From positions 124,001 through 188,000 of the forward strand of contig JALMLS010000311.1 in NCBI GenBank assembly GCA_038496445.1: DNA of 64,000 bases, read 5' to 3'. The DNA comes from Trichosphaerium sp. ATCC 40318. Lineage: Eukaryota > Protista > Tubulinea. The translations under genes and the position numbers were made by a program. Positions 1 to 64,000 of the stretch are shown here, in pieces; the first letter of the stretch is position 1, and each line of letters starts with the position of its first letter. The notes under the pieces were generated by a model that saw only the letters and a list, made by a program, of their open reading frames with translations, was not told the DNA's origin and did not search any database.

Positions 1-47
1 TTAAAGTCAACGAACTTCCTTGATTAAAATAAAAGTTACAACTCACA

Positions 48-1400
48 ATGAAGACCTTGGTTGTTTTTGTTCTGTTTTTCGCTCTAGTATTAGCTCATGG
101 TTCCTGTGAAGATGACCATTGCGAAAAAGAGCAAGTAAGTGACACGTATTACTTAGATTCTTTAAAGAAGCTCGAATCGCGTGAGTATTTGATGCTAGGT
201 TCCGCTGTTGGTATGTTTTTTACAAATTTTTAAAATAATTACCGTATTGACACGTGTACAGGGACAATAGATCATTTCATATTTCCAGAAGGTAAAAGTA
301 ATGAAATGTCTATATTAGAGGCGGTAGAATATACGTTAGGTGCGTAATAAACCATTTACAGTTGACATTAACTTTCAACAAATAGAGCGACAAATCTCAG
401 TCTTGCCGAAAGGTGCACTATAACTTTCATCAATCCATTTTATAGTAACAATGTAAAGGGATGATAGACAGTTCGAATGTGCTCATGGTTGGATCCAATA
501 TGGGTGCTTCTGCTAGGTATCTGTCAAGGAAATATGATTGTTTTGTCACTTGTTACCACGGATCGAAGAAGCACAACAAGTATCATAAGCTAATGTCAGA
601 ACTTTCATTTGCTGGGCGTAGTGGTGGAGAAGTAAGGAAATCTATCAAGTCACGTGCTTGTAAATAACGGTTATGGATATAGGTCGTGCGGTGTGATGTT
701 TCGAAACCACCATTGCCAAGCGATGATGACCAATTCTCTTTGGCTTTTGCAAATGATGTAGGCGGTCATTTAACAGTAGAAGACAAGCTAGCTTTTTTCA
801 AAGAAATACACAGGTATACGAAAATCTTCTGAAGAAGATGTTAACTATTGATTGTAGAAGCATTGCACAGAATGGTATTTAGGATGTTTAGATTTATAGA
901 GACTAATGTACCAAAGGATATTTGCTCATGACTGATTTTCATGAAACTGCGGTTGACCATGCTCATGATGCTGAGTTTATGAAGCACATGATTACTTTTG
1001 GAGAACAAAAAAAGTTGCTTGAGGAGGCCGGTAGGTTACAGAACTTTTGGTGCGTAATTACTTACATAAATTGTACAGGTTTCGAAGACGTAAAGAAATA
1101 TACGGTGCAAACAGCTGATGATTTGGAAAGTTTTGAAAGGGTTCTAAAGGGTGCGGACACCTTCACGTTCCATTGCATCTAATGTTTGATATAAAGAACT
1201 CAAGAGTGGTACTTCATGTCACGTTTTGAGGGAGACGCTTAACAAACGTGAAAGAGATACATTGAGAACAGGCAAACTTTACTTACGTAGTCCTATCCGT
1301 TCTTACGTTATTTTTAGATATACAAGATAAACAGTTCTTGTTGGAACATGATATAATAGAGTGGATTATGTGGACAGCAAAGAAACCAGGACGTTGGTAA
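48..1400 (+). CDS. Multi-exon class I SAM-dependent methyltransferase-like protein (sarcosine/dimethylglycine N-methyltransferase-like) with N-terminal signal peptide
   Basis: Spliced model: MKTLVVFVLFFALVLAHG (signal peptide) ... VLMVGSNMGASARYLSRKYDCFV (motif I-like) ... KLAFFKEIHRSIAQNGYLLMTDF ... LLEEAGF ... EWIMWTAKKPGRW*. Confidence 0.6.
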
Positions 1401-1710
1401 AATGTGTAAGGTAAATATAGCTTGAACAAAACCGAACTTGTGAAGTTAATAAATTATCAATGTTTGACCCTGCAATCGATTAACTGCATCATGAGTACCA
1501 CCAACTTAAGACGCTTTTATACAACAAAAAGAATTTGTGCTTAAACATTGTACTCAAGCACCTGTTGGACAGCATTGTAGTGCACACCACGTGATTTTCC
1601 AATTTGTATCAACATTCGAGTTAACGTCCCACAACTTTCCAGTTTAAATCTGGTATTGGCTTATTACGACAGCTATGTACAAAAATTTATTCTCTGGGTT
1701 TTTTTATAAA

Positions 1711-2841
1711 TCAAGGGCCATCTGGTAGTGACATTACAAGAGCTGTATTAACAAAAAGTTAATGTCACAATAAAGTACTGAAAACAAAAGCTATCGTACC
1801 AATTTCGGACTCTTCTTTACCATCTCCTTCTGCTAAGTCCATGAAAGAACCAAAAACTCCACCATCTTCAATAGCATCAACATCTAGAGGTTTCTCTGGC
1901 TCTTCTGGTTCTTCAACAAACTGCATCCAGCTGTTATTTGTTTTGCTCGCCACAGGTATTTTAGGTTTTTCAATAGGTGCAGGTGGTTTGACCTTAACAG
2001 GAGCTTTGAAATTCTTCCAAGCACCAGTTTTTGTAACGGTTTTTGTGACTTGTGGTTTTGGCTTTGTCAATGGACGTTGTGTCGTATATCTACTGTTACT
2101 AGCGACTGGAGGAGCTCTTATTGGAGCTCTTATTGGTGCTGTTTGTGTTTTATAATTGTTGGATGACGTTGGTTTCGAATAAGGAGGCTTTGATTTTGGC
2201 ATGACTTTTTGCTTTTTGGCAACACGTGGTTGAGTTGTTGTTCTTGTTCTCTTTTGTCCTTTTTTGTTCCATCTTGATTTATTCTTGTTTATAATACTAA
2301 CGTCATCTGGCAGCATTGTAACAAAGCTATCATCCTCAGGTAATACCTTGTTATGACGTAAGAATTGAAACGTGAAAAAACAGTATTGTTACAAAACCTG
2401 CCTCTTTCTCTTTTACTTGTGGCTTTTTTTCAATATACTTGCTCCATTTGTTTATCTTTGGTGCTTCCGGTTTTGTAGACGTTGATTGATTTTGTGTAGG
2501 CACTGGTCTAGGTTCGTTTTGTTTTCTGATTTTGGCGGTTTAGCGTTAAAAAGCTGTCAAGTCATAATTCACCTCTCTTCGCGCTCTAGTGTTGCTGCGT
2601 TGGTAGCTTCTTGCTGCATACCACGGTTCATACTTAATTCTTGGCATAAAGGCCTCAAATCTTTGGCTCTGTGGGCTTTACCATACACCTACGCGTATGA
2701 GAGTATTTTGTGTTGTTTTTGTACCTTTTTTACTGATTGTTTTGAGTGACATATTCGGCACTGCCATTTATTGCTCTTCTTCTTCTGTTGGACCTGGAAT
2801 TGGCCACAGGAATAACATGAATAAATATGATATTCAGGCAT
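1711..2841 (-). CDS. MRNIP: MRN complex-interacting protein (C5orf45 family)
   Basis: N-terminal Zn ribbon MPEYHIYSCYSCGQFQVQQKKKSNKWQCRICHSKQSVKK|VYGKAHRAKDLRPLCQELS, then a low-complexity tail. Confidence 0.75.
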
Positions 2842-2948
2842 ACTACAGCACAGTTCTACATGCGTGTACCGTTAAAGCGTTGCGGTGTTCGCGTAAACCG
2901 TTGGCTAAGCAGCTGTTTGGCGATAACTTAAGAAGAAACCGGATTGAC

Positions 2949-3848
2949 ATGGCACTACTGATGAAGGGCAAAGTACAGTTCTCTTTGAGCACTAAACGGA
3001 AGAAATTGGCTCCTTCTTCCTTATTTGACGTAGCAGATGAGCCTGAGGTACAACCTGTAACGAAAAAGCCAAAAATATTACTGGAAGATTCTATTGCGCG
3101 TAGTAAACGTATTGAGGTACCTTTTACCGTTTTTTAAATAATGAAATTCTAAACCAACAAGAAAGAAGCGCTCTTCTACGTAGAACGAGAGGAATGGAAC
3201 ACTGCTCTTGGTAAAATACAAGAAGCGATAGCTTATCATCCCATGTGGGCACGTTTACATGAAGAAAAAGCTCAAAGTGCGTCGACAGCCTTATTTCTGA
3301 CTAGCAATAACGCTTGCATAGTTTTGATGCAATTGGACGAGTTATTTCTTGCAATTCAGTCTGCGCACAAAGCAACATCTATAGATCCTAAATGGTATCC
3401 CGGTTTCCTTACTTTGGTACGTTGTAATACTTCTAACACGTGCAATTATAAAAAGAACTAAATAGGGGAGATGTCAAGCAAATTTCGGTGAACTTGATCT
3501 CGGTCTTGAGTCTCTACTACAAGCGAAAAAATTATCACCAGAGAACGCAGAGATTGACCAAGATATACAATGGTTAAAAGATTTGATAAAAAAGCAACGT
3601 CAACTCGAAGCAGATCCCAACATTAGGATAGAACGGTACGTCAAAATGGCTTAGAATAATTAAGTCTTACTTGCTTTAGTGGAGTTGTTATTGATGTAAC
3701 TGTAAAAGAAGCTACACCATCAATGTCGGATATACTATCACAAACTATTAAAAAAGAAGCAGAGAATGCTGGGACGTGTGTAAAGGATGTTGATATGGAG
3801 GACGCTCCTCCAACATTCAAGAAAGATGCCTTTTTTCAAGGTGATTAA
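2949..3848 (+). CDS. TTC33: Tetratricopeptide repeat protein 33-like
   Basis: Five exons giving ...ARLHEEKAQILMQLDELFLAIQSAHKATSIDPKWYPGFLTLGRCQANFGE...EIDQDIQW, matching the TTC33 TPR pattern. Confidence 0.7.
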
Positions 3849-4069
3849 TTGTAATTTGTAAAAGACAGAGCCAATGGCGGCCATTTTTATTTGTTGTTTG
3901 TACTGTAACGTAATTTATGTCGGATTTTTATTGCTCTGCGTGCGAACTTGTCCACAGGTCAATACTATTGACTATAATATGAGACTAATATTGACTCTTT
4001 TCAGTGATTGAAAATAAATTCACTTGAGCAATGATTGATAATTGGGTCTTAAAATATAAAACTATCGCA

Positions 4070-5281
4070 ATGGGCAACACATTTGACACTAGTTCGTTTA
4101 CGAAGTGCTGGAGTAAACCAGAGAAAACAGGAAAGAGGAAGAGAGATACATCAGCTCCCGAAGAGAGTCCAAAGCCAACAAAGAAGGCTAAGGTTGGAGA
4201 AAAGGAAACCAAGGACGAAGAAAAAGCAACAGGCCAAGAAGTAAAGCTCAAAACCAAGGCGGCAAAAAAGAAATCTGTTAAACCTGAAGTTGTCACTCCA
4301 GATACCAAAAAGGCCACCAAGACTAAGAAAGTAGGCAAGGCTTCTTCGCCACAAAAGAGTGCTGTACCTGATCGAAAATCCAAAAATCTATCAGCACTTT
4401 TTAAAAAGGGTCTCAAAGATCTTGATGCACCTGGTGCATTCAAAGTACCAAATCCAGTAATTCGAAGACCATCTGTACTCCAACAGAAGAGCGATGCAAG
4501 TAGTCAGGTTGACTCTGTTGCAAACACCAAGGCACCAAAGAATGCCTCAACCGAAGAAAGACGCCCAACTGTCACTGAACAACCTAAAGCATCTAGACCA
4601 ACCAGACGAAGATCAACGAGTTTCCTAAAGAGAAACGAAGTTCAGCAACCACAAGAAACTGGTGAAAAAGTTGCCGAGACTGAAAAGATTCGTAAAGAAA
4701 AGCTGAAACAAAAACTACAAAAAGAGTTAGAAAGCTTCAAACTCTTTGAACCAACAATCGAAATCCCTAACACGGGTAAAGATTATGGTAAAGCTTTTGA
4801 AGCAAGACAAGCAATGGCAGCTCGAAAGTTCGAATCACATGAGAAAGAAGCGGAGCCAAGAAAGAAGTACAACGATACTGAAAGTGAAGATGAACCAGTA
4901 CCAATGCATTGGTCTCAGGACTCTACACCTGTAGAATCCCTCGAAGCTGTTGAATCAATAAAAGAAACCATTGACACTGAAGATAACATGATATGCTCCA
5001 AAGAAAACATCGCTTTAACACAGTCACATCTCCACAAAAATAGTAAGTTTACATTCTAAAGATTCTTACTAATGCTTTCGTGCTTAGTGCCATTAGACCG
5101 CCTGTTTACATTGTTTATGACAAAAAACAGAATCCACAAAAGGCTTTGTGAGTTACTTGATGATCCTGGGAAATTCGTAGATTGTGCTGAAGAACACGAT
5201 GTAATGTTTTGTTTGACCATGATCCTTGAAACATTGGCACCAAGTAAACTTGGTGGAGTAGCGGTAGTTGAAGCACAATAA
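4070..5281 (+). CDS. Hypothetical Lys/Glu-rich low-complexity protein with small C-terminal domain
   Basis: About 970-nt open exon plus one GT-AG intron near 5043-5088 into exon ending ...VAVVEAQ*. Confidence 0.55.
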
Positions 5282-5567
5282 TTTGTTCCTTCGAACACTT
5301 GACAATAGCATGTTGGCTTGCCCATATACGTTTGTTTTAATCTCCAAGTCAAAAGTTTTTGGTCGCAAGAGCAAAATGATTCATTGACTTCATTAAAATA
5401 AACTTGTTTACAAAATCTTGCAACTTATTTAATTTACTACCTACACTTGTAAGTAATAATGTGTTTTATTGTGATTTGTAGGTACAACAGTGTTTGAAAT
5501 ACCGAATGTCAGAACTTTTTTTTAAGTGACCGCACGTGACCAAATTTTTCAATGTGAGCGCACTAAC

Positions 5568-7728
5568 ATGGTAGTTACAACGTTTTCAATTCAATTTTAG
5601 CTTACTACAATAGGACCAGCAACAAAAACGCGCTCACTTCGCGCGAATAAGTGAAGGCGAGGCAGAAATTCCTTGGAGTGTTTTTTTGGAACGTATAACG
5701 GTATGAGACGCCTAAAAACTTTTCTTAATAAGTATCGCATAAAGTCTACACAACCTGATCTCGCGCATAAAATACGCCATCATGGCGCTTCACCATCAAC
5801 AGTAGATTACGATACGTTTGTATCCTTGATAAAGCACGTGGAAAATGCCGGTAACGGTGAAAACAAGGTGAGCCTTTTTTGGGAAACTTGCTAGCGTACA
5901 ACTAACTTGTTTGTTGTCAAGACGTTTGACACAACGTCCTCTCAAGTACGGTAATTGATTAAACTCCATCTTGACATAAAATATAGCGTGTAAAGACATT
6001 AGAAGCTAGACTTGATAATGCTGCAAACGCCAGAGAAGAGGTGTAAAAATTGTTCGTACTTTAACTTACATTTGTAGCTTCTTCAACAAATTTCAAGTCA
6101 CGTGCGGACAGAGGAAGAATTGAAAAAGAAACTACGTCGTTTATCAAGAGATAATGAAGGTTGGGATAAAGCAAGCCAAGAAGTAGAGGAACTTAAACAT
6201 GAGTTGCAAGAAGCAAGTTTTGCCCGTTAAACATAGAAATATGTAAGCTAAAGACTATGTAGTTGAAGAGAAACAAAGAAGACCAAGACCGAGAACTGAA
6301 GCAAGCTACCGGTTAGTATAAACTTACATACTTTTTTCTCGATGTTTGTTGAAGTTAACTTTCCTCTAGACAAAGTCGATAACTTGAATAAATTACTTTC
6401 GGAAAAGGTACTTCAAAACCTTATGATTTTATAAGCAATATTGTGACTCGAATTTGAGCTTCGGTCTCTGAATGATGCAAGAGACGAACTTGTAAAAACA
6501 CAGATCGATTTACGCAAAGCTAAAAACTCATCAACACCAAGAAGAACAGAACAGCAAGTGACAAGAAACGAAAACACAATGGAAGTAAGTTGACCTTTAA
6601 TGAAAATCTGACTCTATTATTTTTTTTTAACGCAGTTTTACTAGGCAACGAATAAAGTATTCAAACAAAAAATAATTGGACTCATTGCTGCGCACGTTCT
6701 TTTTGTATTATAGATAACCCATTTAATTTTTAACATGTATACTTTAGAAATGATAGGTAAGAGTTTATAAATTCAAAAAAAATGATTGTTCACAAAGTAA
6801 GGCTTCGTGATCACTTGCACGATGAGACAACAAAATATAAAGAAAAACTACAAGTAGCTCGAAAGGAGATAGAAACTCTTAAAACTCAACAGGTCTCAAA
6901 ACAAGAGATATCTAACGGTATACCCACGATAGATGTACAACATGTTGCAACAACAAATGAAAAAATTGAAGACGATAAAATTGTAGAATCACCTGACAGC
7001 GTAGTCATTGATTTGGAAAAACCAGAAGAACTTGAGAATAGTATGTTCAAAAAAAACTTTGTTCACGTGATTTATTCGTTTTTTAGATGACAATTCAAAG
7101 CCTAATGATCGCAATAGTTTGGTATGTTTTACCATCAAACAATACAATTTTTTTTTCGTCTAACGAAGGAATAGGTAACAAGTGGTGGCGCAGCACGGTT
7201 TCTACGTACAAAACTTTTCTTCTTTTAACTTTTTTCTATTCACATGTTTTTTTTTTGAATGCTGAAACCATTTCAAGGTCGAACAGAAGCTAAACCATCT
7301 AAAAAACGCTTGACATTAACATCTTCAACCAATGATAGTGATAAATTTGATGGTAGCTTGCAAGAATCGATGGAGTTTGTAGACAGCATGAAACTGGCAA
7401 GCGCACTTGAACCTTTCTTTCTACTCTTGGCTTGCTTCGTTAATAAACAGTAATATTAGGAGTTTGATTATGAAAGAAATAAAACAGATACACCCTATGC
7501 CAGGACAAGGAGGGTCCCTTATAGACCCAACAACCGAATGTCAAAAGCAAGCGAAAAAACACCATTAATACGTAAAAAACGGGGAGAAGAATCAGAAGAT
7601 TCAACAGGTTTGTAACTGACACATCTCAAAATCACTAACCTGATTGTTCGATAGGATGTCGGGTACACATGTGTTGCTGTTATTGTGGTTGTAAATCGTG
7701 CTGTTGTAATAGTTGCACTATCCTTTAA
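5568..7728 (+). CDS. Coiled-coil protein with degenerate EF-hand-like N-terminus, Cys-rich tail and CaaX box (CTIL)
   Basis: Many short exons joined in frame; last exon GCRVHMCCCYCGCKSCCCNSCTIL*. Confidence 0.6.
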
Positions 7729-7975
7729 GATCAAAATGTCCAAATAAAATTAATAAAAAAACCAAAATATCGCATTGACTTCGTGCCAGTTCCTCCGTTA
7801 ATTTTCCCGCATTTTCTGCCTCTTAGAGACCACGGATAGAGTCATAATTTACACTAGTACTTAGCGCAGTCTTTGAGTGGATGTATGTTCCGCGGAAAGC
7901 AGTGAAAAGAAAAAAAGTAGTCCAACGGTCGTCAACAAACTTGCATACATCCAAACCGTGCATAGGGCACTCGCA

Positions 7976-8604
7976 ATGGGAAGGAAGACCAAAAAGGCTC
8001 CAAAAACCGTCGAAGGTGTCACACTCAAGCGTAAGACTTCACTCGTAGGCGTAGCTAAGCGTGATATACTCGCATTTAACCCTACACCGTTTCAACTATC
8101 TGTTTACCATCTGGCACAACACATACCAGCAGGTGAGCAACATTAAACCGTCTGGTAGACCCAAACCTCCTTTTTAAACGCTACAAACCTATTTACACGT
8201 CCGTTATCGCTTTACAATACACTGATTTCAAAATTAAAGGTACTGTCAGCACATATGGTCAAGTGGCATCTCTGTTAAAGTCTAGTCCTCGGGCTGTAGG
8301 TCAAGCGCTTCGAAGAAACCCGTTTGCACCAACGTACGTCCACTATATTGCCCATACAGCTCTAACGTTTGAAAGCGTACCGTGCCATCGAGTTGTTGCA
8401 GCTGGAGGCAAGATGGGTGGATTTACTGGGAAGACAAGTGGTCCAACGATAGAGAAAAAAATACGATTACTTCGTGAAGAAGGAGTGGAATTTACAGAGC
8501 AAGGGGAAGTTGAAAATAATGCAATATCTCCCGAATGCTTGATATCACGTGAATCCTTAATTATACACGCAAACAAACCAGTAGTCATCACCAACGTAAA
8601 GTAA
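7976..8604 (+). CDS. MGMT: O6-alkylguanine-DNA alkyltransferase (MGMT/Ogt C-terminal domain)
   Basis: TPFQLSVYHLAQHIPAG|TVSTYGQVA...SPRAVGQALRRNPFAPT|VPCHRVV with intact PCHR active site; two introns. Confidence 0.9.
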
Positions 8605-8772
8605 AACTACCTATGGGTATTTAGCGGCTAAATACAGCCGTTAACTGTTCAGAGATAAAATCAGTACAATAAAAAAACATTTTGTTATCTTTAACTTTCT
8701 TTTATTTACTTTTTTACAATTTGTACTGTTGCACATAATAACGTATAATGCTACCGCAGCGAGGTTTTACTC

Positions 8773-11700
8773 TTAAGGTTTTCGTGCTTCAACAAGGGCA
8801 CTCTTAATCTTAGATACCCTAAAAAGAAATATTTAGATTATAATCAATAAAAAACTTGAACGCACCAGTTGTGATAAGATTCTTCATGGCTCATATTAAA
8901 AACATACTTAGCCACAGGCTTTCTCAGTGTTTTTAACATAAACAAGAAGTTATCAACACCTTCACTCTTTTCATCCAAGGTGTACTTCCTAAAAGAAAAT
9001 ATGTAAGCCACTCAATCCAGCAACACGTGGCAATCCAAAAAGTATTGCAAATTCATTCTTTAAAACGTACAAAGGTTCCATTATTGTAGCTCTTAGTTCA
9101 AGGCGATGTTTTACACTTAATTTCTGTTTCCCTCCTTTAGTGGAACAAACCAGAATACAATCAGAGAAGACGTATACAGTCCTCTCTTTTAAGTGAGCTT
9201 TAGAGCTCGAGGCAACAGCTACAAGTACTTGACCGCTCTAATAGAACAAGTGAGTATAATGAATGACACGAAGAAGACTATTAAAGACTTACAGTGATGA
9301 ATATACGACTATGATTGTCTAAAGGATTGAACCTCTTAAAAAGCGGTTTCAAAGACTTTAGCTTTTTAAGATTGGCATCTCTGTCAACAGTTTTCCATAA
9401 AGGTACAAACTTTTTTGCTTCAATAACAGTTTGTTGTAATGGCTGAGGAGGAACTAAAGACAAAAAATATTAACACTTAAATGTCACGTGACTATTGGGA
9501 GTTAACTTACGTCCTTGTATAGGCATGGCATATTGAACATGTTGCTGTTGAACTTGTTGAACATGAACTGGTTGATGTTGGTGTACAGGAAACGAGTATG
9601 ATTGCGACATGCGTTGAGCTATTGGTTGTCCAACACTGATTTGGTTACTTCGAGATTGAGGAAACGTTTTTGTAGCATCTGCCATTGAGACATATTGTGG
9701 CTGTACATTACCTTTCCCTGCAGCTAAAATGTTAATTAAAATCACTACAAACTTGACGATTCCGTTACGTACGTGGCATTTGTTTGACAGGTTTGTGGAC
9801 AGGTGGGATTTGGTCTGAGTACGTTCTCGAGTGAAAAGATACTCTTGGGTTACCAGCAGCACTTGTTTTATAAGTCATTTGTAGAGGTGCGCATTGACCT
9901 TTAGAGAACAGTTGGTCGTCTAATTGTATAGGTTCCTCTTCTGGTAGAGGAGGTAGTGTATGAGTATCCATACGAGGTGTACTAACTGCAATATCATCTA
10001 ATGACTGACTACTCTCGCTAACAGAATAGCAAGTATTTGGCTTAGCCCTTGGACTTCTAAGTCGAACAAGTTCTGGTCCTGGGAAAGCTATTGCGAGGTT
10101 CAAGTCATTTCTTGGTGTGATTGTAAAGTCTGGTCGAGGCATTCCGTTAAACTTCGACTTAAGACTTGGTTTAGGACTTCTACGATTTTGTTTGGGACTT
10201 CTACGATTTTGCTTAGGACTTCCACGTGTTGAGCTTAGTGGAGAATCGGATATTGATCTTGCTGAGTAGTTTCCTGAGCTTGTTCTAGAGAAAGACAAGT
10301 TTGTTGATGTACTACATGATCTTGAACTATTTGTAGATGTACTCCTTGATACGGAGCTGTCTTCAAAATCAAATACTTCACTAATGCATTTCTCAGCATC
10401 GGTTGACTTGTACTTGCTAAAAAAAGAAGTTAACGTCACAAAAATATTTCAGAGTTAAAAAATATTTTTCTAATCGTTTTGTAAAGCTCACCTTGCTATT
10501 TGAAGGGGAGATAGACCATTTGCACTAACAACATCCAAATTCGCTCCATTTAATATCAAGTATTGGATTACAAGAGAGCGGTTGAAAAGAGTTGCAGCTG
10601 TAATTGGGTATTCACCTTTTGACCCAAATCGATGATTAACACAATCACCTACCTATCGAAGAAATATTAGATTACTCAGCTCCTCAGCACTCATAGTTAT
10701 ACCTCGGCAACACATTGAACTACTCCGAGTAAATCACCTGTTTCTACAGCATCTTTGAGGCCATCATAAACAGCTTCTTTTGTAGCATAACGTTTCCTAA
10801 ATAGGAAGTTAGAAAATAAAAAAAGAGATGTTAACCGGAAGAGCCCGGGCTCCTCTTCAACTTCAAAACAACTTACTTTAGGTATCTTCTGTTCATGTAC
10901 TTATCTTCGATAAACAATCTTTTTGCAGTTCGGGATGCGTCAGTATCGATCTATGTTCACGTGAGCATGACGTGATATTTTTTTTTCAATACCAAAAAGA
11001 TGCTAGCACGTACCATACCCAACCCAATAGCACCCCAAATATCGTTAGATTTTGTGTTACCTATAGCCATAATAACCTGTAAACGATTATTAATTATTTG
11101 ATCAATTTCGAAGGCTGTTGTGGCTAAAAATACAAAGAAGAAGAAAAAAAAATGTACATTTTACACGTACCTCAACAATAGATGGAGGAAATAAATCAAT
11201 TGCAAAAGACTTTACTCTTGAAACACCCAATGTTCTATGAATACTTGCACATTGTACACACAAACATATGCATTTATTCATACTAACCCAAGCAGGATCT
11301 AAATAAAAAACGACCATTAAAACACCATAAAACACAAGGTACTTGCGCTAAAAAAAAACAGTACTGCTTGCAACACTTACCAGCTTGACCGCAATCAGCA
11401 CATTTACAGTTATTACTACGAAGCTTTTTGATTGTAAAACCACTCAACTCTGCATCCTATTTTATTATCCAAGTAAGTAAGTAAAGCCGAAGAGAAATAG
11501 ACGAACGGCGGCCCGTAAGTTTGTAAATTTAGAAAAATTGAAAAAGAAGAAACCAATAGTTATAAAAATACGTACGTTGTTGAACATGATACGTTTGAGT
11601 GCTTTTACCCATTTTCTCTGATCTTTATAGTTTTCTAGGCGGATATGAATGCGCTTAGAAGGCATTACTACCTCAAAGCTATCTAAAACGAAAAGCGTAA

Positions 11701-13460
11701 GTACATAAAGACGTGGAGAAATGTTTTTTTTTAACGAAAAAGTTTCAAAAAGAAATTTGCTTTAAACTGTATTTTTAGAGTTTGTTAACCGTCTGTTCTT
11801 AAAACGTACCACCATACTCGTTTATATTCAACGTTGATAAATCAAAAGAGTCATCTGGAGAGGCATGGTGATTCTTGCAAATATAAAGCGTTGTTTCTTT
11901 TAAAACAATGTACTTAGAGCTCCATGAGTCACGCTTACGTGATATCTTTGCTTTACTTTGCTAAAAACGGACCACGTAAGAACACAAAAAGGAAAAAAAC
12001 AAAAACAAAAGAAAAGGTAAGAAAAACGTTTTTCGAGCAAAAAAACTTTCTAAATTTGATTTTTGTTTGAGTTTGTCAAAAAAAAAAAGAGAAACGGTTT
12101 TGTCTCTCTTCAGTGACGTTTCGACGTACAATTGTAGCCTTTTGTAGATGCTCTTTCAAAGGCTTGTATTTCTAATAGACAAAGAGGGTTAGATAAATAT
12201 AGCATAACGAGAATTTTTTGAGTTGAAAAAAATTCGAAAAAGCCTACTTACCTTTTTTGTGTCTCGTTTCGTATTTTGTGAGAAACCTTTGATAATGTTA
12301 ACGACAGAATACCAAAAAGTACTCGTACACTCTTGAAAAGCCTCTTTGACGCCATCACCAGTTGTTCCGGATACTTCATGATAAGCGCATCCAAAAGAGT
12401 GTGCAACTGCCTCCCCTTCCTTCTTGGTTACCTTACGCTTACTTTTTTGGTCATCTAAAGCAGATTAGAGTTGACAACATGCAGTAATAGGAGAAAAAAG
12501 AAAAAAAACTTACAATGAGTGCCAATTAAGGTGAGCCAGAAACCCTTTCCTTTTGCATTCTGAACATGCGAATGCATAGTTTTTACCTCATCAAAGCTAG
12601 TGAGGTTAGTTTCGGAGCTTTTTTAAGGCTGGTAATGAAGAAATTCGTCACACCTTTCAAAACTTGTGATATCGAATGCAATCACGAATGCATCGCCATC
12701 AGATAACCACTGAAGGGTGTTAGAAAATCATGGAGAAAAAAGAAAAAACAGTCCAAATTTGCTCTATCCGAAAATTATACTCTAAAACAAATTCTATACA
12801 ATATAGAACGATACACAAACGATAAACTGAGCGTTTAACTAATTTTTAGTGAAAAGTTACGCACCTCTTCGTATTTTTGCACACAGGAAGGCGAACCACC
12901 TACGTCCATGATGGAAACGGACGCCTCTACGATAGGTCGTAAATAAAACCGTTTCACTTGATGGTCTGCACTATTTTTTCTTACCTTTCCGATTACTACC
13001 TTCTCCAGTGTTTATTTTGAGTCTATTCGACGCGAGTAAAAGTCAGAAAACAGGAAGACAATAGAAAAAGGGTAAAATTGGATTGGTTTTGCTCTATGTT
13101 TAACCAAACGCACCTATGAAACGACTGTAGGGTAGGAGGCACCATTTTGCAAGATTGCCCCGTCAACCGTAAAATAGTGGAAGTTTTTCCACAGCTCTCT
13201 GAACCCAGTACGACCAAAATAGCATAGATAAGCACACAACAAAATTATGTAGTTTCCTACTTACCACTGTGAAATCCTTGGTTACTTTTTTTGCCATTTA
13301 TTACTTTTTTTATAACAATTTGAGTATGTGTATGTGGTGAGGGGTTGCATACACTGAGTGTACAAGTGGTGAAAGAAAGCTTAGAGGACAAGACTTCTCT
13401 TGACGGCAACTCGCCGGAGTGCTCCGTTGAACTTTGGTTGCAAAAATGTTGGTTTGTCAT
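8773..13460 (-). CDS. AGAP/centaurin-gamma-like protein: Ras-like GTPase + PH + ArfGAP + ankyrin + Ser-rich linker + second PH-like domain
   Basis: VVLGSESCGKTS, MDVGGSP, LIGTHYD, EVSG; PH ending KDQRKWVKAL; ArfGAP CADCGQADPAWVSMNKCICLCVQCASIHR; ankyrin LILNGANLDVVSANG. Confidence 0.8.
10171..10220 (-). repeat. Coding 21-nt tandem duplication (SPKQNRR x2, then SPK)
   Basis: ggacttctacgattttg repeated at 21-nt spacing. Confidence 0.8.
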
Positions 13461-14011
13461 TGCGTGTCAACCAAATTTTACGTTACCAAGCGCATTTACA
13501 TAGTACCAGTGATCGTGCAAGAGAATTGCTTCCTCGACTCTATCTTTTTCTCTGTAAACCAATTAAACGTCAGCTTTAGTTACTCTTCTGGTGTAATTAG
13601 CGTACTTATGCTTGTCGAAGCAGTGGCATTGTGTGTTTGCGTGCAGTAAAAAAAATTAAGCGACCAGCGCATATTCCGACGCCAATGCTTACGCCAACGC
13701 TATGTTAGTGCTTACAACTTACATTAAAATGCGTACCCATTAGAAATGGCGCTGTAATCTTTGCCTTTATAAACCACAATAAGTCGTGTAGCATTTGAAC
13801 AAACATTGCGTTACTGAATTCGCGTTTTAGGTTGTTTACGTCAAAACAAAAAAAAAAAACTTATTCCCAAAAACTTAAAGGCGCCCGATTGAACTGTACA
13901 CGTTTGAATTTTAAACAATTATTTTACTTTCAATACAAAGAGAGGGAACTAAAGTCAAGAAAAATCCCTAGTCGCATCGTCGAGGGGTTGTCTTTATTTT
14001 TTCTCTGAGTA

Positions 14012-14358
14012 TCACTGCCCAGTGAATTTACCCCTAAATTACGTCTTAGAGGCAAAATTTTGCGTATATAGCGTACCAAATATGCATTAACAAGACAATA
14101 CCGATAAATGACAAGCTCATTGTGAGTACTACTGTTGGGCTAACTTTTAATCCAGGAGAGTCATCGTTTACGAATCTGAGCATTCCACCCATACCAAAAC
14201 TGTTGGAACCTCCAGTGCTAACGGTATTTGAAGCGCCTCCACGCCTATAGGCCGTTAACAACTGCTAATACATGTTTTTTTATTATCTGCCAGTCATACC
14301 TGCGTACAGAGCTCTACATTAAAATTTAGTGATGAATCAAAATATTGAACTGTACCAT
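14012..14358 (-). CDS. SEC61B: Protein transport protein Sec61 subunit beta
   Basis: Four exons: M|SSVR|RRGG...LRFVNDDSPGLKVSPTVVLTMSLSFIGIVLLMHIW|GKFTGQ*. Confidence 0.95.
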
Positions 14359-14968
14359 TGTAGTATGCTTGTTTTAGTGTAGTCACGTAGTGAGAACGAC
14401 GCAAGTCAAATGTTAGTCAAGGCGACACGTATTAGGATACACGTATTATAGTCTCAAATCATGTCATAGGTACCTCACTGGTAAACGTTGCTCAAAAACT
14501 TGGTACCTAAACCAGAGCACCATTGGTGTAAGTACAAGGTCGTTGACTGCGTCAAATGTATGTATTACGTATCCAGAAGGAAGCGATTGTGCTTGTGTAC
14601 TGTCATCAATAAGTATTTTTCTGTACTCACCTGAATGAGCGTGAAGCGAGGCTAAACGCATGTAAAGACGCCGTGATGCTTGCCACGCATATCCAATTGT
14701 CATACGTTGTTCTTGAATTCCACAGCAATGATGGATCCTAAAGTTGTGCTCAGGTATACCGTTGACATTATTATTTTTTATACTCAGTATAAAAGTCGAA
14801 ATTGCTTTTCTCCTCAAACAGTTGCAGACTAGCAGTATGTGTCAAAGGAAAATACCGACTTTGTGTAGTCAGCAACGATTGTATTAGCGGTCCTAACGAC
14901 GCAGGTGTACTAACACAAAATGTTTATTTCAACAACATGTTTTTTGATTGATTGTTGTTGGTTTAATT

Positions 14969-16279
14969 CTAACACTTTAGTGCCTCGAATTTAGCGAATG
15001 AATCAGATGCAAGCTCCTCCTTCAATTGACCAGATGCGTTATCTTTTACTTGTACCTTTTTGTAGTACTCTACTGGAGGTGTTGGTTTACCTGCCTCCCA
15101 AGAAGCCATATACTTTCTACTGTGTGCACGAGCGTCAATCTTCAAGTCAAGGTTACCAGCATCGACTTCTTGCTTGATATAATCTGGGTAAGGCATACCA
15201 GCCTTTTTCTTGAATACAGCAGACGAGAGCTAACAAAACTGTTAGAAAAAAAGAATGTTAACGGCGAACTTTTAGTAAAAAACTTAGTGTTACCACATAA
15301 CGTGCAACAAGTTCAATAGTTATTCTGCAACACGTACTTGATGGTGCATCCATTTGTACAATGTTATTCTACCGTGATAGCATTTAATAAGATCAGCAGA
15401 AGAGCTCTAGAAGGTACTATAAGTATTACAGCCAGAGGTAAGAATAAAACACAAGTGATTTTTCTTTTGTTGTTGGCCATACTTGAAGCTGTTCAACAGT
15501 CTCCTCATCAGCGCCTCTGAATATTGCGTTGACTTGTGCAGCAGTGATGGAATTTTGTGCTGTACAAAGAGGGTAAATAAGACTTTTTGTTTAAATAACG
15601 GTTTTTGCATCAAATGCGTACCAAAGAAACAATCACCTCCAATGCGCTCACTAGCGTGTGGATCACCAGTTGCACCAGCTAAAAAGTTCCCTTAGTCGTA
15701 GCTTCTTGTTGCATCCTACGTACCTGGATCGTAAGTACGCTCTCCAGGCAAGTAAACTGGTACTTTTTCACCAGAAGGGTGAATTACCTAAAACGGATCA
15801 TTAAAACTCTCTATTTGGTAAAGTGTACTCACTTGAAGTGTACCACCGTAGTTGATTCCCCACATTTCTACAGGGGCTCCAACAAATTCAAATTTAACGC
15901 CAGCTTCGCCCTGTGATTGTTTTTAGCGTTGTGGTGTTGCAAGTGGCGTATTCAGTACCTTTTTGAGAGTTACGACTGCCTTGGCTGTTTTTTGGGTTTT
16001 CTCTTTCTCGCCGTATGCCACCTACATCCTATTTAGCGATATTACAACGCTGTGTCGTACTCCGCCATCAGTAAAGTCAAAGCTAAAAGCACCCGTTTTT
16101 GAGTCGAATGAAAATACGTTTGGTACGCTGTCTTTCAAGCAGTTCATCACCTACAAGCGTTAAAAAGGCTGTTTTGAATTAACGGGTAAACCACGTACAT
16201 CAGCAACTGCCTCGCTTGATCCACCTGTTGGTGTTCTAAAATTACTTCTAAACTTTCCGTTTATTGGATTTGAGGACAT
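14969..16279 (-). CDS. Hypothetical globular protein, about 280 aa, family not recognised
   Basis: Clean GT-AG exon chain MSSNPINGKF...WGINYGGTLQVIHPSGEKVPVYLPGERTYDPAGATGDPHASERIGG...FEALKC*. Confidence 0.7.
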
Positions 16280-16574
16280 AATAGCTTGTTTGTAATGAAA
16301 CTGTGTTATTGTCAAGGTTTGACTTTTCGGGTACACCTTTTTTAACAAAAATGGACACTTTCTCTCTTACAACAAACAGCTACAACGCATTTTGGCTTGC
16401 TGTCAGCTAGCTAAAAGTATCACCTTTCAAAAAATGCTGTCAATTCATGAACAAGTGTCACGTGACTTTTAGGTGCCAATGAAATGAAGGTAGGCCAATT
16501 GTATATATAAGGCACCAACCTCGCTATTTATTTGTTACAGCAACAACTTTCTCTTCCTAGGCATGTCAGGAACT

Positions 16575-19500
16575 ACGTCAGAGACTGCTGAAGCCTACAA
16601 AAATAAAAAAGATTGCAAACTCCTAGTTCAGCACTTATTATACTACCTTGTCAAGGCATAGTCCTTTATCATTTATTTAGAACTTAAAAAATGACAAACG
16701 AATTCCACAGTTTGCTGCTTAGTGTAACTAAAAACGTTGATATCCTTTGATTGTGAAGACGTTGTCCTACAATGAAAAAACACTTAAACAAGTAAATTTT
16801 ATAGTTACTTTTCTAACCTCGTTGCATTTTGGAACATGAGATCGGTACCATTACCATTGTAGCACTCCCACACTGTCAAGTTTCTTTCACCTAGAAGTGG
16901 AATATTTCTAGCATCTATCTTGTCTGTAGTTTGCCTTAACACTACTAGCCTATCTCCGAATACCATACTATGATATCTGGGAAGGTCCCTAAAGAAAAAG
17001 AGTTAAAACATGCCAACAGAAAAGTACTTACTGTGGAATGGGTTTGACGCCTCGTTGGTTTAACAAAGCTACAATCTCTACATCAAGAGTACTTGAAACT
17101 AAATCAACAAGTAATTACGCTATCAGTCAAATTTGCTTTCAAGTATACCTAGTACAGTACAACAAAGAGGGAGTTGCCAACGCCTTGATATATTCGGAAA
17201 TTCAAAATTATTTAAAGCCAAAGTATCAACAGGTATCAAGCACATTTCAGTGGCATTGGCCCTGCTAGAGGAACACATTTTACTACGGTTGTACATAAGA
17301 ATTCACTCGAATCAATACGAAAAGATACAAAAGACTTACCGGAAAGCTGATACCCAGTACTCATTTCCAGCACTTCCACATTTTTGTTGAGTACACGGTA
17401 CAAACTTGTACCATGTTTTGAGTCCAGGTAAGTACGTATCTATTGTATCTACCATTAGGCGTTCACACTGTGAAACCGAGTATTCGATGATAATCTACAG
17501 AAGACATTAATTGACAATCACAGACACATCAGATTGCATACTTTGATACTAGACAGTTGCTCAGAATTCATGCAACGTAGTTGAGACAGTAAACGAGATT
17601 CGACTACTATCAAAGTACTGGAGAACTTGTAAGTGAATAATTTGTTTGTTTTTTTAGACTTACTTTGGAAATTGAATAATTGATTGTAGGTGCTCTCTGA
17701 GAGCATCACTGTTCACAATGATAAGCGCCTTGGTAGATGTTAAATATGAGTAGAAGCGGTATAGTATAGTTATTACCTTAGTCTGAGGCGAGAACAACGG
17801 TTGGAGGTTTTGAAGAAAAGCAATCTTCGAACTCGGTGGAAGAATGCCATTTCTTATTGAACTTCCTGTATTCTTCAAGAGTTGCCATAGCCTTGGAAGG
17901 TTGTTTGCGCCTAGGTTTTTTAGCATATTTAGTAGGATTTTATTTTATATTTATGAGAAGCGTACCTAACACTTGCTTGTATTTAGGTGTTTCAATCATT
18001 TTAGTGAGCATGCTTTCAGCTGCTAGGATACTCATCTTTTGAATTGCACTTTGTAAGTTCATAGTAGCCAATAGACCAATTAAGTCTACAACAAGCATAG
18101 CTGCAACTATGAATAACAGATCTATAGGTTACTATGCTGAAAGTACGTACATGGTGCGGACTTTGGCAGCGTTCTTAACTTCGTTTTTATGGTCCTGTAA
18201 ATATGTGTGTTAGCACATGTTAAAAAAGTGTCAGCGTGCTCTGTTGAAAATAGGGACGTTACACCATAGTTAGTCTTAATCTGCTGTGTCAATCTTTTAA
18301 CACAAGTGTCAAATTCAGTCAGGAGTATTTTCTCTCCTTCTGTGGGGTGTTAGTGACTCTCATTGGCGGATGACATACCACTCATTTCAGCGACTTCTCG
18401 TGAGGGAATTAGGAGAGTATCAAAAACGTTACAGTCAACTGAAGAGCGACAAACAACATTCTAAGGATTATTATTAGATCTTGGATGATTCATGTTAAAC
18501 AATACGTACGGTAATAGTTAGCTGGGTAAGCATTGTTTGTAAAACTTTGGTGTCTGCTGGAAGACCATCTGGGACAAGTACAATCCAAGTCGTATCTGAT
18601 TTGATCGATACAAGGTGTTGTATAATAGCGGAAGATGCACGTAAGCCAAGATCTATACTGTCACAAAGCAGAAACTGAAACCTACCACCATATAAGGCTA
18701 TGTAATAGTACTTGTGGAATACTTTGTGAGAGTGTGGTTATTTGCCTCTAGCTCTTGTTGTGTTACTAGTTTCACTTTATTCGTCTTGGTTGAATCTAAG
18801 TTGATCGTTATTGGTAAGTAAGGTCACTGACTGTATCGTACCATTATTACAAATACGAGAAAAGAGATCATGTCTCAACTCTTTATGTCGCGCATCCTTT
18901 GTGACCTGCAAATAAAAGGTAGAATTACCATACTTGTACTAATAAAGCTGTACCCATATAACTCCATCTAGAAAAGATTAGATCCTATGTTAAAGCTAAG
19001 AATACGTACCAACAGGATAGCGAGTAATTATGTCATACGCTAGAGCAACTAAAAGGCTCACTTGTGGTACTACTTGAGGCAAAATCAAAAGACTGTTTGC
19101 TTTTCTAAGAGCGTTTGCAAGTTCTCTTTGATGGGCCAAGAGTTCCATTCCAGGAGGATCTTCTATATCCTGTGCTGAGATCATTGCCCTCACATCCACC
19201 TTGTTCGCTTTGAACAGTTTAAAAGCTGGAAATAATCTTGATTCGCATACCTTGGCCTCTAAGACGCATGTACTGAGCAACGCTGTCCTAAAATGCGGAT
19301 GTTAGCTGATGGTTGTGATATTGACGTACACATTGCTCGTATTCTGTTGACATACGTTGTACCTTCTTGGAAGCAGGAAGTGACAGGTATTATTTTGGGA
19401 ACCTTTGCAGCTGGAACGTGGGGAGACTGTAAAGTGGAAGCGTCTCTCTTTCTTTTTACAACACGTGATTTATGTTCAAGTGTACTTTTGGCTCTATAAT

Positions 19501-21150
19501 AGTGAGACTAAGCACAAAAGAATAACTTCACTAGTATGTACTTTATGATTGGGACCTCGCCATTAGGTACTTGGGATACTACTGTTGGTAGTTCACCAGG
19601 AATGCTAAGTGTATTGGGTAGGCTTGAAGATATCCTTAGATAGTTTCGTAGCAAATCTAAAGAATGGGTGTAAGTTCTAGCTCTATCTTTGTGTGACATA
19701 CTAGAAGTTGATTCAGGGCACAGACCACTTGAGCAAGTCGTTGTTGGTATCCCATACGGAAATCAAGCAACAGAGACTTAAATCGCCATTCAGGTACCTA
19801 AACTTAAAACTAGTAGATGCTTTCACAAAGAGTTCATCGTACTGGTAGTTTCTTAAAGAAAGGTACTTGTGTTTCAGACGTGGATGTCTTCATTGCGCTG
19901 AATGTTTCTTCTGTTATTGGAATGGGAATGATTGAGGTACAGAGACGGGTCTTGGTTTGTGGTTGTGCATTTTTATGTTGTGCCAAAAACAACTTAAATC
20001 GAGCTCCAGACTTGTCAATGGCAACGAGCAGAGGCTATCAAGATAAGGACCACTATAGCTTTTAATCAACACTCACCCATTAATATTATGTGCTCGAAGT
20101 AAATAATCTGGCAAAGGCTGTTGTGGGATTTCAGGAGCTACAATAGAATTAAGATGCAAATTGGTTGAGTTCTTTTACCTTCCAATTTTTTAGCACGTGT
20201 GGACGATAAATCTTCGATAATATCCATATGTGTAGATTTGATGATTTGCTCTACATCTGGAATATTTATAAAACCTATTGCACAAGGCAGACTATTCAAA
20301 GTTTCGTAGGAGACTTTGCTACACGTATCAACGTCAAATAGTAATAGTTCGGACTATTGAAGTGTTATTGGGAATGTACTTCGCTACTAGTATACGCACT
20401 ATGGGGAACTTGTGCGAGCATTTGGTACAATCAATATCTACTTCTGATCCTTCAATTCGATAATCCACTACCTCAACAGTAAAATGATTGCTTTCCACGG
20501 GCTCAAAGCCTTCTAGGTGTGCTTCAATATCGTTTACTGCAATAGAGCTGATATTTGTAAGAAAAAGTACAAGTGGACTTTCTGTAGACGATAGTAAGGG
20601 TAGTTCTAGTATTTGAGTTTGGAGTTGAGGTTTAAAGTCTTCATAATAAAGCGCCAGACTAGATTTGCTTGGAATTGGGTACTGTACTGGATCCACAAGC
20701 TGTTTGATAAGCCTGACGGATTCGTACTCTGGCAAGGGTTTTTCTCTTGGTGGACACTCGCTGTTTTTCAGTGCTGCTGAGATTGATGATAGTCCTGGAA
20801 AAGGTTGGAGTGGGAGTATTGGTTCGTCCAGGCATTGTGGCATTGCTACATGCGTCAGCTTTACTAACCTATCTACGTACATGTTTTCTTTTTAATTCTA
20901 AGCGCTCTAGGTATTTCAACTGGTACTACCCAGTCATTGTTGGGTATCGATGGCTTCCATATTGATACTCCCTTCGGATGCGTTTCTTGAGTAATGTCAA
21001 GCATTTGAACCAGTGATTGTCTATTGACGTTAGAAAGGATAAAAAGTGCTACTTGTACATTGTAAACTCGGAAAGGGGTATCTTCTTCCAGGGTAGAAGC
21101 ATAACGCGTTTCGGATATTTATATTGCCTATCGAGGAACTGAATAGATAA
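16575..21150 (-). CDS. Large multi-exon protein, possibly SHOC1/Zip2-like with degenerate XPF/ERCC4-like C-terminus; both ends uncertain
   Basis: Exon chain on minus strand; segments RLWQLLKNTG..SSKIAFLQNL..KALIIV, IIIEY and CTVLVSSTLDVEIVALLNQRGVKPIPQDLP resemble SHOC1 as I recall it. Confidence 0.35.
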
Positions 21151-21951
21151 CATGCGAGCAAGAACGTGCAAAAAAGCACTGAGTTTTCAGTGACGCGTAG
21201 CTGTCACTCTTTACACAAACAAAAAATAGTATTCAATGTATTTCTTGGAGGATTTGCATTGTATACAGCTTGCAAGTTCTCATGATACACTAAGATTTAT
21301 GTACAATTTAGAGCAGCGTTATTGTGATGCCTAGTTCTATATTTCAAATCACAAGTTTCCGTACGGTTATAGTGGGTGGACTATATTATCTTCAACGTCT
21401 TTCCACATTTGCAGTGACATTCCTATTTTTTTCTTAAATAGCGCCTACCGTATTGGCTATGTATTCAACATTCTTCAGCTTAACAACGATAAGCTTTATA
21501 CAAGTCAAGATGGAGTGACGGAAGTACTTCTGCACACAAGCCTCCATCTACATCTAGCACTATTCCTGCTATCACATGTGAAGATCCATCACTCAAACCA
21601 GCTAACAATGTAGTAGACGGCAATGGCACTAGACGTAAATACCAACAAATGAGAGATTGAAGAACAACAATAGTAAAAATCAAATAAAAAATCTGTGTGC
21701 TATACGGTGCAAGTTCAAAATCACGCAAACTCTAATTAATATGGGTTTCAGACAGAATACAATTAAATTCTTGCAAACAGCCTCGTTCGACAATGACCGT
21801 CAAGTGCACAGTCAGATCAGGTAACGGTTGTTTTATAAAGTAACTGAATCATTGCAATCAAAATAAAAAACAGCGAGTTTTCATTGACGGCGCATTTCGT
21901 TTTACAATTACAAAGCGTTGTTGCTAGTAGTTAATGTATTAGCTGACAAAA

Positions 21952-22359
21952 TTATGCTTTGGCGTTTGCTGTGCCAACTCTAACAGCTTGTTGAAGGAGC
22001 TCTAGATTAACGTCTTTTGATGGTAGTTGCACGTAACGCACTGTAGAGCCGCGAATAAAGCAATTTTTGACTGATATCTACGTTCTGTTACTACTTTAAC
22101 AGTATTTAATTCTAGTACCATGTGAGGGTATTTTTCTTCCTCAACTACGCCAATATCTGTGAGTTTTAAGTTCAAATATTGATCTACAGCAGAAAGAGTT
22201 CCTAACAACGTCAATTTTCGCTGTACAGTATTAAACGCGTACCAACAATCGATAAATTGCTTTTTAATTCAACAATTATTTCTTTACCAATCAGTGTTTT
22301 AAAAAAGGAGTAGAACAGCTACAAACGTTAAAACCTAATCGTATTGTTTATTGTACCAT
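21952..22359 (-). CDS. LSM2: U6 snRNA-associated Sm-like protein LSm2
   Basis: M|LFYSFFKTLIGKEIIVELKSNLSIV|GTLSAVDQYLNLKLTDI...KYPHM|ISVKNCFIRGSTVRYVQLP. Confidence 0.97.
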
Positions 22360-22523
22360 TATTTCAGGGCAAAGAGGTTGCTGTGAGTCAAAAAATGCTC
22401 CAGTTAAGAAAGGACAAGATTACGACTAAGCCAATTCAAGAAAAACTTTGCGTTACATTCTTTTAGTGACAAATCTAACGTGGGTCTTTATTACAGTATG
22501 GTTTATGTTCGAGTAAAGGCTGC

Positions 22524-23799
22524 TTACATTTTTGTCAAAATCAATTGTCCTCTTGGTACCAATCCTAAACAACTACTGTTACGCAGATGTAATACGCGTT
22601 AAAACCGGGTGTACTACGTACCTAATTCAGCCAGAGTCATTGAGTATTTCTCACCACCAAAGACTTGTTTTGGGAAGTTTGTCATGAGTTTAAATGGTTC
22701 ATGTCCGTCTGTTCTCTTTTCATTAATAAAATTCACTACTGTATTTATAGTGTCTCTAATGGAGATGGAATGTGAGTGCATGAATTAGTGTAGAAGCGGT
22801 ATCATACGTTGGTTTAAAGGTTCCACGGATTGCTCTTCCATTTGTTAATCTAATTTGCAACAAGCAAGAATCATAATCAGTTGGCTTTTTAGCAGCAGCT
22901 ACAACAACAGGAGCTGGTTTTGGTACTGGCTGAGCGGGCTTGCCAGAGTTGGCTTGCTTCCTTCTTTCTTTATCTATTCTGATTTGCTCCCTGATCTTTG
23001 CAAGCGCAGCTTTATCAGCAGCTTTCTCCTTTAGAAAAAGCCATCAGTTTTAATTTATAAATAAATCACTATCTAGCCAACCTTTGCTTTTCTCTCACGC
23101 TCCAATTTCCATTCCATATCCTTTCGGTCTTCTTGAGCCTTTTGAAGGAGTTTACCTTGCTCGCGTCTTAATTTTTCAGCTGCCAGTTTATCGGCTTGTT
23201 CTTGTTTTTGTTTTTCTATTCGAATGCGTTTTAATCTCTCTTGAAGACTTCCAAACAATTAGAGAAAAACAGTTTCATTGCATGCTTACGCCTTTTCTGC
23301 TTCTTCTCGTTCCTCTTTTGTCAATTGTCGCTTCTTTGGCGGCTCTTCTACAGTAAGATCGGCCGCTTGTTTGATGTTAAAAGAAATACACAAAATAAGC
23401 TGTTAGCGCATTTTTGCATACCTGGAGTATCTGATGACGTAGTAGGCGCTGGACCAGACGGTGTGCTACCTAAAATCGGTTAATTTAATTATGAATTGAC
23501 GTTAAATACCCAAAGAATAGCCTTGGTGTACTACTATTGGCTCATCTATATCAGGGTCGTCTGAGTGAGCCACTATCCTACGTTTGTTACAAAACGAAAC
23601 AAAAGTAGCGTACCAATCTAGTGCTGGTTGCAAACCTCGCGCTCCTGTTTTTCTGGCGGCTTTTTCAGCTCGAATATCTGGAAAACCCTTACTTTGCGTT
23701 AGAGCATAACAACATGGCGAGTAGACGTAAATTATACGAAAAAATACGCACCATTGAAACAAGCATAGTTTTTATCGAATTAACATCGGATTGAGACAT
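22524..23799 (-). CDS. UBXN1: UBA-UBX domain p97/Cdc48 cofactor (UBXN1/SAKS1-like)
   Basis: UBA LVSMGFPDIRAEKAA...ALDWIVAHSDDPDIDEP; coiled coil; UBX LQIRLTNG...LMTNFPKQVF...TLAELGLVPRGQLILTKM*. Confidence 0.9.
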
Positions 23800-24011
23800 C
23801 ACTACGCGTGTACTCTGCTACTAACTATTATTTTACAAATACTTACTGTCAGACTGCACGTGCCTTAACATACAATCAGTGAATGGTGGTTTAGTGCATT
23901 CTCAATGTCCTTTGATCTTGTTGTTAGCATTAATTGACGCTTAGTTTTAATTGCACGCTTGTAGAAGCTAACGTTGAACTTGCAATGAAAGTTTTGTTTT
24001 TTTCTTTACAA

Positions 24012-25100
24012 TCACATGTACAAGTGAGATGTAGCAGAACTGGCTTGGATTTGAGAGAGTACTTTGCTGTATGTAAAACTACCATCCTTCTTTTCAGGCA
24101 TAATTGAAAATAGAGCTGGTTCAAACGCTTGAAGTGTTTCTATACCAAGACGCGCTTGAGCAAGACTCAAGTACAGTGTTGCCTCCAGTTTACGTAATTG
24201 ACACTTAAAATGTTTTGTTTAGTTTCTAAAAAATCTATGATAGAGTATCGTACGTGAGAAAGGATAGCAGCTGGAACCTTATCAACAAGAATTGGTGCTT
24301 CTAAAAATGGACAAATGTCATCGTTCTTCTACGTGACATTTTAGCTTATTACTTTGACATTTGAACTTTATACATACCTTGCACGCGCCGGTGGTGCATT
24401 TTCTCAATAGTGGAGGTTTATCTTCTTTATTTGCAGTGAGTCTGAATTGATATTCCAAAATCGACGAAAAAACGAATACTCTAACATTTCTGGTTAGTCC
24501 GTTAACGTCACACCAATTTACCTTGTTGGAGTAACCACCTCATATACTTTTTTACACCAATCAAACGCCCTGTCTGCTGGTATTTCGTAATGACAAATAA
24601 TTGCCATTACAGAATCAGAAAGTTTGTATAACACGTTCCAAGGTTCTCTAACGTTTGAAGCGTTGCGTTTGTGTACACGTCTTTGTTTAAACTAACTTTT
24701 GGTCAGCACAACGTACAAATGTCAAAAAAAAAAAACGTACTTGCTCTTGGACTTCCTCAATTATGAATTCACCTACTTTTTCTTTGTCTGGAAAGTGTGT
24801 ATGAAGGAAACAAGATGCAACCTCGCCCACGCCTTATAAAACGTTATTCACGCTCGTAATGGTATCAACGTACCAACCAGAAGTGTTTGCGGCGTTAATT
24901 GTGCTCCATCAGGCTACAGAAGTTAAACAAAAATTATGTCATCCCTACTTTATCTCTTTCGACACTAATGTGGTAGGGAGAGCGCTGTGGCGTACTTGAA
25001 ATTGTATTGGTTTAGGGGCAACATAGTTCTCCTCTTCAACGCCTTCATCATCCCAATTTCGTGACCAAGATGCAGGGTCGTGATTCCAAAAGTCAGCCAT
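24012..25100 (-). CDS. PSMG1: Proteasome assembly chaperone 1-like
   Basis: N-terminal WDDEGVEEE; ICHYEIPADRAFDWCKKV; CPFLEAPILVDKVPAAILSHCQ; C-terminal HLYM* (HbYX-type). Confidence 0.8.
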
Positions 25101-25186
25101 AGCAAAAATTAATACAATTTACATTAAATGTCAACTTAACACTGTAGCCGTTTTGTGTATTGTTACACGAGTATGAAAGCCCGCCA

Positions 25187-28698
<3,512 letters not shown>

Positions 28699-28861
28699 TA
28701 GTTGTCAGAATGTACAACTCTTGTAAATATAAGTAAAAGACGTTAACTTTTTTTTTCCAGTCAGTTTTCCCTTCACGGACGTTCAGTTCCCAAACATTCA
28801 GTAACTCACTGTCATTGACACATAATCTTGAGAGCAGCACTTCCCTATTCGTTTTGACGTG

Positions 28862-31800
28862 ATGGCGTCTGTTGCGACACCTTTGATTAATCCTGTAGCT
28901 GATACGATCAGTAAACCAACGTTTTGGACTAAATTCCGCGCTAACGTTCGTTTTAATGCGTATTTGACGTTGCTAAGCGGTTTTAGTTCTTGAAGAATAT
29001 TGTACTGGAGAGAAGACAACGCGCACTGCTAGGTACGTTTCAGCATACGCTACAGATACTTCTTGTTTGTGCAAAGATGGTTACGTTAACTAACAACATT
29101 AGGTTGTCAAATCGCCATACCTCTTATTCTCTTGATAGCAGTTGGCCTGATGAGTCTCTTAATAAATGACCAACCGTTTCTGAAGGTTCGCAATCTACAA
29201 AAATGTCACACTTTCCAATCCAAAAAACATAACTATTGCGTAGGGCAAAAATGTCCTTATATTTGAAGAAACTGGTTGTGTGTCACGTACAAATGATTAT
29301 GTCTTCTATCAGGAGAGTGCTAAGCCATACGTTATGAATTACTTGTACTCTGAAGAACCAGGACAAGATGTTGGGCTGCCTACAACCCGCGACTCTGTTC
29401 GTCCACGGAATTACACCAGTAAGCACTCTAATTTTTCTTCGTATTCGAAAAAACATGGAACAAGTAAACAAGAAAAAGCAAACAAAACCTGTTGCACTCT
29501 TGCGTTTTTTGTAGTAGACAGAATGGAAATAATGCTTAATAAACTGTTACCTTTACTGACCACTTGCGACAGAGCTTATGGACTACTTTCCACAATGGCA
29601 TTTAGACGGTCCAAGAGATTATTATTCGGGTGGCCCGCAGTACAACGAAACAATCATGTTTTTCGATAAGCAACCATCGTTTGATGATTCTAATCTGTTC
29701 TACAAGAGGGCATTCAAGTAAGACCGTTTATTATTCATAGTGGTCACTAATTACACTTTTTCTGCTTATAGATCTCTATCTGAATTTGATTATGATCTTT
29801 GCTTTTACGATTGTCCAAATTCATCCGTATTCTTGCCAAATGGAGGTAAACTTTTACTCATCAGTCATTGCGCTTTTTTTTGCTCAAAGAAATAGCATCA
29901 CAAAAAAAAATTATTTATGCCTAACTTCTTTATTTAGCACTTCATTTTGAAACAGTTAATGTGACTAGTAATGAATATAGATACTCTATACAGGTACCAA
30001 ATCGTTATCCTAAAATCATACAACGAATATTAGACTCTTCCCTGAAAAAGTTGTTTCTTTTGGACGTTTACTTCTCAACCACGTGCTTGATTGATACACT
30101 AACATTCTTTTAGGGAGGTATAGGCCATAAATACTTTGCTTCCAATACAATTCAAACTGCACAAGATAGACGTGGTCCTTATAGTAGTCAATTCACAACT
30201 ATGAAAACCATAAACATTGTGAATAGGTTAGTTAACAAAACAGTACACTCGTCTTTTTAATAGCCATGTAGTGCCCTATACCGTATGAATTCAGGATACA
30301 AATTTCCTGTAAACGAATCATCTCCATACGATACAAAGGGTGTGCTAGGTCTGCAAATGTGTTTAAGTGTACGCCATTCTTTTTTGTTTACCAGCTTATC
30401 AATTTACTGTTCACTAGTACTTTTCTCGTATATTCGCGAAGGTTGGAGCGTCATTGAATTACTCAGTACAAGTGTGGGTAATAGCTTTTTCATTGTCAGC
30501 AACACTACCTCTATTCGCGTACAAGTTTGTACTTGAACGACAAGCAGGTCTTACAACAATGACAAGAAAGGTATACTCATTCTTACAGTTGAACGAGTTC
30601 TGCGTCAACTAAACACACTTTTTGTCTAGATGGGCTTAACGGCATCTGTGTATTGGCTAACTAATTACGTACACGATGTGTGTCTTTACTTAATCACAGT
30701 CATTTTTGTTTGGGCATGGGCAGGTGCTTTTCAAGTACGGACTAAATCCGTTCCGGTTAATTTCTTATTTTTTTTCCCTCCGCTCTAGTTCCGCCTCATC
30801 CGTGGTGCACCGTACGTAACTCCAGGTTGTTGGTTGTAAATTAACATATATATAACAGATTTTTATTCTACTTGCACTGCATAGTTTGGGCGCATGGCAT
30901 GTTCTCAATGTCTGTATTTTGGAGCGCAGTTTTTAGGTCTACAACACAATCTTTACTCTTTGGATTTGTTTTGAGTTTAGTACATGTCCTTTTGGGGTGC
31001 CTAGAGAACTACCTAGGTAACCATTCTTACATACAAGAGCATAGTTTTCTAATTGTTCTGTAGTGTTTGAAGCAGGTCAATTTTTATTGTGGCCGCTACT
31101 GTACCCACCAATGGCATTCTATAGAGGTAAGAAAGACATTGGTTTTATTGTTCAAAATCCTAGTTAAGATATCACGCTTATTTGTTTTTAAATAGGTTTA
31201 TTCACTCTTGCTCACGCTCAAGCGTCACCTCATATACTCTTAATGTCAGATGCTGAACGTGTATCTGGGTGGTGCATATTAGTATCATTGGTAACAAGCA
31301 GCGTATTTATTGTGATTGGCATGTACGCACATTAACACTTGACCACACAAAATGGAAACGTATTGTTGATCGCTTATGTTAACTAATTCTTAAGATACAT
31401 GCATGAGATTCTACCAAAGAAGAAGGGAATGCCAAAACCATTCTATTACCCTTTTGTAAATCTGTACAATTTGGTATTCCGTAAAAAAACTGCACCAAAA
31501 TCATTATCTCTTAATAGCATGACATCAACTGTACAAGAAAATCTGGTTAGTTCTTTCACAAAAAAACCTTTAACTTTACACCCTACTTGCGCTCATTGTT
31601 TTTTTAAGATACCAAATGACCTTGAATCTTCAGATGCTTGCCTTATCGTCAAGGATATTACTAAAACGTTCAAGAGTAGAAGGTAAGCACATCTCTAAAT
31701 TGTTTCTTATTTTTTTCTTATCGTATTTTTTTAAGTGGAAATGTTCAAGCTTTACGCGGTGTTTCTTTTCAGTAGATGATGGCACATGCTTTGGACTACT

Positions 31801-33086
31801 TGGTACAGATACTAATGAACTAGCAACGCTAATATCGAAAAGGACCTAATGGTGCTGGCAAAACAACACTCATTGACATCTTATCTGGATCTCAAAGCCC
31901 AACAACAGGTAATCCCACCATTGTCCTACCTGCTATTATATCACCATGTTCTCTAACTTTAAATTCAGGCAACGCACTTGTGTGGGGCTATTCTTTAACT
32001 GGTCAGATTGATGCAATACATAAAATAATTGGATACTGTCCTCAAGAAGATATACTTTACGACGATCTTAGTGTTCGTGAGCATTTGCTCTTCTACGCTC
32101 GATTGAAAGGACATCCACAAGGATCTGAAAGAGATCACATTGAGGACGTTATTGAGCAAGTTGGCTTAGCGAATGAGAGAAGGTAAGCAAACAAACTACC
32201 TTGATACTAAAGTTGATGTCTATTTTAGGCGTCTTGCAAAGGATCTAAGTGGAGGGCAAAAGAGAAGATTGAGTATTGCTATTGCACTAACAGGTAATCC
32301 AAAAGTTGTGTTCTTGGATGAACCCACTGCTGGTTTGGATCCTGGTAACAAAAGAGGTTTGTGGGAAGTCATTCAAAAAGCTAAGGTACAACACAATCCC
32401 ATCGATTACACCAAAGGTTGCAATTATTGCATAATCACAAATTTCAGCAAAAAGACAGGCCTTTTTCTAATTTGAGGCTATAACAAAAAACAACCTTTAT
32501 TGTACACGTGCTTACAATCGCTTTTCTCAGAAAAACAGAGTGTTTATTCTTACAACACACTCAATGACTGAAGCTGATGTATTATGCTCCCGTATGGCTA
32601 TCATAAATCAAGGAACAATCCGTGCTTTGGGAAGTCAACAACAACTTAAAAGTCAATACGGAGAAGGATATAAAATTGATATTTTCTGCGATGATAGATA
32701 CTGCGATAAAGTAGACGAGTAAGTAGTACCATCACACTCCCACTTGCTTCATATTTAACACTTTCTTACTAGTTATGTTACGTCACTAGTACCAAATATT
32801 ATTGCAGGCGACACCAAAGCTAAAGGACACTTGGTTTACCGTCTTCCAAAGGATGCCGCATTATCAAACATTTTCACAGAAATTGAAAAGAAGAAACTAG
32901 CATTAGGTACTTATTAGAGTGGCTTTCTTCACTCCATCTTTTCCTTGTGGCCTTTGTTGACATATTGCTTTTGAAGGTATTAAACATTGGGGACTCTCTC
33001 AAGCAAATCTTGAGGAAGTATTTTTATCTTTAGTAAATGAACCAGAAAAGTATGATAAAGCTGTAGATTTGGAAGTACACCTTTAA
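28862..33086 (+). CDS. Half-size ABC transporter, subfamily A (one TMD + one NBD); apparent 1-nt frameshift near 31765
   Basis: [72 protein letters not shown]. Confidence 0.92.
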
Positions 33087-33411
33087 TACTCAAGGCTTTT
33101 TACACCATATCTTGCCCTCACCAATAAACAATTGAATAGCCACACCGTAGTATATTTGTCTAAAACCTTGTAGAACATCATCATTTTGGTTGTAGAATGA
33201 AAAACGTACAGTTAACATTGTTTCACATATTTGGCTTACTGAATTGTTTGACAGCCAATCATTTACACGTTCCACAGCATAGAAAGCGAGGCTGTGTTAG
33301 TACAATCAATAGAAACATCGCCCACGATAGGTTTGCTGTCTTATAATTGAACCAGTCTGCTGCTCAACTTTCAAATTTATTTACAATTGTTGTGAAGTGG
33401 TTAAAAAAACG

Positions 33412-33937
33412 TCATTTGTGCTGACTATCAGATATCATGCTCATTGCATCAACAATACCAGTCCTAGTAAAATGAGATCTGTGCGCGTTTAAAACGAAGG
33501 TACCTTAGTTCTTTCATTTGATTTGACATGGATGACAGATTGTCCTTGGCACTAGTTTTCCAGCTTTCTATTTGCAAGAAAAGTGCCGTGGCATCGTAAA
33601 TTGATGAACACAATGCCTGTTCCTCTGCTTTGTGGGCCGCTTTTTCTTTTTTGAGGCTAGCTTTTATTTCTTCTGCAGAATAGTCTTTAAATTGCGCTAC
33701 ACTGTTACAAGTATTATTGACGTTAGACTAAAAGCATACGTACTCTTCTGTAGATGTTTTTACAGTTTCAGACGTCAACGTAGCACCTTTTGAGCGTATG
33801 TGAGATTAATAATACGCGTTTCACGTACTATTAGTGTCTTTTGGTAAAATATTAAATAACGACCCGTCTTTTTGGTCATCTAGTGCTCTTAAATCGGCTA
33901 GAATATCGTCCTTGCTAATATTGTGGCTATTTGCCAT
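33412..33937 (-). CDS. Small hypothetical helical protein
   Basis: Four exons joined by GT-AG introns: MANSHNISKDDILADLRAL...SMISDSQHK*. Confidence 0.5.
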
Positions 33938-34224
33938 GAACGTGAGTCCTGTTTATCCCGAAAGTGTTTTGACCTTTTTGTAGGTTTTTCTCTCATTTTG
34001 ATACACATTTTGACACTAACATGAAAGGTACTATATGGTTAACTGCGGATACTCAGCTTATTATTTACAAATACATTACACGCCTATTATTTTTTTTTTG
34101 CTTTTTTCTATTTTGTTCCTTTCCTTGTGGCTCTTCTGCTTGTAGCAGACAGTAAAAAAATTAAGAGTAAGGCATAACATGCCCCCATCTCTTAAATGAC
34201 CACGTAGCTTGGCCTAAAGGAACA

Positions 34225-35166
34225 TTAAAAAAAAGACGTATTCCAAAGAAAAAAAGCCATAAACAGAGCCAATAACGCACTTGTAGAAAAACCAAAGGCT
34301 GTGCGGAACCAATAAGATAACAATAAGAATGTAATATACATGCACACCGCAACTATTAGGTACATTGTAAATGTAGAGTTGCGAGATGTACGTGGTGGAG
34401 CGCTGTATATCTTTTTAACCTTATCTCGCTCCTATAAAACGTACGTTAGTATTTATTGCTTTGGTTTTGTTGAAATAATTTTTTTGCATTTTTAACCCTT
34501 GTAATTAGTTTATTGCGTTGAAAACAACCCTAAAAAACGTACCACCGTTATCTTATTTTTAATCTCCAATATTTCATCTTGAAGTGTGCGTATATCAGCG
34601 TCTACACGCGATTTTTCAGTCTTAGCTGATTTCATTTGGTTTACTAGCTTCTCAAAGCCACTCTACAATGTTATTAGTGAGGAAGAGGTTTTCGCACTTG
34701 CGAAAAAAAAACAACTAAAAATGAACGTACTCTGCCTCTTTGTGTCTCGGTGAGTAGCCGTTCGAACGTTGATATTAGACTGTCCCTTGCACTTATTTTA
34801 TTCAATTGTTCGGTAAACAACCTAGATCAATGGTAAGGGTATGAGTGCGCGCGGTGGTGCTCGTACGTGTCTTGCGCTCGCTGAGCTATTAGAGCTTCTT
34901 TACATTTTGATAAAGTTGCAGTACATTCTGCAAGAGCACTGTCACTCCTGCATTAATTTAATATAAGGTATGAAGCGAGAAAAAAATTTTATACCCGCTA
35001 TTATTATTGTCTGAGAATTCGAGCGCTGTGTGATCAAGTGGATTGTACTATAGCAAAGACTGAGCCGCAAAATAATTTTTCCTATTGCACGCACTTCTGA
35101 TGGTTGTTTGCCCAGTGGCTCTTCAACCGCTCGCGGAATAGCGATTCTTGGGTCTTCGTGTGCCAT
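34225..35166 (-). CDS. Hypothetical coiled-coil protein with C-terminal hydrophobic (tail-anchor-like) segment
   Basis: In-frame exon chain MAHEDPRIAIP...EKSRVDADIRTLQDEILEIKNK...TIALLALFMAFFLW; exact stop depends on homopolymer lengths. Confidence 0.55.
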
Positions 35167-35506
35167 TGTACAGTACTTTAGTTGTATAAGCCGCGGGAAA
35201 GAAATAATTAAGCTATTTGCTCTGTAAACGTCAACCTTATTATTTTCCGTAAACCATTTCTTCTTCTTTAAGCAGTACGAATTGTGTTTGAACCCGAAAA
35301 AGAGCGTTTTAGCATAAGTGCAAAAAACTACGAGTGTATTTGGAATAATAGTTATTGTCTCTTCGCCTGGTATAAACGCTTTCGCGTTGCAATCGTTGTT
35401 ATTGCTAGCTGGAGTGCGTTAATGACGATGTTTCACAGCACTAGTGCCTTTCAAAATGTGAGCGCATATACTTCAAAAAATGAGCACCACCATATTGTAG
35501 GGAGCC

Positions 35507-38500
35507 ATGAGCGACTTGTCGCCGCGCACTTCTGACACTAATCTACATTCGCCATCTAGCTTACGGAAGCACCACACGTCAATAAAGGGTGTGTTTTTAT
35601 GCTAAATACCAATTTAATGGGCTCACGTACTGTGTAGTTGGAGCAAATGAAATTGTGCAGGCTCTTGAAGCCGACATGCCAGACTCCAATAGTAGCGGCG
35701 TAGGGAGCCCCAGAGACACTGAACAGACGTTAATTCAAATAAATCCATCCAAACAAGTGACGGTAATAAAGAAAACGTACCTAAACAAAGCAAACAAGAA
35801 TAAAAGAGAAGAAACACTGTGGGATGGTACCGAAAATGAGTTGGGAAGCAGGATTTGTACGTTTCATGTTAAACAAACGACAACACTAAATGGCGTTACA
35901 TTGCGTATAAATCTAAGAGTAATATTACTCAAAAAAGCCTAAAGAGAAAAAAAAAAACCACATTAAAATACGCACGTGCTTACCCGTCTTCTAGCAAGAA
36001 CAAATGACGAGTTAAATAATTTAAAACCACTAACATCTTTCCCACAAAAACACACTACAGTCATTTCTACTGAGGGTAAACCGCGTGTTCCAGGCGCTGG
36101 TTTTCCTGTACGACGTAATTAGTGCTTAATTTTGATCATAACCTTTTTTCTCTAGCCCACTGATCTTGATTATGTGAAAGGCACGCACGTGCAAGATTGT
36201 ATCGCTAGTTATACTCGCCCGTGGGTGCAAGTGCGTGGGACAAAATATAAAATAGTTGCTGTGTCATAAAATTAACTATGTGCGCTAGGTAGTGTGGAAA
36301 GATCGACAGGAGCATGGTGGAGCTCGTGCTCCTACAGAAAAACAAGACAAAAAATTGCCAAAACAAGTGCGAATGTTAGACTTGCCACCTACTAATAACA
36401 GTAGACTTATCAACTCGATGAGACGCCTGAGGATTATTCTTCATTGCCCCAAAGCGCTCCTCCAGGGTACTTAGATATTAATAGAATGAAATTATTGATT
36501 TTGACGCAGCATGGCGAGGAGAATGACAGCACATCAACAAGAGCTAGATCCGAGATTTATAAAAGAGTTCAGGCGCAAGACAGACGATAAGCATACGGAC
36601 AAGCTTCGAGTATGTGGATTAATTTAACTTTCATTGACGTTGTGTAGGATAAAGAGAGATTGAGGCTGTTTGATACTTATACTCCTTGGGGTGATCACTA
36701 TCCTAATGAAACAGATAAAAGAGGGAGTGACGTTGACAAGTGGGGTGATTTACGCGGCTTTGAGTTTGTTGTTAATCTGAAGCAACTCAGCTTTGGTTTT
36801 CAGACCCAACTGGAACCATACTTTGTTAACTTTATGCTGTACGACACTGTTGAGAAAACCCGTATATCCGAAACAATACAATATACGTGGTTCAGTAGTG
36901 CCGAAATGGAAGCCTATTGGTCACAAACGTTTCCAGCTCATTTTAAGCACTTGGTATGTACCTGACACGTGTTTACTATTTTTTTTGGATTAATTTGTTT
37001 AGAATAACGCTCATGTTACTTTTAAAGCTAAAAGGATGCTATTCACGGTGGCAGACCCAAGGTACTGTGATTTTTGTGTTAGGCTAAGGAAGTACTAATT
37101 TTTTTTTTTACAAGTCCTTCAATACATCTCATAATATGGGTCGAAAAAGTACTTCAGGGCGATATTGACGAAATCCTTCATTTGTACTCAAGCGCCAATG
37201 ACGTAATTATTTCGGATTGACTTTTGTTTCATTGGTGTTTATTTATCTTAGGTTAAAGTAAAGGATATAAACAAGGCTACAGATGAACTAAAGATGATTT
37301 ATTCTTCGAGTGGAAAATACAAGCAACTTCTTTGTTGGACATTCCACCCATTATTCGATGATGAAGGCAATTTAAAAGAGAGTGATAATGATAAATTAAA
37401 GCTTAGGAAGGCAAAGGTACACTAATCATGATTTATAATCACGTGGAGGTTAACATAAAATCAAGGGCGAATTTATTTATTCTCAAACGGTTCTTCAGCC
37501 AAAGTTAAAAATGTCACGTGCTGTTACAGCAAAAGATCTTCACAAGGCACAGAAATTACAACGTGATAGCCCCAAGAGTGATGTACGTACAAAGCTATTT
37601 TTTGGTTGTAGTTATTCCGCTTTGTTTACACCTGCTAGCGCGGTAAATTTATTACTGGTGTCGCTGCTATAAGTGTTACTGCAGTTGAATCGAAAGGAGC
37701 AAAAACTACTTCAAGTAAACCAGCAGCTGGTCTCCCACCTAGAAATGACAATGTGTCTATTGGTACCTTCAGGGGAGGGTAAGTTTCTATTGTATTTTTA
37801 GTTAATTAATTTTACAATAGTGGAACAGATTCGCGTAGAAAGACACGTTTTGCTAGGACCACTGTGCGTCCTGAACAGCAACCACTTGCTCGTTACACAT
37901 CTCCTTCCCTGTTGAAGGTTGAGCCTTTTTTGGAGAGTGCTCCATGCGCTAGGTACTATTACAAATGAAAACAATTTTTTTTTTTGATCTAATTACGGAT
38001 TCAGAGAAGTGCTTGAGATCTATGACAAAAAATATGACTACCTTTCTCCGCATAGAACTTTTGTGAACAACTTGTTCATTTATCCACAGTCAGTGAATCT
38101 CTCAAGTACGTATAAAACTAATATGTTCGTCTTCTTATTGACCACAGATGCAAAACTGGCAAAATCCAAGAATATAAGTGTTAGAGTACAAGTGTTCGAT
38201 AAGTCAAAGTTTTCTAGTAACGATGGGCAGCCATTGAGGGTATGTTTTCAAACAAGAAGCGAGTCATAACTGTAGTATCTTACCTAACTGTGTAGGTATT
38301 GTATAATGAAAGTGGACAGCTTGTTGATGAAGTAACAACGTCTGTGACATACAGAAACCCAAAACCACAATTCTACGATGAAATTAAAGTTGAACTACCT
38401 TGCAAGTTCCCAAAATCACCTGATTATCATATTGTCTTTACTTTCCTTGATGTACCTATCTATTTGAAAAAAAAGAAGGACTCTAAAAAAGATACAACCA

Positions 38501-41500
38501 AAGATCCTGCTGTGGCATGTGTTTTTTTTTATTCTGCACTTTTCAACAATTCTTATGTGTTTAGCCTATTGGATACGCTCAACTACCTCTGTGGCCAAAA
38601 GATTTGGATGGTTATACTATGGTTAAAGACAAAGTTCATTCGTTACCAATAGCTCTTAAAATCGGTAATCTGGGCCATGATATTAAAGTACGTCTCACTT
38701 GTGTTTTAATCGAGACTAATTAAATTATGTTTAGTGGCTAGCCGAAAAGAAAGAACTATTTATTGTAGAGACAAAGATGATATCAAGTATACATGCTCAG
38801 GACCGCAAGTTGATCCAATTCTTTCGCCACTATAAATCATCAATCGCTGGTGTTGTTGCTGGTGTATGTGCTCCAATAGCTCACGCTAATCCTGGCGAAC
38901 TTGGTATGTGGTTTATAGTATTTTTTACTGTACTTACAATACGGTTTTAGTGCGGTTCTTTCCTGTACTCGTAGATGAGCTGTTGTACGTAATATCAGTA
39001 GCAGAAATAATCAAAAATGCAGAACGAAAGAGGTAGGTTTAAATAGCTTTTCTTGTCTACACGTGATTAAGTTTGGTTTTTTTAAAGGAAGGCCATGTCT
39101 TTGATGAAACAAAATGCTCCTCCGGCTGATTACACTTTACAATACTCTGAACCAGGTGTTAGCGCATTCGCGGCACTTATGGGTGTTTTGCAGAAGTACA
39201 AACATTGTTCTCATGTGAAAACCGCATTATTAATATCTTTTAGGGTGAGCAGAACAGGTGGAAAGCAATTGCTTATTTCTTATGTGCGAGGCTACTTTTC
39301 TAAGGTGCGAACATAAAAATATTTTACTGGAGTGGAACCTAACATGTACAAGTTGCTCGATACACCTGAGTCAAATCCTTCATCAAAGAACGAACCTGAG
39401 TTTGAACAAAGGAATAATTTCTTATTATTCGAGGCGCTTGCAAACCTCTATCGCAAAGCACTTGCTAAGGTATAAACAAAAAATCATAGGCATGGCTTTT
39501 TTTTTCTTATTCGCATTCCATAGCCAAGTACTGAGTTGAAAATACAACTGTTCGAGAATGGTTGGTTTATACTTGAACTTATCATGAAGAGTATGGTGCT
39601 ACACTTGAAAGATGTAGCAGAATTTTATGCAGGACATGATAAAAGCGAAGGCACATTTTTTACTTTTATAAGTCATTCATTGTTAACGCAATACTATAGA
39701 CATCCGATCTCAGAGATTCTCTATTGCGTACCAACGCACTCTTGATGGATTGATTGTTGAAATATGCAATCAGCTAAGACGCTGGGGTATGTTGATTCGT
39801 TTAAAGTGACTTGACAATAACTGTAACTTTTAGGTAAGGCAGGTGTAGAAGCGACAAAGTCGCTTAATCGTGCTGTTGCATACTTTATTAAAGATGCGTT
39901 TGCCATCATGGATAGAGGAAATGTCATATCTTTGGTATGTAACTTAATAAGTATGTTACGATCTAAAAGGGGTAAATAGATCGACTTGTACCTCAAGGGT
40001 GTTAAAAAGTTTGGAGAGACAATCTGTCCCAAATTTTTATCAAGCCTCAAATGGGATTTCTTATCAATTGTATCTGATTACGAGCACTTTGTGCCATTGA
40101 GTCTAGTTAACCTAGAATTACCGGATCTTAACCGTATTTACGACCGTGATTGGCGGTACGTGAAACGTTTTATAAGTCACGTGTCTTGATTTCTAATTCA
40201 AAAAAAGGCAGCAACATCCTTTACCTGGATTCATCATTTCGGAACTTTCTGAAGGCCTGCAAGAAGTAAAGTTCCCTGCACCTTCAAATAAGAATAAGAA
40301 GGCTGACAGGCACGAAAGGTTTCAATTAGAATACTTAGAGTTAAACCTTACAACTAACGTGTCTGAACAATAAAGACGTAGGTCTAAGTTTATAACAGGA
40401 CCACTAAAGTACTCACGTGGAGGAGCAAAACAAAAACCATACGAGATTTATCAGTGGGACATCAAAAATGTACAGTTTTTTTTTGGTCGGTAATCAGTTT
40501 ATTATGTACTGATATTAAATTACAAGGGTATCTCGTGCTTGCGTAACTTGCTATGGAAACATGCTGTTGATAAAAGATACCAAGATTCTGCGGTAAGTGG
40601 CGATTTTAACTAGTTTGGATTACCTTTGTTTTTTGTACTGATTTTCAATAGGTAAGGGAGAGGCTGACAGCTGTTTATTTCCCAGTTATTGAGATGGTAC
40701 GTATTTTTATGAATTGGGAAATGTGTCTTTAATTTAAGTAACACTTCACTCTTCAGATTCAAGACAACCTCGAGAAGATACGGAAGTTGGATAAAGTTTG
40801 TAAGCAGGTTTTTTTTTGGAAGAATTGTTTTGTCTGACGCTCTTTCAGCTCAAAGAAAATTCATGCTATGTTTCTTGTACATCGTTAAAAACATAAGCAA
40901 ACCATGTTTCAGGTACTTGACATGGTACCATTAGCGTAAAATTGACAACAATTTTTTTCTAGAAAATGGCTAAAGTTCGAGCATAAAGAAGAAATAGAAC
41001 GAACGCAGAATTTCTTCGATGCGTGTACTCTTGCTTGTCAATTATTCCAAGTAAGCACAGTTATTCAAATCATTATTAACAGTCATCGTAGTACATCGGA
41101 AAGCAAGGATTTGCAATGAAGCTTGAAACTGGTCAAAAGCAGCATGTAAGTCTTTTTGGTGATACAGTTAGATTAGAAGTAACGCATTCTCTTTAGGTAC
41201 CTGAACTGGCTCTTGGATTCTTCCCAGAACGCATGCTCACTACTGTCATAAAAGCATTCTTATCCTCAAGTAAACACCTCTCATGCATACTTAAGTTAAT
41301 GGTTTTTTTCCAGAGCGAGAAGTTTCCAAGTTGAAAAACACTACTGGTCTTAAGACCAAGGCAGACTACAAGGTGAGTTTCTCTTTTTTTTAATTCATAT
41401 CTTATTTAATACAACTATAGAGACGATGGTTGGATAATTTGTGGACAGCACCTGCTGGTAGTAAAAGCAAGAAAGATAAGAAGAAAAAGCGATCTGAAAA

Positions 41501-44483
41501 TGGACATGTTATCGACCTTCGCAAAGAAGGAAACTTCTGTAGAGAAAGCTCAATGGTGATTATTGACGTAATAATTGATTTTGTAAGGGACATGAAGCAC
41601 GAAATGGCATTGAAATCGTCAGAGTACGTCATAACTAAACACAACTTTTTTGTTTGACTTTTTTTTTTTGTAGAATTATGCCTAACATTGTGTCTGTACT
41701 TGTGATGCTCTTGCAGATACCACAATGCGAGAGTTTACTCAATATGCTTCTGTGGTACTTACGTTGTTTTGTCCATACTTTCCCAAAGCCACTATTCAAG
41801 CACCATGAAAATACTTACAGCGGGGACATTTGCAATCAACTTTTGAGACTGTGTAATATGACCAGCGAAAAGACACGTGCTCAGAGTATTGCCCTTCTCT
41901 TTGTTATGATACACGTGCGTATCAAATGCCAACTAAAGAATTTTCATCTAACTTGTACTTATAGCTCAATAACACGCTTGTCAAGAAGTTCTCCATGATG
42001 AAACTTCGTACTTCTGTCGCTACCTCACAGTTAGTAGGCTCTGGAGAATTTAAGGTACTTAGTTTTAGAATAAGCGCAAGCATTGCATGCTAATCAAATA
42101 TAGAACTTCCGTAATCTACGCCGTGGGTTAATATCTATGGCTGATTATGCTTCAGCACTCACTGAAGAGATTTCTCCAAGTGATAAGCACTTTGGACTAC
42201 ATAAAGACTTTTCAGATCAGCTTCAAGGACTTGTTGAGGCGCTATGTGAAGTCCTCGAAAAGTTCTCATTGATAGAGGAACTCAAACACCACCCAGAATA
42301 CACTGCTCAACTATACTACCAAATTTCGGTACTTACAAGTTTTATGTGCTTAAGCCTCCTGCTTTGGAAGCAAAACACCTCTGTGTTGTTCTTTTTCTAA
42401 ACTAGATTTTAGAATGGTTACCTCAATTCGCCAGAGCTTCGTGTTATTTGGCTAAACAGTCTAGCTAACTTCCAGGTTAAGGTAAGAGTCTTTACATTTA
42501 GTTGTACTTCAAAATTCTTTAACACGTGTTTTAGCAACAACGGTATGAAGAGGCGGCACAATCCAAGTTGTACATAGCCGCTTTGATACTACAAGTTCTT
42601 CAAGAAAAGCATAAAAATAATCCAAAGCAACTTCTTGGATTCCCTGAGAATATTTCTGAGCTAAAGACAATACTAACTAATATTGATGGAGAGCTTGGCA
42701 TACCTGAGATTGATGGAGACGTACGTTTTGTTATCTTATTTTTATGTCACGAAACACGTGTCAGTTCCACGTTTTCTTGCACCGAATACAACGCATACTG
42801 ATGATTCAACCTAGGAAAATGCAGAGCTTGTATCTGATGGTACATTTTCTCGTTACAAGCTGAACGAATACCTGAATGATGCAATCAGCAACTTAAAGAA
42901 GGTAACAATCTCAAAAGTAATGTACCTAATTAATTTTCGATGTAGGCCAATCTATGGGAGACTTGTATTGATGTCTATAATATTATGGTGCCTATTTTGC
43001 AAGCATCGAGGGACTACAATGGTTTATTCATGGCTTATGCTGATCTCTCAGATCTGAGTAAGAGTCTATCGCAGGCGGTAAGTAAACATCAACAACGTAA
43101 GCTTCTTATTCGATCTTTAGGATCATCGACTGTGGAGTCAATACTACAAGGTTACCTTCTTTGGTGAGGGCTGGAGAGAGGAAGCAAATAGTACTGTCAT
43201 TTACAAGGAACCTCCTGGCATTAGGCTGGCAGAGATAACAGCTCGCTTAACAGTACGAACAAGAAATATATACAATGCTAGTATTGTGCTTAGACGTTAA
43301 ATTTAGGCGGAATTCAAAAAGATTCGTGGAGAAAATACACAACTCATTAAGCACTATAATGAGGGTGATAAGTTAGAGCCTGGCGTAAACTTCTTTTCAT
43401 TAGCATCCGTTACACCTTTCCACAATATCATTCAGTTGGAAGACAGGGATACACCATACTTGCAAAACTTCCACTTAAGTAAGTACTCATCTAACAGCCA
43501 CTCAAAATCACGTGGATAAGTCTGTTAAACAAAAACATTAGTATCAATTTGATTATTCGCTCGTTTGATATAAGAGAACAATAGCTAATATTTACAATCA
43601 CTTGATTTTTCTGCGAAAAAACTTTCAAATAACTTTGATTTAGACTGTTTCAAACAAGAATCACCTATCAAGATACCTGGTTCTAACCAGTTTGGAAAGA
43701 AAAAAGTGTTTTACTACACAAATCCTTCATTCCCGTACTTGGTGTCCACTTCAACAGTTTGCAAAACAACAGAAGTGCGCTCTTCAACTCACCATCTTTT
43801 ATTAAAATTACATTTCTAGGTTATCTTGGGTCCATTAGAAGCAGCTGCAGAGCAACTAGAAGCTAAAAATGCCAGCATCCAAGAACAAGTTGATATGCAA
43901 CCACCTAACATTAAGACTTTGCAAATTGTGTTATCTGGTATCCTGACACCACGTATGAGACTCTTGATCACAAACCTTGCTTATTTTTTTTTTTAGAGGT
44001 CCAAGCAGGTCCAATCGAAATCGCTAATACCTTCCTTGCAAACACTTCTGAATATGACCCAGCACAGATACAACGCCTGAAAGATAACTTTATCATTCTA
44101 TTGGAGCTTTGCGAAAGATGTTAGTAGTCATACAAATCCAAACGTGAAAACTCATTTTTTTTTTCAAATAGGTATTTTTATTAACAGAAACTTGTTCCCA
44201 CATTATTCTGCTCCTCAGTATAATACCTTGGTACAACAACAAGAGCATTTCAAGAGTGGTCTACAAACTATAAAAGATAGATTGGTAGAGTTAGGCGTAG
44301 ACATTGAAAAGAAACCGTACGAAACTTCAAAAAAAAAGATTCAAGAATTCTCAGCACTTTTTTTATGGCCAACTTTGTTCTTAACTTTGTGTTTTTAGGT
44401 CTCGTCGTGAAGGTCTTACCAGCACGTGGGGAGGTGATTCTTCAGAAGATGTTGAGTCTAGCATAGAACAATCTGATGCGTAA
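35507..44483 (+). CDS. Dedicator of cytokinesis (DOCK-C/D, zizimin-like) Rho-family GEF
   Basis: About 40 exons; DHR1/C2 FVNNLFIYPQSVNLS..KNISVRV..PQFYDEIKVELP; ENGWFILELIMKSM; DHR2 GYLNSPELRVIWL, YYKVTFFG, IYKEP, LQIVLSGILTPQVQAGPIEIANTFL. Confidence 0.92.
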
Positions 44484-45106
44484 AGTAGTCACAGTTAAAA
44501 TGAAAGCAACCAAAAACAGGTCTTTGCTGTAAAACTGAAAAAAAGTGGTGTACAAAAAATAAACAAAGTTACGCCACTGGATGACCGTGAAATAGCGTAT
44601 GGGAGTACTGCTTGGGCGCATTACGCCATATTTAGTTGTACCATAACGCAATATCGCACCAATTTGCCTTCGCTTGCACTTGTTTTTGCTTGTACAGCGT
44701 TACTACGAACAAACGCATGGATACTGACCAGTAACGCTTTTAAGTGTACTTGGATCGTTTACGTTATTTACCCGTAATACTAAGAATACGCACCGTTGAG
44801 GTTATCTTAGGATACCCCATTGGAGTTAATCGGACATTCACTTATTTTCACCAATTCGTCTGTTTGACGCCTAAAAACTCTACTGTAGTGGTAGAATTTC
44901 CTCGTACAACGATTTTCACCTTTTAAAAAGATCGCCGTTTAAAAAATGGCGCCCAACCAACAAAACATATTAAACACTAGCGACGTAGAAATGTACCTTA
45001 ACGATACAAAAATGGTCTTCATTCTTCAATATTAAAGGCAGTTGACTTTCTCAGAATTTGAATAAATTTCAAAACACCAAACATCCCAAACCATCTGTGA
45101 CGCAAT

Positions 45107-48100
45107 ATGGGGCAAACCAATAGTCAATACGACAATCTTTGGAATAACATAGGGCAAGAACAAACAGAGTCCCTAAACAAGTGGAGAAAACAGCTTGAGC
45201 AGTTTCATAAGAAAGAGAGAGAGGAGTCAGAAGGTAAGAGATAGACATAGAAACTTGTAAAACCTTTTTCGTATTTTCGCCTCCAGTACATCACCTTTGG
45301 ATTTTTAAAACATATCTAATATCGTATAGCACTACATGAGAAGGAGAAAACATTATGGGAAGCAAAAGTAGATGCTGCAAAGACTTTGAAGGAGGAACTC
45401 GAGGAACGATTGGAACAAGCATATAATGGGTCTAGTAGCCTAGAAAAGCAGTTAGAAAGCGAAATCGCAAAAGCGAGGTAATTTGGTAACTTTTAAAAAC
45501 GGTCGCCAACGTTGTTGGAGAAAAAAAGTGTTTGAGTGTTTCTTTCGCTAGAACTAAGCGTTTGGAATACTTTAAAATTGAAATTGAAGCAATTTGCCCA
45601 ATTTGGAAAAAACTACTCTCGTTTCTCTTTGCGGAGCTCTCTCGGTTTTTTTCGCTTATATAGCGTTCTTACATGTTTTCTAGTGACTTGACGGCGGAGT
45701 TGCAAGGTCTACTATCAGCAAAACAGTTGCTGGAAGATACGAATAAAGCTCTTGAAGAAAAAATCGAAACTCTTGAAGAACTTAAAAAAGCAGAGACAAA
45801 AGTTCTTGAAGATGAGAAAAAGACCTTAGGAGAAAATATCGATGGCCTAAACGCAGAGTTAAAAGATCTCAAAGATGAAAAAGAAAAACTTGAAAATGAT
45901 TTTACTCAACTACAAAGCGCACTTGTGGCACGTGACGGTTAAATATTTTTGAAAAAAAATTTACAAAACAAAACAGTTTTGGCGGCGACTTTTTTTATGT
46001 TTACTCTTATTGTAGGAAAAGGAGAAAGAGTTGGCTATAGTAAGTACATCCAAGGCTTTCCTTGAGGAAAAGTACGTTTAATAAGACGATAACTGGCCGT
46101 AAAGAATTCAGTTGTGATCTTTTATTAATTGGGTTTTGATTTTTATTTTTGTTGTATTTGTCTTATTGGGCTCTGTGCTTATTATTTCGCGTCATAGACT
46201 CGATGAGCTCGAGGCTGAATTATTGGCGGTAAAACAAAAATTAAATGAGACTGAGACGACTATGAAAGAGGCAGAGAGTGGGTTTGTATCAGAGATAGAA
46301 GGCTTAAAGGCTACAAATGCTAAACACGTCATTAACAGTGCCGCAGATAAACAATCCTTTGAGGTATTCTAACATCAAACAATACATTGTTTTCTTCGCT
46401 AAACATTGTGTAGACAAAGTCTACGGCTTTACAGAAGTGTATAGATGATTTAACTGAAGAAAAAGAGGAGCTAATTAGAAAACTACAAGAAGCAAATGAC
46501 AAAAGAGAGTCAATAGAAGGAGATTTAAAGACTACTAATGAACAGCTACACGTCAAAGTCGCTACAACCCAAGAACAAAGCAAAGAGATAAATGACTTAC
46601 TTGATAAGGTGCGGATAGTGGTGATTGAAGTTGTACGCTTACCTGTGTTCTAGCTCAATGCTTCAATCGCACAAGAAGCTCTTTTGAGCAAAAGGATTGA
46701 AGAAATTAATGCGTCCTTTGAAGAGAAGCTTGATGCTCTTTCTGCTACGCTTGAGAGTACACAACAAGAGCTTAGCGACAGCCAAAAGCAATATTTACTT
46801 GCTGTGGAGGGACAAAAAGGTTAGATTGCTTGTAAAAGATACTTACTGTTGTTCTAATAGTATATAATAGAGCTTCAACAAAGAGTGGATGCGTTAACAG
46901 AAGAAATAGAGGAAGAGCGTGCAAGTAACCAGGAATCAAGTACGTAAACACGTTTATTCAAAGAAGACCTTTTGATTGAATAATTCAGCTTGAGCAAAAA
47001 CCTCTCATAAAATTCTTTTTTTTTCTCACCCAGTTCTCTTAGAAGAGCAACGAATTGCACTCGAACAGCAACTTGAGACAACTAAGGCCAAGATTATTGA
47101 ATTACAAGCTGAATTAGCTTCATTTGAGTCCTCTACAAAGAAGCAAACTGTATTCCATGCAACTGAAAAATTGAATTTGATGAATCAACACAGAGAAGAA
47201 CTCGAGGAGCTCCAAGCTGCCTTAGATGCACTTAAAAAGAATAAAGAAAACGTTGAAGACGCTTTCGCAAAGCTCAAGTCGACACATGCGGATCTAAACA
47301 AGCTCCTTGATGAAAAAATTGATATCATCCTACAAAGAGATGAAACGATTGACGCCATGAAGATTGACATGGAGGGTGTTAGAACACGATATGCAGAAGC
47401 CCAAGAGGAATTACAACACCGTGATACAGACTTAGCTGATAAAACTGCCGAGCTGAGAGTGAGTGACATTGAGTTCAAAGTTAAGTAACTTTAAGCTAAT
47501 CTCTTTTTACTTTAGGATTTACAAACTCGAATTGAACACCTTGAACCTTTCCAACAAAAATACACAGAGCTAGCAAAGCAATACGTTGAATTAGAGGAGC
47601 AATTTGAGAGTACAAAAGAACTTTTAAAGTCTGCTCAAGATGGTTCTGAATCGCAAACAACACAACTTGAACAAAAGGCAAGCTTCAAGTTTTTAGTCTC
47701 ACCCTAGTTTTAACTTTTTTTTGATTACAGGATCGTGAAGCCGCCCAAGTCCGTGAAGAGCTTAAAAAAGTCAAGGAAGCACAAGAGACACAAATGGAAG
47801 ATGTACGATAAAACACACTTGTTTGAAATTGTCACGTGACTTATTGTTTTTTCAGCTTGGATCTCAACTTGAGGCCTTGGAAAAATTCAAGGATATGTAC
47901 AATACCTTGCGTGATACACATACAGAGCAAGAGAAGGAGTTAAGAAAACTACAACGTCATAGTGCTGCTGAAACGGATAAAGCCCAATTGATGGAAATTG
48001 AACTTGAAGCAAAAGAAGCGAACCTTTCCCAGATCAGACAAGAATATGATAAAGATACTCGCGAATGGCAGGAAGAGCGCTTAGTCATGCAAGCAGAAAT

Positions 48101-48846
48101 TGATAGGCTCAAGCAAGCACTTCAAACTATGGGCGAGGAAGATCGTTACATGTACAGACATACAATTGATGACCGAATGGATGTAGAAATGGATGCACCA
48201 GGTAAGACTATTTTGTTTGTTTTTCTTGCTTGAAACTAATTTTGTTCTAAGATTCTCCTGCAAATCTACCTGCTCCTGACTTTTCTGGTATTGATGTTGA
48301 AGATTCTCATTATGTAATGACTCCTATCTCCACACCTCAACCAGGTACATTCCGTGTACCGCGCCCAAGACGACCAAGACACAAAACAATCAACTACCTC
48401 GAAGTTACAGGTACGCCTTCTACTAATTTCCTTTATGAAAGCTCCAGGCGCTGCTAACACTTGTCTAGCGAGAGAGGGTCAAAAATGGATAGCAGAAATG
48501 GGTGGTATTCATCATACTCATCTCAGTGAGGACTTCGAGTTTCGTCCACGTGAATTTCGGTATGCTACACGTGCTTTTAAAGTTTTTTACTCAAATTACT
48601 AATTATTGCTATAGTGCACCTACTCCTTTCTGGTCCCCTATGCGTAAACCATTAAAGTCTAGGAAGAATGGTAAAGTACGAAAAAGTATGCCAAGTGCTA
48701 CTATTTCTAGAACATTATCCAAGAACGCTTGGGTTTCAAAGTACAACAGATTTGGAACAGGTGGTGGTAAACGAAAATCTTTCACTGTCACTTCTCCATC
48801 AAAGAAAAAGGCTATATCTAAAAGAAGAAGAGTTACTATTAAGTAA
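45107..48846 (+). CDS. Long coiled-coil protein with N-myristoylation motif and basic C-terminal tail
   Basis: Start MGQTNS; E/K/L heptad exons; ends ...TSPSKKKAISKRRRVTIK*. Confidence 0.7.
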
Positions 48847-49180
48847 CCTCAACTGTATGCCTGTAATTTCCCCAAAACCCTACCCCCTTTTGTTAATAGT
48901 AATCAAAAACTGCCTTGTGAAAAAAAAAAAAAACCCGAATGTACATTTTACCTGTTTCTTTGCAAATAATGTTTAAATAAACGCCTTGTTCTTAATAAGT
49001 CTTATATCAAGTATCAGTGACTTCTAACCTTACGTCAAAGTTGGCAAGTCTCTTGCATAGGAGCAACAAATTCAATGAAAAACTGAATCTACTGAGATTA
49101 CATAATAACGCCTTAAGAGTTTGATAGTCAAAAACAGAAACATCACTTTACAAATATTTCCAAATAGAGACACCTGCGCA

Positions 49181-49932
49181 ATGAAAACTATTGGGATTAT
49201 CGGAGGCATGAGCTGGGAATCCTCGTTGAAATACTACAAGATTATTAACGAAACAGTGAAAGAAAAGCTCGGTGGAACACACTCTGCTAAGAGTATAATG
49301 TACTCGGTTGATTTCGCAGAAGTAGAAGAGCTACAAAACAAAGGAAATTGGAAAGAAATGGAAAAAATAATGGTAGACGCTGGAAAAGCTCTGGAGAGCG
49401 CAGGAGCCGATGTAGTCGTTATTGCAACAAATACTATGCATAAGCTTGTCAAGGCAATGGAAAAAGAGATAACAATACCTATACTACACATAGCTGATCC
49501 AACAGGTGAAGCTATTAAGAAAAAAAGCTTAAAGAAGATTATTTTATTGGGTACCAAGTTCACAATGGAAGAAGATTTTTACAAGGAGAGACTTGTAGAT
49601 ATCTTTGGATTAGATGTCATTATACCTTGCTTGGAAGATAGAGATGTAGTTCATAGAGTACGTGCAACTCACTATTGAGAAGAAGAAAGCTTATTTTTAT
49701 CCTTAAGGTTATTTACAATGAGCTTGTTGTTGGTAAAATAACTGTGGATTCTAAGAATAACTATGTGGATATTATTGAACGTCTCGCAAAGAAAGGTGCT
49801 CAAGGCGTCATTCTCGGTTGTACAGAGATTGGATTATTAGTTGCTCAAGAAGATGTCAGCATACCTGTATTTGATACTACAATTTTACATGCAAAAGCGG
49901 CTGTAGAGTTTGCGTGTAACGAAGCAAAATAA
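49181..49932 (+). CDS. PLP-independent Asp/Glu-family amino-acid racemase (YgeA/RacX type)
   Basis: MKTIGIIGGMSWESS, IATNTMH, ILHIAD, LLGTKFTME, VILGCTEIGLL, PVFDTT; one intron 49658-49707. Confidence 0.93.
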
Positions 49933-49995
49933 ATATAAAATCATGTGTTTTTTTCACGATTTATTGACTGATATCAATACTTGTATTGCTACCCG

Positions 49996-52071
49996 CTAAC
50001 CAACAATAAATACATTATGTGAATCAGATCCTACAAGTAATTTGTATGATTTTGGATGCCAAACCGCTTCATTGATATAGTCATTGTCCACTACATTGAA
50101 AACTTAGCAAAAGAAAACAAATGACATTTGGGGTTTTTTCCAAATCTTGGTAACAAAGTACGTACATTGTAGTGTATGTACAACACATTGATGGTATTTA
50201 TGAATAAAGAATAACTTTCCTGTAGTACAACCAGTGACTATGAATTTACCATCACTTGAAACACTTGGTTTCAGCATGCAAACACTTTTTTTTGTATTCT
50301 CCATATATTTTCCTGTTGAGAAGCATAAGAAATCACTTGGGCGACAAATTATTTAAAACAAGTACCCAATGCTCCAGAGTATATTGAAAACACAATTGAT
50401 GATGTATCAATATCATACAGTGTTGTTATGACAGGTAAATCGAGATGTTGATCAGTACCTTTAGTTTTCTTACACCAACTAAGAAAACAGGTTAGATATT
50501 GTAATCAAGTCTTATACGTTTATGCTCTTTGTGATTAGCATACTTTATTACAAGTTGCTTTGAGTCTGGTGTAAACGAACACCCAGATGGCATTCCATCA
50601 AGATCTATTTTGCAACGCGATTGTACAACTCTACAGTCGGATAACCAGTCTTTTAAATTATATACAACAATAGAACTATTTTTCTTTCTTCTCATTGACA
50701 TCAACGCTTAAGCAAGTAAAGTAAACTTAACTGTTAAATACAGAAACAAGTTGTAAATTGTACCAAGAGTGGTGCCATCTGGAGATACATTCTTGTGGGT
50801 ACGTTTTGTATTACCAATACCTTTAAATTTCTTCTCATAACTGTATGTGCGTGTTTCAACATTATACAAGTCCATATGGTTTTTGCTATTGTCTACCTCT
50901 AAATACCACATGTGAGTAAAACAATAAATTATGTCAAAAAGTGTATAAAAAAGTGACAACAAAAAATTGTTTGCTACAGCCATAAGGCAGTCAAACAGTA
51001 CCGTGAATAATACGTGTGTTGTCAAACCATGCAAACTCTAGTATAGGCGTTGGTGGGTTATTAAATGACCCATCACAAGGTGAATAGAGAGGTAACTTTA
51101 CCTACAAAAAAAAAACAGAGCATTAGGCATAAAAACTCTTTTTTTCTTGGTTATGTACATTGTTTGTGCTTTGATTATTATTGAACTTTAATACCCGAAT
51201 ATGATTTTTGTCATTAAATAATAACCCAAGATACTTTCCATCAGGTGACCATCTGTGACAATAATGGTCTGAAGTGCAAAAACTTCGTGAATAGAACTTG
51301 CTAAATGTTGTATTGAAAGGATTGGAGATTTCTTCAGGGGAACACACTTGAACATGACATTGTCCAGTAAAGCAAACTTTATCATCGCTGGAAGAAGGTC
51401 TCCAAGAGCAACACCATACCTATCAAGTTTCTTAGAAAATAGTATCAATGAGCTAAAAGTGCTAGTTTGCACCTATGTAACCACGTGGTTACAACATGAA
51501 TGCAGCGGTGTCGAATTTTTGAAAAACATTTTCTCAGGTGCATGTCTTTAATGGCGAAAACGTACTTCATCGCCAGCATCACCACTGTGTAACTTTGTAA
51601 ACCGTTTTATGCACAATACTTTTGACAACTCCTTTACAGTACAACAGTAAAAACGAGAACTGCTATTCGGCTTTTTAACGCACAATACGCCAATTGTCTG
51701 ATGTTGGAGTGATATCACAGTCAATAGAAACGATTTCAAGGTATTTTTTCTAAAAGGCGTCAGATTTAAACAACAATGATTACAAACCTTCCAAAGCATC
51801 TCAAAACGTGATACGCTTGACCAGTAGCTAAATTCAAACTTAAACTAACTTTAATAGTGTCAACCATACGAGCAAACCCTTGCAATTGATGGCAAATCAT
51901 ATAAATTAGCGTGCTAAAGCGTAACTTTAGACGAATAACCTCAAAGAATAAAGCTATTACCAAAAAACACTCCAACAAACACTCAACAGGTAGTATTGAT
52001 ATATTCTCCGCCATCAAAGCCATGTCACTTTGTCTTTTCTCTTTGGCGTTGTCCCAGTTCCGAATTAGCAT
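49996..52071 (-). CDS. F-box / WD40-like beta-propeller protein
   Basis: F-box ISILPVECLLECFL|HANLYDLPSIARVCS|YWSSVSRFEMLWK; blades WSPDGKYL, VSPDGTTL, FTPDSKQL, VSSDGKFIVTG, VWHPKS. Confidence 0.75.
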
Positions 52072-52317
52072 TTGCGATTTTAGTCGGCTAGTAAAAAAAG
52101 GTCAGAGTTTTTCCTTAATTTTCTGAGCTGGTTTTCGTTGGTCCCAAAAACTTAACGGCTAAAAGGCAAAGCCGTTTAGCGACCACCTCTGAAACAACTA
52201 GTAGTAAAACTTCTTATTGCCTTTACAGCTATTATTGTACAAATAAAAAAGTATACAATACAGTACATGAAAACAATATTTATACAAGGCGAAGTTTTTA
52301 CAAGGTTGGAAAGTACA

Positions 52318-53354
52318 TTATTCTTTTGTAGCGGATTGCTGCTTCTTCTTCTTCTTTGGGCGTTCTCCACTGTCTCCTTCTTCTTCTCGCTTACGTTTAG
52401 AGCTTTCCGTAGAATCTGAACTTTGAGTTCGTTTACGATTAGCTTTGTAAAAGTCGACAAGCTTTTTAAATGTTGCCTTCGGCACAACAGTTACCTGTTC
52501 TGCGTTGGCTACACTGTTGTGTTCCACAGTAAGATGGAGGAGGCATTCTACAAAGGAACTCAGTAATAACAGGAACATATTCCGTACCATGACGTGAGTG
52601 GAGCTGAGCCTGAAATGGATAACCCATAAGGTCCATACACTCCTCAACTCTGATAATGGTTCTTTTAAGAAATAAATCAAAGTTAGGAATACTGTCTATA
52701 TGAGTTACGTCATTGCGTCTCTTAATAATGTAAATTATGTTCTCCAAGAACAACTCAGCTTCTCCACGAGACAATTTTATAAGTGAGCAAAAGTTGCTCC
52801 AGTTATGGTCGTTGTCGAAGAAAGGCCTCCATTTGGGAAGCTCTAGTATTTCAACGCAGCCCTCCCATTGGATTTTATACCCCTCACCTTTTACTACCCT
52901 GCGTATCGTGTCGCAGAGTTCTTCTAACACAGAGTGAAATCTGTACGTATTCAACCCCCCTACGGCGTCTATGTCGCCTTTTTTTAGGTTGCCTTGGTTG
53001 TTTGGAGTCGGACGCCGGTATGGTAGACGACTTAAAAAAAATTAGAGAAAAAAACCACTTTAACTTGTCAAACAATAATTGACGTAAAAAGTTTCTGGCG
53101 TACCGCGCGGTTGTAGGGCGCTTTACCTGCCGTCGCGGCTCACAGAACTCTCTTACTGGCCTGCGATTGTTCACTTGTTCGCTACTCGGCTGTTGAGTAA
53201 CTACGTAAGTTAGTACAAACAACTGTACGATGGAGGGCGTACATGATATAGAAGGCCTGTGTTCATCAATCGAAGATCCTACAAAGCAGTTAACCGTTAA
53301 CGCACGTGCTAATTTATTACCTCCAGAAGTTTGCGTTTTAGGTTGTTGAGACAT
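52318..53354 (-). CDS. Hypothetical protein with HEPN-like Rx4H motif and C-terminal NLS; start uncertain
   Basis: Helical exon ...LFLENIIYIIKRRNDVTHID...; tail KRKREEEG..RPKKKKKQ. Confidence 0.5.
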
Positions 53355-53902
53355 AGCTTTCTTTTGTTTTAATTTACTGCTACAAGTTTTTCGTATTGGA
53401 GTTGTACTTGTTGTTGAACACCAAGTCAACCATATTCTTGTAGCCGAAAGCATTGCTGATAGGCTTGTGCATGGGATAATTACTCCTCGGCGCGTCATTG
53501 TTGCGTACAATGTGTTAATACCCTGTATTAAAAAAAACTACAGAATGCTCCAATGATCTCAGTTTCAAGCGCCAGAACAATATCCTGATCGTTTATAATA
53601 CTATATCCGTGAGCAACAACGTCCTTTTATAGCGTTTAGGTGCTCGTAACAAATGCAATTGATAATAGTATCAATCACAACCTCCAGAAATTTGATTGAT
53701 TTTTGTACTTTAGTAAAAAAGTTGATCGTATTCCAAGCTGTTTTGGTTTGTAAAACCGTATAGCTTTAACTCTATCGCTCATGTTTAAATTATGAAGCTG
53801 ACCAGGTTGGATAATCGGTTTATAGCCTGGTTAGAAGAATGTTACAAATGTGCTACGGAAATCAAACTGTTACGTTCAATGAAAGCAATACCACTATGTT
53901 TA

Positions 53903-54073
53903 ATGCAAATCTTCGTAAAGACTCTAGGAGTCAAGATAATCAGTCTAGAGGTTGAGCAATCCGATAACATCTACAACATCCAACAAAAGATTCAAGACAA
54001 AGAAGGTAATCCGCCTGATCAACAACGCCTTGTCTTCGCTGGTAGACAACTAGGAGATTGCTGGTTTTCATAA
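53903..54073 (+). pseudogene. Truncated, diverged ubiquitin copy
   Basis: [52 protein letters not shown] then CWFS*; C-terminal part and LRGG missing. Confidence 0.75.
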
Positions 54074-54235
54074 CAAAGGGCATAACTGTCTAAAACACTG
54101 TAGCTAGCCATGGAACAAGGCCTGGTGATGAATGCTGAGCTTACAATACAAGATTCGTCCAATAAATACAAGCATTGTTCATGACTATAAGCGCAACTGT
54201 AACAAACCTAACAGTTCAAAATTCAGTTTTATTGT

Positions 54236-55640
54236 TTAGTATCTGTCAACTTCATCCTTTTCGTCTTGTTCTTCTTGTGGTACACGTTTTCTTAAAAGAT
54301 TCTCAAGATGTACTCGATACATTTCAAGTGTTTTGATAGGAGAATCCCAAGGTACACGAATCTCTCTCCATACATCTGACGTTTTTTCCAAGCCCATCAC
54401 ATCCATACCTTCATAATGTGTTAATAGTTTATACGATAAAAAAAGCATGCTGATTTCATTTTGGGCGACCTTTAAACCCAAAAATCACGTGATGGCCACT
54501 AAGAATGTTTTTAAAAAAGCATCCACAAATCGCAACTACACGCTGTTTTTGAACAATGTTCTTTGATTCGAGGGTACAGTTGAATAATAGACACTACATG
54601 TCTTACCTTTGCAGTCAAAGCCAGAAAAGTAAGCATCAATAAATTCTACGTCTGCATATTGCTTTACTAATGTTAATAACTCTTTTGCAAATGTGTCGTT
54701 CATGTCTGTAAGAAGTTTTCGGGAAACAGGAGCAATAGGATCTTGAGGAGCAGATTCATACTCATCAGGGAAAACTTGTTTCATTTGACCATTACTAGAA
54801 CGGGACGTAAGTCGACATACGCGTGATTCTTTCTACAAATACATACCTTCTTAATAAGAGAACATCTCTAGCTTCCATTTCCAAGAAAGCAACATCATCC
54901 TTTAGTTCTTTGAGTTTATTTTTACTACCCTCTTGATTTTCTTCAAATTTATCCAACACTTTTTCAATTTCTTTATCATCCTTCAATTCTCTTACTTTAC
55001 CCGTTACTGTTACACGCGTAAGTGGGAGAGTTTCAGGATCTCTTCCTTTAGGAGGTAATTGTGTAACCTACAGCCAAACGTTAGTCGCTAAATCCAAAAA
55101 AAGATGACAATTCAGTGAAACTTGAGTGTCAAACTCGTACAACTAAATTACTCATTTTGACATCTGCCAAATGCTTGTAATGTGGTGAATCTTTCTTTAT
55201 GGAAATAAATGGATGGCATTTGTTCATATCAACCAGTGTGTAGGGCACAAACGAGGAGTACATTGGCCCTTCATTGCCTTGTTCGGCGTCTTTTATGTTT
55301 TGCAGTGTTACTGTGGTATAAACACCTGCCATACGCGCTTGAAGCATTGCTTTGGCCTTGTCAGCTACAGCTAAGTTGTATTTGGCAAATTCTGTTTCAT
55401 TAATAGGTTGGGCTTCGCTATCTTCGTGTTCAATGCCAACTTGAAGGGGTGGTCTGTTAATATAACTAAGAGAGGTCACAGAACTTACTGAAAGAATCGC
55501 TACCGCCTTCATCTACCTCACAGTATTGACGAACGATCCTACGAGCTTGATAGAAGTTAGTATACGCCATGAACGCCTGTATTTGTACCATTTACGCGTT
55601 TTACGTGTGATTTAATTGAAATAGTGCCTTTTGGGCGCAT
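54236..55640 (-). CDS. Split-barrel (pyridoxamine 5'-phosphate oxidase-like/HugZ) + DUF2470 protein, GluTR-binding protein-like
   Basis: MYSSFVPY, SPHYKHL, RVTVTGKV, DEYESAPQDPIA..LLTDMN, FSGFDCKGMDV, EIRVPW; basic N-terminus suggests an organellar presequence; start uncertain. Confidence 0.7.
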
Positions 55641-55839
55641 GACGCTCGATGGTGTCCTTTTAACCGTTAGAGAGTGCTATCCGAAATAATTTGTACAAAG
55701 ATGTGCCACCATGTCGCAAACTCAGTGTGTATAACTTGTTTAGCATCGTCTTGCTTATACTGTTACAAACAACTCTTGAAATGGCAGTCGCGCTTAGTCC
55801 TCGTAAAACAGGCCTACCAGCGTAGCAACTACAGACAGA

Positions 55840-55871
55840 ATGCGATTTACTATCGCTTTTCTTGTATTATT
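55840..55871 (+). pseudogene. Severed 5' end (MRFTIAFLVL) of the ELWxxDGT-repeat gene
   Basis: Joining 55871 to 62583 restores MRFTIAFLVLFVANYAAGDTVVQIPDLN in frame. Confidence 0.88.
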
Positions 55872-55969
55872 TGTGATATCCTCGTACCTTAGGTTGACTT
55901 ATATTATAAATGCACTTAATAAACAGAATATTTCTACAATTACGACTTACGTTTGATCTGGATATTACA
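55872..55969 (+). repeat. 5' LTR (98 bp)
   Basis: tgtgatatcc...ggatattaca; 9/10 terminal inverted repeat; identical to 62480-62577. Confidence 0.97.
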
Positions 55970-55970
55970 G

Positions 55971-55988
55971 TGGACGACACGACCTGGA
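55971..55988 (+). other. Putative primer-binding site
   Basis: TGGACGACACGACCTGGA begins 1 nt after the LTR; TGG complements tRNA CCA; cognate tRNA not identified. Confidence 0.6.
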
Positions 55989-56234
55989 TTTAACTTACGC
56001 TAATATTCTCCGCCGGTTCGACGCATAATATTTTTCCTTCACGTTACACGCTCATATTGGTGGCGGAGAGGGATATATAGCAAACAGGCGATAAAACATT
56101 AAAACACGTGTTGTAAAGCAAAGGATTGCTTAAAAAGGCCAAAATCCTAGTGGGCTGGAGATAAAGCCCTCTATTACAGCTACGTACCTGTCCAAATTAA
56201 CAAACGAATATTCTATTTCTCTTTTAAAAAAAAA

Positions 56235-59200
56235 ATGTCTCAAAACACTGAAGATCGTTTAAAACAACTCGAATCACGCTTTAATTCGTTGGAAGGGTTT
56301 TTACGCGAAAGATTGGCACCAGCAACACCTGCTCGCAGTATACCATTACACCGATCATCCACGCCATACCAGACGCCTACTACGAGAATCTCATTACAAA
56401 CTCCTGGCTCTCCATATATTCCTGTCCCAACTACCCAAACGACAGCAATGCCTAGACCTTACAACGACAGAACTTTGCGAGTTATTACGGATCAATCCCA
56501 ACTCAACACCCAAATCGAAAATTTGGCCATTTCTACCGAAACGCAAGAGCGTATCAAACAAAGTATTCAGGAACAATTAAAGAAGCTGGACATACCACTA
56601 CAGATTAGCGACATTAGCAAACACGTTGAAGAAGTCATTGGCCTCGCTGTTTCTGTAGCTGCTGAAGAGATCGCCGACAAACTAAAAGAAGAAATATATG
56701 ATATTTTAGAAGACAATACCAAAGACGAGACTATATCACTTCCTACAACAACTCCAACATCTGATAAAACTCCTCCACCACCACCAAATAAACCAAGTAC
56801 TGGTGGTACAGCTACAATACCACCATCAACATACAAGCCAGCTAGAATTTCTCTTTCGAAACCTCCTCCGACATTTCAAAATTTTGATCCTGATGCATCA
56901 GCGCAAGGACAGCTCATATCTCTCCTCTCCGTTCTCTTGCCTTTATTCAACGCTCAAAACGTGGTACAAGACATTGTAAAACCTTTTGACGGTACTCCAA
57001 GCCGTGTTAGGTTATTCGGACATCAACTACAACAATACAACGCCAGTACAAATATTTCAGATTCGGCATTATCAAGTTTTATGATTAACAAGTTAAAGGG
57101 CACAGCTGAAAAATGGTATGAGAACAACTATAACGGAGTAGCTGAATTACCACACCCGCAAGCGCTGTTGGATCACATCATTACAGAGTTTGAAGGAAAG
57201 TACGATTACGATGAAGTCATGAGAAATTACCGAGATTTCTCTCAAGGAGAAGATATTTCTTTCAACGATTATTATCAAGAAAAGATGCTATTGGCTAAAC
57301 ACGCTGGAGTCAATCCTCACGGAAAAGGATTTTATGACGAATTATTGGCAAAGATGAAAGACTCTTTACGAACCGCTGTTATCAATCAAGGAGAACCTAC
57401 GGACAACAATGTCACCGAATTATTACAGATAGCAGAAAAAGAAGAATTGAAGGCAAAAAGAATCGAACGATACAAGAAAACTACAAAGAAGGCAACTACA
57501 AAGAATACTTCCACACCTTCAAAGACGACTCCAAGAACCCAGAAATATACAAAGGAAGAATGGGAGAAGCGCTTATTAGATAAAACCCAAAAACCGAATG
57601 AAGGCAGGTGGATTTGGTGTAATCATCACGCGAAATGGGGACGTCACAAAGAAGAAAAATGTATGTTAAACAAAACAACAGTGAGAACCAACGCTTCAAC
57701 ACCAACGCCTCAACCGGTTGTACAACAACCAGGAACACCGATGCCAAGTTATTGGCCTCACTATCAATCAGTACAGTATCAACAACCTCCGTCAAACATG
57801 TCAATGCCAACTGGTCCTTCCCCCGTATCTACAGTACCTTCTCCTAGTGCTCCAGCACAATCTCCTTTGAATACTCAACCTCTACCCTCGACTCAGATGC
57901 ATGTGCTGCCTCCTTATTTCTCGTATCCAATGGCAAGCCAATTTCCAGCGCCAAATGCCAACAGTAACACTGTAAACCAAACTAGTTTAGATAAAACTTT
58001 TTCAGCTTATGTTGTCGTTCGTATTAATGGAAAATCAATCCTTGCTTTAGTAGATAGCGGTGCTTCACACACCCTAATTAGTTTAAAGGCTGCACATGAC
58101 ATAGGACTGAGAACCTACAAACCATACAAGCTAAACTCAATGGCTGCCAACGGTAAGCCCTTACCTCTTATTGGTTATACAAAACAACCATTACAATTTG
58201 AATTTCCAATTTTTAAAACAAAATTCTCGCCATTAATAGCAAAGAACTTATCAGAACCAATGTTATTGGGCCGTGACTTTTTAGCTCAGACTGGAGCCTC
58301 TATAAACATTTCGAAAAAACTATTTTCTTTACCAAATGGTCAACATATCCCTTTAGTGGATGAACTTCCTCCTGAAACACAACTACGCTCTAGTTTATGT
58401 CGTCTTACAAAAGATGTTACAATACCTCCTTTTTCTCCCGCTATTCTAGAAGTAAAAGCAAAACATTTTCGTCATGGTTCACAAGGCATAAATCAAGCCA
58501 CCATACAATTTCTAAAAAAACACAAAGGTTTAAGCGGATCTCATACACTCACTATGCAAGAAGCAGATGGTCGCTTATTATATGAGGTTGTTAACGCTAG
58601 TCCTTCTTACATTACTCTAAATGCTAATGAAATTGTTTCCATTTTTGAACCTGTTACATCAACAAAACATGCTATTAGTGTTGATAGCCGTGAAGATGTC
58701 ATACGTGTAAAAACTAATGCGTCAAATGCTGATTTTGAAAAAACACGTGAACACATCAAGGAAGCTATCAAATTTTTTAAAGACTTTAAACCTTCTTTAC
58801 AAGTTGCAAAACGTATACACAAATTATTTTCAAAACAATTAGAAAAAGCACAAGTTGATGATGAACAAAGAAAAATCCTTTTTAATCTGCTTTGTTTCTT
58901 TGAAACTGAATTCTCAGATGAGATTACTGAGGTGAATGATACTGCCGTCAAATTTGAAATTGATACTGGCAATGCTAAACCACTACATCAACCTCCAAGA
59001 CGTTTTCCTCCTCACTATCACGAATTTATCAAAGATTTTATTAAAAAGTTTACTCGCCATGGTTTAATTCGACCATCTAAGTCGCCTTGGGCGGCACCTA
59101 TTGTAATTGTTAAAAAGAAAGATGGCACTTTACGATTTTGTATAGATTATAGGTCTTTGAACTCAGTGACAAAGCGTGATGTATACCCACTCCCAAGGGT

Positions 59201-62200
59201 AGATGATGCATTAGACGCTCTCATAGGCTCAGTCTATTTCTCAATAATGGATGCTACCAGTGGGTTTCATCAGCTAAAGATAGCAAGAAACTCCATTGAG
59301 AAAACAGCCTTTATCGACAAATCTGGACTCTACGAATGGGTTGTAATGCCCATAATATTGGGTGTATCCAATGCACCTGCAACTTGGCAAAGGTACGTAA
59401 ACCTAGTTCTTTCTGGTTTAAATTGGCAACATTGCCTTGTATATATTGACGACATTATCGTCTTTTCAAAAACTTTTGAGGAACATATTTATAGTTTGAA
59501 ATTAGTTCTTGAACGTGTGCGACAACACAAAATTAAACTAAAACCAAAAAAATGTTCTTTCTTTTTACACGAAGTTGAGTACTTGGGGTTTTTGGTCTCT
59601 GAAGACGGCATAAGACCTCACCCTGATAAAATTGAAGCCATTGTTAAAATGAACGCTCCCTCTGATGTTTCTGGTGTTCGTTCCTTCCTAGGTATGGCCA
59701 CTTACTATTCACGTTTTGTTCGAATGTTATCTGCTGCAGCATCGCCTCTGAGAGCACTATTAAAAAAAGGTGTAGACTTCTTCTGGGGACCTCACCAAGC
59801 TAAAGCTTTTAAAGATATTAAACAAGCGTTAACTTCTGCCCCTTGTTTAGCATATCCTAACTTTGAGAAGCCGTTTGAGTTACACACTGATGCGTGTAAT
59901 ATTGGTATAGGTGCTACTCTAGTACAAAAAGATGATTTCGGTAATGAAAGAGTCATAGCTTATTATTCACGTGCTTTAAATATTCATGAGCAACGCTATC
60001 ATACTCATTTGCTGGAAGCATTAGCAGTAGTAGCTGCTTGTAAGAAATTTCGCGTCTACCTGTTGTACAAACCTTTTAAAATTTACACAGATCACATTGC
60101 ACTGTTAAAATTTAAACGAACATCTCACCCGGATTCAAAAATGATCCGTTGGTCTATTTACCTTTCTGAATTTGACTTTACTATTATTCATCGTAAAGGT
60201 ATTTTAAACTCTGACTCAGATGCTCTGTCAAGACATCCCATACGTCCTGTTGCTGTAAATTATGTCAATATCAATGGCATAGTACACCCTGTGGGTTTTA
60301 TGCACAATTTCACTCCTATTTTACACCCTCGAAATTCTCAATTCTTTCCAGCATATGTGAACACTTGTAAAATCCCAAAGCAACCCCGTTTACGTTTATT
60401 TTATTTACAACGACTTGACAAACAACTGTTGGAATATATTTACTTTATTCAAGCTCCAAAAGCGTTTAAAAACTACAAAAATATTAAAAAAATCATCGCT
60501 GCTACCAAAGGTATGTTTTTAGATGAGAGTGGTATCCTTTGTCGAAAGCGTACTCCACTACCACATGAAGAACAAACAATGAAGACTGTTATTGTAGTAC
60601 CTTCAAGTATGCAAAGCGAGATCATATCTGCCCACCATGATTCAGCCACTGCTGGTCACTTGGGCGTTACAAGAACATATAATAATGTTAAATTAAAATA
60701 CTATTGGGCCGGTTTAAAACGTGATATTGAACAACACATTCGGACTTGTGAAAAATGCCAAACTGGCAAGACCTCTAGGAGATTACCGCCAGGTGCTCCA
60801 ATGCAAACAATTGAAGCAACGTTTCCGTTCCAAACTATTTCTATGGACTTGGTTGGTCCATTAACACGTACAATTAACAACCAAAACCGATGGATTCTAA
60901 CCATCACTGACTATTATACACGCTATGCCATAGCTGTATGCCTACCAGATAAAAAGTCTAAAACTGTGGCTCGTGCCTTATTTGAAAATGTTGTGTGTAT
61001 ATACGGTGCTCCCTCTATTGTTATTAGTGATCAAGGAGGAGAATTTGAAGGCATTGTAGAAGAGCTTTGTGACCTATGCAATGTTGATAAACGTACAACT
61101 GTAGCATATCACCCTCAAGCGAATGGGTTAGTTGAGAGATTTAATCATACTTTAATACAAATGATAAAAATGTTTATTACTGACTATCAAACTGATTGGG
61201 ACCAATATGTTCAATCATGCGTCTTTGCGTATAATACAACACAACACTCTGAATTGAAACAATCACCCTATTATTTAGTTTTTGGTCATCACGCTACTAC
61301 TCCCCTAGACCAAGCAATGGATTGCCTACCAAGACAAGGTGATCATACACTTGACTCATGGACTCGAAAAGTCTCCTTGGCTTTAAAGCGATCACGATCA
61401 TTGGCTGAAGAAGCTCGTTCAAATGCTTATTTACGACAGTCTAAAAGATATAACCAACGAAGAAGAAAAGAAATATATGCGGTTGGCGATTACGTACTCT
61501 TACTACGAAAACGAAAGATAGAATATGGATACACGCATAAATTTGTACACATGTGGGAAGGACCATTCAAAGTCATCAAGGTCCTCAACAAAGGCTTGGA
61601 TTATCAACTGGCTTATTCAAATGGCGATATTGATGAAAAAGTATACAATGTAGATCGACTAAGACGATATCACAAACGAAAGAATGACATTTCAACAGAT
61701 GATAACAATCAAGACAAAGAAATTTTAGAAAATATACAAGATACACCTCCTATTCCTATTCCAGCATCAAGTGAACCTCAAGGAACTTTGGGACGACAAT
61801 ATTTCAGACGTACTAAGAAGGAACTGGGATTCCGAGAATTACAACACATCCTACAATCAACAGCAAGCGCAATGGAAGATTATTATGACAACGACTTACT
61901 TAACAAAAAACGGATTACAGTCTACCATCAACAGCTCATGGGTATTCTAGGAGACAGTGCTGCCGGCTTTATCCCACGTTCATCACGTCAAAAGAAATTT
62001 TTGAAAGAGCTCAAGATTGCTGCGAAAACAGGTAAAGGATTGATTGCGTACGTTCGTAAACTTGCAGATGAATTTGATACGCAATTTGCCGTTGAGCTCG
62101 CGTCAAAACTTATTAACACCGTAACACTTGCTACTGGTGAGTCACGTAAAACGCCCTGCATTGCAGAAGAGCGTAGGACTCCACTAGACGGGTACTGTCA

Positions 62201-62336
62201 CGCTCATAATAAGGGCTACCTAAAGAGGGCAGTGGTTCCAGTAGATAGGACGCGACAGTCGCTACTGCAAAACAGACGTTTAAATGAGCAACCTTGGCCA
62301 ATCGTACTGGATTACGGTTCGTCCTTGACTAAGTAA
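56235..62336 (+). CDS. Single-frame Gag-Pol polyprotein (2033 aa)
   Basis: Gag KLKGTAEKWY and CHHC knuckle; protease ALVDSGASH; RT SPWAAP..LRFCIDYR..VYIDDI; RNase H LHTDAC..IYTDH; integrase HHCC, MDLVGP, SDQGGEF, NGLVERFN, WEGPF; no introns. Confidence 0.97.
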   Translation: MSQNTEDRLKQLESRFNSLEGFLRERLAPATPARSIPLHRSSTPYQTPTTRISLQTPGSPYIPVPTTQTTAMPRPYNDRTLRVITDQSQLNTQIENLAISTETQERIKQSIQEQLKKLDIPLQISDISKHVEEVIGLAVSVAAEEIADKLKEEIYDILEDNTKDETISLPTTTPTSDKTPPPPPNKPSTGGTATIPPSTYKPARISLSKPPPTFQNFDPDASAQGQLISLLSVLLPLFNAQNVVQDIVKPFDGTPSRVRLFGHQLQQYNASTNISDSALSSFMINKLKGTAEKWYENNYNGVAELPHPQALLDHIITEFEGKYDYDEVMRNYRDFSQGEDISFNDYYQEKMLLAKHAGVNPHGKGFYDELLAKMKDSLRTAVINQGEPTDNNVTELLQIAEKEELKAKRIERYKKTTKKATTKNTSTPSKTTPRTQKYTKEEWEKRLLDKTQKPNEGRWIWCNHHAKWGRHKEEKCMLNKTTVRTNASTPTPQPVVQQPGTPMPSYWPHYQSVQYQQPPSNMSMPTGPSPVSTVPSPSAPAQSPLNTQPLPSTQMHVLPPYFSYPMASQFPAPNANSNTVNQTSLDKTFSAYVVVRINGKSILALVDSGASHTLISLKAAHDIGLRTYKPYKLNSMAANGKPLPLIGYTKQPLQFEFPIFKTKFSPLIAKNLSEPMLLGRDFLAQTGASINISKKLFSLPNGQHIPLVDELPPETQLRSSLCRLTKDVTIPPFSPAILEVKAKHFRHGSQGINQATIQFLKKHKGLSGSHTLTMQEADGRLLYEVVNASPSYITLNANEIVSIFEPVTSTKHAISVDSREDVIRVKTNASNADFEKTREHIKEAIKFFKDFKPSLQVAKRIHKLFSKQLEKAQVDDEQRKILFNLLCFFETEFSDEITEVNDTAVKFEIDTGNAKPLHQPPRRFPPHYHEFIKDFIKKFTRHGLIRPSKSPWAAPIVIVKKKDGTLRFCIDYRSLNSVTKRDVYPLPRVDDALDALIGSVYFSIMDATSGFHQLKIARNSIEKTAFIDKSGLYEWVVMPIILGVSNAPATWQRYVNLVLSGLNWQHCLVYIDDIIVFSKTFEEHIYSLKLVLERVRQHKIKLKPKKCSFFLHEVEYLGFLVSEDGIRPHPDKIEAIVKMNAPSDVSGVRSFLGMATYYSRFVRMLSAAASPLRALLKKGVDFFWGPHQAKAFKDIKQALTSAPCLAYPNFEKPFELHTDACNIGIGATLVQKDDFGNERVIAYYSRALNIHEQRYHTHLLEALAVVAACKKFRVYLLYKPFKIYTDHIALLKFKRTSHPDSKMIRWSIYLSEFDFTIIHRKGILNSDSDALSRHPIRPVAVNYVNINGIVHPVGFMHNFTPILHPRNSQFFPAYVNTCKIPKQPRLRLFYLQRLDKQLLEYIYFIQAPKAFKNYKNIKKIIAATKGMFLDESGILCRKRTPLPHEEQTMKTVIVVPSSMQSEIISAHHDSATAGHLGVTRTYNNVKLKYYWAGLKRDIEQHIRTCEKCQTGKTSRRLPPGAPMQTIEATFPFQTISMDLVGPLTRTINNQNRWILTITDYYTRYAIAVCLPDKKSKTVARALFENVVCIYGAPSIVISDQGGEFEGIVEELCDLCNVDKRTTVAYHPQANGLVERFNHTLIQMIKMFITDYQTDWDQYVQSCVFAYNTTQHSELKQSPYYLVFGHHATTPLDQAMDCLPRQGDHTLDSWTRKVSLALKRSRSLAEEARSNAYLRQSKRYNQRRRKEIYAVGDYVLLLRKRKIEYGYTHKFVHMWEGPFKVIKVLNKGLDYQLAYSNGDIDEKVYNVDRLRRYHKRKNDISTDDNNQDKEILENIQDTPPIPIPASSEPQGTLGRQYFRRTKKELGFRELQHILQSTASAMEDYYDNDLLNKKRITVYHQQLMGILGDSAAGFIPRSSRQKKFLKELKIAAKTGKGLIAYVRKLADEFDTQFAVELASKLINTVTLATGESRKTPCIAEERRTPLDGYCHAHNKGYLKRAVVPVDRTRQSLLQNRRLNEQPWPIVLDYGSSLTK

Positions 62337-62469
62337 GCCTCATACGTTCCCAAGCAAAAACCTAAAGTTTACGAGTATTATTTTTATTTCCTGCCTTACG
62401 ACTTATGTGAATCTCCACTACCATTTCAATGCTTATTTGACTTTTCACATTGACGGATGCGTTTGATTC

Positions 62470-62479
62470 AGTGAGGGAG
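62470..62479 (+). other. Polypurine tract
   Basis: agtgagggag immediately before the 3' LTR. Confidence 0.75.
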
Positions 62480-62577
62480 TGTGATATCCTCGTACCTTAG
62501 GTTGACTTATATTATAAATGCACTTAATAAACAGAATATTTCTACAATTACGACTTACGTTTGATCTGGATATTACA
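62480..62577 (+). repeat. 3' LTR (98 bp)
   Basis: Exact copy of the 5' LTR, followed by TSD ttatt. Confidence 0.97.
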
Positions 62578-62582
62578 TTATT

Positions 62583-64000
62583 CGTTGCCAATTACGCAGC
62601 AGGCGATACTGTAGTACAAATACCCGATTTAAACATTGGAGCTACGGACAGTTTCCCAGATGTAGTACATTTCGCTCACCTAGATGGACAGCTATATTTT
62701 GCAGCAACAACTGCAGGTCCGCTTTTTATGACAGAACTTATACCTAAACTAACTCCTAGCGAACGGTATTGAGTTATTCACGCTCGATGCATCATCCACT
62801 AGTAATAATATACAACTTGCGGTACGTATAATTCGTTACGACATGATTCTCAAAAAATTTTAGTCAGACATATACGCAGGTGCCTCTGATTCATACCCAA
62901 TGCATTTAGTTGCGTATGACGTACGAGATAGTAAGTCCATAAAATAAATTGACATTCTTTTTTAGGACAAGCTTTACTTTTCTGCAGAAACAGCTTCTGG
63001 GCGCAGTTTGCATGTATATGATCCTGTCACTACAATGACTACAAAACTACAATTTAATGGCAGCGATATCGTTGACCCACAGTACCCTGTGATTCACTTT
63101 GATGTCCTCTACTTTACTTCAGAAGGCAGATTAATGTCACTAAGTGATAGTAACTTCAAAATTGAGGAGTTTAGCAACTCTAATGGCGAAGGAGAGGAAT
63201 TAAGCAAGTTGGTCGCTGTAGGTTTTGAATTATATATATTCAGAGGAAGACATCTGTTTGCTTTCAACTCATTCATTGCCTCTGGTATACTAGAATGACA
63301 ATATTGTTTTTTTCTATATTAATGCGGTATGTAGGTCCTGTGGCAGTCTTTAGACTTACCCTGGACGGAAACTTAACATCAGAGATGGTTAAGTTCAATA
63401 ATCAATTGTATTTCACCTATGCATCAGCCCTCTTCGGTAATGAAATATTCAGTTACAATCACACAGAGAATCAGATAAGCAATGGTACTCCTTTTGTATG
63501 CCTTTTTTTTTAACCTGTTGTTTCTAACTTTATTCCAGTACTTATCCGCGGAAGTGGAGATTCCTACATTGAATTTATGACACCTTATGATAATCTTTTA
63601 TGTTATGCCGCTGATTTTGTTCCTGCTTCCTTTGGACGGGAGCTTGCGTGCTATGACCCTGCTATGGTAAGTGGAAAAAAACATCATCTATTTTATTCTC
63701 TTTTTTAATGATTCAAAAAGCCAGCTCAAGACTATCAAGCTACAGAAATCAATCAATTAAGGTCTAGTTTTCCAAGATTCGTTACAGAATTCTTCGGCCT
63801 GCTATACTTTCAAGCTCAGAATGATGGTGAAAATAAAGAATTGTATAGCAATAATGGCACAATTGCATCTAGTACTGTCGAAGAGCTTAACTCTGGTGGC
63901 TCTTCTTTCCCAGCAAACTTCTTCAGTACGTTAAGAAACTTAGGAATTGCACGGAACCTGCTAATAACTGGCTTGTTGTAGAGTGGGAAGCTAACCGCCA
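62583..64000 (+). CDS. Body of secreted ELWxxDGT-repeat-like beta-propeller protein (interrupted allele; runs off the window)
   Basis: Repeats LDGQLYFAATTAANGIELFTLD, YDDKLYFSAE, FNNQLYFTYASALFGNEIFSYN, FGRELACYD, LLYFQAQNDGENKELYSNNGT, ELNSGGSSFPANF; short GT-AG introns. Confidence 0.75.

Follow-up and report, generated by a model that had tools for sequence, protein, structure and literature searches.

Does the retrotransposon in this stretch of the Trichosphaerium sp. ATCC 40318 assembly disrupt a real gene, and is there an undisrupted allele of that gene in the same assembly? We analyzed a window of 64,000 nucleotides (contig JALMLS010000311.1, positions 124,001 to 188,000) and identified a 6706-bp Ty3/gypsy long terminal repeat (LTR) retrotransposon at 55872-62577, oriented like the gene that surrounds it. 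The first-pass annotation had described the locus as a very young insertion from an active family that knocks out a secreted protein gene and might be heterozygous. Our analysis makes it very probable that this is a recent gypsy insertion that interrupts codon 11 in a single-copy gene and is present on one haplotype only, with an intact allele in contig C491 and a filled allele that is likely null.

Structure of the element

The element is bounded by two 98-bp LTRs with TG...CA ends, located on the forward strand at 55872..55969 (5' LTR) and 62480..62577 (3' LTR). Comparison of the two repeats, TGTGATATCC...GGATATTACA, gave 98 matches out of 98 positions, and the identity claimed for them earlier was therefore confirmed. 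The LTR contains an imperfect terminal inverted repeat, and within the 5' LTR we noted a TATA-like run (55900-55911, +) and an AATAAA (55917-55922, +). The element is flanked by a perfect target-site duplication (TSD), TTATT, at 55867..55871 and 62578..62582, which occurs as a single copy in the empty allele. A 14-mer, TGGACGACACGACC, one nucleotide past the LTR (55971..55984, +) is a putative primer-binding site (PBS), assigned by position and TGG start only, and a polypurine tract, AGTGAGGGAG, read from the sequence, adjoins the 3' LTR (62470..62479, +).

Translation and Pfam analysis indicated a single open gag-pol frame of 2033 aa (56235..62336, +) that encodes an aspartic protease domain (aa 593-690; 58011..58304, +; PF13975, PF00077), a reverse transcriptase (aa 959-1119; 59109..59591, +; PF00078, E=2e-28), an RNase H domain (aa 1184-1313; 59784..60173, +; PF17919, PF17917) and an integrase with an H2C2 zinc domain and catalytic core (aa 1455-1627; 60597..61115, +; PF17921, PF00665). 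The order of pol is thus PR-RT-RNaseH-IN, with the integrase after the reverse transcriptase, unlike Ty1/copia. Comparison of the copies revealed a private in-frame 6-bp insertion inside the reverse transcriptase (59353-59358). In the 590 aa that precede the protease, Pfam detected neither gag nor zf-CCHC, and this region is presumed to be gag on the basis of position only. Pfam also gave no match to the chromodomain PF00385, the mark of chromoviruses, in the gag-pol frame, and about 390 aa after the integrase have no assigned domain. Taken together, the LTR pair, the TSD and the PR-RT-RH-IN order are far beyond chance.

The RT-IN region was 36-50% identical to gypsy polyproteins from arthropods, plants, fish and fungi in a public protein set, in which no relative closer than ~50% identity was found, and the nearest relatives in the same genome were only 61% identical in RT. 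A genome search for a tRNA gene with a 3' end matching the putative PBS found none; the complement of a PBS 11-mer and a T-arm-anchored pattern gave no more matches than the control count, none of them in a tRNA gene. Self-priming was considered and found unconvincing, since the only complementarity between LTR and leader was an AT-rich 8-mer, 32 nt from the LTR, that could be chance. No tRNA genes were found near any of the insertions, and there is consequently no sign of Pol III targeting. A search of the literature on the shortest LTRs and on marine amoeba retrotransposons returned nothing usable.

The interrupted gene

The insertion point lies in codon 11 of the host gene. The 5' part of host exon 1 (55840..55871, +) comprises the ATG, the next nine codons (2-10) and the first 2 nt of codon 11 (MRFTIAFLVL F-), and is identical to the empty allele at L001:3376-3407. 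Joining 55871 to 62583 restored ATG CGA TTT ACT ATC GCT TTT CTT GTA TTA TTC GTT GCC, as predicted, and the same uninterrupted sequence occurs naturally in C491 (from L001:3376). The N-terminus of the host protein reads as a signal peptide, MRFTIAFLVLFVANYAAG|D; by inspection and hydropathy it has the Sec-type parts M-R / FTIAFLVLFVA / NYAAG|D, with a basic n-region, a hydrophobic core in the 7-15-residue range, small residues at -3 and -1, and a hydropathy maximum of 3.0 over residues 4-12. The insertion interrupts the hydrophobic core and, as had been proposed, splits the signal peptide. In one of the alleles, the ATGs that precede the start are put out of frame by a 1-bp allelic indel 27 nt upstream; this indel and the hydropathy peak support the ATG at 55840 as the likely start codon.

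In the 3' part of exon 1 (62583..62716, +), the signal peptide is completed (..VANYAAG|D) and the first repeat follows. A reading in which this exon continues to '...TPSERY*' was discarded, as that extension is removed by a GT-AG intron of 43 nt (62717..62759, +), which has an ACTAAC branch site. The exons that follow, all on the forward strand, are exon 2 (62760..62821), exon 3 with ELWxxDGT-type repeats (62966..63284), exon 4 (63335..63484), exon 5 (63539..63666), exon 6 with the best single ELWxxDGT match (63721..63925; TIGR04534, E=5e-6) and exon 7 (63982..64000), which leaves the window into a Pro/Thr-rich stalk. More host exons lie on C123, to about 189500, and no unambiguous GT-AG path was found for the gene model beyond exon 7. 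The host introns are GT-AG introns of 43-144 nt and the exon model preserves the reading frame. Exons 1-7 of the filled allele were free of stops and indels relative to the empty allele, in line with the earlier statement that the downstream exons remain open. Over 1321 exon nt, the alleles showed 9 synonymous against 4 non-synonymous differences (1.0%) and neither stops nor indels; over 398 intron nt they showed 9 differences (2.3%). Between the alleles, the sequences show purifying selection on the host gene.

When exons were scanned singly, the TIGR04534 scores were 26.5, 16.7 and 13.8 bits, against a whole-protein cut-off of 65 bits. A search with exon 3 returned 61 proteins at E<=1e-3, with ELWxxDGT-repeat proteins up to E=5e-16. 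Five of the six top exon 3 relatives scanned scored 235-432 bits on TIGR04534, and the top match was a GloVer-repeat protein, which is related. Pfam gave no match on the host exons, and querying the ESM Atlas with exon 3 yielded nothing informative. The host protein probably also includes the Pro/Thr-rich stalk and a membrane anchor at its C-terminus. The frame-keeping GT-AG model, the substitution pattern between the alleles and the ELWxxDGT relatives argue that the host gene is real. Searches with exons 1, 3 and 6 found no paralogues in the genome, and the gene is single-copy as judged from the assembly.

The empty allele and the origin of the insertion

The empty site predicted for this N-terminus exists: in contig C491, a 20.6-kb haplotig, the exon is uninterrupted and TTATT occurs once. 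The first 20 kb of C491, the part compared, was collinear with C123:168580-190498 and C4:923541-914975 at 97-98.6% identity, and the filled and empty haplotypes diverged by 1.4-2.9% over 20 kb of flank. The left flank ended at C491:11406 and the right flank started at C491:11402, so that they overlapped by exactly the 5-bp TSD. The 70 Mb assembly held two versions of the locus only. Heterozygosity, in the sense of an empty allele in the same assembly, was thus borne out, and since C491 carries the empty site the insertion either is hemizygous or segregates within the culture that was sequenced. The copy on C4 is the same insertion assembled twice in a C123/C4 dovetail overlap: the ends of the two contigs dovetail, and the C4 copy shares all SNPs of the filled haplotype and the private 6-bp insertion. 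The insertion explains an assembly break, which consists of this dovetail and the haplotig C491.

We found two further full-length copies of the element, on contigs C437 and C317, each with 2 substitutions relative to the window copy. Their TSDs (CTCAT and GATGG, respectively) differ from the TTATT found here; the TSD was 5 bp at all three independent insertions, within the 4-6 bp expected of Ty3/gypsy elements, and present as a single copy at each empty site. Both sister copies have an empty counterpart elsewhere, the C437 locus having two. Identical 98-bp LTRs are by themselves a weak clock, limiting divergence only to < ~3%, and for this reason our dating rests on copy-to-copy identity. With identical LTRs and 2 substitutions per 6.7 kb relative to each sister, against haplotypes that diverge by 1.4-2.9%, the element is very young, as first suggested. 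The genome copy count and insertion contexts, with three independent insertions and an empty counterpart for each, likewise upheld the claim of an active family, which we judge from these copies to be currently or very recently active.

These observations indicate that an autonomous Ty3/gypsy element integrated into codon 11 of a signal-peptide ELWxxDGT-repeat gene, the usual 5-bp staggered cut by the integrase giving the TTATT duplication, and that it did so on one haplotype only, while the other, represented by haplotig C491, has kept the exon intact. Translation that starts at the native ATG of the filled haplotype would enter the LTR and stop after 37 codons, host transcription would probably also terminate within the element, and any read-out from the 3' LTR would have no working signal peptide. 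Because of this early stop, the probable end of the transcript and the nature of any 3' LTR read-out, the filled allele is most likely null; the intact allele would cover its loss. We infer zygosity, host-gene expression and loss of function from the sequence.

The filled and empty versions could instead belong to separate cells in a culture that is non-clonal or evolving, as would be the case if the insertion had arisen during cultivation in part of the population. The assembly holds nothing that separates heterozygosity from a mixed culture, and empty counterparts at three out of three full-length copies would also fit recent bursts in culture. However, the flank divergence of 1.4-2.9% over 20 kb places the insertion on a long-diverged haplotype, as for two homologues, and an insertion in a subclone would be expected to leave an empty version with identical flanks, while no such third version was found; we regard this origin as improbable. 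It is still harder to credit that C491 is a paralogous segmental duplication, which would leave the gene in the window with no intact partner at its own locus. Flank identity is indeed 97-98.6% and not 100%, and the two empty counterparts of the C437 locus imply that some of these regions are multi-copy, but C491, only 20.6 kb long, is collinear with the C123/C4 path over the part compared, no third locus version exists in the 70 Mb, and the other filled/empty pairs show the same level of divergence.

The filled allele might also still function if the element were spliced out. A GT at 55884 in the 5' LTR and an AG at 62534 in the 3' LTR would remove it as a 6.65-kb intron, with 60 extra nt (20 codons) left in frame within the signal peptide. 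Joining 55883^62535 preserves the reading frame and creates no stop; an N-terminal hydrophobic core, MRFTIAFLVLFVISSIFLQL..., is retained along with the complete mature protein, and within a single LTR the same sites would delimit 43 nt, a typical intron size here. If this were true, a retrotransposon would have been caught turning into an intron, with the allele still working. We enumerated all GT...AG pairs and compared them with those of 3000 shuffled LTRs: 70% of the shuffled LTRs yielded at least one frame-restoring, stop-free pair and 61% at least two, which is chance level. Moreover, at 6651 nt such an intron would far exceed the 43-144 nt of the other introns in this gene, and splicing within the element's own 3' U3 would delete the TATA-like region, so that selection would be expected to act against efficient use of these sites. 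We consider rescue by splicing very unlikely, and a null filled allele beside an intact one remains our preferred reading.

Significance and comparison with known systems

The locus is a clean natural case, with both alleles in hand, of LTR retrotransposons moving now in a little-studied protist lineage. Ploidy, clonality and culture drift could be followed with the insertion as a ready PCR or read-depth marker, and with LTRs of only 98 bp the element is a compact model of how little sequence an LTR needs for its promoter and polyadenylation signals. The case leaves the current understanding of how such elements work unchanged.

The element shares with Ty3/gypsy (Metaviridae) the TG...CA LTRs, the 5-bp TSD, the PR-RT-RNaseH-IN order, the H2C2 integrase and the polypurine tract before the 3' LTR. 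LTRs are usually a few hundred bp to several kb long, whereas those of this element, at only 98 bp, are at the low end for autonomous elements; it also differs in having gag and pol fused into one frame and in having no gag, CCHC knuckle or chromodomain detected by Pfam. The LYF...G.EL...DG(T) repeat of the ELWxxDGT proteins (TIGR04534) is present in the host exons; these proteins are mostly bacterial, secreted and beta-propeller-like, but the host gene is eukaryotic, with spliceosomal introns and a probable Pro/Thr-rich stalk and C-terminal membrane anchor. A hemizygous knockout by a transposable element (TE) is a common and ordinary kind of event, and it is well supported here. As in the hemizygous or polymorphic TE alleles of Drosophila, maize, yeast and other organisms, one haplotype has a young element in a coding exon, the other retains an intact empty site, and the near-identical sister copies of the element are polymorphic too; the differences are that insertions of this kind are little documented in the group to which the host belongs and that here both alleles are preserved in one assembly.

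An empty allele at the insertion site

We searched the assembly (70.3 Mb, 642 contigs) with the two flanks of the element, window positions 55400-55871 on the left and 62578-63300 on the right. Each flank matched three places: contig C123, of which the window covers 124001-188000, the end of contig C4 and contig C491. On C491 the left-flank match ended at 11406 and the right-flank match started at 11402, so the two were contiguous with an overlap of exactly one TTATT. Across this site C491 reads ATGCGATTTACTATCGCTTTTCTTGTATTATTCGTTGCC..., a natural sequence identical to the join that the first-pass annotation had reconstructed by removing the element and one pentamer copy. Its description of the element ends was equally accurate, since the two 98-bp LTRs (55872-55969 and 62480-62577, both on the + strand) were 100% identical and the TSD TTATT adjoined the pair on either side (55867-55871 and 62578-62582). 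C491 is 20.6 kb long, and its first 20 kb, the part compared, were collinear with C123:168580-190498, continuing into C4:923541-914975, at 97-98.6% identity with small indels only. This indicated that C491 is the alternative haplotype of the locus without the element, and the heterozygosity proposed earlier was supported by this empty counterpart in the same assembly. We also noted a 133-bp stretch of the empty haplotype (C491:9464-9596) that was missing from C123 at 178058.

C4 terminates at 931448, within a region also covered by C123, and the two contig ends dovetail over ~11.8 kb (C4:919600-931448 and C123:178636-190498) with the element inside the overlap. The C4 version had all the SNPs of the filled (element-carrying) haplotype and agreed with C123 in the 1-bp indel that precedes the start codon. 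It also shared with the window copy a private in-frame 6-bp insertion (window 59353-59358) in the conserved RT motif 'MP.G..NAP', which reads P-I-I-L-G in these two and P-M-G in the copies on contigs C437 and C317. Many extra indels and clustered mismatches were found in the C4 element (33 substitutions and 48 indel columns), an error-rich sequence typical of an unpolished contig end. Judged from these sequences, the copies in C4 and in the window are one and the same insertion. The dovetail and the common variants indicate that the assembly contains this locus in a filled and an empty state, and that the stretch around the heterozygous insertion was counted twice. It is unlikely that C491 is a paralogue instead of an allele, since its first 20 kb are collinear with the C123/C4 path and the locus occurs in two versions only. 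A polymorphism of the culture, instead of heterozygosity, is likewise an unlikely source of the two states because the insertion sits on a diverged haplotype background.

Age and activity of the family

The LTR was found in four full-length pairs representing three distinct insertions (C123/C4, C437 and C317); apart from a few matches at 83-90% identity, there was one further, 5'-truncated LTR, which stood alone on C65 (177962-178051), was 99% identical, lacked the first 8 nt and showed no obvious TSD. Differences from the window copy amounted to 2 substitutions, a single homopolymer base and the 6-bp indel in the C437 copy, whose longest frame is 2031 aa. The C317 copy had 2 substitutions of its own, this 6-bp indel again and five frame-breaking single-base indels that could be real or assembly errors. 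Every substitution was private to a single copy, giving a star-like pattern. The TSDs of the sister insertions, CTCAT and GATGG, were unlike TTATT. Empty counterparts of the C437 insertion were present on C474 and C110, with one pentamer copy each, and that of the C317 insertion on C216, again with a single pentamer. With three distinct insertions, differing TSDs and an empty counterpart for each, the family is active, as had been suspected. Identical 98-bp LTRs by themselves only bound the LTR divergence to less than ~3%; divergence was ~0.03% from copy to copy as against 1.4-2.9% between haplotypes, indicating that transposition is far younger than the haplotype split and supporting the earlier view of a very recent insertion.

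The flank of the C437 insertion (~2406-2650 of L003, the stretch C437:8000-17999) contained a further insertion of ~244 bp that was missing in C474 and C110. At least three versions of this locus (on C437, C474 and C110) were seen, along with 81%-identical copies on C23, which points either to a repeat or to the presence of more than two haplotypes.

The interrupted gene and the filled allele

Upstream of the interrupted gene lie a ubiquitin-like ORF (MQIFVKTL...; 53792-54073, + strand) and a divergent multi-exon gene (54236-55512, - strand), whose ORF starts at 55512; the promoter and 5' UTR of the host gene would have to fit into the ~330 bp up to its ATG at 55840. C123 and C4, the two assembled copies of the filled haplotype, had the same state of the 1-bp allelic indel (GGCC vs GGC; 55813-55814), which lies 27 nt upstream of this ATG. 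In one allele it leaves the upstream ATGs in the frame of the gene, in the other it shifts them out of that frame, so the stretch upstream of 55840 is not coding. Translated from this ATG, the N-terminus reads M-R / FTIAFLVLFVA / NYAAG|D and is a predicted signal peptide: the n-region is basic, the hydrophobic core spans 11 residues with a hydropathy peak of 3.0, and positions -3 and -1 are occupied by small residues. The insertion point lies between the second and third bases of codon 11, within this core, in agreement with the claim that the element splits a signal peptide.

The exon model was built on the empty allele (C491:8000-16000). One frame was kept across exons 1-7, and the introns (43, 144, 50, 51, 54 and 56 nt) were all GT-AG. 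Exon 1 ends 166 nt past the ATG and is followed by the 43-nt intron (62717-62759 in the window) with an ACTAAC branch site. CTAAC/TTAAT-like motifs were seen near the AG of the host introns, and the donor sites varied (GTCCGC, GTACGT, GTATAC, GTACTC, GTAAGT and GTAGAT). The first-pass annotation had described the downstream exons as open; this held for the modelled exons of the filled allele, which had no stops or indels, though the stretch read as '...TPSERY*' is removed with the 43-nt intron. The alleles differed by 13 exonic substitutions (1.0%; 9 synonymous and 4 conservative replacements) and at 9 of 398 intronic nt (2.3%). The gene is under purifying selection, and its decay has not begun.

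No paralogue was detected in the genome with exons 1, 3 and 6. When exons were scanned singly, weak matches to the ELWxxDGT repeat model TIGR04534 were obtained, the best with exon 6 (E=5e-6). A HMMER search with exon 3 retrieved 61 relatives (best E=5e-16); five of the six top relatives scanned were ELWxxDGT proteins, the best one was a related GloVer-repeat protein, and some of the six carried T9SS sorting tails. Proteins of these types are typically secreted. The open segments further downstream probably add a Pro/Thr-rich stalk and a hydrophobic stretch with basic residues behind it (CRKKQEP), a layout that suggests a type I membrane protein.

Translation of the filled allele from its own ATG would run for 37 codons and stop in the 5' LTR, and host transcripts may also terminate in this LTR given its AATAAA. 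An ATG in the 3' LTR (62518), in frame with exon 1, opens a chimeric 84-aa ORF (62518-62772) with a charged, poorly hydrophobic N-terminus that does not resemble a signal peptide. Splicing from a GT at 55884 in the 5' LTR to an AG at 62534 in the 3' LTR would remove the element and leave an in-frame, stop-free scar of 60 nt. Such rescue is nevertheless very improbable, as 70% of shuffled LTRs yield at least one such pair and the required intron would exceed the longest of the gene's other introns ~50-fold. The filled allele is most likely null and covered by the intact allele.

Classification of the element

The 6706-bp element and the host gene run in the same direction. Its LTRs have TG...CA termini with an imperfect terminal inverted repeat, a candidate TGG-initiated primer-binding site begins 1 nt past the 5' LTR, and the purine run AGTGAGGGAG lies directly 5' of the 3' LTR. 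A single open frame of 2033 aa between the LTRs (56235-62336, + strand) contained Pfam domains for aspartic protease (aa 593-690), reverse transcriptase (aa 959-1119), RNase H (aa 1184-1313) and the integrase zinc domain and core (aa 1455-1627), an order that defines Ty3/gypsy. The ~390 aa C-terminal to the integrase core (61116-62333) had no Pfam match. Gypsy RT matches outside this family numbered at least 90 in the genome, the closest among those listed being 61% identical, and the RT-IN region had no matches in a public protein set closer than ordinary gypsy polyproteins (36-50% identity). By these comparisons, the element represents a new Ty3/gypsy family.

The event itself, in which an active family has inserted hemizygously into an exon, is of a well-known kind. 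Compared with Ty3/gypsy elements, the one in the window has no gag, CCHC or chromodomain recognisable with Pfam in its polyprotein, and it is set apart by unusually short LTRs of 98 bp and a fused gag-pol frame.
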